A stretch of DNA of 64,000 nt from Eledone cirrhosa. Lineage: Eukaryota. The notes beneath the pieces were generated by a model. The model searched no databases. It was given only the letters and a program-made list of their open reading frames with translations, and was not told the DNA's origin. Shown in pieces: positions 1 through 64,000 of the stretch; within the stretch, counting starts at the first letter, position 1; the number at the start of each line of letters is the position of its first letter. The translations under genes were made by a program, and so were the position numbers. The DNA lies in contig OZ024743.1 in the NCBI GenBank assembly GCA_964016885.1, positions 283,216,001 to 283,280,000 of the forward strand, given 5' to 3'.

Positions 1-194
1 CATAGGCTGACTATGAAGGAGTGGTGCTAGGGCTGTGAAATCTTGCATGCATTAATTTTAACTGCTCTTACTCATAACTGCATTGTTTCTTTCCTAGGAC
101 TATGTTGAAAAATAAACCTCATTTGGTCATCCCTTGAGAGTATCTTGGTCAACCTATGAACTTTCCAGCCTATGAACTTTTCAGCTGACCCTTG
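1..194. mobile_element. Tc1/mariner-type MITE, left end cut by the window edge
   Basis: Ends ...GAACTTTTCAGCTGACCCTTG|TA. Homologous to the complete copy at 19764-19961, which has TIRs and TA flanks. Confidence 0.7.
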
Positions 195-239
195 TATGTC
201 ATGCATCAGTGATTTCTTGAGAACTTTGCCAGTTACAGG

Positions 240-900
240 CTTATTGTGCTTGACATCAACAAAGTGTTTGAGTGTATCTGACACAAGGACTCTCAGTAAT
301 TTACCAGTAATTTTCCTGGGACTAATAGGCTCCAGCAGACACTCATTTCAAGAATTAGAAGTTTCCTGCCAGACCATATTGCAGCATACACTGATAGAGT
401 CTTCTCTATCCCGTATTCTATCAATTCTGGTTATTCTAAAGTTATATAAAGCTATGTCTTTTTACTCTTCCTTTTTGTTCACTAATGATATACTACTTAT
501 TGTTAATTCTAGGCACACATTTCCATGCAGATGATAACACTCTTCATTCTATAACTTTCTATACATAAGTGTCATTCAAATGTAACCCAGGTACTTCATA
601 CTAGATCTACACAATCTTCATGAACAGAGTCCTTATGAATACCCTTTAATGAGGACCCCATAACCTAGTCTTCCTCGACACACAAAGAAACAATTGCTCC
701 ACATCTTAAGGAAGTTTCTTCATACCCCTATAATTACTTTACCTATCTCATACTTTCCCCCATAGTAGCAGCTCCTTTTATGTTCTTTTCTTCCACTTTC
801 AATCAGAAGAAGTTCAAATTGAACCTTAACTACAATGACCTCAACAGTTGGGCAGACCTTCAGTGGCTATAAGCCCATCACTTTCTTGTATACATAACTA
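240..900 (+). pseudogene. Highly decayed non-LTR retrotransposon RT fragment
   Basis: Broken frames recall LDISKAFD..WH (LDINKVFE), INSG.PQG and F.ND...ADD motifs. The right boundary is approximate. Confidence 0.4.
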
Positions 901-1215
901 TTTTCATACTAACTTAATCAAAAGCAGCTTTGGTTCTATGAAACAAAACCCTCCATATGAAAGAGTTCCTATTTAAATTAAAATCTTACAACATAATTTT
1001 ATATAAAAATCATATGTTAAATTACTATCTCAATAATGAAATGATTAATCATTTTAATCCCTAAAAATCATGAATTAATTAATTGAAATACGATCAAGAA
1101 AGGGTTAAATTTACAACGTAAAACATTTCATAATTAGTGTTGATGTTCAGTGCTAAATGTGATATTTAGGGCAATATGTTAGGATCATGACTTATTAATT
1201 CTCATACTTGGATTT

Positions 1216-1318
1216 CTCCTCCTCCTCCTCCTCCTCCTCCTCCTCCTCTTTCTTCTTCTTCTTCTTCTTCTTCTTCTTCTTCTTCTTCTTCTTCTTCTTC
1301 TTCTTCTTCTTCTTCTTC
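1216..1318. repeat. (CCT)n-(CTT)n compound microsatellite
   Basis: Directly visible. Confidence 0.95.
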
Positions 1319-1352
1319 CAAATGAAAAAGTTCTAGTCCTGTAGAAATCATT

Positions 1353-1923
1353 TCTATATATATATATATATAACTAAGGATGTCTGTCTCTGTGTGTGTG
1401 TCTGTGAGTTTGAATCCCTAACCGATTTTTTTTTTCAAACTTTACATATGTATTACTTATGTTTCAGGGAGTGTTCCGCACATAAACATTTTTTGATCCC
1501 CTAGGGCCCACATTAGGTGAAAAACTACGTTTTTGTAACTATGTATTAGTCAGTCTATTCTTCATGCCATGAGCAAATCCAACTTTTTTATGGGCTAGGG
1601 CCCGCATTAGGTGAAAAACTTCATTTTTTTAGCTTTGTAGGGCTTTTTTGAGGCGTTACATCTAGCCGATTTTCCCAAAATTTCAAGGCATATTATGCAC
1701 ATAAAAAAAGTTCATTTTCTTGATTCCCTAGGGCCCGCATTAGGTGAAAACCTGCAATTTTCCTGCTTCATCGAGGAAAATCTTAAAGATTATCCAGCCA
1801 TCAGAGTATTCGGTTTATTTTCTTTACATATTGTCCAGGCATGCAGTTTTTTCACGATTAGGTCTGTTGGCGGCCCGCGTTCCAAAATATCTTATCCCGT
1901 TCCACGCCGGGTACCACTGCTAG
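1353..1923 (+). mobile_element. Non-autonomous Helitron-like element
   Basis: 5' TC followed by (TA)n and a GTCT/GT-rich tract. 3' short hairpin CCCG..CGGG, then CTAG|T. Three internal copies of CTAGGGCCC(G/C/A)CATTAGGTGAAAA near 1501, 1595 and 1728. Confidence 0.6.
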
Positions 1924-2985
1924 TATATAATAAAGATACCTATACTCTACCAATGTATTGAGTAGCTTTTTTAACTATGGTTATTTCCCGACACAACACA
2001 GGAATCTCCACATTATACATCAAAACATATGTATATATATATATATACCCATATATATCAGGAAAAGAAATCGAAAATGCAACTGGAGTCTTTTTAAGAA
2101 TATTTATTTATTTCCTTTACTGGTTTCAAAGTTCTTATGCTTTTCAAAAGTAGAATTGAGATGGAGCATTTGTGGGTTGTCTCGCACATATACACCTATA
2201 TATATATATATATATATACACCTGTATATATATATAGGTGTGTGTATATATATAGAGGTATGTGGAGGCATAATGATGACCATTATCATTATCTTTTTAC
2301 ATCTCTTTTCCCATTCTTGTATGGGTTTTATGTATGTATATATGTATAATTGTATGTATGTATATTCAAAGCGTCATGAAAAACACCATGTATCGCCACA
2401 TGTTATTTTAAAAGATATTACAATGAAAATAGAAGAAGCAGTTAGGAGACATATGATCATAAACAAAACAAAAAATAATAATAACAGAAATAATTATTTA
2501 TATATTGCACAATTCTATTTTTCTAGGATTTTATAAAACTACTACTACTGCTACTACATACTATTTTACAAATATATAAAGTCACAAAGAAAAAAACAAC
2601 TGATGGCCATTTTATTTCCTAAAGACAGACAATATATTGAAAACTTTCAGGACAATATTATATTTCAGAAAGCACTTTACATTATTGCATCAAAATATAT
2701 TTTTTATTGATTTATAACATTTTAGAAAATCTATCATCGCCATTATTTATTGTTGTATTTACTAAGAAATATATATTTTTATTCTTTATTTCCAGAATGG
2801 ATGAGTTACATAAAAGTTATATATATAAAATATACAACTGTAGAGTATACCTGCACATATATTGCATTGTAACAGTCTGTATGTGTATATACATGTAAAA
2901 GTGTATATCGATATACACACATCCAACCCACCTATTCAAACATACTTATATACTTATATTGTATTCTATGTGTACGTGTATGTAA

Positions 2986-3026
<41 letters not shown>

Positions 3027-3027
3027 C

Positions 3028-3110
<83 letters not shown>

Positions 3111-3403
3111 GAAAGAATGTATATGAATGTGTACATATCCAAATATATGTGAACATAAAGTTATATATCTAAACCAATATATTCACCAATGTATACTGTG
3201 GGAATCATGAGCAAAAAGTATGTAAATAAATCAATATTCATATATTAAAACTATGTATAAAAACAAACACATGCATTACTTGCTTGGAGCATTAAATAAA
3301 TATACATCATAAATACTAATGTATAAACTGCCCCACCAAAGAAAACCCTCAATATAAGTAATATATTGATATATTATAAATATGCATATATGCATACACA
3401 CAC

Positions 3404-3437
<34 letters not shown>

Positions 3438-3441
<4 letters not shown>

Positions 3442-4219
3442 TCATCATCATCATCATCAACGTTTAACGTCCGTGTTCCACGCTTGCATGGGTTTGGACG
3501 GGGGTTTTCCCACTTGAGGCAAGAGTGATTGTCTTGCTCGCATAGGACTGTCTGGTGGGTTTTCTACAGCTGGATGCCCTTCCTAACACCAACCACATTT
3601 ACAGTGTGGGGCTGGGAGGTTTTTACCGTGTTGCCAACACGGCCACATTACAGCGTGGACTGTCTGGCAGGTTTTCTACAGCTGGATGCCCTTCCTAACA
3701 CCAGCCACATTTATAGTGTGGGGCTGGGAGGTTTTTACCGTGTTGCCTACACGGCCACATTACAGAGTGGACTGTGTGTTTTTTTGTCGTGACACCTACA
3801 CGATCTGATTTGTTTCAGCCTGGATGTTGTGGCACCAACATAACTTTACATTGAAAGGGGCGGTGTGGATGGGGTGGGGGTGGTGGGACGGGGGTGTATT
3901 TTGTTAGAGATGCCTACTGACTGTAGTAGGTTTTACTTTGTATTTAGGTAAGGCGGGTCTTCTCTATTACTGAGTACCGCCAAAGGTCTCGGTCCAGTGA
4001 CATTGTCTTGGAGAGGTGTAAGTGTGTGAGGTCGGAATTTATCAGCTCGTCCCAGGTTTTTCTGGGTCTGCCTATTCCGTGGCTACCGTCTATCTTTATT
4101 GCCCTGCACTTTGTTATACAGCTATCGTCTTTCATGCGCATCACGAGACCATACCAACGTAGCCTTCTCTCGAGTAAACAACATCTGATCCCTCTTATTT
4201 CTAATTTTTTCCTTAGTTC

Positions 4220-4225
<6 letters not shown>
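3438..4225 (-). mobile_element. RTE LINE 3' fragment, left arm of a head-to-head pair
   Basis: Encodes ..[26 protein letters not shown]. Has the 3'UTR and a (GAT)n tail, and is near-identical to 14070-14747. Confidence 0.92.
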
Positions 4226-4268
<43 letters not shown>

Positions 4269-4322
4269 AACGAACTAAGGAAAAAATTAGAAATATATAT
4301 ATATATATATGGAGGCACATGG

Positions 4323-4371
<49 letters not shown>

Positions 4372-4377
<6 letters not shown>

Positions 4378-5119
4378 GCAGACTAGAGAGAAACGAAGCT
4401 TGCATGCTCCGCTGGATGTGTAATAGTAATATACGTGAACGACAAAGCATAAACGAACTAAGGAAAAAATTAGAAATAAGAGGGATCAGATGTTGTTTAC
4501 TCAAGAGAAGGCTACGTTGGTATGGTCACGTGATGCGCATGAAGGATGATAGCTGTATAACAAAGTGCAGGGCAATAAAGATAGACGGTAGCCACGGAAT
4601 AAGCAGACCCAGAAAAACCTGGGACGAGCTGATAAACTCCGACCTCACACACTTACACCTCACCAAGACAATGTCACTGGACCGAGACCTTTGGCGGTAC
4701 TCAGTAATAGAGAAGACCCGCCTTACCTAAATACAAAGTAAAACCTACTACAGTCAGTAGGCATCTCTAACAAAATACACCCCCGTCCCACCACCCCCAC
4801 CCCATCCACACCGACCCTTCTATGTAAAGTTATGTTGGTGCCACACCATCCAGGCCGAAACAAATGAGATCGTGTAGGTGTCACGACAAAAAAACACACA
4901 GTCCACGCTGTAATGTGGCCGTGTAAGCAACACGGTAAAAACCTCCCAGACCCATACTGTAAATGTGGTTGGTGTTAGGAAGGGCATCCAACTGTAGAAA
5001 ACCTGCCAGACAGTCCTATGCGAGCAAGACAACCACTCTTGCCTCAAGTGGGAAAACCCCCGTCCAAAGCCATGCAAGCGTGGAACACGGACGTTAAACG
5101 TTGATGATGATGATGATGA

Positions 5120-5123
<4 letters not shown>
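4372..5123 (+). mobile_element. RTE LINE 3' fragment, right arm of a head-to-head pair
   Basis: Encodes [27 protein letters not shown]. Same 3'UTR and (GAT)n tail as the long copy. Confidence 0.92.
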
Positions 5124-5161
<38 letters not shown>

Positions 5162-5196
5162 AGGCACATGGCTTATATATATATATATATATATGT

Positions 5197-5540
5197 GGAG
5201 GCACATGGCTTAGTGGTTAGAGGCATTGGCCTTGCAATCGGAAGCTTGCGAGTTCAATTCTCAGACCGGGTGATGTTTTGTTTCCTTGAGCAAGACACTT
5301 TATTTCACATTGCTCCAGTTTACTCAGCTGTAGAAATGAGATGATAGGGACCCTAGTCCCTATCACTCCACTGTAAATTGGTCGTGGAGGTGCCACGGAA
5401 AAAAAAGCACCCAGCACTCACTGTAAATGAGGTTGGTGTTAGGAAGGGCATCCAGCTGTAGAAATCAAGCCACAATCAGTTCCCGTCCCACCCTTGCATG
5501 CGGGGAAAAGCGGACGTAAAATGAAATGATGATGATGAAT
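5197..5540 (+). mobile_element. tRNA-derived SINE with CORE-like middle and RTE-related tail
   Basis: A box TGGCTTAGTGG, B box GAGTTCAATTC, CCTTGAGCAAGACACTT core, AGGAAGGGCATCCAGCTGTAGAAA module and (ATG)n tail. A reverse copy lies at about 15400-15749. Confidence 0.85.
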
Positions 5541-5649
5541 GATATATATATATATAAAATAGATCGTTTTTTACGAAAATAATATAAAAAATTAGAAACA
5601 ATGGAACAACCTGCTCATGAAATTAATGCTGAACATTTCATAAACACGC

Positions 5650-5860
5650 ATACCCTTGATGTAGTTCTCAGGGAGATTCGGCATAACACAGAATGTGACA
5701 AGGCCGGCCCTTTGAATTACAGGTGCAACTCATTTGCCAGCTGAGTGAACTGGAGCAACATGAAATAAAGTGTCTTGCTCAAGGACACAGAGCGCTGCCG
5801 GGAATTGAATTCATGACTTTACGCCCGTGAGACGAATTCCCTAACCACAAAGGACGTGGG
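5650..5860 (-). mobile_element. tRNA-derived SINE, related head with a different 3' part
   Basis: Minus strand has GTGGTTAGG..TTCAATTCC boxes and the CCTTGAGCAAGACACTT core. Confidence 0.7.
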
Positions 5861-6554
5861 TATATATATATATATACCCACGTCCTGACACCCCATCCCT
5901 TACCCATGCCCCTACATCTACCTCACCAATCCTCCCCCGCCCAAGTCCCCAGTTCACACTATAAAGTGGTTGTTTTGGTGCCACTACAAAAAACGTTAGT
6001 CCACACTGTAAAGTTGTCGTGTAGGTGTCATGACAAAAAACATCCAGTCCACACTGTAGAGTGGCCATGTTGGAGTGACAACAAAAAGCACCCTGCCCAC
6101 ACTGTAAAGTGGGCATGTTGGTGTGTGTGTAATAATGGACCCTGCTTATAAATCACAAGTCTTTCTCTCCCCTACTTTTCTCTCTCTCTCTGTAGGACAA
6201 ACATAAGAATAGCTCAATAAGTATGATTGGTTATGGCCATCTTATTGGAAGTGTCTACTCATTTATCCTACTGTGAGAGAGCAAGTGGCCTAACTAAATT
6301 ATTATAATAGTTTAGCAGAAAATATCTAAAAACAGCCTTGTTAATCAAATATTTATAGCATCTGTATTACTGGAAGGATCATTGTGAACATTTGCAATAA
6401 ATACTTTAATTATTAATGTAAAGAAACCACAATGTTGTTTTATATTGTTTTATTTTTCTTTGCTTTTCAAGAATGATTTGCTAATATAATTTCATGTGAT
6501 ACAGGACATTAAGAGTTAAAGCTTATGTACAATTAATGTAATGAATAACTAAGA

Positions 6555-6838
6555 GTTTAAAGTCTGCCTTTAGCCAGAAGGCTCATTAGGCCGGCGCTTA
6601 TCCCGGTTTCATGACATGAAGCAAGTGAGAGTACAAGACTCCCCCCTGGACAGGGCGCCAGTCCATTGCAGGGTTAAGTACCCAGCTATTACTGGTACTC
6701 ATTTTCAGCTGAGTATACTGGAGCAACGTGAAATGAAGTGTTTTGCTCAAGAACACAACACACAACCTAGCCCAGGAATTGAACCCACAACATTATGATC
6801 GTAAGTCCAACACCCTTACCATTAGGCCACGTGCCTCC
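6555..6838 (-). mobile_element. tRNA-derived SINE with V-domain-like segment
   Basis: Minus strand: GGAGGCACGTGGCCTAATGG A box, GGTTCAATTCC B box, then GCAATGGACTGGCGCCCTGTCCAGGGG. A decayed relative lies at about 22200-22465. Confidence 0.7.
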
Positions 6839-7298
6839 ACAATGAGTAACAGATACTGATTTTACTTATTTGCATATCAGAAAAATAAAGGAGAGTACTG
6901 AAATCAAGGTGTACGTAGGGTCAGATTAAGTCCTTTTGATGCCCTAAGCATTTAAAAGATTATAATTCCCTCCTATATATAAAGTCTATAAAACAAAATT
7001 TAGTAGTGAATGACAAATACATTTAATTTCAATAAAATAGTGCCCTCCTTCCTTTGATGCCATAAGCATATGCTTATTTGTCTTACTGGTTACCTCACCA
7101 TGGTGTATGTGTGGGCAAATTGTGAAAACTAGTGAAGTTGTCCTCAGGTCCATCCTGTTCTCAAATCACAGTGAGGCTTAATATAATGTATATTTTTTAA
7201 AACCTAAACATGTGAACTTCTGAACAATGTAGCGACATTCCACTTTCACAGTATTTTATTTTAGTTATATATGTGTGTTTTATATATAGTTTATATAT

Positions 7299-7347
<49 letters not shown>

Positions 7348-7689
7348 TAATGTTTTTTTTTGTATATATATATATACACACACATTTGCTCATAACTTCA
7401 TACTTACAAACACACACATACTCTATTACTTACATATACACACACATATCCTCTTAGCTTCATATGGACGTATAAACACACACACACTCGGCAGAACATG
7501 AAAGCTTCAGCCTACGTGATGATGGGCATATATGGAAGTTTATTAAGGCTGGTGAAACATGGAAAAAAGATACCAGATGGTCTGAAAACACTGTACCCAC
7601 AACAACTGACAATAAAAAAACTGAAAAAACTCTGGGAAACAAAATCAGAACAACCTGCCACCCCTTGCACATAATCATAGACTGGAATC

Positions 7690-10575
7690 AAGGTACAAAT
7701 TGTTGTCCTTAAATGCACGTAGTCTATGCAATAAGATTCATCTTTTTGACTCCTACATCAAAAGTATCGACCTTGACTTCATTACAGTCACAGAAACATG
7801 GGCACATTTCTTACTCTGTGATGGGGTTTTCAGCATAACTGGCTACAACTTGTTTCGTAAACCGCATTATTCGTGGTGGTGGTGGTGTAATGGTCTACGT
7901 TTGGTCAAATTTTTCAGCAATTCCATGTCTTGATTTGAACCAATCGCAGCAAGAAGTATTTTTCTGCGATATACGTATGACCATGTCAACACTGCTACTT
8001 AGGAGTCATTTACCGTCCCCAAAATTACCATCAGGACTCAACTTTGTGATATCCTCAGAGCTGCTGCCAGGAAAACAGCCACTTATGTTTTTATTGCAGG
8101 GGACTTCAATCACCCTGAGATTAACTGAGAAAGCTTTCGTTGGCCGCAAAGTGCAAACGATTTCCTTGAGCTACTGCTGGACTCGAACTAGTCCCAAGTA
8201 GTCACCTCCCCAACAAGAGGTGACAACACTTTGGATCTACTCTTCACCACTACTCTGAAACGGTTATTAGTGTTACTACTGAGGAACCTTTAGGTGACTC
8301 TGATCATGTTTATCATTGCCAATCTGTCCCTCATGGGCAATAACAAAAACCACAACCATTTCCAAACTGCTCACTTTGACTGGAATAAAGCAGACTGGAA
8401 CTGTTACTGCACCGAGCTGCAACGTCCAAACTGGCTTGAGTTTTACGACTCTGGAGATGTCACTACTGTACTCCAGAAGACCCTAAACTCAATATGGACA
8501 GCATGTGCAGCATTGGTGCCACGTAAGCAGAAAAACATCCCAAAAGTGCAATTTGGAAGACTGCAGCAGTCCGTCTTGCCAGGAAAGAACATCGTAATGC
8601 TGAACTTGAGTACAAACTGCATAAATCAGATATCAATAGGAAAAAGCGAAATAAATCATCCAACCATCTCAAGCAGGTGACAAAAAAGGCAGTGCTTGAA
8701 TTTGAGCAATGCATAGCAACCAGCCCTGACAGTAAGGTGTTCCGGAAGTATGTTCACTCAAAGCAAAGGCCTCACTCTCCAGTTGGTCCTCTTCGCAATC
8801 CCCACACAAGCCAGGTTACTGACGACCCCAAGGAATGCGCAGAACTCATTGCTGAATGCTATGCAAGCATTTTCCCTCTTGAAGATCAGAGTGTACCATC
8901 TCCACCACCTCTGACATCGGATTCTATTACAACTATGGAATTTACACCTGCAATGCAACCATGTCTCTCCTGGTTTTGATGGTGTTATGTACCTGCTTCT
9001 CAAATGTAGTGGGTACTTCCTTCTGCACCAGCTATCACGCTTCTTCCAATTCTGTCTGAACAACGGTGCTACTCCAGAACAGTGGAAAACTGCCAGTGTC
9101 ATTCCTCTGTTCAAAAAGGGTGACCGCACATCACCTGTAAAATATGTCCAGTCAGTCTTACTAGCTGCATTGCCAAACTGATGGAATCCTGTGTCAGAGA
9201 AACACTTTGGAACTTCTGGAACTCTCACAGTCTTATCCAGCCCTCGCAATTTGGATTTATCCCTAACTCCAGCTGCTGTGATCAATTTATCGAGTTTCTT
9301 GAAGACATCACCCGGATCACTGACGCGGCTCATGGATGGATGTTGTTACCTTGACTTTGCTAAAGCTTTCAATTCTGTGCCTCACAAAAGACTTATGGCA
9401 AAACTCTATGCAATGGGTGTGAAGGATGATCTTTTTAACTGGTTGAAGTCCTTCATTCTCAGTCGAAGAGAGGTAGTCATGGTTCTAGGACAGCATTCCT
9501 TATCATATGAGATGTCATCTGGTGTACCACAGTGATCTGTTCTTGGCCCCCTTTTGTTTGTGGCATATATTAATGACATAGATGCCAACTTAAAGAATGC
9601 CACAGTACTGAAATATACAGATGACATCAACCTGTACCTTGAGATAAAAAGGACAGATCCTGAATATTATAGATCTTACCTGCAATCTGACCTGGACACA
9701 ATGCAACAATGGATCACAGACTGGCAACTCAAGTTGGCTGTGGACAAGTGTACCACCATGCATTTTGGGAGTAAAAACCTAGCGTCTACATACTCCCTCC
9801 ACAACACTAATATCAAGAAGTCTTCTTGTGAATGTGACCTGGACATTACGGTCAGCAGCGATTTGCATTGGACGAAGCACGTCTTTAAAAGTGTCAAGAA
9901 GGTCGAGGGTGTCTTAGCATCACTCAGTAAGACCTTTGTCATCCGCTCTCCAGCTATCTATTTAAAGCTGTATATAGCTATGGTGCGGCCACACTTAGAA
10001 TTTGCATCACCAGTCTGGAACCCCTATCTTGCTCAGAATATTGACCGCCTGTAAACTGTTCAGAGACGTGCAACCAAGCGAATACCCTCCATCAGGCATC
10101 TACCATACTCTGAACGCCTTACTTCCCTGGGCATGGATACATTGAAACTCTGATGTCTGGCAACTGACTTGGTAAACACCCACAAAATTATGAACCATCT
10201 TGCCAACAACAATCTTGAGTACCTTTTTGATTTCCATGTGTCTAACACACGTGGGCATGCCCACAAAGTCAGAAAACAGCACAGCTCCCATGACTTTCGG
10301 AAACATTTTTTCAAACTCAGAGTTGCTGACGCATGGAACAAATTACCTGCATCAGTTGTTAGCTGTCGACACACTGCATCTTTTAAAACCTCCATGCTTC
10401 CTGAGATTTGCCAACACTACACCTAATATTCCCCCTCCATACACACATGTATTTCATGACTCATACACTGTTCACTTACCTGACATTTATATATTATTCT
10501 ATGTACTATACATGCACCTATGATGAATTGTAGTGCACCTGAGCACTGCACACAATAATTTCATTATTATTATTA
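7690..10575 (+). mobile_element. CR1-type LINE, ORF2 (APE endonuclease + RT) fragmented by stops and frameshifts
   Basis: APE: LNARS, ITVTETW, AGDFN, LDL, SDH. RT: WKTA.V.PLFKKG, YLDFAKAFNSVPH, SGVPQ, YINDI, KYTDD, RPHLEFASPVWNP, TRGH. (ATT)n tail. Confidence 0.9.
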
Positions 10576-10719
10576 TATATATACGCACTCGTACACGTAC
10601 AACTCTATATACAACACGGTTTTTTTTTTCCCTTTTCAGATAGATGTGCTCCATCATCACCTTTTCAAAAAATGTATATCATACACAAAACGCCAGCATC
10701 AACAGTTATCCAAGAAATC

Positions 10720-10920
10720 TCAACATGAACGGCCCAGTTATTTTTTTCTGTTTCCGCCTTGCCTGTTTCCTCAATCTTTCTATTTCTTCTACCTTCTGAT
10801 AAAAGACTAGTGTCCAAAACTTTAAGACTCTTTTTCTACTATATCAAGTGGAAAACTAATAATATATTTCTTCATTGTACTGTGTTGTTTGCTTTGTTAT
10901 TTCTGTTTGCCTTTTGCACA
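10720..10920 (+). mobile_element. Decayed PLE pseudo-LTR remnant with degenerate hammerhead
   Basis: Homologous (inverted) to 14775-14990. Core mutated to CTGATAA..CAAAAC at 10792-10827. Confidence 0.55.
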
Positions 10921-10941
10921 CACACACACACACATATATAT

Positions 10942-11810
10942 ATAGCTTAAAATGGAATAAGAATAAGAAGAAAGCAAGAGCCTGGGGTGGGGGTGGGGGT
11001 GGGGGGAGTTGGGGAGGTTTCCTCATCAGTTGTCTACTGGGGTCTCGGATATTTCAACGCTTTAAAGACAAGATATCTACCCCCAGAGCATTCAATAACT
11101 GGGTAAGTTATTGGGAAAACGGAGGAGAGAGGGAAGGAAAATAGAAGGGAAAAGGGAAGAAAAGAGAAAACAGTGGAGAAAACAACAAACCGAGCAATGT
11201 GCGAGCAACTTAAGGTAAGAAAATCCAAGACCACAGCAATAACAGAACTTAAGTTCAAGAGCGTGTGACCAGTCTTCTCTCTCCTACTACCTACCTATTT
11301 CGTTACTATCTACTCTTACCCCTCTTTCTTCCTCTCCCTTTCTCCCTCTCACTTTCACTCATCCTTTCTCTGCTAGCCACCTCATTGTTTCCCTCACCTG
11401 ACCATCTAGCAGTCCTTTTCTCACTTACACTCACTGGGGTCAGACGTGTCTTTTCGTTCGCCCACACGCTCTTGAACTTAAGTTCTGTTATTGCTGTGGT
11501 CTTGGATTTTCTTACCTTAAGTTGCTCGCACATTGCTCGGTTTGTTGTTTCGCTGTTTTCTCTTTTCTTCCCTTATCCCTTCTATTTTCCTTCCCTCCCT
11601 CCTCTGTTTTCCCAATAACTTACCCAGTTATTGAACGCTCTGGGGGGTAGATATCTTGTCTTTAAAGCGTTGAAATATCCGAGACCCCCAGTAGACAACT
11701 GATGAGGAACCCCCCACCCCACCCACCCCACCCCCGGCTCTTGCTTTCTTCTTATTCTCATTCCATTTTAAGCTATCTTAACTAGCCAATCCTATTCTCC
11801 ATATATTTTA
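10942..11810. mobile_element. Fold-back insertion in (TA)n, probable PLE pseudo-LTR doublet
   Basis: Inverted arms 10942-11267 and 11463-11776 with a 195-bp spacer. The right arm has a short extension. (TA)n on both sides. Confidence 0.7.
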
Positions 11811-11884
11811 TATATATATATATATATAGGAAAATGTTTAACCCCGACGGCAGAGCTCAAGCCGTTTCGACGGATATTTCTGGA

Positions 11885-14745
11885 CTGACAATCACCTGAT
11901 CACCTATAGATCCGGGGAACACACAAGCCAGGTAGATTATATCCTTACCAGAAGACGTGACAGAGTGTCTGTTGTAAACACTAAATCCCTCCCCCATGAA
12001 GAATGCACCTCCCAACATAGACTGATAATTAGCGACCTCATAGTCAGGACGAGACGTACTCGACAGCAGAAGAGGACTATCCTCAGGAGAAAAATATGGA
12101 AGCTAAAGGACCCCACAGCCAGGAATAAATTTCAAAGCATATTACTTGATGCTTTCGACAGTAAGGAAGAACATTTAGAGTCGGACAATATAGAGGGAGA
12201 GTGGGAATTTCTGAAAGCAAACCTGCTGTTGGCGACAGACGAAGTCTGTGGCTGGAGCAGGCCTGTAGGCAGGAGGAGAGTAACATGGTGGTGGAACAGT
12301 AAGGTGGAGGGGTCAATTAAGGCCAAAAAGCAGGCTTGGAAAGTATGGCGGGATGGGGGAAGTAGAGAAGACTATCAAGTGGCCAGGAGGGAAGCTAGGA
12401 GACAGGTGTACTTAGCAAGAAGGGAAGCTGAGGAAAGAAAGTTCAAGCATGTTCTACAACGCGATGACCAAAAACGTGAGGTGTTCAGGATTGCTAGGCA
12501 ATGCGTCAAGGAAAACCGTGATATTGTCGGGGAGAAGTGTGTACTAAACGACGATGGCACACTTGCCATCACCGACGCTGATAAGAAGGTAGCTTGGAAG
12601 TGTCACTATGAAAGGCTACTAAATGAGGAGAATAAATGGGAGAAAGACAGTCTCCCCCATATCGACCCAATAGAGGGACCAGCAGTGTTAGTCGAGGGGA
12701 GTATAATAAGTAAGGCAATCAAGGATATGAAGACAGGTAAGGCGGCTGGGCCTTCGGAAATAGTTGCTGAGATGCTGAAGGCATCTGGCACGGTGGGACA
12801 CACCATGGTCACCCGCATAGTTAACCAAGTCGTACAGAATGGGGTTGTTCCGAAGGACTGGCATAGCAGCATCATCGTTAACTGTTATAAGGGTAAAGGA
12901 GACGCCCTAGATAGGAGTAACTATCGAGGCATTAAATTAATCGACCAGGTCATGAAGGTCACGGAAAAAGTAATAGCACAACTAATCAGAGAGAGAATTG
13001 ACCTAGATGAAATGCAGTTCGGGTTTGTGTCAGGCAAAAGTACCACAGACGCTCTTTTCATAGTACGACAACTACAGGAGAAGTACCTAGCTAAAGGTAA
13101 ACCCCTCTACTTAGCTTTTGTCGACTTGGAGAAAGCCTTCGACAGAGTCCCCCGCTCCATTATCTGGTGGGCTCTTAGAAAACTAGGCGTTGACGAATGG
13201 CTTGTGAGGGCTATACAAGCCATGTATAAAGAAACAGTCAGCAAGGTTAGAATTAACAACGAATATAGTGAAGAGTTTAGCGTAAAAGTTGGCGTCCATC
13301 AGGGCTCTGTTCTCAGCCCACTACTATTTATTATTGCCCTTCAGGCTATAACAGAGGAGTTCAAGACAGGCTGCCCATGGGGACTCCTATACGCAGACGA
13401 CCTGACACTCATAGCGGAATCAATGGCCGAGCTAGAGAAGAAATTCCAAACATGGAAGCACGGCCTAGAGTCAAAAGGACTTAAAATTAACCTGGCTAAG
13501 ACCAAAGTACTAGTTTGTAGGAAAGAAAACAAGGCGGCGGTCCCTTCTGGGAAATGGTCGTGCTCGGTGTGTAGGAAAGGCGTAGGTAGAAACTCCATTT
13601 TATGTCCTAAATGCAAAGTATGGATGCATAAAAGATGTAGTGGGATCACAGGTAAGCTAACTAAGAACATAGATTTTACATGTGGCCGGTGCTCTGGTGC
13701 AATAAGTAGCAGCAAGTGCCCACAAATACTAGCTCTTTCAATTGCGCAGAGGGTTCTATAGAAATAGTGGACAGCTTCCGTTACCTGGGCGATAAAATCA
13801 GCAGTGGGGGAGGGTGCTCTGAAAGTACTGTAGCTAGAGTCAGAACTGGTTGGAAAAAGTTCAGAGAGCTTATACCACTATTAGCTGCTAAAGGGTTCTC
13901 CCTAAAAATGAAAGGCAGGTTGTACAATGCCTGCATACGAACAGCAATGCTGCATGGCAGTGAGACCTGGGCATTGTGTGCAGAGGATATACGCAGACTA
14001 GAGAGGAACGAAGCTTGCATGCTCCGCTGGATGTGTAACAGTAATATACGTGAACAGCAAAGCATAAACGAACTAAGGAAAAAATTAGAGATAAGAGGGA
14101 TCAGATGTTGTTTACTCGAGAGAAGGCTACGTTGGTATGGACACGTGATGCGCATGAAAGTCGATAGCTGTATAACAAAGTGCAGGGCAATAAAGATAGA
14201 CGGTAGTCACGGAATAGGCAGACCTAGAAAAACCTGGGACGAGCTGATAAACTCCGACATCACACACTTACACCTCTCCAAGACAATGTCACTGGACCGA
14301 GACCTTTGGCGGTACTCAGTAACAGAGAAGACCCGCCTTACCTAAATATATAGTAAAACCTACTCCAGCCAGTAGGCATCTCTAACAAAATACACCCCGT
14401 CCCACCACCACCACCACCACCCCATCCACACCACCCCGTTCTATGTAAAGTTATGTTGGTGCCGCGCCATCGAGGCCGAAACAAATGAGATCGTGTAGGT
14501 GTCACGACAAAAAAACACACAGTCCACGCTGTAATGTGACCGTGTAGGCAACACGGTAAAAACCTCCCAGCCCCACACTGTAAATGTGGTTGGTGTTAGG
14601 AAGGGCATCCAACTGTAGAAAACCTGCCAGACAGTCCTATGCGAGCAAGACAATCACTCTTGCCTCAAGTGGGACTACCCCCGTCCAAACCCATGCAAGC
14701 GTGGAACACGGACGTTAAACGTTGATGATGATGATGATGATGATG

Positions 14746-14747
<2 letters not shown>
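11885..14747 (+). mobile_element. Young 5'-truncated RTE-clade LINE inserted in (TA)n
   Basis: APE C-terminus (ITYRSG..QVDYIL, SQH), RT, PHD finger, RTE C-terminus, about 400-bp 3'UTR and (GAT)n tail. Confidence 0.95.
11965..14345 (+). pseudogene. RTE ORF (RT + PHD) with one frameshift near 13720-13760
   Basis: NYRGIKL, QFGF, FVDLEKAFDRV, GVHQGSVLSPLLF, LLYADD, INLAKTK in 11965-13761. FRYLG, AMLHGSETW and RLRWYGHV in 13716-14345. Confidence 0.93.
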
Positions 14748-14776
<29 letters not shown>

Positions 14777-14860
14777 AAAGGTAAACAGAAATAACAACAC
14801 AATCGGTACAGTATATGGAAGGCATATATTAGGTTAATGCTTGATATAGCAGGAAGAGTG

Positions 14861-14896
14861 TCTTAACGTTTCGGACGCTAGTCCTTCATCAGAAGA
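14861..14896 (-). ncRNA. Minimal type I hammerhead ribozyme in a PLE pLTR remnant (14775-14990)
   Basis: UCUU-CUGAUGA-A-GGAC(UAGC)GUCC-GAAA-CG-UU-AAGA: stem I UCUU/AAGA, palindromic ACGU stem III. Confidence 0.7.
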
Positions 14897-15399
14897 AAGA
14901 ATGAGAAATAAAATAGATTGAGGGGACGGGCGGCGTGGAATTGGATAAAATGTCTTTAGATAAAAATAACAGATCCATTCATGTTGACATCTCATACATA
15001 TATATATATATGTGCATGTGTGTATGTGTGTGTGTGTGTGCATATGTGTGTGTGTGTGTGCATATGTGTGTGTATGTGTAGGTGTGTAAGTATGTGTGTA
15101 TACAGAGAGAGAGAGAGCAAAAGTAAGCCAAATCAATAAAGTGTACACACAAGAATTGACAGATGATTATTCCATCACTAATAATTTGCTATGTTTCTGT
15201 CAAAAATACAAAAATATTTAACACATTTACCTCAGCAGGCATTCAAGACAATACGTTTCTGTCATAACCTATTCCAGAAACCCATGTAAAATCACACACA
15301 GCCAATTTCCAAGGGTGTGTATATTCTTTCCCAGTACTCTACTGGCCTGAAAGCACACATATAATTACTGGAGTCTGTTTCTTTTAAAATTCATTTAAT

Positions 15400-15749
15400 T
15401 CATCATTTCATTTCATCATTTCATTTTACGTCCGCTTTTTCCCTGCTTGCAAGGGTGGGACGGTAACTGATTTTTGGCTTGATTTCTACAGCTGGATGCC
15501 CTTCCTAACACCAACCTCATTTACAGTGAGTGCTGGGTGCTTTTTTGCCATGGCACCTCCACGACCACTTTGCAGTGGAATTATAGGGACACCAGTCCCT
15601 ATCATCTCATTTCTACAGCTGAGTAAACTGGAGCAATGTGAAATAAAGTGTCTTGCTCAAGGTAACAACACATCACCCGGTCTGAGAATTGAACTCACAA
15701 CCTTTCGATTGAAAGCCTAATGCTCTAACCACTAAGCCATGTGCCTCCA
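15400..15749 (-). mobile_element. tRNA-derived SINE, same family as 5197-5540
   Basis: Colinear reverse complement over its full length. Confidence 0.85.
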
Positions 15750-15809
15750 TTAATTGTTTCTGATAAGGTATTAACAAAAGTACAGCCAACACCTTTATTT
15801 TCTTCTTAA

Positions 15810-16002
15810 CCCTTTAGCATTTAAACCTGCTGTATCTGACCAGAATTCTCTCACCTCTTTCTGTTCAAACTGACTATAACTGATATTAAGGTATTGTTCG
15901 CAAAATAAATAATATCAAAATCTCATAGATTCAACATTATGTGAGATATTATGTAAGGTAAAGCCTTTACCATGAAAATAGAGTAATGTAAATGCTAAAG
16001 GG
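15810..16002. mobile_element. piggyBac-type MITE
   Basis: TTAA|CCCTTTAGCATTTA ... TAAATGCTAAAGGG|TTAA. Confidence 0.8.
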
Positions 16003-16654
16003 TTAACATAGGAAACTTATTAATTCTGTTTGCCATTAACCCAACACAATAGCTAATCATTAAACATTACAAACACACATACCAGACCCATTCCCAGACA
16101 ATCAGAAAGAAAAAAGTAAAAAAATAGGAAAAAAACTTAAAGCACATCATCAACCAGGCTAATATCATTATCTGAGTTGATGGAGGTAAGACATGCTCTG
16201 TGTTGCCTACTTTATGTCTATATTGTCAGTAATGTTAGAGGAAAAATTGAGATCTATGGATCACTCATAAGTCAATAATTGCTGTATTTTAAATACTCAT
16301 TCAATTTCATACCAATAATATCATTCTGGAAGCTAGCCTAACTTAGCTCCAATCAAGGCTAAACATATATACCTGAAAAAAAAAGTGAACCTCAAAGCCA
16401 ATAGGTTTCAAATAATTACCATATTCAGGATAGTCAAAAAAAGTTGTAACTATTTCATAAAACATGAAGTGTTAATGGACAAGGAATTATTGCTGGAGAT
16501 AACAAATGCAAGAGGCAAAAATGGAAATAGAAGGAAATTTATTAAATAACTTTTCAATAAACATTGAAGATCAACTGACAAACTAACTTTATCTTTTATT
16601 TATTTTTTTAATTAATCAATTTATTTATTTATTTATTTATTTATTTATTATTAT

Positions 16655-16880
16655 TGTGGGTGGTGCATTAACAATATTGACAGAGTGTCAGAGAACATGC
16701 TTTGTGGCATATAGTTACATCTCTTTACATTCTGAGTTCAAATCCTGCTAAAGTTAGCTTTACCTTTCATCCTTACGGGGTTGGTAAAATAAAGTGCCAG
16801 TAATGCACTGTGGTCTATTTCATCGACTTTCCCCTCAAAATTGCTGACCTTGTGCCTAAATCAGAAACCATTATTATTAT
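16655..16880 (+). mobile_element. tRNA-derived SINE with Meta-domain-like middle
   Basis: GAGTTCAAATCC B box, CCTTTCATCCTTACGGGGT..AAAATAAAGT.CCAG and (ATT)n tail. Further copies near 24655, 35060, 37560, 42985, 43180, 46280, 48270, 58090 and 59200 (+), and 22940 (-). Confidence 0.75.
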
Positions 16881-17047
16881 TACTTTTTATTTATTTATCT
16901 TTATGTTTAATCAGAGATGAAAGTGCAGTGTCTGTAATACTTTTCAGTGTTTCTGAGACAGGTGAGGAGCAGAGAGAAAGGTACTTGCAACAGGTTGGAT
17001 TCCACAAGAGGCAGCCAAAGCCAATGTTAAATCAGGCAACCAATTAT

Positions 17048-17248
17048 CCCTTTAGCATTTAAACCAGCCATATCTGGCCAGAATTCTCTCACCTCTTTCT
17101 GTTCAAACCAGCTGTAACCAGCCGCTCATACTGATTTTAAGGTATTGTTCTCAAAATAAATAATACCAAAATCTCATAGATTCGATATTATGTGATATAT
17201 TATAAGAAAACATAATAGCAAATATAGAGTAACGTAAATTCTAAAGAG
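17048..17248. mobile_element. piggyBac-type MITE, same family as 15810
   Basis: Same TIR and internal sequence; TTAA on the right side. Confidence 0.75.
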
Positions 17249-17399
17249 TTAAGTCTACCAGCTGAGCTGTTCACACTGGGGTTTGAACTCAGAAGGCAAA
17301 AAGCATTTTGCGGTGTGATCTTATGACTCTGTCAATTCATTGCATTCATTTCTGATTGATTAAACAATTTTTGAGGCTGTGCTCTGTGAAAGGAACAAG

Positions 17400-17900
17400 T
17401 CATGGAATGGAATAGAGAGGACAAAGAAGAAGGTGGATATGGTCAACTCAGAGTATGACAACATAAATATACCAGAGTGAGATGTTTGTAGATGCTACTC
17501 CTAGATGCAAACCAGCTTATAGATTTAGAAGGGCTTTAGATAAACTAAAATTTAAGATTAAGCTAGTAGAACCAGGTATCTCTATCAAATTCGTAATCAG
17601 TGAAACTTACCTTTTTAGGAAAAGCCTGATAGAAATTGAGCAGTCTGTAAGGTAAGCCCACAGATGAATTGTAGCACTAGAAATGGGGTATAAAGCATAA
17701 GATGCATAGAGGAACAATGTAGTAACATGACCATGATGTACAAGGAAGAAATAGCTCATGGTGTAAGAGAAAGGATGAAAGATCAATGGCAGGAATTCCA
17801 AGACAAGAAAAACTCGCCAGTGCTCTATCAATATGCTAAACTAGAGCATGGTTGCTCAATGGAAAACATTGAAATGAAAATCCTATCCACACATAGAGCC
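17400..17900 (+). pseudogene. Old fragment of the PLE family found at 51429-54526 (linker + GIY-YIG)
   Basis: WNGIERT..MFVDATPR..AYRFRRALDK..NCSTRN..SIRC..QDKKNSPVLYQYAKLEH aligns to the C-terminus of the 770-aa ORF. Confidence 0.75.
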
Positions 17901-19129
17901 AATGAGTATGGGGTGATATTTAGAGTAGAGTGGGTGGATAGGTGAGTGGGGATCCTGAGTAGAGTATGGGTGTTGGGATTTAGAAGGGTTAGAAGTGATC
18001 CTGATAAATATATTGTCATCATTATCATAATTTAATGGCCATTTTCCTTGCCAGTGAGGGCTGAACAGAGCCTGCATCTTATTCACATAACATACCACAC
18101 TCTAGTGAGTGCATTAGAAAGGTGTGTCTTTGACACAACTGAAGGGTCCTTTTGACCTTTTTGACATGGTTTCTACAATGCCAACCACATTACAGGGTGT
18201 ACTGGGTGTATTTTTGTGGCACTAGCACTAGAGAGGCTGGAAGCACCTTCCTCCACCACCTCTGTTCCACAGCAGGTGGGGGTGAAGAAGGAAGATAAGT
18301 TTGATGTTATGGATGTATGACAAGTGTGGTGGGATTTGACAGTGATGAGTAAAAAGGAAGGAGTGACCACCTACTCAAAACCTAACCCTATTAGGGGGAT
18401 TAGTCTTAGGTGTGTCAGGAGTTTTAGAGGTGGGACTTAGTGAGAATAACTAAGGAGTGGTAGAGGAGGTGGCATGGATCATCATCATCATCGTTTAACG
18501 TCTATCTTCCATGCTAGCATGGGTTTAGATATATATATATATATACAGAGAGAGTGGGGAGTGAGGAGAGTAAGAAAAGGAAAATAGCAGTTGCCTAAAA
18601 TGAGATGTTCAGAGAAACCAATGACTTTATTTTTCATCACAAGGACATTAATGATTTGTCAACACACATTTAACTTTTTAACTGTTTATTCATTGTCTTC
18701 GTCTTGTGTGTACCCTATTTTGAAACTATATTCCAAAGACTTTGTCATGCGCGAACTTTTATTGAAACTATCATATAATAGACATCACACTGCCCAGCCT
18801 GTTTTCTTCTATTCTCCCTTGTATGCCTCAGTGTCATTCTTCTTTGACTGCATGTTATACTACAGCCTTTAATATTCTCTACTGTTTGACTATTTCTCTT
18901 GTTTCTATACTTTTTTTCTCCTTTGGTTAAGCCTGTGCACATTCTATATTTATGTAATTTACCTAAAGACATAACTTGTCTCTACCTGTTTTGTTATGTC
19001 CCCTGTGTGCACTGGAATGAATGATATCAACCTTAATATACCGAAACCATAGTTATTTCTAGAGGTTGACTAGGAGACGGGACTGTCCGTCTTTCCGTTG
19101 TTTTTTCCATCTCTCTCTCTCTATGTGTA

Positions 19130-19199
<70 letters not shown>

Positions 19200-19763
19200 T
19201 ACACATAGAGAGAGAGAGAGGACGGGGGAATATAAGTGAGGCTTACAGCAGCTATAAGATATAGAAATACTATAGTTATGAATCAATTTAACTTGCTATG
19301 ATGACTCAGCTATTTGACAAGCTTTCTATTGTTACTGAGCTACAACTGTCCTAGGATAAAGCATTTGATGTATTATGAATGAAACAAAAAATAACAACAA
19401 TAAACAGAAAAGAAAACAAAACTAAGTGCATTTGAGGTGCATTACTGAGTTACTGCCCCTTAGGGATGGATTTACAATCCTCAACAATGTTGTGACAGTT
19501 TACTTTCAATTAACAGTAGATGTTAACACCTTTAATGATGATGTAAATAACAATGATGTCAATGATGATAATAATGATGATGAGAATGTTAATGATGATG
19601 ATGATGATAATGCTAATGATGATAATGATGATGTAATGGGGAGTCATTAGTCCTCACACGGGACACGTTTTCTTGGCACAATAAAACACACCCAGTAACT
19701 TTATAAACTGATTAGTCATAAGAAGGATATCCAGCCATAGAAAACAGGCCAAAATCAAACATA

Positions 19764-19961
19764 CATGGGTCAGCTATAAAATTCATAGGTTCACTATGAA
19801 GGAGTGATGCTAGAGCTGTGAAATCTTAAATGCATTAATTTCAACTTTTCTTATTAATAACTGTATTGTTTCTTTCTAGGGATCATTTTGAAAATTAAAC
19901 CTCATCGGGGCATGCCATGGGAGTATCTTGGTCAGCCTATGAACTATTCAGCCAACTCTCG
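19764..19961. mobile_element. Tc1/mariner-type MITE, complete
   Basis: TA|CATGGGTCAGCTATAAAATTCATAGG ... CCTATGAACTATTCAGCCAACTCTCG|TA. Confidence 0.75.
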
Positions 19962-21042
19962 TAAATGTAAGATATGGTATCTGCAAGCTGTTTAGGAGGG
20001 CAGTGATTTCAAATAAGAACTGACGCAGGATAGAAGGAACTCTTTAGTTAATTTCATATGGGACAACCCCTCTAGTGTTGATGACATGTTTAAATGCATG
20101 CAATATACTCTAGAAAGTAGTTGGTGAAAGGAAAGGCTTTCAGTCACACTGTCGCTCACTCCACACTGTAAAGTGGTTCTGTTGATGACACAACAAAAAG
20201 TACCTAGTCCACACAGTAAAGTGATTGCTTTAGTGCTACAATAAAAAGCACTCAGTACATACTGTAAATGTGGTTGGTATTAGGAAAATCATCCAGCTGT
20301 AGAAACCAAGCCAGAGTCAGTTCTATATGAACAAGACACGGTCATCTGATCGGGACAACTCCTCTAACCCATGCTAGCATGGAAAATAAACATTAAACGG
20401 TGGTGATTATGCTGATGATGATGATAATGATAAATAAAATTCAAGAGCAAGACATGAACTCAATGAACCCTGGAGAAGTAACTCTGAAGAAGAATTGATG
20501 CAAACTATGAAGACTCTTCCAACTCTTGTCAGTATGAAAAAAAGGAATGTAAAAACGACAATGATGATAATGACGATCAAATACTGCACGTTTTTTAAAC
20601 TTATCATATTTGCATACTTCATATGTAAGGCTGCAAAACTAAAATAAACAACCACTGATAGAGAGCAATATGGGTTAGATCCTAATTAAAATGATTGTAT
20701 GTACTGAAGAGATGAGGAAATATAGAAAAGAGCAAAAAGAAAGGTAATAATAAAACAAGAAGCAATAAAGAAGCAATCCAAATTAAAACAGGAGACATAG
20801 GGTAAAAATAGTGAGAGAACATAGAAATAAGAAGAGTAAAGAAAGGAAAATAAATAAATGAGAATAGTGATAATAATGATGGTGGTGGTGGTAGTGGTGG
20901 TAGTGGTAGTGGTGAAGACGGTGAATATGATGATGATGATATAATGGTGGTGGTGGTGATGGCAATGATGAGGACGATGATTGTGATAACAATGACAGTG
21001 ACAATGATGATGATGAGGAGGAGGGGGAGGTGATAGAAGAAT

Positions 21043-21143
<101 letters not shown>

Positions 21144-21422
21144 ATTGGATATTATGAGGGACAGATTGTATATTAAATTGGACAGAGGTATTTAATGAAA
21201 CCTCAGAACCAAATAAATTGGTCCCAATGTGACAGATATATGGAAATAGATCTTCATTAATACAGTAAACCATTAATTGACATATCAGTCTCACCTTTGA
21301 ACTCAGATGCCTTATTATCATCATGATCATCATTATCATCATCATCATCGTCATCATTATCATGTCACCAATACAAGAGAGGTTGTTGTGCCATTGACAC
21401 AAGTGAAGAGCCCTCTCACCTT

Positions 21423-21672
<250 letters not shown>

Positions 21673-24050
21673 TTGGCACAAGTGAAAAGTCCTCCTACTC
21701 GTTTTTTTGGCCCAATGTGGCTTATCAATCATGAATGTATGTAACATTAGAAAACATATTTCTGTATATCTATATATTTTAGTGTTTTCTTACTCCAGCT
21801 TTGAATAACTTAATTAAATAGCTTTGTTTTACTATTTCATAGCTAATACACATAGCCTACTCTCAAAATATCTCTTCCTTTTTTATATTTCATAGCTTAT
21901 AGGCATAGCCAATTCTCAACATTTTATGTCCCTAATTAATTCCATGTTCAAATTCTGTCTCGGTATTCCATATTTATAATTAGATACACTCTATTTCAAT
22001 TAATTATTGAAGAATTTTGAGAGATTTATTAAAAGTATTAATTATTTCGTTACTAAGATTGTAACTCAGCATATGGTTTTTATTTTTTATTTTTTAATTA
22101 TGTTGGAAGATTCTAATTTTAAATGAGTGGTTTTTGTTTCATAAAATCAGAGATTGTTTTGGCCAGGTTTGTATAAAAAAAGTTAAAATCATTCTGGAGC
22201 CTAGACACTTATCAGGCCGAAGCTTATTCCAGTTTCAGGAGATGCTAAGCAAGTAAGAGTACAGGACTCTTCCTTGAAAGGATGTAAGTCACTGCAAAGT
22301 TAAAACCTAGTTATTGCTGGTATTCATGTTTTCATTTGACTAAACTGATGCACTGTGAAATAAAGTGTTATGTGAAAGGCCACAACATGCCACCCAGTTT
22401 AGCATTCAAAGTCCAGACCTTGTAAACATGAGCACAAAACCTTAACCACTAGTCCATGTACCTTTACATTCTTCTTCAAATTTACATTCCAGTCTATTTG
22501 TCTAATAACTGTCAGATATGTCACTTATATTACAGGGAATTGACACTTTGCAAATCACATTTATTGAAACAATATCATTAGTTTTAAACATTTCGTGTTG
22601 GCATGGGTTGAATGAGATTTTCTGAGGTAATTTTTTCTGTAGATAGATGCCCTTACTGAAGTGAAGAAATGCCTTACACTGGACCAACCCCACTCTCTGA
22701 ACAATGGTGACAGGAATCCAAAAAGAGCAGGTCAACATCATTGCCTGTCACTGAGTTACAGGTTTTACATCAGTTTTCCTTCTCCTAGAATAATTTCCTA
22801 ACAAGAACCAGGGATCTCTCACTCCTAGTGGACTAACCGCATGCTTGGGCACCAAACCAAGTATTTCACTTACATATATGCCAGCATGGAAAGCAGATAT
22901 ATAATGATGATAAAGCAGACATAAAATGATGATAATGATAATTGTTTCTATTTTTGACACAAGGCCAGCAATTATCCTAGTGCATTACTTGTACTTTATT
23001 TTATCGACGCCGTAAAGATGAAAGGCAAAGCTAACCTAATGATGGTATATACAATACGCTTTCTCAGAAATTTTCTATCTACTTTTCTATCTAAGACAAC
23101 AGTAAAAGACACTTGCCAAAATACCATGAAGGGGAATGAAACACAAAACCATGATTGCAAAGCAAACTTCTTAACCAACCATACAGTTATGCCTGAGCTT
23201 ATAGAATTCCTTTCATATCTTCTCTACCATCCCTGTGCCTATTTTTCCTTTCACACACTTGATCTGCTGTTCATATGGGTTTCCCTTGATAGTTATACTA
23301 ATCTACCATTTCACAGTAAACTTTGAGTTAGGATTGATGTCAACTCTTAATGTCCTCTACCACATGAAAGCAGATTAGCAAAATATTCTTAAAATGTACA
23401 AAACAGTTCTATAACTGCATCACATCAAAAATTAAAGTCTCTAAAACTGCAAATGTTCACAGTGATCTATCTACAAGTAAAGATGCTTTAAACATTTGAA
23501 TTAACAAACCCATTTTAGATATGTTCTGCTAAATCATTATAGAATGTTAAGTGTCTAAATTTATGATTAGATTTGTGAGTTTTGATTTATGATAATATTT
23601 ACTATAATGATTCACTTGTGACATCTCAATCAAAGGTGGAACCTCTTCATGCAAGAGTTATCTCTGGTTTATCTATATTTCTTTTGATCCATTACAAACT
23701 GCATGTGCACACATGAGATTTTAATAGCAATATTTCAATTCAATGAATGTATTAGCATGTTTAATCAACAATGAAGTGATATGGTATGGAGCAGACCTTT
23801 GCTTTCCAAACAAAATGTTGAAGTTATACACACCTTCAAACATCTTAAAAGAGAAATTATTAGGCTGATTCTATACTAGTAAATCAATGTGCCTTTAATG
23901 AAATATTTCATTGCAAATCTTTCAGTCCCAATTGCAAATAATTTTTATCAGATAATGAATGCATTAACGTTAACCCTTTCTAGTTCAGAGTTTGCATTTA
24001 GCAGTTAGAAAATCACATAAAATAGGTTACAGCAGTGAAGAAAGCTTTAA

Positions 24051-24260
24051 CCCTTTAGCATTTACATTACTCTATATTTACTACATTATATTTTCACGGT
24101 AAAGGCTTTATCTCACATAATATCAAATCTATGAGATTTTGATATTATTTATTTTGAAAACAATACTTTATCATAAGTATGAGTGACCGGTTACAGCAGG
24201 TTTGAACAGAAAGAGGTGAGAGAATTCTGGCTGGATACGGCCATTTTAAAGGCTAATCGG
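24051..24260. mobile_element. piggyBac-type MITE, reverse orientation
   Basis: TTAA flanks. Internal sequence is the reverse complement of the 60256 copy. Confidence 0.75.
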
Positions 24261-25032
24261 TTAAATAGTTGGAATTTAACTAACTTAAAATCTTCTTTAA
24301 ATATGTATTTGAAAAGGTTAAACTCCATATTTTATCAGAGTTCTACCTGGTTGAATGCTTTGTGGTTAAGGGTGGTGTGCTCACAATTGTAAAGTCATAA
24401 GATTAATTGTTGGACCAGGTAGCACGATGTGTCCTTTATTTCACAATACTCTAATCCACTCAACTGGCTAAAATGAGTTTTGATGATACTGGTGCCATGC
24501 TGTATCAGATTTTGCCTTTCTCTTTGACAACATCAGTAGTGTGGAGAAACGAACCTTGTGTGTATGAACGATTGCTGGCCTCCTACAAAACACATTCCCT
24601 AGGCTTTGGAGAGACAAACCCATGGTCAGTTATGATCTTTTCATTTGTTTTTTACTTGGAAATTGGCAGAGTCTTTAGGGTGTCAGATTAGATGCTTCAG
24701 TATATTTTCAGTTCACCGTAATCTGAGTTCAAATCCCTCTGAGGTCAACTTTGACTTTCATCCCTATGGGGTCAATAAATAAAGTACCAGCAGTAGCAGA
24801 TTGGCAGAATTGTTAAGGATTTGATGCTTTGCAATACCTAATCTGGTTCTGTGCATTCTGAATTCATATGCTGCCAGGAGTTGTGACCGATAAATACTAT
24901 TGGCTATGGAATTACCAATGGAAGCATAGTTTTCTTTCACAATATAAGTTTCAAAATTTCATGAAAGCCCCAAAATGACTATATATATATATATATATAT
25001 ATATAATTATATAATAAACAGCACAATATAAT

Positions 25033-25106
25033 TATTCCATTACCTAAGGTTTCATCAAACTAGATGATTTTAACAGAAACGTCTAGTACGCTCATCAGAT
25101 AAAATA
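25033..25106 (-). ncRNA. Type I hammerhead-like motif between (TA)n tracts
   Basis: UAUUUUAU-CUGAUGA-[ACUAGA..UCUAGU stem]-GAAA-CCUUAGG-UA-AUGGAAUA. The base of stem II is imperfect. Confidence 0.55.
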
Positions 25107-25649
25107 TTTATCTATATATATATATAGCATCATTTTTATGTCCACTTTTCCATGAATATAATATTATAATACAGCTTTAGCTAAAGCAGCCCATGGCCAA
25201 ATTATCAGTTATAACTCTAGGGGTCATGATAGAGATGACCTCCAAAGAAATTCACCAAATAATCTCGGGAAGAGGGGAACCCACGTAACACAGAAAGGGT
25301 TGAACCTAGTGCACCTAAAACTCCGGAATCTAGCACCATGATGCCTGCGGGAAAGACACATACCCTTTGGCATGCGAATAAACACAATATGCAAAGAGGA
25401 TCTAGTGATGATACAAACCCCATTGGCCCCAGCATCCACAACCACAGGACACCGACTGGGATAGATGGTGGAATACTCCAACGTCGAAACTCCAGTGAGG
25501 GCTAGCATCAACCCACCAGCAGGGACAGAGCAGCAAGCAGAAACCGTAACATGCAACAGGACAGCATCAGGCTGGAGGCCGAAGGACCCCACCAACTCCT
25601 CAATGGCCTGATGCATACTCAACCCACATACCTAGGTCTAGACATAGAA

Positions 25650-25810
25650 AAATAACATAGTATAATCCACCATACTCCATGGGTCTGCAGACCAGCCTGG
25701 CCCGCTCATTCTTTAGGGCACTGGATAAATGCTTCCTGAGGATCCACAGGTGCCATAACATTTTTAATAGGCACACGGTGAAGCCCTTGTATTCCACCAT
25801 GCACAGTGCT
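25650..25810 (+). pseudogene. Hydra-type PLE linker fragment
   Basis: YNPPYSMGLQTSLARSFFRALDKCF..HNIFNRHTVK matches WFAPPPPFSLNIKT..FFNALDNRF..SIFNRHTIK of the 27490 ORF. Confidence 0.65.
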
Positions 25811-26073
25811 TTGAGAAAACAACACCACACTTCAGCACTGAGCATATAAAAAAAAATTGAAATAACAGAGCTAAACTTTAATCCATCATTATATTTTTCT
25901 GTTTTTTCTGTTTAAATTCTAACTGTTGCATAATGGTTATCACCAAAATATATATAACAGCGAATATGAATAAACGAAGTTAATTTTAACCTGTTGACTT
26001 ACACTTCTTGTTTATATATATATATATATATACGATATTAAATAAATGGAAACTATATTTATAAAACCATATC

Positions 26074-26139
26074 TATTTCATTATATATATTTCAGGGATA
26101 TCATATTAAAAATATGTTATGCCTTCTTCAGACAAAATA
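26074..26139 (-). ncRNA. Type I hammerhead ribozyme, sense pLTR
   Basis: Exact mirror of 29034-29099. Confidence 0.7.
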
Positions 26140-26408
26140 CAATATAAACAGTCTTATAAATAGATAGATTTGACATACCTTTCAACTTCAACTTCGATTT
26201 AAAAAGTTGATTTGGTAGTGAAAAATATTAGGGACAGTTATAAAAAGAAAGAAAGAAAAAACGAAGAAAAAGAAGAAATGCATGCAACTAAATAGAGAGA
26301 GATATATATAGAGAGAGAGATATAGAGAGATAGATAGAGAGAAGAAATTCATGTAAAGAAACAGAGAGAGATATATATAGAGAGGAAAAAACACAGAGGG
26401 AGATAGAT

Positions 26409-26440
<32 letters not shown>

Positions 26441-27489
26441 AAATATAGAGAGATAGATATAGATAGAGATAGAGAGAAAGAAAATAGGTAGTTGGGCACC
26501 AGTTGAATGACGTATCAATGATACATTTATTTATTTATTTATTTATTTAGCTCTAGTATTAATGTAGAGAGAGATATATGTGGTTAGGAGAGAAAACAGC
26601 CGTTACATAGAGAGAAAAGAAAAATATCCAGACATAAACGAGGCAGATTTAAAACATTATGTTTCATCAATGTAAAAATATCAATTCGTATAAATCAGGC
26701 ATTATATTGTAAATATCAGTATTCATGAATGAGACACGTATCAATAATGTGTGAAAAATAATGATCATATGTCTAGTTTAAAATTCCTAGGTTTATATCA
26801 GAGTTGAGATAAAATAGAAGGTTATCCCAGATTCAATACTATAGACATCCATGTGAATTTACGTGATCAACTCTGCAAATTCCTATTTCACACGAAAACA
26901 TTCTCATTGTGCTATAAAAATTCTAGTATACATATATGTGTACATACACACAAATATATATAGAGTCTACATTAATTTTAACAATACTATTCTTGTCTTT
27001 ACTCTACATGATTATCGTTCAAGCATAAATAGAGAACAGATATAAATATATCAATAAAAATATCAGAAATAAAAAAATAAAAAAACAAAAAAACAAAAAA
27101 ATATTAAAAATAAAAATATTAAAAATATTAAAAATAAAAATAAAACATAGTATGCCCCGCAAATCATCCACAGAGATCAACCCATCAAAGTTAATTGACA
27201 ATATATTGCCAAGTTCGTTATAAGCATCAGAATCAACAGCAAACAAAACCAAAATTATTTACCAAATCCTGTCTAGCAGAAATCATTCCAAAAGTTTAGG
27301 ATACCCATTTGATCTACAGATGGTCTTATATTTAATATAGAAGTTTATCTAGTGTAAAATTTATTCGATATATTTGGAGCATCAGCTTTTAGGGTAGTTT
27401 AATTATTCACGAAGAATGTTTAAAATAAAAAAGAAATCGAAAGATTTATCGGCGAGTTTCATAAATAATTATAAATCAAATTAAATATA

Positions 27490-28785
27490 CTACATTTTAA
27501 ATTTATATTTATATTTAAAAGTTGAGTTCAATCTATGTCTGTAGCAACTGAATAAATTTGTCCGTAAATTAAGGGAATTTTTAGATTTTAGTATAAAGAA
27601 TATCTCCTCCGCGCAGAGGTCACATGTCTCAGAGGATGAATTAAAAGGAATCCCTCTTGAGACTATATTCCAAGCCGTCGAATATCCAACGTTATCATGC
27701 CTAAGTTGCCAGAGTAAGCCTGATAGTGATGTTGAAGATTTTTTGCTTGGATCTGTGAAAGAATTCTTGTGGTTATTATAGCGAAGTTTAAATTCCGTTT
27801 TAACATTACAGTTGTATATTATATTTTTAACTAAGCAATTGTTATTTAACGGACATTTAGATCTATCTCTACAGTTACATTTGTTTACTTGGATATTATT
27901 TATGCTATTATCGGTATTTTGGCTAGGTTTTAAATTCCTATTATTTATTCTATTAATATTTTGTGCTAAATTTTTGGTGGATGAGTAGGTTAATTTTATA
28001 GTATGTCTATTGAAAATTGAGTGATACCTATGTGTTCTAGGGAAGCGATTATCAAGAGCATTAAAAAATAGTTTAGCGATGTGGGTTTTAATGTTTAGTG
28101 AGAAAGGGGGGGGGGGGGCAAACCATATTATATTCCTAGTTCTATTTCTTTTTTGGCTTTTGGAATTATTGTAATGCTTTCTATTATAGTTGTTAAAGTT
28201 GTTGCCGTAATTAAAATTGTTGTTATTTTGGTTAGTTTGTCTATTATTATCTATGTACATAATTTTATCACTATATCCTGCTCTAGCTAACGCTTCATTG
28301 TAATACTGGGCTTTTTCGTCGAAAATCTTTTTATTAGATGAGATTCTAGAGATACGTTTTTGAACAGAGTTTACTATAGTATTTTTAACAGATCTGGGGT
28401 GGTTAGAGTTAAAGCTGACATAGTTTAAGTTTTCATTCAACTTGTGAAATGGATAGTGAAGACATGTGTTGAGATTTAATGTTACATCTAGGAAATTGAT
28501 TATTCTATGGTTATTCTCAATTTCTATTTTTAGATTAAAGTAATTAAAAAATTGTGTAATTTGTTTACATTTTCTATTTAGTTCAGAGTTATTATTTTCA
28601 ATAAGTAAAAGCATGTCATCTCTATATAAACCTCCGGTAGCACCGGGTATTTTCCTATGCAGCGAATTGATTAAAAATAGGCCCACGAGGTCAGTTACCT
28701 GAGCTGAGTCGGATGATCCCATAGTAATGTCGAAATTGTTATCTCTATCTGCTCTGGTCCATAGTTGGTCATTAAATTCTATCAA
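27490..28785 (-). pseudogene. PLE ORF remnant: RT C-half + CxC linker + GIY-YIG endonuclease
   Basis: FDITMGSSDSAQVTDLVG, GLYRDD, NFLDVTL, SNHP, CNCRDRSKCPLNNNC, FKLRYNNH and CDLCAEE. The N-terminus is cut by the inverted pLTR. Confidence 0.88.
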
Positions 28786-29033
28786 TGTTTTCCTATATAT
28801 CTCTCTCTGTTTCTTTACATGAATTTCTTCTCTCTATCTATCTCTCTATATCTATCTCTCTATATATATATCTCTCTCTATTTAGTTGCATGCATTTCTT
28901 CTTTTTCTTCGTTTTTTCTTTCTTTCTTTTTATAACTGTCCCTAATATTTTTCACTACCAAATCAACTTTTTAAATCGAAGTTGAAGTTGAAAGGTATGT
29001 CAAATCTATCTATTTATAAGACTGTTTATATTG

Positions 29034-29099
29034 TATTTTGTCTGAAGAAGGCATAACATATTTTTAATATGATATCCCTGAAATATATATAATGAAATA
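29034..29099 (+). ncRNA. Type I hammerhead ribozyme, inverted pLTR
   Basis: UAUUUUGU-CUGAAGA-AGG..CAUAU(UUUUA)AUAUG..CCU-GAAA-UAUAUA-UA-AUGAAAUA: 8-bp stem I with two G-U pairs and palindromic (AU)4 stem III. Confidence 0.7.
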
Positions 29100-30714
29100 G
29101 ATATGGTTTTATAAATATAGTTTCCATTTATTTAATATCGTAAATATACTCCAAATACTTGTTGAGTGCTTTTATATCAGTTATAAATATTTACTCGTTG
29201 TAACCCAACAATTTAAATAAAACTTTGCATATATATATATATATATATATTTGTTTAAATTTGGTGGTTTACCACTGGGTAGAATTGGTCATTCTGCAAT
29301 GTTAATCATGACGTAATATGAGAAAAACATTCGACATTGGTATACATCTATTATGCAATTTACACCTGAAGATGTCACCGACATAGTGCTTGTAGAAATA
29401 AATAATTAAGGAAATTCAACATATTTGGCCTCCTGTCATTTCACTTTATTATATATATATATTCTTCTACCAACTTATAGCAAGCAGTTAAATAAAATAT
29501 CTATTTAATCTACTTACTCTTCTATCTAGCTCATTCTGTAGATGTTTTTAAATTTAATCACAAAATTTAATCAGTATTTTACTTCAAAACAACAATTTAG
29601 TAATCAATCAAATTATATTAATACATCATAGTAGAAAAATGAAGTTAATACATAAAGTAAAATATTAACTAAATGCTATATAGTTTCTATAGTAATGTTT
29701 GAGCTAATATACTTAATACAGTGATGCAAATAGATATCTAATCAATCCTCATAGTGAGAAAAAAAAATATTAGCACCAATGACAAATCCTGTCAAGAAGG
29801 TAAAGAAGAGAACTCCAAAATTTGAAATGGTTTAGATAAGCCACAAAAGAACATTATATTATCTATTTTATTGCATTATACTTTTTACTTCAAATATTAC
29901 TGGAGCCTGAAATATTTTTTATTTCAACAGAGTTTCTTTACTGATAAGTCTAGAAGCTTGTATGGCACTGTAACAACTGATAGTCTCCCATTGGGCATGA
30001 CAGACCATGTGTTTATACATGGAAAGACCTTCTCCAAGGTGCAGGTCTTGGTAAGGTTTTTCTGTGAAAGACCAGCAATTATTCATGCATGCAAGTCTCT
30101 CTTCTCCACGTTATCATGGGAAAGGCAAATACTGATACAACTTAAATCTATTGATGTCGCTGGTGAACTCAGAATGCAAAGGACCAAAGGAAATATCACA
30201 AGGAATTATGTCTAACACTTTAACAATTCCACCAACCGACTACTCTGGAATAATAGTTTATTTATCAACACTGAAAGGATGAAAGGCGAAGTCAACCTTG
30301 GTAGGATTTGAATCAGATCACCATCATCATCACCATTATATGACTTGCATGGGTTAGATGGGTTGTCATACTCTGAGGCTAGACAGGCAGGTTAGACAAC
30401 TATGCCTTGCTCATAACTTCCATTTTTGCATGGTTTTTATGGCTGCATGCCCTTCCTAATGCCAACCACTTCCTGGTGTGTACTGGGTTCGTTTTCCCAT
30501 GGCACCACCACTACCATCTGACCAATGCCACAAAGCATTTTAACCCAATGCTCAAATAACTCTATTAATTCACGGCATATACTATAACTACGTATCACAT
30601 AATCTACAGCAACAAACATTGGAATTCATATGATCTAGGACAAGCATAGTGTGAAGGAATTGTACAAAAATATATTTGAATTATACATGGATATAAACAG
30701 AGACATTATAAGAG

Positions 30715-30975
30715 GAGAGCATTTAAACTTGTCAGCATGTGGTTAGAATGCCTTAGGAAAGAATCGCTGGACAGATTTTATGGGCAGGAGACCCTGAGCA
30801 AGATGGGTGGATAACATCCATGGGCTCGGTTGGTCTCGCTTGGAGATCCTATCAGATGGTTGCTTCTGATAGAACCAGCTGGAAGGAGTGTTTGAGGTCT
30901 CTGCCCCACAACTCTCTCAGGAATAAGTGGGCAGAGAAGAAGAAGAAGAAGAAGAAGAAGAAGAAGAAGAAGAAG
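30715..30975 (+). mobile_element. 3' fragment of a second RTE-like LINE family with (GAA)n tail
   Basis: HVVRMP.ERI..QIL. Homologous to 45180-45530. Confidence 0.6.
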
Positions 30976-32662
30976 CTTTAGTCTAGTTGGAGACAATTTT
31001 CTGTTGTGTCAATGGCATGATAAAATATACCTAGTTTATGTTGTAAAGTGGTTGATGATAAGAAAGGCAGCCAGTCGTAAAAACCTTGCAAAAAATAAAA
31101 AAGCTACAACTATAGCAAAAGCTGACCAGTTTTCTCTGTTGTTGTGTGTGCCAGATGAGGAACTGTGGGTCTGTCTCGGGATTTGAAGCAACCCAGGGAA
31201 AATACGTTATATGAAAAGAATATGAGTGAAATTCCACCACTGCAGTAGCAGCAATAAGAATTTAAAATCTTTTTTATACCAGCCTGACCTAAGCTGCCTC
31301 TGGTTCTCTGAAACAAAACCATCCAATTTAAAGGGTTTCTATTTAAATTAAAACCTTGTAACGTAATTTCATTAAAAAAAAAAAAAATTATGTTACAAAT
31401 ACCATCGTAATAATGGTAATTAATCATTTTAGTAAATCCCTCTCAATTCTTTATTAATTAATTGAAATGCAATGTATATTAGAAGCATGGTAATAAAAGG
31501 CGTAAAGCCATTTTTCCTGGTAAAGCAAGGGTTAACCTTGCAAGTCCCCTGAAAGGTTTCATACTCATTTTAAGGTCTTTTTTAAAGGACAATTTTATGA
31601 CCAGATGCCCTTCCAGATGCCAAACCATTTTAGTTGCTTCTTATGACAGGCAGAGATACAGTGTAACTATTGTAAACTAGACAGATAGATACACACAGAA
31701 ATTCTACTAGAGCTCTTATCTAATATGTTGCTATGCGAGCCAGATAATGAAGAACTGTAGACGAGAAGTAGAGAGAAAGAGACTGCATGATCCATCCTAG
31801 GATTTGTGGCAGCCCAAAGAAAAAGGTTTTACACCAGAAGAATGCAAGTGAAATTCTATTAGTGCTCTTATTTAATATGTGTGTCTCCTAGAATGTCTCA
31901 GTGCTGATTAACTAAGATAATAACTAAAATAATTTAAGTTTCAACAAAGAGATTTCTTTATTGAAAAGACCTTCTATATCTCTTCTTTGTAATGATCTAA
32001 AGAAATGACTCATAAATCATGTTTCTCGGAAAAGACACACACATACATACAAATATACAAACATACATACAAATACACATGCATACATACAAATACACAC
32101 ACACATAAAAATACAAATGCACATACAAACACACATACGTACATACACACATACAAACACACAAACACGCACACATATGCAAACACATTCAGACAGAATG
32201 ATAAACAGACTGAAAACACACACACATATATAGACATACACACAAAAAAAAGAAAATATCCCAACTAAGCCAAACAAAAAGACAAAAGCAGAGACAAACA
32301 GACATAACATATAACTGTAGAGGTAGAAAACAGACAGACATAGACGAACACAAATGCAAGCAAACAAAAGCAACATAGTCTCTATACAATATTTAACGTT
32401 ATTAGACTCACTCTCTTTCCCTTTCATTACTTCCAAAGACTTTCTCTTTCTCTAAATTATCTTGTTTACTCACTTTCAGTTCCTTCATCTTAATCATCAT
32501 TTTCATTATATCTCTGATGTCTTTGTATTAAAAAACATTAGGAAAGAAAAAAAGATAAGAAAATGAAAAAAAAAAAAAAATAATAATATATGTAAAAATA
32601 AAATGAAAATAAATCAAATAAAAAAGCAAAAACCCAAAATAAATTATGATATGTATATATAT

Positions 32663-32713
<51 letters not shown>

Positions 32714-33444
32714 TGTATGTATCACCATCATCCTTTTCATGTGTGCTTGCCCTGCTATATATATAAATATATGTTGTTGTTGTTGTTGCACTACTGTGCG
32801 CATCCCTAACATGGTTAGTGTTATTACTGTTTATGCAGTTATTGCTATTCTTGTATGTTGTGTTCATAATTTTTGGCATTAATATACTGGTTGGATGCCC
32901 TTCCTATCACCAGCACCACTTTACAGCATGGACTGGATGCCTTTATTTGTGCCACCAGCACGAGAGGTTGTTTTACTGGACTCAGGGGCCCTCTCCACCC
33001 CATACTTTGGCATGGTTTTTAATGACTGAATGGCACTTCCATTTCCTGTATTTTACAGCATGGACTGGGTACTTTTAATCGTGCCACCAGCACTAGGGAA
33101 GTCATCTTACTGGACTTAGGGACTTCTCCACCCCACACCAATTTATTTGGAGTGGTAGTTCTCCTAGACGGGTTGCCTACACTACAGCTTATGAAGCCCC
33201 CGTCCGCCCTGTGACTGCTCTGATCGGTCTTGAGCCACTATTCAACTATACTGAGATACTCTTAGTGAGTCTACATTTATCATATGGAGGGAGGGAGTAG
33301 CTGGGGAGGAGAAAGCGATGAAGAGGTTTTGAGGGAGTGGGTTTAAGATGCTATATGCACAAGGAAGTGGCTAGCATATAGCATCAGGCATGCATACCGG
33401 AAGATGGTGTAAGTGGGGTGGGAAATGGTGACTGTATAGCATTT

Positions 33445-33918
33445 TAGAGATTTCTTAAAACGACCTTTACAATATATATATTTACGTATTTATGTATATA
33501 TATATATATACATCTATGAAACATTTATATATATATTGACACACACTTAACACACATGTACATCTGACACATCATCATCATCATCATATATATATATATA
33601 TACATGTGTATATGATGATGATATATATATATATAAACATTTTAATATCTACGAAATTGAAATTAAAGACTTATCAGTATGCTGTCAGAACTCAACTGGC
33701 CCAGAGAGAGAGAACACTCAAAAACCATTTCTCAGGTCTCAGTGCTCTCAATACATGCATACAAACATGCATACCATTACAGAGATTTCTTAACACAACC
33801 TTTACAAACCCTACATAAATATATATATATCTATAAATCTCTCTCTCTCTACACACACATATATATATATAAACATTTACATATATATAGACACACACTT
33901 AACACACATGTACATCTG

Positions 33919-33949
<31 letters not shown>

Positions 33950-33995
33950 AACATTTCAAAAATCTATGAAATTGAAATTAAAGACTTATCTGTAT
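33445..33995. repeat. Imperfect tandem duplication, period about 320-335 bp
   Basis: AGAGATTTCTTAA..ACCTTTACAA at about 33445 and 33781. AATCTA.GAAATTGAAATTAAAGACTTATC at about 33645 and 33961. Confidence 0.7.
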
Positions 33996-34119
33996 GATGT
34001 CACAACACAAGAGGTTTAGTGGGATAGCAAGCAAACTAACAGGAAGGGAAAACTTCATATGTACTAGTTGTTCAGGGAAATTTGATAGTAGAAGTGTCAG
34101 TGATAGGCACATTTTTCAA

Positions 34120-34756
34120 ATGCAGGTAGGATAGAGGTGGTTGATAGTTTCCGATACCTAGGTTATCAGATTACCAAGGGAGGAGATACTCCGAGGCTAT
34201 AGTATCTAGAATAAGGACAGGATGGAAGAAGTTTAGGGAGCTGCTTCCTCTGCTGACAAAGAAGGGTTTCTCCCTACGAACGAAAGGTCGGTTATATGAT
34301 GTCTGTGTGAGATGCGCAATGCTGCATGGTAGTGAGACATGGGCAGCAACTGTGGAGGATATGCGATGGCTGGAGAGAAATGAAGCAGGCATGCTCCGAT
34401 GGATGTGCAATGTCAATGTGTGTGAATGACCAAGCATAGACGAGTTGAGAGTGAAACTGCGTATAAGAGGAATAAACTGTAGTGTGCAGGAAAGAAGACT
34501 GTGTTGGTATGGTCATGTGATGCACATGGAAGATGACCGCTGGGTGAAGAAGTGTTTAGAAATCCTGGTGGAAGGAAGATGCAGAAGAGGAAGACCACAA
34601 AAATCATGGGCAGGGTGGTGAGAGTTGACCTCAGATCGCTGAAGCTTACAGAGGAGATGACGAGAGACCATGACAAATGGAGGGATGCAGTGCTGAAGAG
34701 GCCCCATGCCACCCTTGCAAGCAGGGAAAAGTGTATGTAAAATGATGATGATGATG
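34120..34756 (+). mobile_element. Older RTE LINE 3' fragment with short 3'UTR
   Basis: FRYLG..GWKKFRELLPLL..AMLHGSETW..WYGHV, then a (GAT)n tail directly after the ORF end. Confidence 0.85.
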
Positions 34757-35269
34757 TGTGTATGTCTATATATATATATATATCTTATAAGCTGAAAATT
34801 TTGCTAACTGCTACTCCGAGTTTCTCATTTCCAATCTTCAAATTTCTAATGTAGAGGAATAGTGAAAACAAATTAATATGTTAAGATTTGAAATTTTACA
34901 TTACTCAAGTTTCATGCCAGCTAAAACTGATTTTTAGATAAACAATTTCTTTTTTTTAAGAATCTCCAATGGGTGTTTTTTTTTTAGTCACATGGTGCTT
35001 GTTGTCGTCGTCATCATTGTTGAGTAGTAGAATGGTATGTAATCAAGAGTATTATTATTAATTGGCAGTATTGGCGGAACGTCAAACACCCTGCTTCATG
35101 TCATAGAGTTACGGCCCTTTACGTTTGAGTTCAAATCCTGCCGAGGTTAGCTTTGCCTTTTAGCCTTACGGGGTCGATAAAATAAAGTACCAGTCACGCA
35201 CTGGGGTCGACTTAATCAACATTGACCTCCCCCAAAATTGTTGGCCTGTATAAGAAACCATTATTATTG

Positions 35270-36070
35270 TTGTGTTATTTCGTTTAGCTCAGTTCTGTTT
35301 CTCTATTACTGGGTTCTGGCCTTGAACCTAGGGCAATACATGTTTTCATTGAAGAGAGAGAACTCATCTGAGAATCTGTGCTGTTCATAGTAGCATGATC
35401 TTCTGTAGCTCATATTTGCTGACCTTGCAGAGAAGGACGCTAAAGTTCAGGTCTGAGAATTTGGGTATTAATCCTAATGCTCCTATTACCACAGGGATAG
35501 CGTGTGTGGTCTTCCCCCACATACGGTTAATCTCTATTTCCAGGTCTTTGTATTTTGACAGTTTTTTTCCATTGTTTTTATAGATGTATTCTTGTTAGCT
35601 GGTACGGAAATATCTATAGGGCTACATGTCCAATCTGTTTTGTTTTTTATGATGATATCTGGTCTGTTGGCAATGATTTCTTGGTCATTTATCGCAGGCA
35701 TATCCCACAAGATGAATATGTTGCCCTTTTCCATGACTGTTTTTGGTTGATGTTCATACCATTTGTTAGAGGTTTGGATGTCATGAGAGTGGCAGAGCAT
35801 CCAGTGTACATATTTGGCAATCCAGTTGTGTCTTTCTATATAGTCAGTTTTTGCCAGCTCTGGACACCCGGAGATAACATGATCTACCGTTTCTTCAAGT
35901 TTGTAGCATATTCTTCATAGAGGGTTAGTCCCATCTTCCACTATTCTGTGTCTATAGACCCAAGTGTTTAGAGATTGGTCTTGTGCAGCAACTAAGAGTC
36001 CCTTAGTTACTGCTTTCAAACCAGCACTTCTGAGCCAGTGAGCCATGCTGATTGATATCGTTGTCAGAAT
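35270..36070 (-). mobile_element. R4/Dong-like non-LTR (restriction-like endonuclease) 3' fragment
   Basis: WLRSAGLK..AAQDQSL, DHVISGCPELA..ERHN zinc-knuckle remnant and ILWD..ANRPDIII..IDISVP. Confidence 0.7.
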
Positions 36071-36199
36071 GTCATTCTGATTATTATTATTAAGGGGTCA
36101 ATTAAATAAAGCACCAATAATGCACTCGGGTAATTTCTGGCCTTGTGCCAAAAGTAGAAACATTATTATTATTGTTGTTGTTGTTTTCTCATAACTGAA

Positions 36200-37006
36200 T
36201 CATTGTTTATTATATTTTTTTGTTACAAAGATAACATCAGAATAGGGAGCATCTACGTCAAGAACCACTTCTTTTTCTTCATTTTCTTCAACACTGGAGA
36301 AATCTTCGTCACTAATGTCAGGAGGTTCTCCAAAGACAGGTACTGGAATTTCATCACAATGAGCAACAGGACGACGTGCTGATTCAAGATCAGGATACTT
36401 GAGGCTGCTCCGGTTCTTTCTATTGATCCCAGTCAAATCAGTAGCGCAGAAGTAGCAGTCAATACCGTGGTTTGTCAGCTCCTTCCAAACCATGGGAATT
36501 CCAAACTTCAGACAACTCTTCTTGCCCTTGGTCCAACGACGCAGATACTCAGTGCATGTCTTGCATACCATGTGTGGTGCCCAAGCTTTATCCTGGTCAC
36601 CAAGTTTCATACCAAAATAAGCATGGTAAGCACACATTATGAAACTTATGACTGGATTCCTGTTAGGAACAACAGTACATTCGCTGCAGGTGTAGCAGAA
36701 TACATTGGGCTTATTTTTTTAAAGATCTTCTGGTCGAATCCATTTTATTCACCTGCAAAAGAAAAATACCAGTTAGTCAAAAATTGGCACATGTAAACTA
36801 TTCAGAATGTGTTTATTTAAAGAAATAAGAAAGAATTTTGCATCATATAAATAGAAAATACCCATACATGTAAAAAAACATCATGTGGTGATATATCAAA
36901 AAGTTGACCTGATTGAGCAAAACCAATGTGATTTTTGGATTCCGCAGATCAAAATTGTCCTAAATCAGCTAAAAAATTTAGACAATAAATTTGGTGTTTG
37001 CCAGTG
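36200..37006 (-). mobile_element. Truncated cut-and-paste DNA transposon, Cys-rich transposase N-terminus (TcMar-m44-like, tentative)
   Basis: FCYTC..YFGMKLGDQDKAWAPHMVCKTC..PMVW..NH..DCYFC. ATG at 36743 with a frameshift in an A-run. Terminus CACTGG at 37006. Confidence 0.65.
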
Positions 37007-38699
37007 TTATTATTATTAAAAATATGTAAATAAATTCAAACAGGTGCCAAGACTAATTTTGTAAAAAGAATAAAATCATTAATAACATTAAATAAATATA
37101 TAAATAAAAAATAAATAAATAAAAAACTGTAACAAAAAACAAACAAAAATATTCTCTCTCAAAATGTTGAATTCTTTTCCTATTTATGTATTGCCTCAAT
37201 TTAGTCTCTACAATTCACCAGGGACACCAAACTGCACTAATTCCACCCATTTGGGTGTAACCAGATTTCTGCTGAAGAAAAGGCTGAATACAAGTGATTC
37301 CATAACTTAATGAATACTATCAAGGAAGCTAGATATACTATATATGTTGGTGTACACCTCAAGTAAGATGGCAGATTAGAAAATTAGGTGTAGTGAAAAT
37401 ATTAATGCTAGAACCAAGGGGTAAAATAAAAACAAAAATTAATTCGAATCAATGGAGAAAGGCATAGCTATGTGATTAAGTAAGACATCTGCTTCAAATC
37501 CACAAGGTTCTGAGTTCGATTCCACTGTGTGAAAACTTGGCAAAGTGTCTTCTACTATAGAATCAGGTTACAGCCCTTTATGTTCTGAGTTCAAATCCTG
37601 CCAAGGTTAGCTTTGCCTCTCATCCTTATGGAGCGAATAAAATAAAGCACCAGTAATTACTGTTGTCGATTTACTTGACTCCTCCTCCTCTTCAAATTGC
37701 TGGCCTTGTGCTTAAAATAGAAATAATTATTACTATCATTTGTTTATTTATTTATTTTCCAAACAACAGAAGGCAAAATAGATCTCGACGGGATTTGAAC
37801 TCAGAGTGCAGTTAGATGAGTTGTTCTGTTGTGAGCAATGCCAGGTCAGATGACCATGTCTTGCTCATACAGAACCAATTTTGGCTTGGTTTCTACAGCT
37901 GGATGCCCTTCCTAGAGCCAACCTCATTTACAGTGAGTATTGGGTGCTTTTTGTCGTGACACCTACACGCTCACCTTACAGTGTGGGCAGGGCACTATTT
38001 TGCTGTGTTGCAGTCACAACCACTTTACAGTGTGAGCTGGAGGCTTCACTGGATGTGTGCTTCAGCCCATGGGAGATGTATGGGAGTGGGTGGGGTGGAG
38101 TTAGGTGGGTGGTTGCATAAGAAAATAACTATTACTACAGTCAATTGCAATAAAATAATAGCTCAGAAAATAAGTTAAAATACTTCTATTAATAGCAACT
38201 GTTAGGAAGAATTGAACTCTGTGAGAAGTATTTTACCTGATTTTCTAAGTAAATTATTTAAAGCAATCAACTGAGGTTACAGTTATTTTCTGAATTTGTG
38301 ATTTTTACATTTTCTAAGAATAAATCTTGTAATAATAGTCCTGCATGCTAATCATTTATCTAATATGAATGACAAGGCAAAAATATCTTTTGTATGACAA
38401 GGCAATATCAATGACAACAAAATCTGTTTCATATCTGATATTGAATCATTCCTGTCTTTGATATCACAGTTGAATAGAATCTCCAGTTTAGTAGATGTAT
38501 CATGGGGTGGGGAAGGGGCATGGCCTAAAAGTAATAGTTTTCTCTCCTACCCCACCTCCATAAAATGGAATTGAGTTACAAAAAGAATTTTTTCATAAAT
38601 TTATTCTTGTCAGGATCATGGTGTTATTAAATACTGAAAGTTATATATCTAGCAGTGATTCCTTGAAATATTAAATTTGGATTGCATCATATTATTTAT

Positions 38700-38990
38700 G
38701 ACATCAATGAGTTGAGAGAAAAACTGAACATTAGAGGGATTGGGTGCAGTGTGCAGGAGAGGAGACTGCAATGGTATGGACTTGTAATGCATATAGAGGA
38801 TGACAGCTGCATAAAGAAATGCAGAGTGCTCAAAGTCGAAGGAACCTTGGGAAGGGGAAGATGTGTAATAAGGTGGTGAAAGCTTACCTCATGCAACTGA
38901 ACCTTACAAGAGGGATGACCCAGGATTGAGAAAACTGGTGGGATTCTATAATACAGGGGACTCACTTTCCCATGCAAGTGGGATGAAACG
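38700..38990 (+). mobile_element. RTE LINE 3' fragment
   Basis: INELREKLNIRGI..ERRLQWYG..DSCIKKCR. Confidence 0.75.
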
Positions 38991-40224
38991 AACACAAGGA
39001 GAGTGGCCGCCACGAGTCAGTAAGCTCCACACTTCCCCAACCTTACCTACCTCTCTCCAACATAAATCCAAAGAAACAGAGAGGTGGTACAGCATTTAGC
39101 TTCTCCACACTCCCACCTGACTGTATACTCCTGAATTTCCAGTCAGCATTCCCCTCATTTCTTTTCTCCGACCTGAAACCCAAAGAGGAAAAGAGATGGA
39201 ACAACTATTAGGTTCTCGCCTCCTAATATACTCCTGACTTCCTCACCCAACCCATGCTGGCATAGAAAACTAGGATGAATCTTAACTGAATCACCTTCCC
39301 TACCAAATCCTTTAGCCCCTCCCCAACACACTTTTCCTGTCCAACCCAGGCCATCACAGAAAACCAGGCACACACCACAATGACAAACAGCACTCCAACT
39401 CAGGATAGGGTAAAAAAACAGACACATCCCACAATGTCAGATGACATCCACCTACCTACTTGCTCCAAGACCCCCCCCCCCATGATCCAGTGCTCCCACT
39501 GCAAGTAGCATATAAATGCCTCCCACACATACATGCACATTTAGGCCATCAAGGGAAATCATGTACAGCCCACAATGTCAGACACCAACCACTTGCTTCA
39601 AGATCACCTCCATGACATAACACTCATCCCTTTAACAGTGCAGTGTCTTTACCACCCCCAAGCTCCAGCCCAACTCCCCACTTGTACCTCCACAGCCAGA
39701 CCAAGGACACTGAGTACCCTTGTGTTGTAATGAGATAATGCTGGTGCAATGGGAAAAAGCACCCAGTCCACCCTGTAAGGTGGCAGTGCTGGAGTTACAA
39801 TAAAATACACCAAGCACATGCTATGAAGAGGTTGGTGTTAGGAAGGGCATCTAGTCATAGAAAGCAAGTCAAAACTAAGCATACAACAGGACCTAGTCAC
39901 TTGATCAGTCTGGCTTCAATACACAACAGCCATCTAACCCATGCAAGCATGGAAAATAGATGTTGTGATGATGATGATGATATACTGGTGGATGTTTTAA
40001 ACACTAGTGTACTTCAAATGTTTAAACATTAAGTGAATGAACACTCGATACATGTGAGCAGAATGTAAGATTTATTTTTTAAAGAGAAAAATTACAGTGA
40101 CTTCGAAGTTTCATCTATTAAACCTTGAAGTAACTGTCACCTTTCTTTTCTGAAAAATTCACAACATAAAATGGTTACAAAAGGAATGTGGCATTGTGCC
40201 AGGCCCAAAGCAGGCCTAGGCCAA

Positions 40225-40463
40225 AGTGCAAATCTCAGCGTTACATTGTTTGTGTTGGTCCTTCGGCGTTCAAGCAGCAAGAGAATAAGTGATCTTTACA
40301 TTAGCATGGTCAGGATGCAAGAGAGATTTCTCAAATCGACGCGGGAATTTCTCCCTCAGGGCGCATAGGGATACATTCTCTTCTTCTGGCGCTGATTGGC
40401 TGAGCTGAGCCAAATCACGCACGGAGAATGTATCTATGAGTCAGCGGAATGTAGGTCACTACA
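40225..40463 (-). mobile_element. Possible solo-LTR-like insert
   Basis: GC-rich island ending CTACA (TGTAG on minus). Shares a 39-bp motif with 61585-61956. Left end uncertain. Confidence 0.4.
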
Positions 40464-40819
40464 TAAGCATAAATATGGATAAATATAAAGGAATATTTAG
40501 TAAGTAAAGCAAAAGGCAGGGTAAATAGCTGAAACTATAGAACATAAAATATTAAAAGGAAGAGATCATGAAATAGCATATCTAGGGAAAATTTAGCAAT
40601 GGTTGGATAGTAACATTAGTTTAATTTAGCCAAAGATGAAGAATTTTTTACATATATATATAATCATTGTCACGATGATCATCATTTAATGTCCGTTTTC
40701 TTTTTTAGCAAGGGTTTATATTTTTTCTGAAAAAAACATGTACTTAACCTTTTGTTTTACAGACTGAATATATAACATTCAGTTTCTTTGCATTATTTAG
40801 CCTTCTATCTCTTTCAACG

Positions 40820-40878
<59 letters not shown>

Positions 40879-40899
40879 TATATATATATATATATATAT

Positions 40900-41025
40900 A
40901 GTGAAGGCGTGTGGTTGAGTGGTTAGGGAATTGGATTCGCAATCGTAAGGTTGTGAGTTCGATTCCTGGACCAGGCGATGCGTTATGTCCTTGAGCAAAA
41001 CACTTTATTCCACGTTGCTCCTTCT
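40900..41025 (+). mobile_element. tRNA-derived SINE 5' half after (TA)n
   Basis: TGGTTGAGTGG A box, GAGTTCGATTCC B box and CCTTGAGCAAAACACTT core. Confidence 0.75.
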
Positions 41026-41524
41026 ACCTGGAGTTGCGACCGATAGATAGTATTAGCAATTGGAAAGACCAACGGAAACATTGTTCCCTCGGTCCGATTT
41101 GACGAAAGTCGATCGTTCCTTTAATATATATATATATATATATATAAAGCAAGTATTGCATCAAGAAAAATAAAACGTTGGTGTGAAGAGATTATGAATT
41201 TATTTGCTTTGACATATGTTTCTGTGTCTATTATAAATTGTCTACATATGCTGACTACAAAATATGCTGTTCAATCATATACAATACTTAATTATTTATT
41301 ACAGTAGTGGAATTCAACTATTCACTACGAGGTAGAATTCAGTAATGAGATTGTCGTTTAAGAAAATGTAAATAAGTTAAAAATAGCATGAAATACAGTT
41401 AGCTAATGTGATAGTAGAGAGGTGAGGGAGTGGGGGGTAAAGAGTTTCACACTATCAATCCATGTGCTGTGGTGTGGAACAATTATTTTTTGACTATTAT
41501 TATTATTATTATTAATCTATATAT

Positions 41525-41948
41525 ATTCGTATGGCCTGGATTTGGCCAGAACTTTCCATTGAATGGAGTAATTCACGTCTGCATCTTTGAATAATGATAT
41601 GTGGCTTGCCAGCTTCATGGACAATCGCTTTTCAGATTTTGTAAAGGTCGTTTGACCTCCTGCTGTTGGTTTGGTTGAGTGGATGTAATTTCAGTCTAAT
41701 AGACTACTGCAGATATGTTACACTGTTTTTGAAGAAGGCATGCTTCTGGCCTTCTGCAAGAGCATCTGAGTGGGGGAGAGCTCTTGGGGTTGATGGTGAT
41801 ATAGGCTTTCATATTTTTAGCACAGGAATATCCGAGTTTCACCCTATGTCTATTGAAGATAGGTCTGTATTTATGTCCTATGGGGAACTGTTTGTCTAGC
41901 AGTGCCAAAAATGTTCTACCTACATTGGTTCTAACACTGAGTGAGAAG
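41525..41948 (-). pseudogene. Hydra-type PLE fragment (linker + GIY-YIG start)
   Basis: LLDKQFPIGHKYRPIFNRHRVKLGYSC..CSCRRPEACLLQKQC..VVY. Same family as 49535-50699. Confidence 0.8.
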
Positions 41949-41989
41949 ATAAAAGAATCAAAGAATAAAAGGATACTATAGAATCAACA

Positions 41990-42200
41990 GTAACCTATAT
42001 GGTATTAGAAGTACCACAGTGTTCTGTGCTAGGACCTTTGCTGGTCCAGTTATACATACATGACTTGCCTAAATCAATTACCTCCTCCTTAGTAAGACCT
42101 TTACAGATGTATAAATGACTAAACAACAATGCTGATTCTCATTCCCTACAGAAAAAACATATATCAACATATATCACAAATGAAATTCAATACCACCAAA
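41990..42200 (+). pseudogene. Decayed CR1-like RT fragment
   Basis: VPQCSVLGPLL..YIHDLP, resembling RT motif B. Confidence 0.45.
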
Positions 42201-42458
42201 TCTATAGTGGCAACAATTGGCTTCCTGAAACATGACTACCCATATCAATTCAATAATATGTACATGTTAATCATTTATATGGCATTTACAGATATATTAT
42301 AGTTCTTATCAGCTCTATTACATAAACCCGGCGTGAGGTGATGAAAGTGATGTGTGTTCAAGGGTGAATCTTTTTCTAACATATATACATATCTGTGTGT
42401 GTGTATATATATACACACACACACACACATATATATATTTATACATATATATATACAA

Positions 42459-42490
<32 letters not shown>

Positions 42491-42493
<3 letters not shown>

Positions 42494-42690
42494 GGAAAAG
42501 AGTCAGGACCCTGACAGCTGAGCTCCAGCCATTTCAACAGCTAGATCCAAATTGGATCTAGCCTTCGAAATAGCCGGAGCTCAGCCATCGGGGTCCTGAC
42601 TCTTTTCCTATTACCCACTCTACTACCCTAAGTATCGAGTACTCTAGTGCATTATGGTCTAACTGGTTTCTTACCACACTTTCTTTGTTA
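42491..42690. mobile_element. Minimal fold-back (about 120-bp palindrome + tail) in (TA)n, PLE-pLTR-like
   Basis: Imperfect palindrome 42491-42611 centred on CCAA-A-TTGG, with a one-sided extension to (TA)n. Confidence 0.65.
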
Positions 42691-44149
42691 TATATATATG
42701 TGTGTGTATTTATACATATGTATGTATATTATAATAAATAAGTACATATGTATATACACACACAAACATGCACGCACACACACACATAGTTTAATGGAAA
42801 TCACGAGTCTGATGAGCAATTGATTCCAGAGTCAAGCTTGATCAATATGCTGATCAATCACAAAATGTGTGTCACACCTGAATAAACTTAATGATGATAC
42901 TTTGACACCTCGTTCTTACTTCATGTTTCTCTCTTTTGATACTGTCCCCAAGACCCTAACAACAATCAACATTATTATTATTATCAACGACGGTGAATTG
43001 GCAGGATCGGTAGAGGGTCGGACGCCATGCTTTCCAGCATAGTTATGTCCCTTTACGATCTGAGTTCAAATCCCATCGAGGTCAACTTTGCCTTTCATCT
43101 TTACAGGATTAATTGCCTGGGGTAATTGCTGGCCTTGTGCCAAAAGAAGAAACAATTATTATTATTATCATTAGTGCCAGACACTATGCTTTGCGCCATA
43201 GAGTTATGGCCCTTTATATCCTGAGTTCAAATCCCGTTGAGGTTAGCTTTGCCTTTCATTTTTATGGGGTTGATAAATAAAGCACCATTAACAGACTGGG
43301 GTCGATTTAATCGACTTTCCTGTCCCCCAAAATTGCTGACCTTGTACCTATAGTAGAAATTATTATTATTATAATATATATATATAGAGATTGCATTTTT
43401 TGGTTTGTAATCCAAATTCAATAAACAAACCAGCTTTTTCCCGTTCTGAGGATTGAAAGCAAAACCTTTTGCTTTTAAGAAACCACTGGTAAATGGAATA
43501 ATTGCCTTATGTTGTTTATTACATAATAATAATAATATATATATATGCAAAGAGAGAAAGAAAGAGAGACGGAGAGAGAGCAGTTTTATTTTCGTTTAAA
43601 TAGCTAAAAATAGCTCACAGACAATTAATCTCTGATTGGTTCAAGTAACAAGTAACAAGTAACACGTAACAACAGTGAAACTAAAATGCCATTTTCACTA
43701 AAAATGTTTTATTCTCTTCTTTAACTGTTTATTAATTGTAATTTACTGTAATTTTGTGGTTGAAATAAATTAACTCAATTGTAAATTTTTGTGCTCCTTA
43801 CCTGACCTGAAATAATATTTCATTTGTTCACAAATATAAAACAGTCGATATCAAGTCGTAAGCAAATAATAGCTCAGAAAGATTTTAAAATTCTAGCATC
43901 TTAAAACATGTATTTGTCAATACATGTATTTGTCAATACGAACAGACACTCTGACAAATACATTTAATTTGAATAAATTGGTGCCCCTCTTCTCTCAATG
44001 CCCTAAACATGTTTATTTTGCTTAATGCTTAATCCTGTTTCATCAGGTCAGTTCAATACCTTGGACCAATTCACTGTCTTGTGCCATCAGTAAGCTTCTT
44101 TGATTTGAGTGAGTATTTAAGATAGCTAACATTTTAACATCCCACCCCT

Positions 44150-44990
44150 TGGGTGACACCATTAGTAAGCTGGCAGACAAAGATGAAGCTGTGGTGGCAT
44201 AGCAGTTTCTCTATAGTGTCAAAGGCCTTCAGTAACTCCTCAGACACCTATTCTATCACAAATTACCTTCTGAATAAATCCTTCTCTAAATAAACCTGTA
44301 AACACCATCATACACCAACTAATCCCCTCTTCCGTACTCCCTCTCACACAGTCACCGACCTCATCATCTAGACACCATATACTTCACCCCGTTGTTACCA
44401 CTTGAAACTGTCTCATCTGCAAGCAGCTAAGCCAACTCTTCACATCCTTGGTTTCCACTCTTCCCACTTACATTCACAACACCAATAGTCTCCTGTTTCT
44501 GCAGCTCCTTTTCCTTCCTTCTCATTCACTCCCAAATCTTGTTCACCATGGATATCATGCCTGTGATCCTCCACAACAATAGTTCCCTTTCTCTCAAATG
44601 CATCCCCAACTGCCATATTACTCTTAAGTCCATTACCTTTAACTTTCTCTGCCTCCTCACTGAACTCATAACCACCTTCAGCTGCTTCCTCTATATCAAG
44701 GAAATCTGTCACCAGGAGACTGGAGTGGCCAAAGGAACAAGAATGAGTGTCAACTATACAAACCTATTCATTGGTTACACTGAGGCCCAGATCTTCATCC
44801 AGTTCACCAGACCCAGTCATTACATTAATGACTGTATCAGCATCACCTCTCTCACTAATAAACAACTTACATCTTTCCACTATGCTTTAGAATTCCTATT
44901 CATTGTCGCAACCACCTCTGCCAACTTTCTAGACATCTAAATTTCTACTGATCAGCCCAACCACATCTATTTTTTATAAACCCTCATGCC
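44150..44990 (+). pseudogene. Decayed PLE RT (Neptune-like)
   Basis: ADKDEAVV, LFTMDI, QETGVAKGTRMSVNYTNLFIG, YINDCI and NFLDI. Confidence 0.7.
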
Positions 44991-45179
44991 TTGTGTTCAC
45001 CCAAGGCTGGACTTTCACCTGTTGAAGCCCTAAGCTATATGTAATTTGAGGCCTTCTCTAAAAGAATATAATAATTACTTTTTATATAAATGTTAATGAT
45101 AAAGAATATAAAATATACATATATATGTAATTTTTGATGATTTAGTGTTAAAGAATAAAAACCACAAGAATACGATCAT

Positions 45180-45530
45180 GAATAAAAGCGGCCAAAATGG
45201 GGTTCCTCTGAAGGGTCTTTGGAGTAACATAACTTGATAGGGTGTGTAGCCCAGAGATCAGAGAGTCACTTCAGGTAAAGCTGCTACTACTCTGAATTGA
45301 GAGATCACGGCTCCGATACTATGGGCATGTGGTTAGAATGTCTCAGGAAAGAATTGGTGTACAGATTTTACGGGCAAAACCAACCGGTAGGAAACCCAGG
45401 GTTAGACCCCGGGTAAGATGGTTGGATAACACACATGAGCTTGGCGGTTACTTCTAAAAGACCCATTGGAAGGAGTGTTTGAGAGCTCTGTCTCCATGAC
45501 CCTCTCAGGAATAAGTGAGCAAAGAAGAGC
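45180..45530 (+). mobile_element. RTE-like LINE 3' fragment (second family)
   Basis: LRIERSRLRYYGHVVRMSQERI..GRKPRVRPRVRWLD. Confidence 0.7.
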
Positions 45531-45599
45531 TAATGATAAAATAAAAATATATCTTTAAATATGTGGCTCTAAAATGTAGCTTATTTAGCCCAAAGGTAA

Positions 45600-46200
45600 G
45601 TCCAGCACTGTGCCTACCCCCACCTGTAACCAACTTTTGTTCCTTTTCTCCTACCATCCCTCTGCATTACCTCTACAGTGTACCAGGATTTGGCAGCGGC
45701 AATGAATGACAGACCCACGTGGAGATCAATCGTTGAGTCGATTTCGGCTGAGGCCGCCGGATGATGATGATGAGGTCTCCTCAAATTTGACCTCACTATT
45801 TCCCAATTCTTCTCTGAATGCCTTCTCCATTCCTTCATATGTTTCAAAAATCTGTGCAATTTGCTGGTCTAATATTCTTCCTCTCCTCCATACACTAAAG
45901 CCAAATATTTTGAATGTTCCCGTCTCTGATGCAACATCTAGTTTTTTATCCTTAACTCCGCATCCCAACAAGACTTAACAACTTCGATTGGTTCACATGT
46001 ACTCAGGGAAACATTATCTATAGTATAATATTCTGACTGTGTGGCTAGGTGTTTTTGAGACTGATGGAGACTAGATGATTGATTTAGTAAAGCTCTACAA
46101 AACAACAATGAATCCCTTGTGACCTGTCACTTCCACTCACCTGACCACACTTTTATGCACCTCTCCATTTCAGGCATTGCCCTACACCAAGGTTCTCATG
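45600..46200 (+). pseudogene. Decayed PLE C-terminus (GIY-YIG), probably continuing the 44150 element
   Basis: FTCTQGNIIYSI..ET..RL..CHFHSPDH. Confidence 0.5.
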
Positions 46201-46729
46201 TTTCTTGGCTTCAGCACAAATAACAACTAATGTTTGGTCTTGGCACAATACATATACAAGGTTTAACAACCGACTTGCATTGTGGATTGGCAGTATCGGT
46301 AGAGGGTCGGACGCCATGTTTTCCAGCATAGTTACGTCCCTTTACGATCTAAGTTCAAATCCCGCCGAGGTTGACTTTGCCTTTCATCCTTACGGGGTCG
46401 ATAAAATAAAGTACCAGTAATGCACTGGGTAATTGCTGGCCTTGTGCCTAAAGTAGAAACAATTATCTATCTGCACACGTCTACACACACCTCTGTGCCC
46501 ACATATCCATATACGAAGTATTACCACCCATCACAACACCCTCAACACACAAACTATTACCACCCATTCAATCCATACACACAGCATACACACACACACA
46601 TACAGCCTTCATACATTTATAAGTAGTCCACACCCACTCATATATGCATTCTTACGCACAGCTGTGAAACGTTCGTTCATAGTCCCATTCTCGCCCTTCA
46701 CACCTACACAAACACGGACAAACTCTGTG

Positions 46730-47060
46730 TTCACCTTGGCGGCTAGTCTAACCAAGGTAATGAGTGATGCTCATGAGGACACTTGGTTCTTCCAGTACAT
46801 TAGCCTCACCATCACCCAAGGTAATGCTGCGAGCGTGCTGGCTTGCCTCAAAAATTAGTAGAAAGGTTTCCCAGTGCTCCTTGCGATACTGTTATCTTTT
46901 GCTCGGTAGTGGTTTGTTTTCCCACCCCTTTCGCCTCCTTTTTGTTTTATGTGGTCCTAGAGATATGTATTACCTGCTTTGTATATATTATATGGGTTTG
47001 TGTTTTCGTTCTGTAACTATTATATTATTATATTTTTTATATAACTGTGAATAAAAGATT
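46730..47060 (+). mobile_element. CRE-like non-LTR 3' end
   Basis: WFFQYISLTITQGNAASVL, resembling the FQRISxAIQRGNA terminus, then a stop and an AATAAA-containing UTR. Confidence 0.55.
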
Positions 47061-47399
47061 TTCCATATTCTAAAAATCCTTTATTTCTTTTATTCCAATC
47101 TCGCGCTTGATGACACCTTCCTTTTATTTTCCTTCACTCCATGTAAGCCATTCCTCAAATTATGTATTTTTCTCTTCCCTTTCAAAATTAATTGTTTTCT
47201 CTTTCTTTTTCGTCGAAGGATTATTATCTGAAACGTTGATCACTTCCGATTTCTTATTTCTAATAATATACTCTGTCTATTCCTGTTATTTCATTTTGTT
47301 CCTAATACTTTTTCACTGGAGTGACAGAATCCTTGATAATAGATATTTGATTGAGTATGAGGATTAACTGTAGAGCAGTTTCTAGGAACCGTTTCATAT

Positions 47400-49000
47400 T
47401 TTTGTCATACTTAAGTTGCTGTAATTGGGGAGATTTTACATAATGAAAGCTGTACCCATTTTCATAAGAGAAAGCATCTCTCACCTATCCCAAAGGCTAT
47501 TGCAAATCTTCCAGTTGGGCGGAGAGTGTTGACAGGTCTGCTATATTTATTAAGGAAGTTAACCATTGCTGAATCTAATTATACAGATATTGAGAGGACG
47601 GAGTCAGCAATTGTATTGGCCACAAACGACACCCGTCCCTTTTCTTCCGTACAAAATTCCTGCTTAGGTCTAATTATAGATCTCGAAAATTTAAATAAAT
47701 ACTCATGCAAAGGCTTTCCAATGGCTATAATTTCGAGAATACTGAGGAGAGTCACATTAATGACAGAATTTATTTTCGATATTATATATGTCAAAGAAAA
47801 TTCCGTTCCTCATGTTGGTGTGCTCTCATGGCTACATTTTAGACAGAAATTGTAAAATGATGTTGATGACAATATCTTCGGGGCTAAGGTGCTGAAATAA
47901 TTTGTTGTAGGAAGCAAAAGAACCTACCAGGGGCCAGTGATGTCACATCTGAAGTTTGCAGGTTGTTTGAGTGCTCTTTGGTCAGGAAGCCACAGGTGAA
48001 CATCCGCGCAGAGAGATTCAATCTGGACTCATGTGGAAATACAAAGGTAGGTCCCTTCGTTTCCTATGTGAATATCAAACACTGAATAGGAGCTGGTAGA
48101 TTACGTTTGACTAGCCTAGCTTCAAAAACACCGCGTGTTCTGATCTTAAGCATAATCGTTTCCAAAGTTAAAAAATAATACTTGGAGTAAGAGAGCAAGT
48201 CAAATATAGATTAACTCTGGAAACTGATATTCTTCTCAATTGTGGTTTTATTATTTGTTTTAAATAAGGGCTGTGGATTACAGTAACGGTAGAGTATCGG
48301 ACAACATACTTTGCAACATATAGTTACAGCCCTTTATGTTCCGAGTTCAAATCCTGCCGAGGTTAGCTTTATCGTTCATCCTTATGGGATCGATAAAATA
48401 AATTACCAGAAACACACTGAGGTCGATTTAATTGACTTTCCTCTCTCCAAAATTGTTGGACTTGTGCCTAAATCAGAAACCATGATTCTGTTTGAAGTAT
48501 CCAGGAGGTTTATCATTAAAAGTGTTCACGATGGTGTCCATTTCAGCATTACTGAAACATGCAATCGCCTAAAGCATAAAGCACTATGGCGTGGATAGTT
48601 ATGCAAAGACAAATACAGCATACATAGGTGCCTTAATGTGCAAAAAAAAAAAAAAATAATCAGTTATGTATTGCTATATCTGAAGAACAGGTTTCATTCG
48701 GCATCCAATTAGTTGGATCTATAAACTCGAGTACGCACATATATATGTTGAGAGTATCGGATTGATGCATATTATAGGGGATTCCTTTTTAGAGTGATGA
48801 GACGTTGTCCATTTTCCTGATGTGATCAATTCAACTGTGGCACGAAATAATGTGCCAACGTTTTAATATCAGACAATGCCTTCAAATTTCATGACAATAA
48901 TTTCTGTTCTTGGCTACAGAAAATTGAAGGCATTCTTTACAAATAGAATTGCTGAACAAATGATTCAAATAATTAAAATGCAGTTAAAGGTGATTTTCTC
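47400..49000 (+). pseudogene. Heavily decayed Ty3/Gypsy pol (RNase H to integrase), interrupted by a SINE
   Basis: RKLTIAESNYTDIER..AIV, SRILR..F.FDIIYVK..VPH and ILISDNA. Boundaries are approximate. Confidence 0.55.
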
Positions 49001-49325
49001 CCAGTTAATCATTTTTGCCCCAACTATTACTCAGTGATTGTACTGCTCTTTTATATTAACTCGTTACAAAGTCCTTCTGTACCGATGGAGTGTCAAATTC
49101 ATACACCCTTGACCGTGTTCTATTACATAGATGGAGTGGTATAATACACAATAATGGTTTCTCTGAAGGAAATCGAGACAGAGATGTATGTTGTTGCAAA
49201 AACCAATGATGGTAGTGAGAATAATATTCTTTGTTCAACCTGAGTCTTAAATTTATTTACGCATGTGTAATGTTATTTATACAACTGTGAATAAAATCTC
49301 TCTCTCTCTCTTACATATATATATA

Positions 49326-51013
49326 TAGAAGTAGTAACACAACAGTTAGTTCACCATACCGAGAACACTTGTTTCACCTTATGCAGGAAGAACAACCGTA
49401 TGAATGCACATGCGCAGAAACAGTCACTTCACCCAAGCGATACAAAACCACGGGCGAAAGGTGTAAGGGAGATAACTGCGAGTGTCCGGAATAAAATGTT
49501 CAAGTTGATTAGACAATTAGAATGTTGTTGTTATTCAATCCGGAGCTTTGTAGTTATGCAAGAGGTGCTTCCAGACATGTGGACAATGTGAGAAGATTTC
49601 ATTTCTTGAATTTAGGCAATCGCTATTGTGTAATCTCCTTAGAATATTTATCCTTTCTTCAATACACAGTCCACAAGATGGATTGCCCCTTGCATATGGC
49701 TTGGACTTAGTGATAGCTTTCCATTGAATGGAGTAGTCTATACCTGAGACCTTGAGGGACCACACATGGCTCGCGAGCTTTATGGATGATCATTTGTCCG
49801 GGTACTTAAAGGCCGACTGATGGTTCAGGAAGCGTTCCTTAAAACGGCCCTCCACTATACCCACATAGGATTTGACCTCCTGTGGTTGATTTGGTCGGTT
49901 GGAAGTGACCACAGCTTCATAAACTACAGTGGGTGTGTTGCAGTGCTGTTGAAGGGGACAAGCTTCAGGCTTACGGCAAGAGCATCCTGATGGGTTGCCG
50001 CTCTTAGGACTGTTGGTGATGTGGGCCTTCATATTCTTAGTGCATGAGTACCCTAGTTTTACTCTGTGTCTGTTAAAGAACGGAGCGGTATTTGTGACCT
50101 ATGGGAACGTGTCTATCTAAGAGGGTTAACAAATTTTTTCCTACATTAGTTTTAACGTTAAGTGAGAAGGGAGGAGAGAACCAGATAGTTTGTCTATTGT
50201 TACGATTTCTTTTCTTATTGCTGTTGTTGCTAGTTTGGGAGTAAGTAATTGGTTGCGAGAAACCGCTGTTAGCTAACACCGTGTTATAGTAGGGGGCCGC
50301 TCTGTCAAAGATAGCTTTATTAGGGGAGAAGTTAGAGATTCTAGTACTGATATTATTTACGATGTTTCTAAAACCAGTAGGAGGGTGGCATGAGTTCTTG
50401 TGTATGTAATTAAGTTTTTTGTTTAGCTTATGGAAGGGTCTGAAGGTATGTGTGCGAAGGTCTAAATTAATGTCTAAGAAATCTACGCCAGAGAGGTTGG
50501 TAGCTACCGTTATCCTAAGTCGTAACTCATTAAAAGTAGAAGTTAAATCTTTTTTAAACTGGTCCAGGTCGTGACCACTTTTATGGCTCGATAAGGTTAG
50601 ACCATTGTCGCGTAATATATCTAAAATAAATAAACCAACCAAGTCGCATGCCTACGTCAGCACTGTCGAACGATCCCATGGAGACGTCGGATAGTTCTGA
50701 AGCTCCGGATTGAATAACAACAACATTCTAATCAACTCGAACATTTTATTCCGGACATTCGCAGTTATCTCCCTTACACCTTTCGCCCGTGGTTTTGTAT
50801 CGCTTGGGTGAAGTGACCGTTTCTGCGCATGCGCGTTCATATGGTTTTTCCTCCTATTCCGTATAAACATTACCAGTCCGAGCTGAAGACCCGCATAAGG
50901 TGAAACAATTGTTTTCGATATGGTGAACTAACTGTTGTGTTACTACTTCTACCAAACTCATCCCATGGACTGAGTGCTCTACCACTACGGATATTACCTT
51001 CCAGTGTTTTACC
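49326..51013 (-). mobile_element. 5'-truncated Hydra-type PLE with inverted pLTR, in (TA)n/(TC)n
   Basis: Arms 49326-49548 and 50700-50951. Frameshifted ORF with DVSMGSFDSA, DFLDINL, CSCRKPEACPL, VVY..SYVG..FKERFLNH and CGLCIEE. Confidence 0.88.
50879..50917 (+). ncRNA. Minimal type I hammerhead-like motif
   Basis: CGAG-CUGAAGA-CCCGCAUAAGGU-GAAA-CAAUUG-UU-UUCG: palindromic ACAAUUGU stem III, weak stem II. Confidence 0.55.
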
Positions 51014-51643
51014 TCTCTCTCTCTATATATATATATAAGCAGAAGGGATATTCAATTTGTTGGTAATTCAACAAATATAAATGTTTATAACTGATTCAGA
51101 GTACTCGACAAATTTTCTGGAGTATAATATTCAATGATATTAAATAAATGGAAACTATATTTATAAAACCATATTTATTCTATTATATATAATACAAGGG
51201 TACCAAAAACTTTGGTACGCTTTCATCAGATAAAATACAAAGTGTGTTTTATAAATTTTGACATAGCCAAGGAACATACCTTAACGGTTGAAGTTTTCCT
51301 TAAGGTATGTTCCTTGGCTATGTCAAAATTTATAAAACACACTTTGTATTGTATCTGATGAAAGCGTACCAAAGTTTTTGGTAGCCTTGTAATATATATA
51401 ACAGAATAAATATGGTTTTATAAATATATTTCGTTTCTGAATTTGTTTAGCAAGATTCTTTATCTGAAATCGTGTGTTGAAACCGATATTGTTATACTTT
51501 GGGAGGGTCATGTTGCCAATAAGAAACACACGCACCAGTTGCTTTCACTTCAATTTATTATATATTTATAAATTTATAAATTTATAAATCTATAAATTTC
51601 TGGTTGGTTGGTTGGTTCCACAACCAGATAGTTGTTTATATAT

Positions 51644-51688
51644 AGTCATAGTTCTTTCGTCACACACTCTGTGACCTCTTCAGTGACT
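51644..51688 (-). ncRNA. Minimal type I hammerhead ribozyme, sense pLTR
   Basis: Mirror of 54337-54381. Confidence 0.7.
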
Positions 51689-51888
51689 GGGGATTCCTTT
51701 CTTTGTTTCTGTGCCTCTCCTTTGTTCTGTCCTACGCCATTTTGTTTCTGTGTGTGTGTTGTGTGCTCCGTCTGCGCATGCGCCACATCCGGGTGTCTGT
51801 GTGTGTTTATGTTCATTTATTTATTTGTTTATTTACATGTTACTGGTTGGTTGTTTGTTCTATGTGTGTGTGTGTTTTCATTTTGTCC

Positions 51889-54233
51889 TTAATTGTAAGT
51901 TGTGATGTTGCTGTTCCACTCATATTTTCTATTTAATTTTGGTTGTAATTCTTTTATGTTTATTGCCTCTGTAATTTGTCTAAACATTGCGTCTTTTCTC
52001 TGTGTAGATTCTATTTTTATTTCTATGTTCTCTAATTTACCCTTGTGTTCTATCTTAGCATGTTGGTAGAGTACAGATGATTATTTATTATCTTGAAGGT
52101 CTCGCCAGTGTTCATTTATCCGTTCCCCTACACTACGAGCTGTCTCACCTATGTACATTATATTTTTGTCTCTACATTGTCCTTCAGTACATCTTATGCT
52201 ATACACTACATTTCTAGTTTTACAGTTAATATGGGGGCTTATTTTACAGGTTATACATTTCTTATCTATACATGAGGGTCTTTGAAAAGGGTATGTCTTG
52301 CTAATAAGTGTTTTTACGGAGGTACCTGGTCTTTCTACTATCTTAATATTGAGTTTATGTTTATTTAGGGCCCTTCTAAATTTGTAAGCTAATTCACCTC
52401 TAGGGGTTGTATTGATGAACATTACACTCTGGTATTTATTGCTATCATACCATGAGTTTATTCTATTAGCCTTGTTCCTAGTTCTTTCTATTCTATTCCA
52501 AAATTTGCTCCTATACAAGGGGCAGGTCCCATTTATGTCATTATTTACCATTTTTTCCCATTTGGTTCTGGCTCCTCTATACACTCTGATTTTATCTCTC
52601 TGATTGTAGCCAGAGAACTGCATACGGTGGATGAAGTGTTGTATGTGTCTCTCTAGTTCTTCGGGGTTGCACATGCGGGACACATTTCTCATCACCCGTA
52701 CCAAATCCGCAATCAGTATGTTGATTTTGGTATGGTCCGAAATGGCCGAGTTTCGGTGGATCAGATGTTTGGAAGTCATGGGTTTGGCATAATGGGAATG
52801 GAGGATTTGTTTTTTGTTGTTAATGGTATCTAACCAGAGCTCTGTGTCTAGTACAGGTAATCGATGGTTGGGGTGTTTACTTGGGTAGTCTATAGTAACT
52901 CTAATGCTCTGGTGGATGGAGTTTGCTATTTGCTGGATGCTTTCCATTGTGTTTTTCTCTAGTTCCTGACTGTTCTCTAGTGGGGGTGTCTTAACTACGA
53001 TGTTTATATCATCTACGTAGCGGGAGTACATTATCAGGGTTAAGGGGTCTTCTAAATGTTCTTTAAGTTTAAGTTTAAGTCTACTGTCCCACCATACCAT
53101 GAATAAGTTAGCTATGTCGCCTGCAATGCTAACACCAATGGCTGATCCTTCCTCTTGGGTATATGTTTTTCCATTAAATTTGAACATATGTTCCTTAAGG
53201 GTTAGTTTTATGCTGGCCCCTACCGCATGTGCAATCATTTTCTTCAGTTCATCGTGGTTTTCGGGTGTCCGTATGGCTCTGGTCCACCCGTTCCATCTAT
53301 CTGTGTGGGTTTTCTTGGCCATTGAGGTAATGGTAGGTGGTCTGCCTCTTGCTGGTCTTGTAGGGCACAGGTTGCTAAGGTCATATGTGTCTAGGTAACT
53401 ATTACTATAGGTAAGCTTAAGTAAGAGTCCCAGCTCACTGGTATCAATCCCACGGAACTCAACCTTGCTCTCACTGATCATTTCTACGCATTTCTCCACA
53501 GCAAAATCCACGTCAATAGATGGATACAGGGACACAACATCCATACTGCCTATTATGCAGTTTGTTAGGTCCCCAGATCGGTTACTCACGCCGATTCTGC
53601 TGAGGAGGTCCTCCGTGCTGTCACATACATCTGGGGACATTTCAATGATGGGGCGTATGATCAGGGAGAGGAAGTAGGACAGTCTGTAGTTACTAGCAAT
53701 GTTAGCCCCACAGACTGGCCGTGTTGGTGGTCCCGCGACAGGGTCACAGCCCGTTTTATGGTCTTTTCGAAGCCCATACAACGCCGGCACGTCATTGTTC
53801 CAGGCCTGGAAGTTGTTGGCAGTCCTTTTGTTGGGCTGCATTATATTCGTCCACATCAGCATATGGGCATTGAGGGCTTTTTCTCTATCCTCATGCTCCT
53901 GTGGTGTTACCTCTCTTGTGTTAGTGATATGGGGTTGCATTGCCTGGATGTAGTTTGGCAGGCTGTCAACCGACATTCTGCCAGACTTGTCTGTTGGAAA
54001 GCATGCTATCTCTCCATTACGTGAGCGCTGCATGAGCTTACGCAAGCCATTTGCAGATTTTTCTCCCAGTTGCTGGGCCTCCATTCTATTATGCTTCTTG
54101 CTATACTGTTCTATAATATTTCTAAGTTCGGATCTAGCTATACTAAATTGTGCTTCAGTTTGTTCATCGACCTGCGACGGCAATTGCGTGCGTTTGTTAA
54201 ATGGTAAAGTCGTGGCGTGGACTCGTCGCAGGT
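51889..54233 (-). pseudogene. PLE RT + GIY-YIG ORF, 5'-truncated, with one in-frame TAA at 52081-52083
   Basis: PTDKSG, LYGLRKDHK, PTRPV, SMDVVSLYPSI, G.AIG, RYVDD, LPVLD and NVVYSIRC..YIGETARS..R..EH. The frame continues past the TAA (YQHAKIEH..RQITEA..LNRKYEW) to a stop at 51889. Confidence 0.92.
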
Positions 54234-54336
54234 CGGATGTGGCGCATGCGCAGACGGAGCACACAACACACACACAGAAACAAAATGGCGTAGGACAGAA
54301 CAAAGGAGAGGCACAGAAACAAAGAAAGGAATCCCC

Positions 54337-54381
54337 AGTCACTGAAGAGGTCACAGAGTGTGTGACGAAAGAACTATGACT
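54337..54381 (+). ncRNA. Minimal type I hammerhead ribozyme, inverted pLTR
   Basis: AGUCA-CUGAAGA-G-GUCACA(GAGUG)UGUGAC-GAAA-GAAC-UA-UGACU. Confidence 0.7.
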
Positions 54382-54557
54382 ATATATAAACAACTATCTG
54401 GTTGTGGAACCAACCAACCAACCAGAAATTTATAGATTTATAAATTTATAAATTTATAAATATATAATAAATTGAAGTGAAAGCAACTGGTGCGTGTGTT
54501 TCTTATTGGCAACATGACCCTCCCAATTTATAAATATAGTTTCCATTTATTTAATAT

Positions 54558-54595
<38 letters not shown>

Positions 54596-54729
54596 TAATA
54601 AATGAACAGAGAAAAAAAAACAGAGAGGCAGTAGAGAGAGAGAGAGACACAGAAAATATGGATTTTAGGATGTATAAAAACATAATCGTAGATGTGAACT
54701 TATCTCTCCATTCAAGCGCAGTAATGCTT

Positions 54730-55400
54730 GACTTACAGCAGAAATTTACCGTACTGATATATTATAACGTTTGGAAACCAGTGAAATGGGGATTCAAACT
54801 GGTTGAAAATAGTATTGAAGTTCTGATCCGGATCGCTTTTCCACAAGCAAATACTACAAATGGTTTTGGTACCGAGTACTAACATTTGCCATGCTACTCA
54901 ACAGAACTACAAAAAATAAAATATTTTTGTGAACTTGCTCGTTACTAAGTCTGATGTAAAATGGCGACTATCGTTGGATCAGATTGCTAAGTCAAGTCGA
55001 ATTCAGCAAGAAAGCCAATCATACAATAATATATATTTAATTGTTTCTACTTTTGGAACAAGGCCAGCAATTACTTAAGTGCATTATTGGTGCTTTATTT
55101 TATCGACTCCGTAAGGATGAAAGGCAAAGTTAACCTCGGCGAGATTTGAACTCAGACCGTAAAGGGCCATAATTCTGTGCTGCAAAGCATCGTGTCTGAC
55201 CCTCTACCGATACTGCCAATCCACCGCCCTTAGTATGTATTTAATGCACGGCAATCGGACCCGACAAAGTCCACTGGCCCGAATTTATTAATGACCTCAT
55301 CAAACTTTAGATTGGTGATACTGAATAAGTTATTACAAATGGCGCGCGACTACATCCCGGAAATGATCACAGATTCATAGATTAGCACGTGAACCTTCTT
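54730..55400. promoter_or_regulatory. Candidate housekeeping promoter / first-exon region
   Basis: Locally CpG-retaining, apparently unique DNA. YY1-like AAATGGCG (54959, 55337), GACTACATCCCGGAA (55348), ATTGG (55311) and a minus-strand GTAAGT donor at 54736. Confidence 0.45.
55038..55229 (-). mobile_element. Meta-like tRNA SINE
   Basis: Full-length reverse copy, colinear with 59990-60176. Confidence 0.8.
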
Positions 55401-57478
55401 GTCACAGTCTATGACGAAAAGTCTTGGATTACACATAAAGAAATATTCCTTCATTCTCTTTGTCGGATAGTCGGATGGCAAGGTATTGGTGCTGTGGTGT
55501 TTTTAAGCCTATGGTAATGCTTTTTTGTGATATCTTTAGTTTCTGGCTACAGTTGATAATAATAAGACAAAGAACAAACTATTCTTTCGCGACATAAAAA
55601 ATGCGAAAAGTAAAGAAGGCCTTTATGGCTGAACAACACATTGAATATGAGCGTCATCAGCCTGAAACAATTATTCTGGAAATATGCAAAACGCATCTAT
55701 ATCGTTATACACAATGGGTATTTATGATATCCTTTGGTAATTACAATTAATTGTTAGCACCAAGCCACCCGATAATATCTACCTGCCAATTTATCAACAC
55801 CAAATCTCCAATAATAAATTAGCGTCTTTTCAGTTGTGTGAGATAGAAATAACAAATCAGCTACTAGAAACACCATACATACAGATAGATATGTAAGATA
55901 AATCGCCACAGACAAAAGAAAAAAGAAACTTCTGATAGAATAAATAATGAAATCAACAAAGTAAACCTAACGTGTTTGTTAAATAATGATAATAATTATA
56001 CGAGGGTATCAAGGTGTTTTTGTCTATTATATATTCTGGTGGAGAAAACGAAGGGTGGATGGACGAATAAATATAGCTTCAATAGCACAATTTTCTGTTA
56101 TTAGAGATGTATGCAATAAAACGTTAGTTTATTTAAATAGATGATTCAGATAACCGACACACCTCATTGTTCTTCTCACTTTTACCCTTTTGTCTACTGC
56201 TAAATTCAATATCACCATTGGGAAATGAATACAAACAGTCTGCAGCGTTTGAAATGCTCACAAACGAGAGAATATATGAACGACATGGCGTCTTTCTTTG
56301 CATGTGTATTTAGCGGTGATTGTATGATTTCGACATATTTTATTTTAAATGGCGTCTTATGTAATTGATAAAACAAATGATTTAACATTGTGGTCCATAT
56401 TTACACACACACATACACACACGCAAGCATACGAGCATACATCATACATATGTACCTACGTACATACATATATGCGTACGTACGTACGTATCAATGTATA
56501 TACCACCATCATCATCACAACTTTTTTTCAATACTATACATGTCGTTTTCCATCATTTAAAGACTCGTTTTTCAGGAGGATGGAAACGATTTAAAGAAAC
56601 ATTATTTTATTGCGGTGCAAAAGGTTGTATCCTAGTGCTGATACTCGTGTGTGCGTGTTAATGGATGGATACGCCGTGGGTGAGTGCGTCCATCCTCCAA
56701 ATGCCACTTGTTCTCTGAGCCCAACCACGGCTGGGGTCCCATCCAGCCATTACTAATTCCAGTCTAGATATGCCTGAGGCTCCTCTATATTTGTCCTCTC
56801 CTCAGCTCTTAAAGAAGTCGAGCAGTATCACTCGTGTCTCACTGCAGTAGCAGTAAGAAAGGAAGTGTTCCAACTGTAACAATTTCTTCCACTTTTCTTG
56901 TGTCAAACTCAATCGACACACTTTAAAATCCCTGCACCGGTAGAACTGCTTGTGTTGCCTAACCTGCTGTAGTGGAATAACACTCTCGACGCCACATCTG
57001 ACACAGGGTCACGGAAAAATGGGGACATAAACCCACACCGGCCAGAGGAGGTCTTGGTAGTGATCTCCCACCACAGGTAGTTGTGGAAAGTCATCATCAG
57101 GATCCCCAAGGCAGACCACACTCTTGTTGCCAAAATACAAGCATCGTCCATCGACCAGACCCTCGCTACCGACGACCTGCAATACTAGAGCAAATTATTC
57201 ATACATACAGATACATACACATGCGTAGCTGTTAACAGAAGATCAGAAATGGTTTCAGTATTTCCCAGCATTACAGTATCACTCCCTTCAGCTGTACTGA
57301 ACAGTAATGATGCTACCAGGCAATGTCCAAGTTTTTTTAACCCTACATTATTCAGGTAATCCAAGGGAAAAAGCAGCACTATTCATGAGGTTTTGCAGAC
57401 TTCTTCTAAATTAATAAGATCAACATTTTTGAATGCACAATAATATGGCTAATGGAAAATACCTCTGTTCATCACTAC

Positions 57479-57510
<32 letters not shown>

Positions 57511-59642
57511 CCACCACCACCACCACCACTACCACCACCATCATTATCATTATCATTTAATGTCTGTTTTTCTTGCTAGCAAGGGTTAATCTGGTTATCA
57601 GTGACCCAGTCAATTCCTGGCTTGAGTCACTGACTTTCCAGATGGGCCAAAGGAGTACATCTTGCTTACATATGTTCACATATTATACAGAGTGTACTCA
57701 GTGTATTTTATTGTTGCATCAAGCATTAAAGAGGTTGTTATGCCTTTGAGCATTTGTTTGGTGAGTTTTCTATGACTGGATGCTCTTCTTATTAACAAAC
57801 ACTTTATAGAGTGTATTGTATGCCTTTTACAGTGGCCTAGCAGTAGAGAAGTTATTAGGTCCTTAACACAACTGAAGAGTCCTTGCAACCTTTTTTTTTA
57901 GTTCTGTATATTAAATAGAAATATGGGAGGGTCACACATTTTTGATTTTAAAAAATTCTATCAACTAAGAATATCCAAACAATTGGTTGTCAAAAGTTCC
58001 CTTTGGGGATGTTTATAATTTAAAAACAAGAAGAGAAATCTATTCTATTCTGCATTGTTTAAATTATTAATTTGTTCTGTCTGTCTGCACACTGAATTCA
58101 AATCCTACCAAAGTCAACTTTGCTTTTTATCTTTCAAAGTCAATAAGTAAAGTACCAGTTCAGGAACAGTGGATTGGTAGAATTGTTAATGCATCAGAGG
58201 AAATGTTTTACACTTTCTGTTCTGGATCTGTATGTTTGCAGTTCAAATCCCACTCCTATCACCAGAAAAACAGTAGTACTTCTACCAGGAGTTGCAACTG
58301 ACAGATGTCAGCAATGGAAAGAGCAATAGAAACAGTTTATTTTGTCTCATCTGAGGATTGGCCTTTTCCTACCTATATTATTAAAAAGTTCTGATCAACT
58401 GATCCTATTGGAGTTATATCCCTTGTTCATTGTTTTTTTTTATGTTAAACATCCCTAGAAGGACTTTTGTCTACTAATTGTTTGACTAAAGATTTTCAAA
58501 ACACATATGTTAATATATGTTAACATACGATAATTGAACTCTGGTAGTTTGATACCAGTAGAGAAGTAGAAAGTTTGAGAGTGTTGCAGTTCAGGGGAAG
58601 AAATATTGACGACAGTATTTAGTATAGCAAAGTCTGGGAGTAAGACACAACAAAGTGGTGAGAGAGGGGACACATTGTAGGACCAAATAATCATTATCAT
58701 TTTATGCCCACTTTCCATGCTAGCAAGGGTTGGGTGAGTTGTCCCAGTCTGAGACTAGACAGGTCGGGAAAGCATGTCTTGCCTATACATTCCATGCAAT
58801 AGGACTAAGTAATAATTTTAAAAACATTAATTGAAAGCTAGTTTATACAGTTATAAAGAAAACTGTAAATCTCCCATGAGAACACACTGAAAGTAACATC
58901 TAAACAGAAAAGATGACTTAACTGCTTAATGCTACAGAAACAAGCAATTATATTAAATTATTGTGTATGCAAGATGATTGAAGATTATGTAGTTGAGTTT
59001 ATGATTGACTCAAATCTCTTGACGAATTTCTTTTTATCTCATTTGGGAAATGTAATATTAAATTCTCTATGTTTACAGGACATTTCTTCTAACCGTGTCT
59101 GATATTTTCCCCAAGATGCTATATTTTTTACTGTTTTATCTGATACTTGTATTTATTATGTCTAAAAGAAAAGAAACAAGTATTTGTTTACTGGCTTTTA
59201 AATATTAGGTGGCAAATTAGAACATCAGGTTGAATGCTTTGTTGTGTTTGTTCTGGCATGCTGCACACCTAGTTCAAATCCCATTGAGGTCAACTTTGGT
59301 TTTTAAATCCTTTCAAGTTCAATAAATAAAGTACCACTCAAGTACTGGGGTCGATCACTCTGTCTGTCTCTCTGTCTCTTTCTCAGAAGAAGACAAAATC
59401 AGCTGTGCTCTGACCTGGAAAGCAATGGGCTCTCCCAGGCTTAAGTCATATAGCCAGGCTCTAGTCATATATCATAACAGTACCCCTACAACTCTATCAG
59501 GAGTTCAGGATCCCAGTTCTTCACATATCAAATAGGTGTATGTATGGCTGTGTGATTAAATAGCTTGCTTGGCAACCATATCATTCTGAACTCCATTCTA
59601 CCTGGCAACATCTTGAACCAGTATTGCTTACTATCTTGGGTC

Positions 59643-59770
59643 GACCAATACCTTGGCTTGACCAATGTCTTGGGTTGACCAATACTATGGCTTGATCAAT
59701 ATCTTGGGTCAACCAATACCTTGGATAGACCAATACCTTGGCTTGACCAATACCTTCGCTTGACCAATAA
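59643..59770. repeat. 17-bp minisatellite (GACCAATACCTTGGCTT consensus), about 7.5 units
   Basis: Unit starts at 59643, 59660, 59677, 59694, 59711, 59728, 59745 and 59762. Confidence 0.9.
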
Positions 59771-59989
59771 CTTGTAAGTAGAATTTGGTTGATGAAAGTG
59801 CTGCAATGATTCATAGTATAAATGTGTATATATGTGTCCAACCCTTGTGATCAGGGAAAGCAGACATTAAAACAATGATGATGAGGAAGATGTGTCTGTA
59901 TCTGTGTCTATATCTCTGTTTACAGTGGTCTCTTCTAAAAACTAGTGTTGTTATTCATTATGTTCTGTAACTTCTTAGCTTGACAGATA

Positions 59990-60176
59990 ATTGTTTCTAC
60001 TTTAGGCACAAGGCCAGCAATTACTCAGTGCATTACTGGTACTTTATTTTATCGACCCCATAAGGATGAAAGGCAAAGTCAACCTCGGCGGGATTTGAAC
60101 TCAGATCGTAAAGGGACGTAACTATGCTGGAAAGCATGGCGCCTGACCCTCTACCGATACTGCCAATCCACCGCCC
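59990..60176 (-). mobile_element. Young Meta-like tRNA SINE with TSD
   Basis: Flanked by CTTAGCTTGACA(G/A)ATAAT at 59974-59991 and 60176-60193. Confidence 0.85.
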
Positions 60177-60255
60177 TTAGCTTGACAAATAATGGTTCAT
60201 AAAATAAATACCAGACTGGAATAAATAACTACAAGAGTCAATATGATCAACTAAA

Positions 60256-60474
60256 CCCTTTAGCATTTAAACCGGCCATATCTGGCCAGAACTCTCTCAC
60301 CTCTTTCTGTTCAAACCAGCTGTAACTGGCCACTCATACTTACATTAAGGTATTGTTCTCAATAAATAGCATCAAAATCTCGTAGATTCGATATTATGTG
60401 AGATAATTATGTAAGATAAAGCCTTTACAGTGAAAATACAATAGTATATATAGAGTAATGTAAATGCTAAAGGG
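60256..60474. mobile_element. piggyBac-type MITE
   Basis: CCCTTTAGCATTTA/TAAATGCTAAAGGG TIRs, TTAA on the right side. Confidence 0.8.
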
Positions 60475-61257
60475 TTAAAGATGGAATCTTATCAGAGTCA
60501 CATTCCAATGGTTGAAACCAGCAATAAATAAATAAATAAAATAAAAGAATGAAGAAATTCGATGAGACGAATATATAAGTTGTTGACCATTAACTCTTTT
60601 GATACCAAATGGACTGATGTGGGCCCTGGTTCTACAATACATGGCTGTTTGTTTTAAAGTATTTGTATTAATCTAAAAACTTTTGTTAAGCAATAATATT
60701 TACAATTAAAAAATTATATTATAATATTCAAATGAAACAAAAAAAAGAGGAAGGGAAAGAAGAAAAAGAAAATTAAGTAATGAACAAAGGGGGAGAGGAT
60801 GGGGGGACAGCTCTACACCCCAGTCTGAGCAGTGATTTGGCTGTACTCTGCAGACAAAATGGCAAAGGTATTGCCATAGAGAATGGCCAGTATTGAAAAA
60901 AATGGCATTTTAAATTTACTTTACTTCAATTTCCAAATCAAACGGTTCAACTGTTGAGTTATATTCAGACATTGTATGTACGTCCATTGAAAATATTATG
61001 TTGTATATGAAAATGGAAATAAATATGTATATTCCAAACAGAAATGTTAATTTATATTTCTATATTATTGTCTTTTAGTCGATTTTGTTTTTTCATTCCA
61101 TATCTTAAATTAACTGTTCTGTGTCATCACCTCTATGAAATTGTGTTTATACAATTTCATGTTGCTAAAATTTCATGCTATTTTGTATGACTTCATTCTG
61201 ATTAAAGATGCTTTGTAGATTCTTTAGAGGTTATTTCTTTCAATGGGAATTCAGATT

Positions 61258-61292
61258 ATAGTGCACCTGAGCACTGTACACAATAATTTTCA

Positions 61293-61323
<31 letters not shown>
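61258..61323 (+). mobile_element. Extreme 3' tip of the CR1-type LINE
   Basis: TAGTGCACCTGAGCACTGTACACAATAATTT..(ATT)n matches 10531-10575. Confidence 0.7.
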
Positions 61324-61490
61324 AAAATATGTTTCATAAAATTCTCTGATTAACTCCGCTATCTCCAATGGCAAATGTCATGAATAAGAGTTCATGACAT
61401 TTGTCATTGGAGAGTTCATAGGTTCTGAAAAGTTCATAGTTTCTCTCTTCAGTGATCACCAGTATAGTTTCTACTTAGTTATCTACTATA

Positions 61491-62065
61491 CAAGGGTCAG
61501 CCGAAAAGTTCATAGGCTAACTATGAAGGAGTGAGGCTAGAGCTGTGAAATCTTTCATGTATTAATTTCAACTCTTCTTATAACAGTGACACTGGGTTGT
61601 GTGTATAATGTTTATTTAACAGGGTTGAGTTATGTAGAGCAGAATAGTTGACATGCCAAGAGAGTTGAAAGGATGAATTAAAGTTATTTGTATTACCGTT
61701 TTGAAGTCATCTCGCAAGAGACCAAGTGGTCTTTACATTACCATGTTCAGGTTGCCAGAGAGTATAGCCTCAGCGAACACGCCTGGCCGAAGGGCCAGGC
61801 AGGTTAGAAGAGAGGGAGAGAGCTGAAAGCTCTCTCTTTTATAGGGTCCCAGGACGGAAGTGACAAAGAAGGTTCTGCCACCTCAACGGGAAGTAACTCC
61901 AGCTACTTCCTGTCTAGAGAGCACTACTGGTGATAGGGGAGGCAACTCTTGCTACAGGTCTTTCCACGCACTCTGTTGAAAAATAAACTTTATTTAGTTA
62001 TGCTATAAGAGTATTTTTATCAGCCTCTAAACTTTTCAGTCTACAAACTATTCAGCCGACCTTCC
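61491..62065. mobile_element. Mariner-type MITE interrupted by a ~370-bp insert
   Basis: MITE halves at 61491-~61584 and ~61957-62065. Confidence 0.7.
61585..61956 (-). mobile_element. Solo-LTR-like insert
   Basis: On minus: begins TGTAGCA, TATAAAA at 61837-61843, and AATAAA near 61611-61616. Confidence 0.5.
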
Positions 62066-62369
62066 TATTTGGAATTGACAAGAGCAATTGTTTATGTTAT
62101 TTACAGAAGTCCACAATGAAATAACTAAATGTTAAGCTATGTTCCAAGCATCAACTTAATCATACTAAATTACATCAAATTCTTGATGACTTTCAAAATT
62201 ATTTGAAAATTCTAAGCAGCATTTTTCATTAGGAATATGGCAATAAAAAAGTTAAACAAATGTTTAAACATGTATATATATATATCAGACATTTTGAATA
62301 CTGATTTAAGACAGAAAATAAAAGTGTAGCATGAATATAAACATGACTCAAACAACATATTTATCAGAG

Positions 62370-62668
62370 ACAGATGATCTGAGAAAGAAACTGACTATAA
62401 GAGGTATCAAGTGTAGTGTGCAAAAGAGGTTACTGCACTGGTATGGACATGTATTGGGTATTCATAATATACATTGCATGAAGAAGTACCAGGAGTTTGA
62501 AGTGTAGGAAAGCTATAGAAGAGGAAGACCAAGAAAAAGCTTGGTAGAAGTGGTGAGAGCAGATCTCAAAATGCTGAATCTCACAAAGATGACAAAGGGA
62601 CATAATTTGTGGAGGGAGGGTGTGCTGGAAAAGACCCATCAAACCCATGCAAGTATGGTAAAAATAAA
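62370..62668 (+). mobile_element. Decayed RTE LINE 3' fragment
   Basis: LHWYGHVL..RGRPRKAW.EVVRADLK. Confidence 0.75.
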
Positions 62669-62744
62669 AGGGCTGGTTTTTTTTTGTTTTGTTTTGTTTT
62701 TTTTTCATATCAAAATAAAATTAAAATTATAGTACCTAATTTAA

Positions 62745-62987
62745 CCCTTCTGATATCAAACCACCTGAAACTGCCTCTGGTTATATGATACAAAACTGCT
62801 TGTTTTAAAGAGTTTATATTTATCTAAAAATCTTCCCTCTTAATTTCATCTCAGAACTTTTTAAAGTTATGTTCTAAACACCAGCTTGATAATGAGAAAG
62901 TTAGTTATGTTAATAAATCCCTCCAAATTGTTCATTATTTTCCAAATTATCTGAATGTATTTCATTGGAAATAAGGTAATAAAAGGG
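62745..62987. mobile_element. Second piggyBac-type MITE family
   Basis: TTAA|CCCTT ... AAGGG. Related copies near 900-1105, 31265-31531 and 60595. Confidence 0.5.
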
Positions 62988-63660
62988 TTTTATAACCAGA
63001 AATGCAGTCACCTTGCAAATGATAGAACTACATGGTTCAAGTCCTGTTAATGGTCAGCTAGTCTTTCATAGCTCAAATTGATACTCATAATATCTAATAC
63101 TATTTTGATTAAGATCTTAGCAACAATTCGTTATTCTAATGTTAGACTTAATGCATTTATTAATCAGCTTTTTTTATGGTGAATTAATCAATCTTTTTAC
63201 TCAAGTTCATTCAGTTCAAACAAAATATTTTGTACATGAGCCTTATTATGGTTGTTTTATCTCTGCAGTATCTTTTGTGCCATTTTCTCAGGAACATTGC
63301 ATGTGTTTCTCTACTTAAGTCTTTGAACAGCCATTATTGATTTGAACTTGGAGGCATTCACTTCACTGTTATTAAAAGGAATCACGCCTTTCTCTATCTC
63401 CTACTTTGTGATCATTTTCAATAATGTATTCAAAATTCTAGTGAGATTGGTAGATTTATGACCAATTGTATCAGTGACAGGATATTAATTCATATATATT
63501 TATTGAATTATGAGGTGTACATAATACAGGTCTTAAATAAGCATCCTTTCAAATACATCTGAAATCCAGTGATTTCAATATATTAAATGAATTTTAGGAT
63601 ATGTTACCCATAATTTTCTCACCAAATCCCATGTTTTTTCTTTCTTGTATTGCAAAGCTT

Positions 63661-63920
63661 CATCCTCACTACCATCACCATGGTCATCATTACCATCACC
63701 ATCGTCATCATTACCATCACCACCAACACTACCATCATCATCCTCCCCATTATCATCATCATCATCTTCACCATCACAACACCATCACCACCAGCACTAT
63801 CATCATCATCCTTATCATTATTGTCATCATCATCATCATAATCTAACCACCACCTTACTCACCTCTGCCACACTCACCACTACCAATACCACAACCACCA
63901 TCATGATCATGATCTTCATC
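63661..63920. repeat. Degenerate (CAT/CAC)n array
   Basis: Directly visible. Confidence 0.9.
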
Positions 63921-64000
63921 ATTTTTACACACACTTTTTCCATACTGGCATGGGTTGAACTAAACATTTTGAGGCAGTATTCTATTTCTAAGTATTGCAG

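What the first reader, a model, noticed from the sequence alone, without database searches (positions are those of the whole stretch)
11826..11884. RTE LINE capped at its 5' end by an inverted PLE-type pLTR fragment
Seen: the ~58 nt between (TA)n and the RTE APE sequence (ATAGGAAAA..CCCCGACGGCAGAGCTCAAGCCGTTTCGAC) are not RTE coding sequence. They align with the left arm of the 42491 palindrome (ATAGGAAAA..CCCTGACAGCTGAGCTCCAGCCATTTCAAC) and have the same (TA)n|GGAAAA junction. No matching second arm follows the LINE. Inference: a chimeric integration in which a PLE-derived cDNA primed from one side of a TA break was joined to an RTE cDNA from the other side, mimicking the inverted-pLTR geometry.
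Basis: partly seen in the sequence, partly recalled or inferred. Interest (0 to 1): 0.75.

Follow-up and report, generated by a model that had tools for sequence, protein, structure and literature searches.

The report
Young LINE nested into Penelope stub
A 61-base leftover end of one jumping gene is joined back-to-back to a roughly ten-times younger jumping gene of another class, most likely because the second landed later in the same TA repeat and erased the bases between them, which makes this an ordinary pile-up and probably not a two-element co-insertion.

Summary
Bases 11826-11886 are not RTE. They are the tail-less inverted arm of an abundant, TA-targeting Penelope-like family with Hydra-clade motifs (at least 5,083 such arms in the genome). 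The arm ends at that family's commonest stop (61 nt) and joins a 5'-truncated RTE through one shared T. The 42491 palindrome is a 74%-similar sister family, not the source. The co-integration reading is weakly supported. The cap's subfamily carries about 3% private changes, this RTE copy 0.28%. Of 74 loci with such an arm upstream of this RTE family, 68 keep TA or other DNA between them. Nine are lone arms followed by TA and then RTE, the expected precursor. Six are joined directly, at points from the outer edge to the centre, and one (L257) repeats this geometry exactly. None of 84 RTE 5' ends carries such a cap. Sequential nesting with loss of the intervening DNA is the best reading (0.7). 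Cross-class dual priming is not excluded (0.2). No pre-insertion allele could be read.

The parts
11826..11886 (-). Cap: tail-less terminal arm of Penelope-like family F (element sense on the minus strand); ends at the family's commonest stop; one private substitution at 11874
11810..11827 (.). (AT)n array at the left joint, overlapping the arm's first bases
11886..14722 (+). 5'-truncated RTE-type LINE: end of the APE region, RT (RVT_1) and PHD finger, one frameshift near 13720, 3' UTR; 8 private changes in 2,837 nt
14723..14773 (+). RTE (GAT)n tail running into (AT)n; normal 3' joint for this family
10942..11802 (.). Separate older element with the same layout (inverted arms 92% alike, one-sided tail) in the same TA pile-up; PLE-like by layout only
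14774..14931 (-). Another repeat end facing the same TA array; 74% like 10761-10944 on the other side; PLE-like by recalled motif only
42491..42690 (.). Palindrome plus tail of a sister family of F (arms 74% like the cap, tail side 80-83% like F loci); comparison locus, not the source

Best explanation
The cap is a pre-existing stub of a TA-targeting Penelope-like element, and the RTE most likely inserted later into the TA repeat just to its right, its 5' end joining back to the stub through one shared T and removing what lay between. Shown: the arm's identity, its stop at the family's modal 61 nt, the RTE start at 11886, the shared T, the normal (GAT)n(AT)n 3' joint, and the divergence gap. 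Inferred step 1: the PLE left either a lone arm flanked by TA, or a two-armed palindrome. The fixed stop probably marks reverse transcriptase running off the RNA's 5' end after internal priming. Inferred step 2: the RTE primed on the TA array by ordinary target-primed reverse transcription, stopped early, and end-joining consumed the TA (lone-arm route) or the TA plus tail and second arm, about 135 nt (deletion route).
For: Age: tails of 21 copies of the cap's own subfamily, chosen for a perfect arm and so biased young, carry 46 singleton changes in 1,512 nt (3.0%; 45 outside CpG). None of 23 elements was free of mismatches in its unselected tail/partner arm (100 in 2,367 nt). The window RTE has 8 private changes in 2,837 nt (0.28%). 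The cap itself has one change not found in any other exact copy (1 against 114 copies). Shared target: 68 of 74 distinct loci with an antisense F arm within 450 nt upstream of an RTE motif keep TA or other DNA between them. Precursor exists: lone arm + TA + RTE in 9 of 74 (L351 stops at the same CTGGAC); lone arms are 4 of 71 unbiased arms. Loss of all TA happens: L165, L217 and L226 join the RTE 5' end at the outer edge of a complete F; L227 and L241 join inside the second arm. No enrichment: 0 of 71 F arms and 0 of 84 scored RTE 5' ends show the cap; the joint is single-copy.
Against: The joint falls exactly on the modal stop, which the deletion route would hit only by chance or through a break at the palindrome centre. 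No RTE joint fell inside the 75-nt tail, the part nearest the TA, in about 30 loci where the tail faces the RTE (read by eye). Direct joints are 2 of 14 single-arm loci (L257, L225) against 4 of 60 two-armed ones, a mild excess (P about 0.26 for one event, about 0.05 for two, using only the edge rate). The one change in the 61-nt cap cannot date it (likelihood 0.13 young against 0.29-0.36 old). Up to about 17% of F copies could be as young as the RTE (95% bound). No pre-insertion allele was seen.
Confidence: 0.7

Rival explanations
1. Cross-class dual priming, the first reader's model: one break in a TA repeat, the left end extended by the PLE enzyme on PLE RNA to run-off, the right end extended by the RTE enzyme on RTE RNA, and the two cDNAs joined head-to-head.
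For: The geometry fits: the arm is in the tail-less, antisense form that normally partners a second cDNA, and it stops at the modal site. An independent twin exists (L257: sister-subfamily arm stopping at the same site, one extra base, then RTE), as do head-to-head direct joints of tailed arms (L225 to this RTE; L238 to another RTE family). A PLE protein cuts and extends both strands in vitro (PMC11167929). Antisense RNA/L1 chimeras are attributed to twin priming (PMC13174262), and dual priming was proposed in PMC2837659.
Against: About tenfold age gap between the cap's subfamily and this RTE copy. Rare: 1 of 74 F-RTE neighbours, 0 of 84 RTE 5' ends, 0 of 71 arms, and none at the stop site among the 100 of 167 matches listed for the second RTE family (first 80 nt seen). 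The count is compatible with the sequential route. It needs two unrelated ribonucleoproteins at one break.
Confidence: 0.2
2. Break repair at a palindrome: a complete F palindrome broke at its centre (cruciform or hairpin cleavage), lost its right half up to the TA array, and the RTE cDNA patched the break.
For: These near-perfect palindromes fold very stably (sister element -50.3 kcal/mol, z -14). Direct joints cluster in the arms and centre, not in the tail (L227, L241, L257, window). It explains both the age gap and the joint position.
Against: The RTE 3' joint is the ordinary (GAT)n(AT)n type, so no unusual priming is needed. Lone arms already give the same end point without a new break.
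Confidence: 0.08
3. Assembly artefact, or a later deletion or recombination that fused two neighbouring insertions.
For: No contig or read in runs X4-X6 and X8 bridged the joint. Only one assembly shows it.
Against: Those runs appear to be other individuals or a relative (share of words 0.45-0.57 for X4-X6) and holes there prove nothing. The breakpoint sits on a biologically defined site, and an independent locus has the same form (L257).
Confidence: 0.02

Closest known systems
EN+ Penelope-like element insertion unit with an inverted 5'-truncated pLTR and one-sided tail; Hydra clade (PMC8557442, passages and section 11 read; PMC3846280, passages read)
   Same: Tail-less inverted arm at a (TA)n joint; family copies are head-to-head pairs with a tail on one side; C-terminal GIY-YIG-like domain with CxCX5C, CxxC and CxH motifs; TA targeting.
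   Different: The tail is about 75 nt, not 30-40. No hammerhead was found by Rfam in the 3' 1.5 kb. At this locus the tailed partner is missing and an RTE stands in its place.
Two internal reverse-transcription start sites of the anole Poseidon element PAc (PMC11167929, parts 1-2 of 4 read)
   Same: Two fixed start points separated by the tail explain tailed and tail-less arms; both strands are cut and extended.
   Different: Shown in vitro for one Poseidon-clade protein on its own RNA; the parts read report no partner LINE.
Twin/dual-priming LINE chimeras: antisense 5S, U5 and tRNA-half/L1 chimeras (PMC13174262, passages read); dual priming (PMC2837659, abstract and section 11 read); two L1 cDNAs joined at 5' breakpoints in tumours (10.1101/2024.08.27.596794, passages read)
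   Same: A short foreign piece in the opposite orientation at the 5' end of a truncated LINE, with little or no microhomology.
   Different: Those cases are supported by a shared target-site duplication or joint presence across species. Here TA hides any duplication, the ages differ, and the 5' piece has its own insertion machinery and thousands of independent copies.
RTE-clade LINEs with microsatellite tails, e.g. RTE-2_OV (PMC9115989, passages read; PMC6007223, abstract only)
   Same: APE-RT order, microsatellite 3' end, many young truncated copies.
   Different: Identity with RTE-2_OV was not tested; this family has a 3' UTR of about 380 nt before the (GAT)n tail.

Membership tests
EN+ PLE, Hydra clade (source family of the cap) | PLE-type RT followed by a C-terminal GIY-YIG endonuclease | tested here: inconclusive
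   L337 holds RT-like then EN-like frames; Pfam GIY-YIG E 0.069, below the cut-off, and no RT family hit; 39% identical over 280 aa to the window's ORF at 27490-28833. RT motifs were read by eye.
EN+ PLE, Hydra clade (source family of the cap) | CxCX5C linker; CxxC and CxH beside the conserved E and N; CCHH absent | tested here: met
   CNCPDRSTC, CNLC-SEE and N...CKH in L061/L337, against the definition in PMC8557442 section 11.
EN+ PLE, Hydra clade (source family of the cap) | Insertion into (TA)n | tested here: met
   5,083 exact TA-preceded arms (the pattern itself required the TA start); tails end in (TA)n in the loci read.
EN+ PLE, Hydra clade (source family of the cap) | Inverted truncated terminal copy with a one-sided tail | tested here: met
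   Most of 71 arms are joined head-to-head to a tailed arm or tail piece.
EN+ PLE, Hydra clade (source family of the cap) | Tail of 30-40 bp | tested here: not met
   The tail is about 75 nt; 30-40 bp is described as typical in PMC8557442.
EN+ PLE, Hydra clade (source family of the cap) | Canonical hammerhead ribozyme in the pLTR | tested here: inconclusive
   No hammerhead family in the Rfam scan of L061, L010, L063 and L001; no full-length copy was scanned.
EN+ PLE, Hydra clade (source family of the cap) | RWK and DKT motifs, partial-tandem pLTR upstream of a full ORF, phylogenetic placement | not tested
   The longest copy fetched (L337) is 5'-truncated; no tree was built.
RTE-clade LINE | APE-RT ORF and microsatellite 3' tail | tested here: met
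   RVT_1 E 1.8e-32 plus PHD; end of the APE region read by eye; (GAT)n tail. Clade placement by tree was not tested.
Twin/dual-priming chimeric insertion | 5' segment in opposite orientation to the LINE | tested here: met
   The F ORF lies on the strand opposite to the RTE.
Twin/dual-priming chimeric insertion | One target-site duplication around both parts | not testable with these tools
   Both outer joints are (AT)n arrays.
Twin/dual-priming chimeric insertion | Both parts of the same age | tested here: not met
   Subfamily level 3.0% against 0.28%; the 61-nt cap alone cannot be dated.
Twin/dual-priming chimeric insertion | Joint presence or absence across alleles or species | tested here: inconclusive
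   Runs laid neither bridge the joint nor show an alternative allele.
Twin/dual-priming chimeric insertion | Recurrence above what nesting predicts | tested here: inconclusive
   1 exact twin in 74 loci against about 0.3 expected; too few to separate.

The most novel reading that the evidence does not exclude
A Penelope-like element and an RTE LINE can each prime from one end of the same broken TA repeat and be joined into one insertion. The window locus, L257, L225 and L238 would be natural records of co-integration between two retroelement classes, showing that each PLE arm is made independently and can be resolved with any cDNA.
Probability: 0.2. Interest if true: 0.6.

Novelty: already known. 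Interest (0 to 1): 0.22.

Why it matters
On the best reading it is a caution: where several retroelements share a microsatellite target, nesting plus 5' end-joining produces clean head-to-head joints that look like twin-priming chimeras, so geometry alone is not evidence. If the co-integration reading were true, it would be in vivo support that the two arms of PLE insertions come from independent priming events at the two ends of a break, and would extend dual priming across element classes. The handful of direct-joint loci found here make that testable by genotyping.

Tried and rejected
Cap as the RTE's own upstream sequence: rejected (29 of 29 copies differ). The 42491 family as the source: rejected (74% against 93-100% matches elsewhere). 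The chimera as a propagating unit: rejected (joint single-copy). MITE or DNA-transposon ends: rejected, because arms are asymmetric (one-sided tail), centres differ from copy to copy, and long copies run into an RT/GIY-YIG-like ORF. Hammerhead in the cap or nearby: Rfam gave only hairpin look-alikes below their cut-offs. Cap-derived extra base at the arm's stop: counts after CTGGACT were C 19, G 18, A 23, T 4, templated 14; inconclusive, and the two tallies printed there mirror each other. One search had an off-by-two motif that missed loci and was redone. The 'RTE inversion' class was an artefact of a TA run in the reference and was not used. Literature: five answered searches listed no PLE-LINE co-integration; subscription journals and supplements were not seen, so this is not proof of absence.

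Full report
Observation. The window reads (AT)n, then ATAGGAAAA...TTCTGGACT (11826-11886), then RTE sequence to 14722, (GAT)n and (AT)n. Twenty-nine of 29 other RTE copies that match the first 265 RTE bases continue upstream with ordinary APE-coding sequence, so RTE homology begins at 11886 and the cap is foreign. The T at 11886 belongs to both parts. The match to the 42491 palindrome is real: 73.6% over 53 nt, score 47 against a 99th percentile of 20 in 3,654 window segments. No second arm follows the LINE.

Source of the cap. A genome search gave 57 matches; the 40 best are 94-100% identical. A 33-place pattern for the TA-preceded arm has 5,083 exact hits. Long copies run, on the opposite strand, into a frame with RT-like motifs and then an endonuclease-like frame with CxCX5C, CxxC and CxH. 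These motifs and TA targeting define the Hydra clade of Penelope-like elements in PMC8557442 (section 11). Pfam support is weak (GIY-YIG E 0.069) and no tree was built, so the clade call rests on motifs. I call the family F. The 42491 element is a sister family.

Normal F anatomy. I took the first 70 of the 100 listed places (71 arms). In most, the tail-less arm is joined head-to-head to a sense arm carrying a tail of about 75 nt and then (TA)n. 54 of 71 arms stop at 53-64 nt, and 61 nt is the commonest stop (14 of 71, counting seven scored as 68 through a chance extension). The window arm stops at 61. Four of 71 are lone arms followed by TA or an A-run; none is joined to an RTE 5' end. This layout is the known inverted pLTR with a one-sided tail (PMC3846280, PMC8557442; passages). 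Two internal start sites separated by the tail were shown in vitro for an anole PLE (PMC11167929, parts 1-2 of 4).

The RTE. RVT_1 and PHD are present. A 35-mer of its 3' UTR has 15,971 exact hits. I fetched DNA for 99 of the first 100 listed places. The script found 96 3' ends; 8 were duplicates and 4 ran to the edge of the fetched DNA, leaving 84, of which 25 lie in a satellite. Most others have TA or CA repeats at the 5' joint. None has an antisense F arm there. One, L165, is joined directly to the outer edge of a complete F palindrome through CTA with all TA lost. The window's joint is single-copy.

F next to RTE, genome-wide. Gapped patterns found every place with an exact 14-mer of the antisense arm within 450 nt upstream of one of three RTE motifs: 65, 9 and 1 places, 74 distinct after one duplicate. 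All were read (automatic classes corrected by eye). Sixty have both arms or arm plus tail: 56 keep TA or other DNA before the RTE, two are joined at the outer edge (L217, L226) and two inside the second arm (L227, L241). Fourteen have one arm: nine are followed by TA and then RTE, three by other DNA, and two are joined directly (L257, an exact twin of the window's geometry, and L225, a long tailed copy). With an edge-joining rate near 3-4% and about ten lone arms, about 0.3 direct caps are expected; the chance of one or more is 0.26, and of two or more about 0.05. For a second RTE family, 167 places were found and 100 listed with their first 80 nt. About a dozen are lone arms plus repeat, two are direct joints (one at 48 nt, one inside the second arm), and none is at the modal stop; of the 30 fetched, one more is joined near the edge without TA. 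Exact-match patterns miss diverged copies, and RTE copies truncated upstream of about 13350 were not covered.

Age. The cap's 59-mer is unique, while the version with the family base at 11874 has 114 exact copies. In 30 of those 114, already selected for a perfect arm, the unselected tail and partner arm differ at 100 of 2,367 sites, and none of 23 scorable elements has zero mismatches. Singleton changes alone are 46 of 1,512 tail sites in 21 copies (3.0%), 45 outside CpG; three tails have no singleton, about what Poisson scatter gives. The window RTE has 8 private changes in 2,837 nt (0.28%). So the cap's subfamily looks about ten times older. Limits: the cap is too short to date by itself, up to about 17% of F copies could be young, and error rates of the two enzymes may differ.

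Alleles. Three contig sets from one sample held 0.45-0.57 of the words. Laying them and two reduced-representation runs showed no piece bridging the joint and no assignable alternative allele. This is uninformative.

Mechanism. Most likely (0.7): F inserted first and left a lone arm or a palindrome in TA. The RTE later primed on the TA to the right, truncated, and its 5' end was joined at the T that ends the arm. Every intermediate exists in the genome and the ages differ. Against this, the joint sits exactly on the modal stop, no joint fell within the tail in about 30 tail-facing loci, and single-arm loci show a slight excess of direct joints. Rival (0.2): dual priming by two different elements at one break, as proposed for L1 (PMC2837659, section 11) and inferred for antisense RNA/L1 chimeras (PMC13174262, passages) and for paired L1 cDNAs in tumours (10.1101/2024.08.27.596794, passages). 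Minor rivals are RTE patching of a break at a palindrome centre (0.08) and artefact (0.02).

Verdict. The feature is real and its parts are known kinds. Five answered paper searches listed no PLE-LINE co-integration, so that reading would be new, but the evidence here leans to ordinary nesting in a shared target. That the genome is from an octopus-like animal is my guess and was not tested. Interest 0.22.

Noticed in passing
L257 (G000:C21:6688333-6688545, minus): Independent exact twin of the finding: TA, tail-less arm of a sister subfamily stopping at the same site, one extra base, then a 186-nt RTE 3' piece.
   Followed up: partly
L165 (G000:C1:3666580-3671880): RTE 5' end joined to the tail-less outer edge of a complete F palindrome through a shared CTA, with all TA gone.
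   Followed up: yes
L225; L238; G000:C4:149265756-149265832: F arms joined directly to RTE 5' ends: a 250-nt tailed antisense copy to this RTE family; a 48-nt tailed arm and a partial second arm to another RTE family.
   Followed up: partly
window 3408-5160: Two RTE 3' pieces head-to-head with rearranged (TA)n, RTE and short repeat fragments between them; TA-mediated, not a clean inversion.
   Followed up: partly
window 10761-14931: Five repeats stacked around one TA/CA array: two older repeat ends facing inward, a PLE-like palindrome with tail, the cap and the RTE.
   Followed up: partly
window 26025-29148, 49385-50855, 51487-54538: Three further ORF-bearing elements framed by inverted repeats; the first is 39% identical to the cap family's protein; Pfam gave no hit for the two ORFs tested.
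   Followed up: partly
L014, L019, L121: F palindromes with 60-150 nt of unrelated or microsatellite DNA between the arms.
   Followed up: no
L183-L210 (G000:C1:7.3-9.2 Mb): 25 sampled RTE copies sit in a roughly 17-nt satellite array, nearly all on one strand; a similar 17-nt repeat lies at window 59635-59774 (not compared).
   Followed up: no
window 14860-14900 (minus) and 11698-11710: CTGATGA cores that resemble hammerhead ribozymes (recalled motif); Rfam gave no hammerhead hit for 10600-15000.
   Followed up: partly
L339: A long, nearly open non-LTR ORF set (RT-like frame followed by a CCHC-type frame, read by eye) beside an F copy.
   Followed up: no
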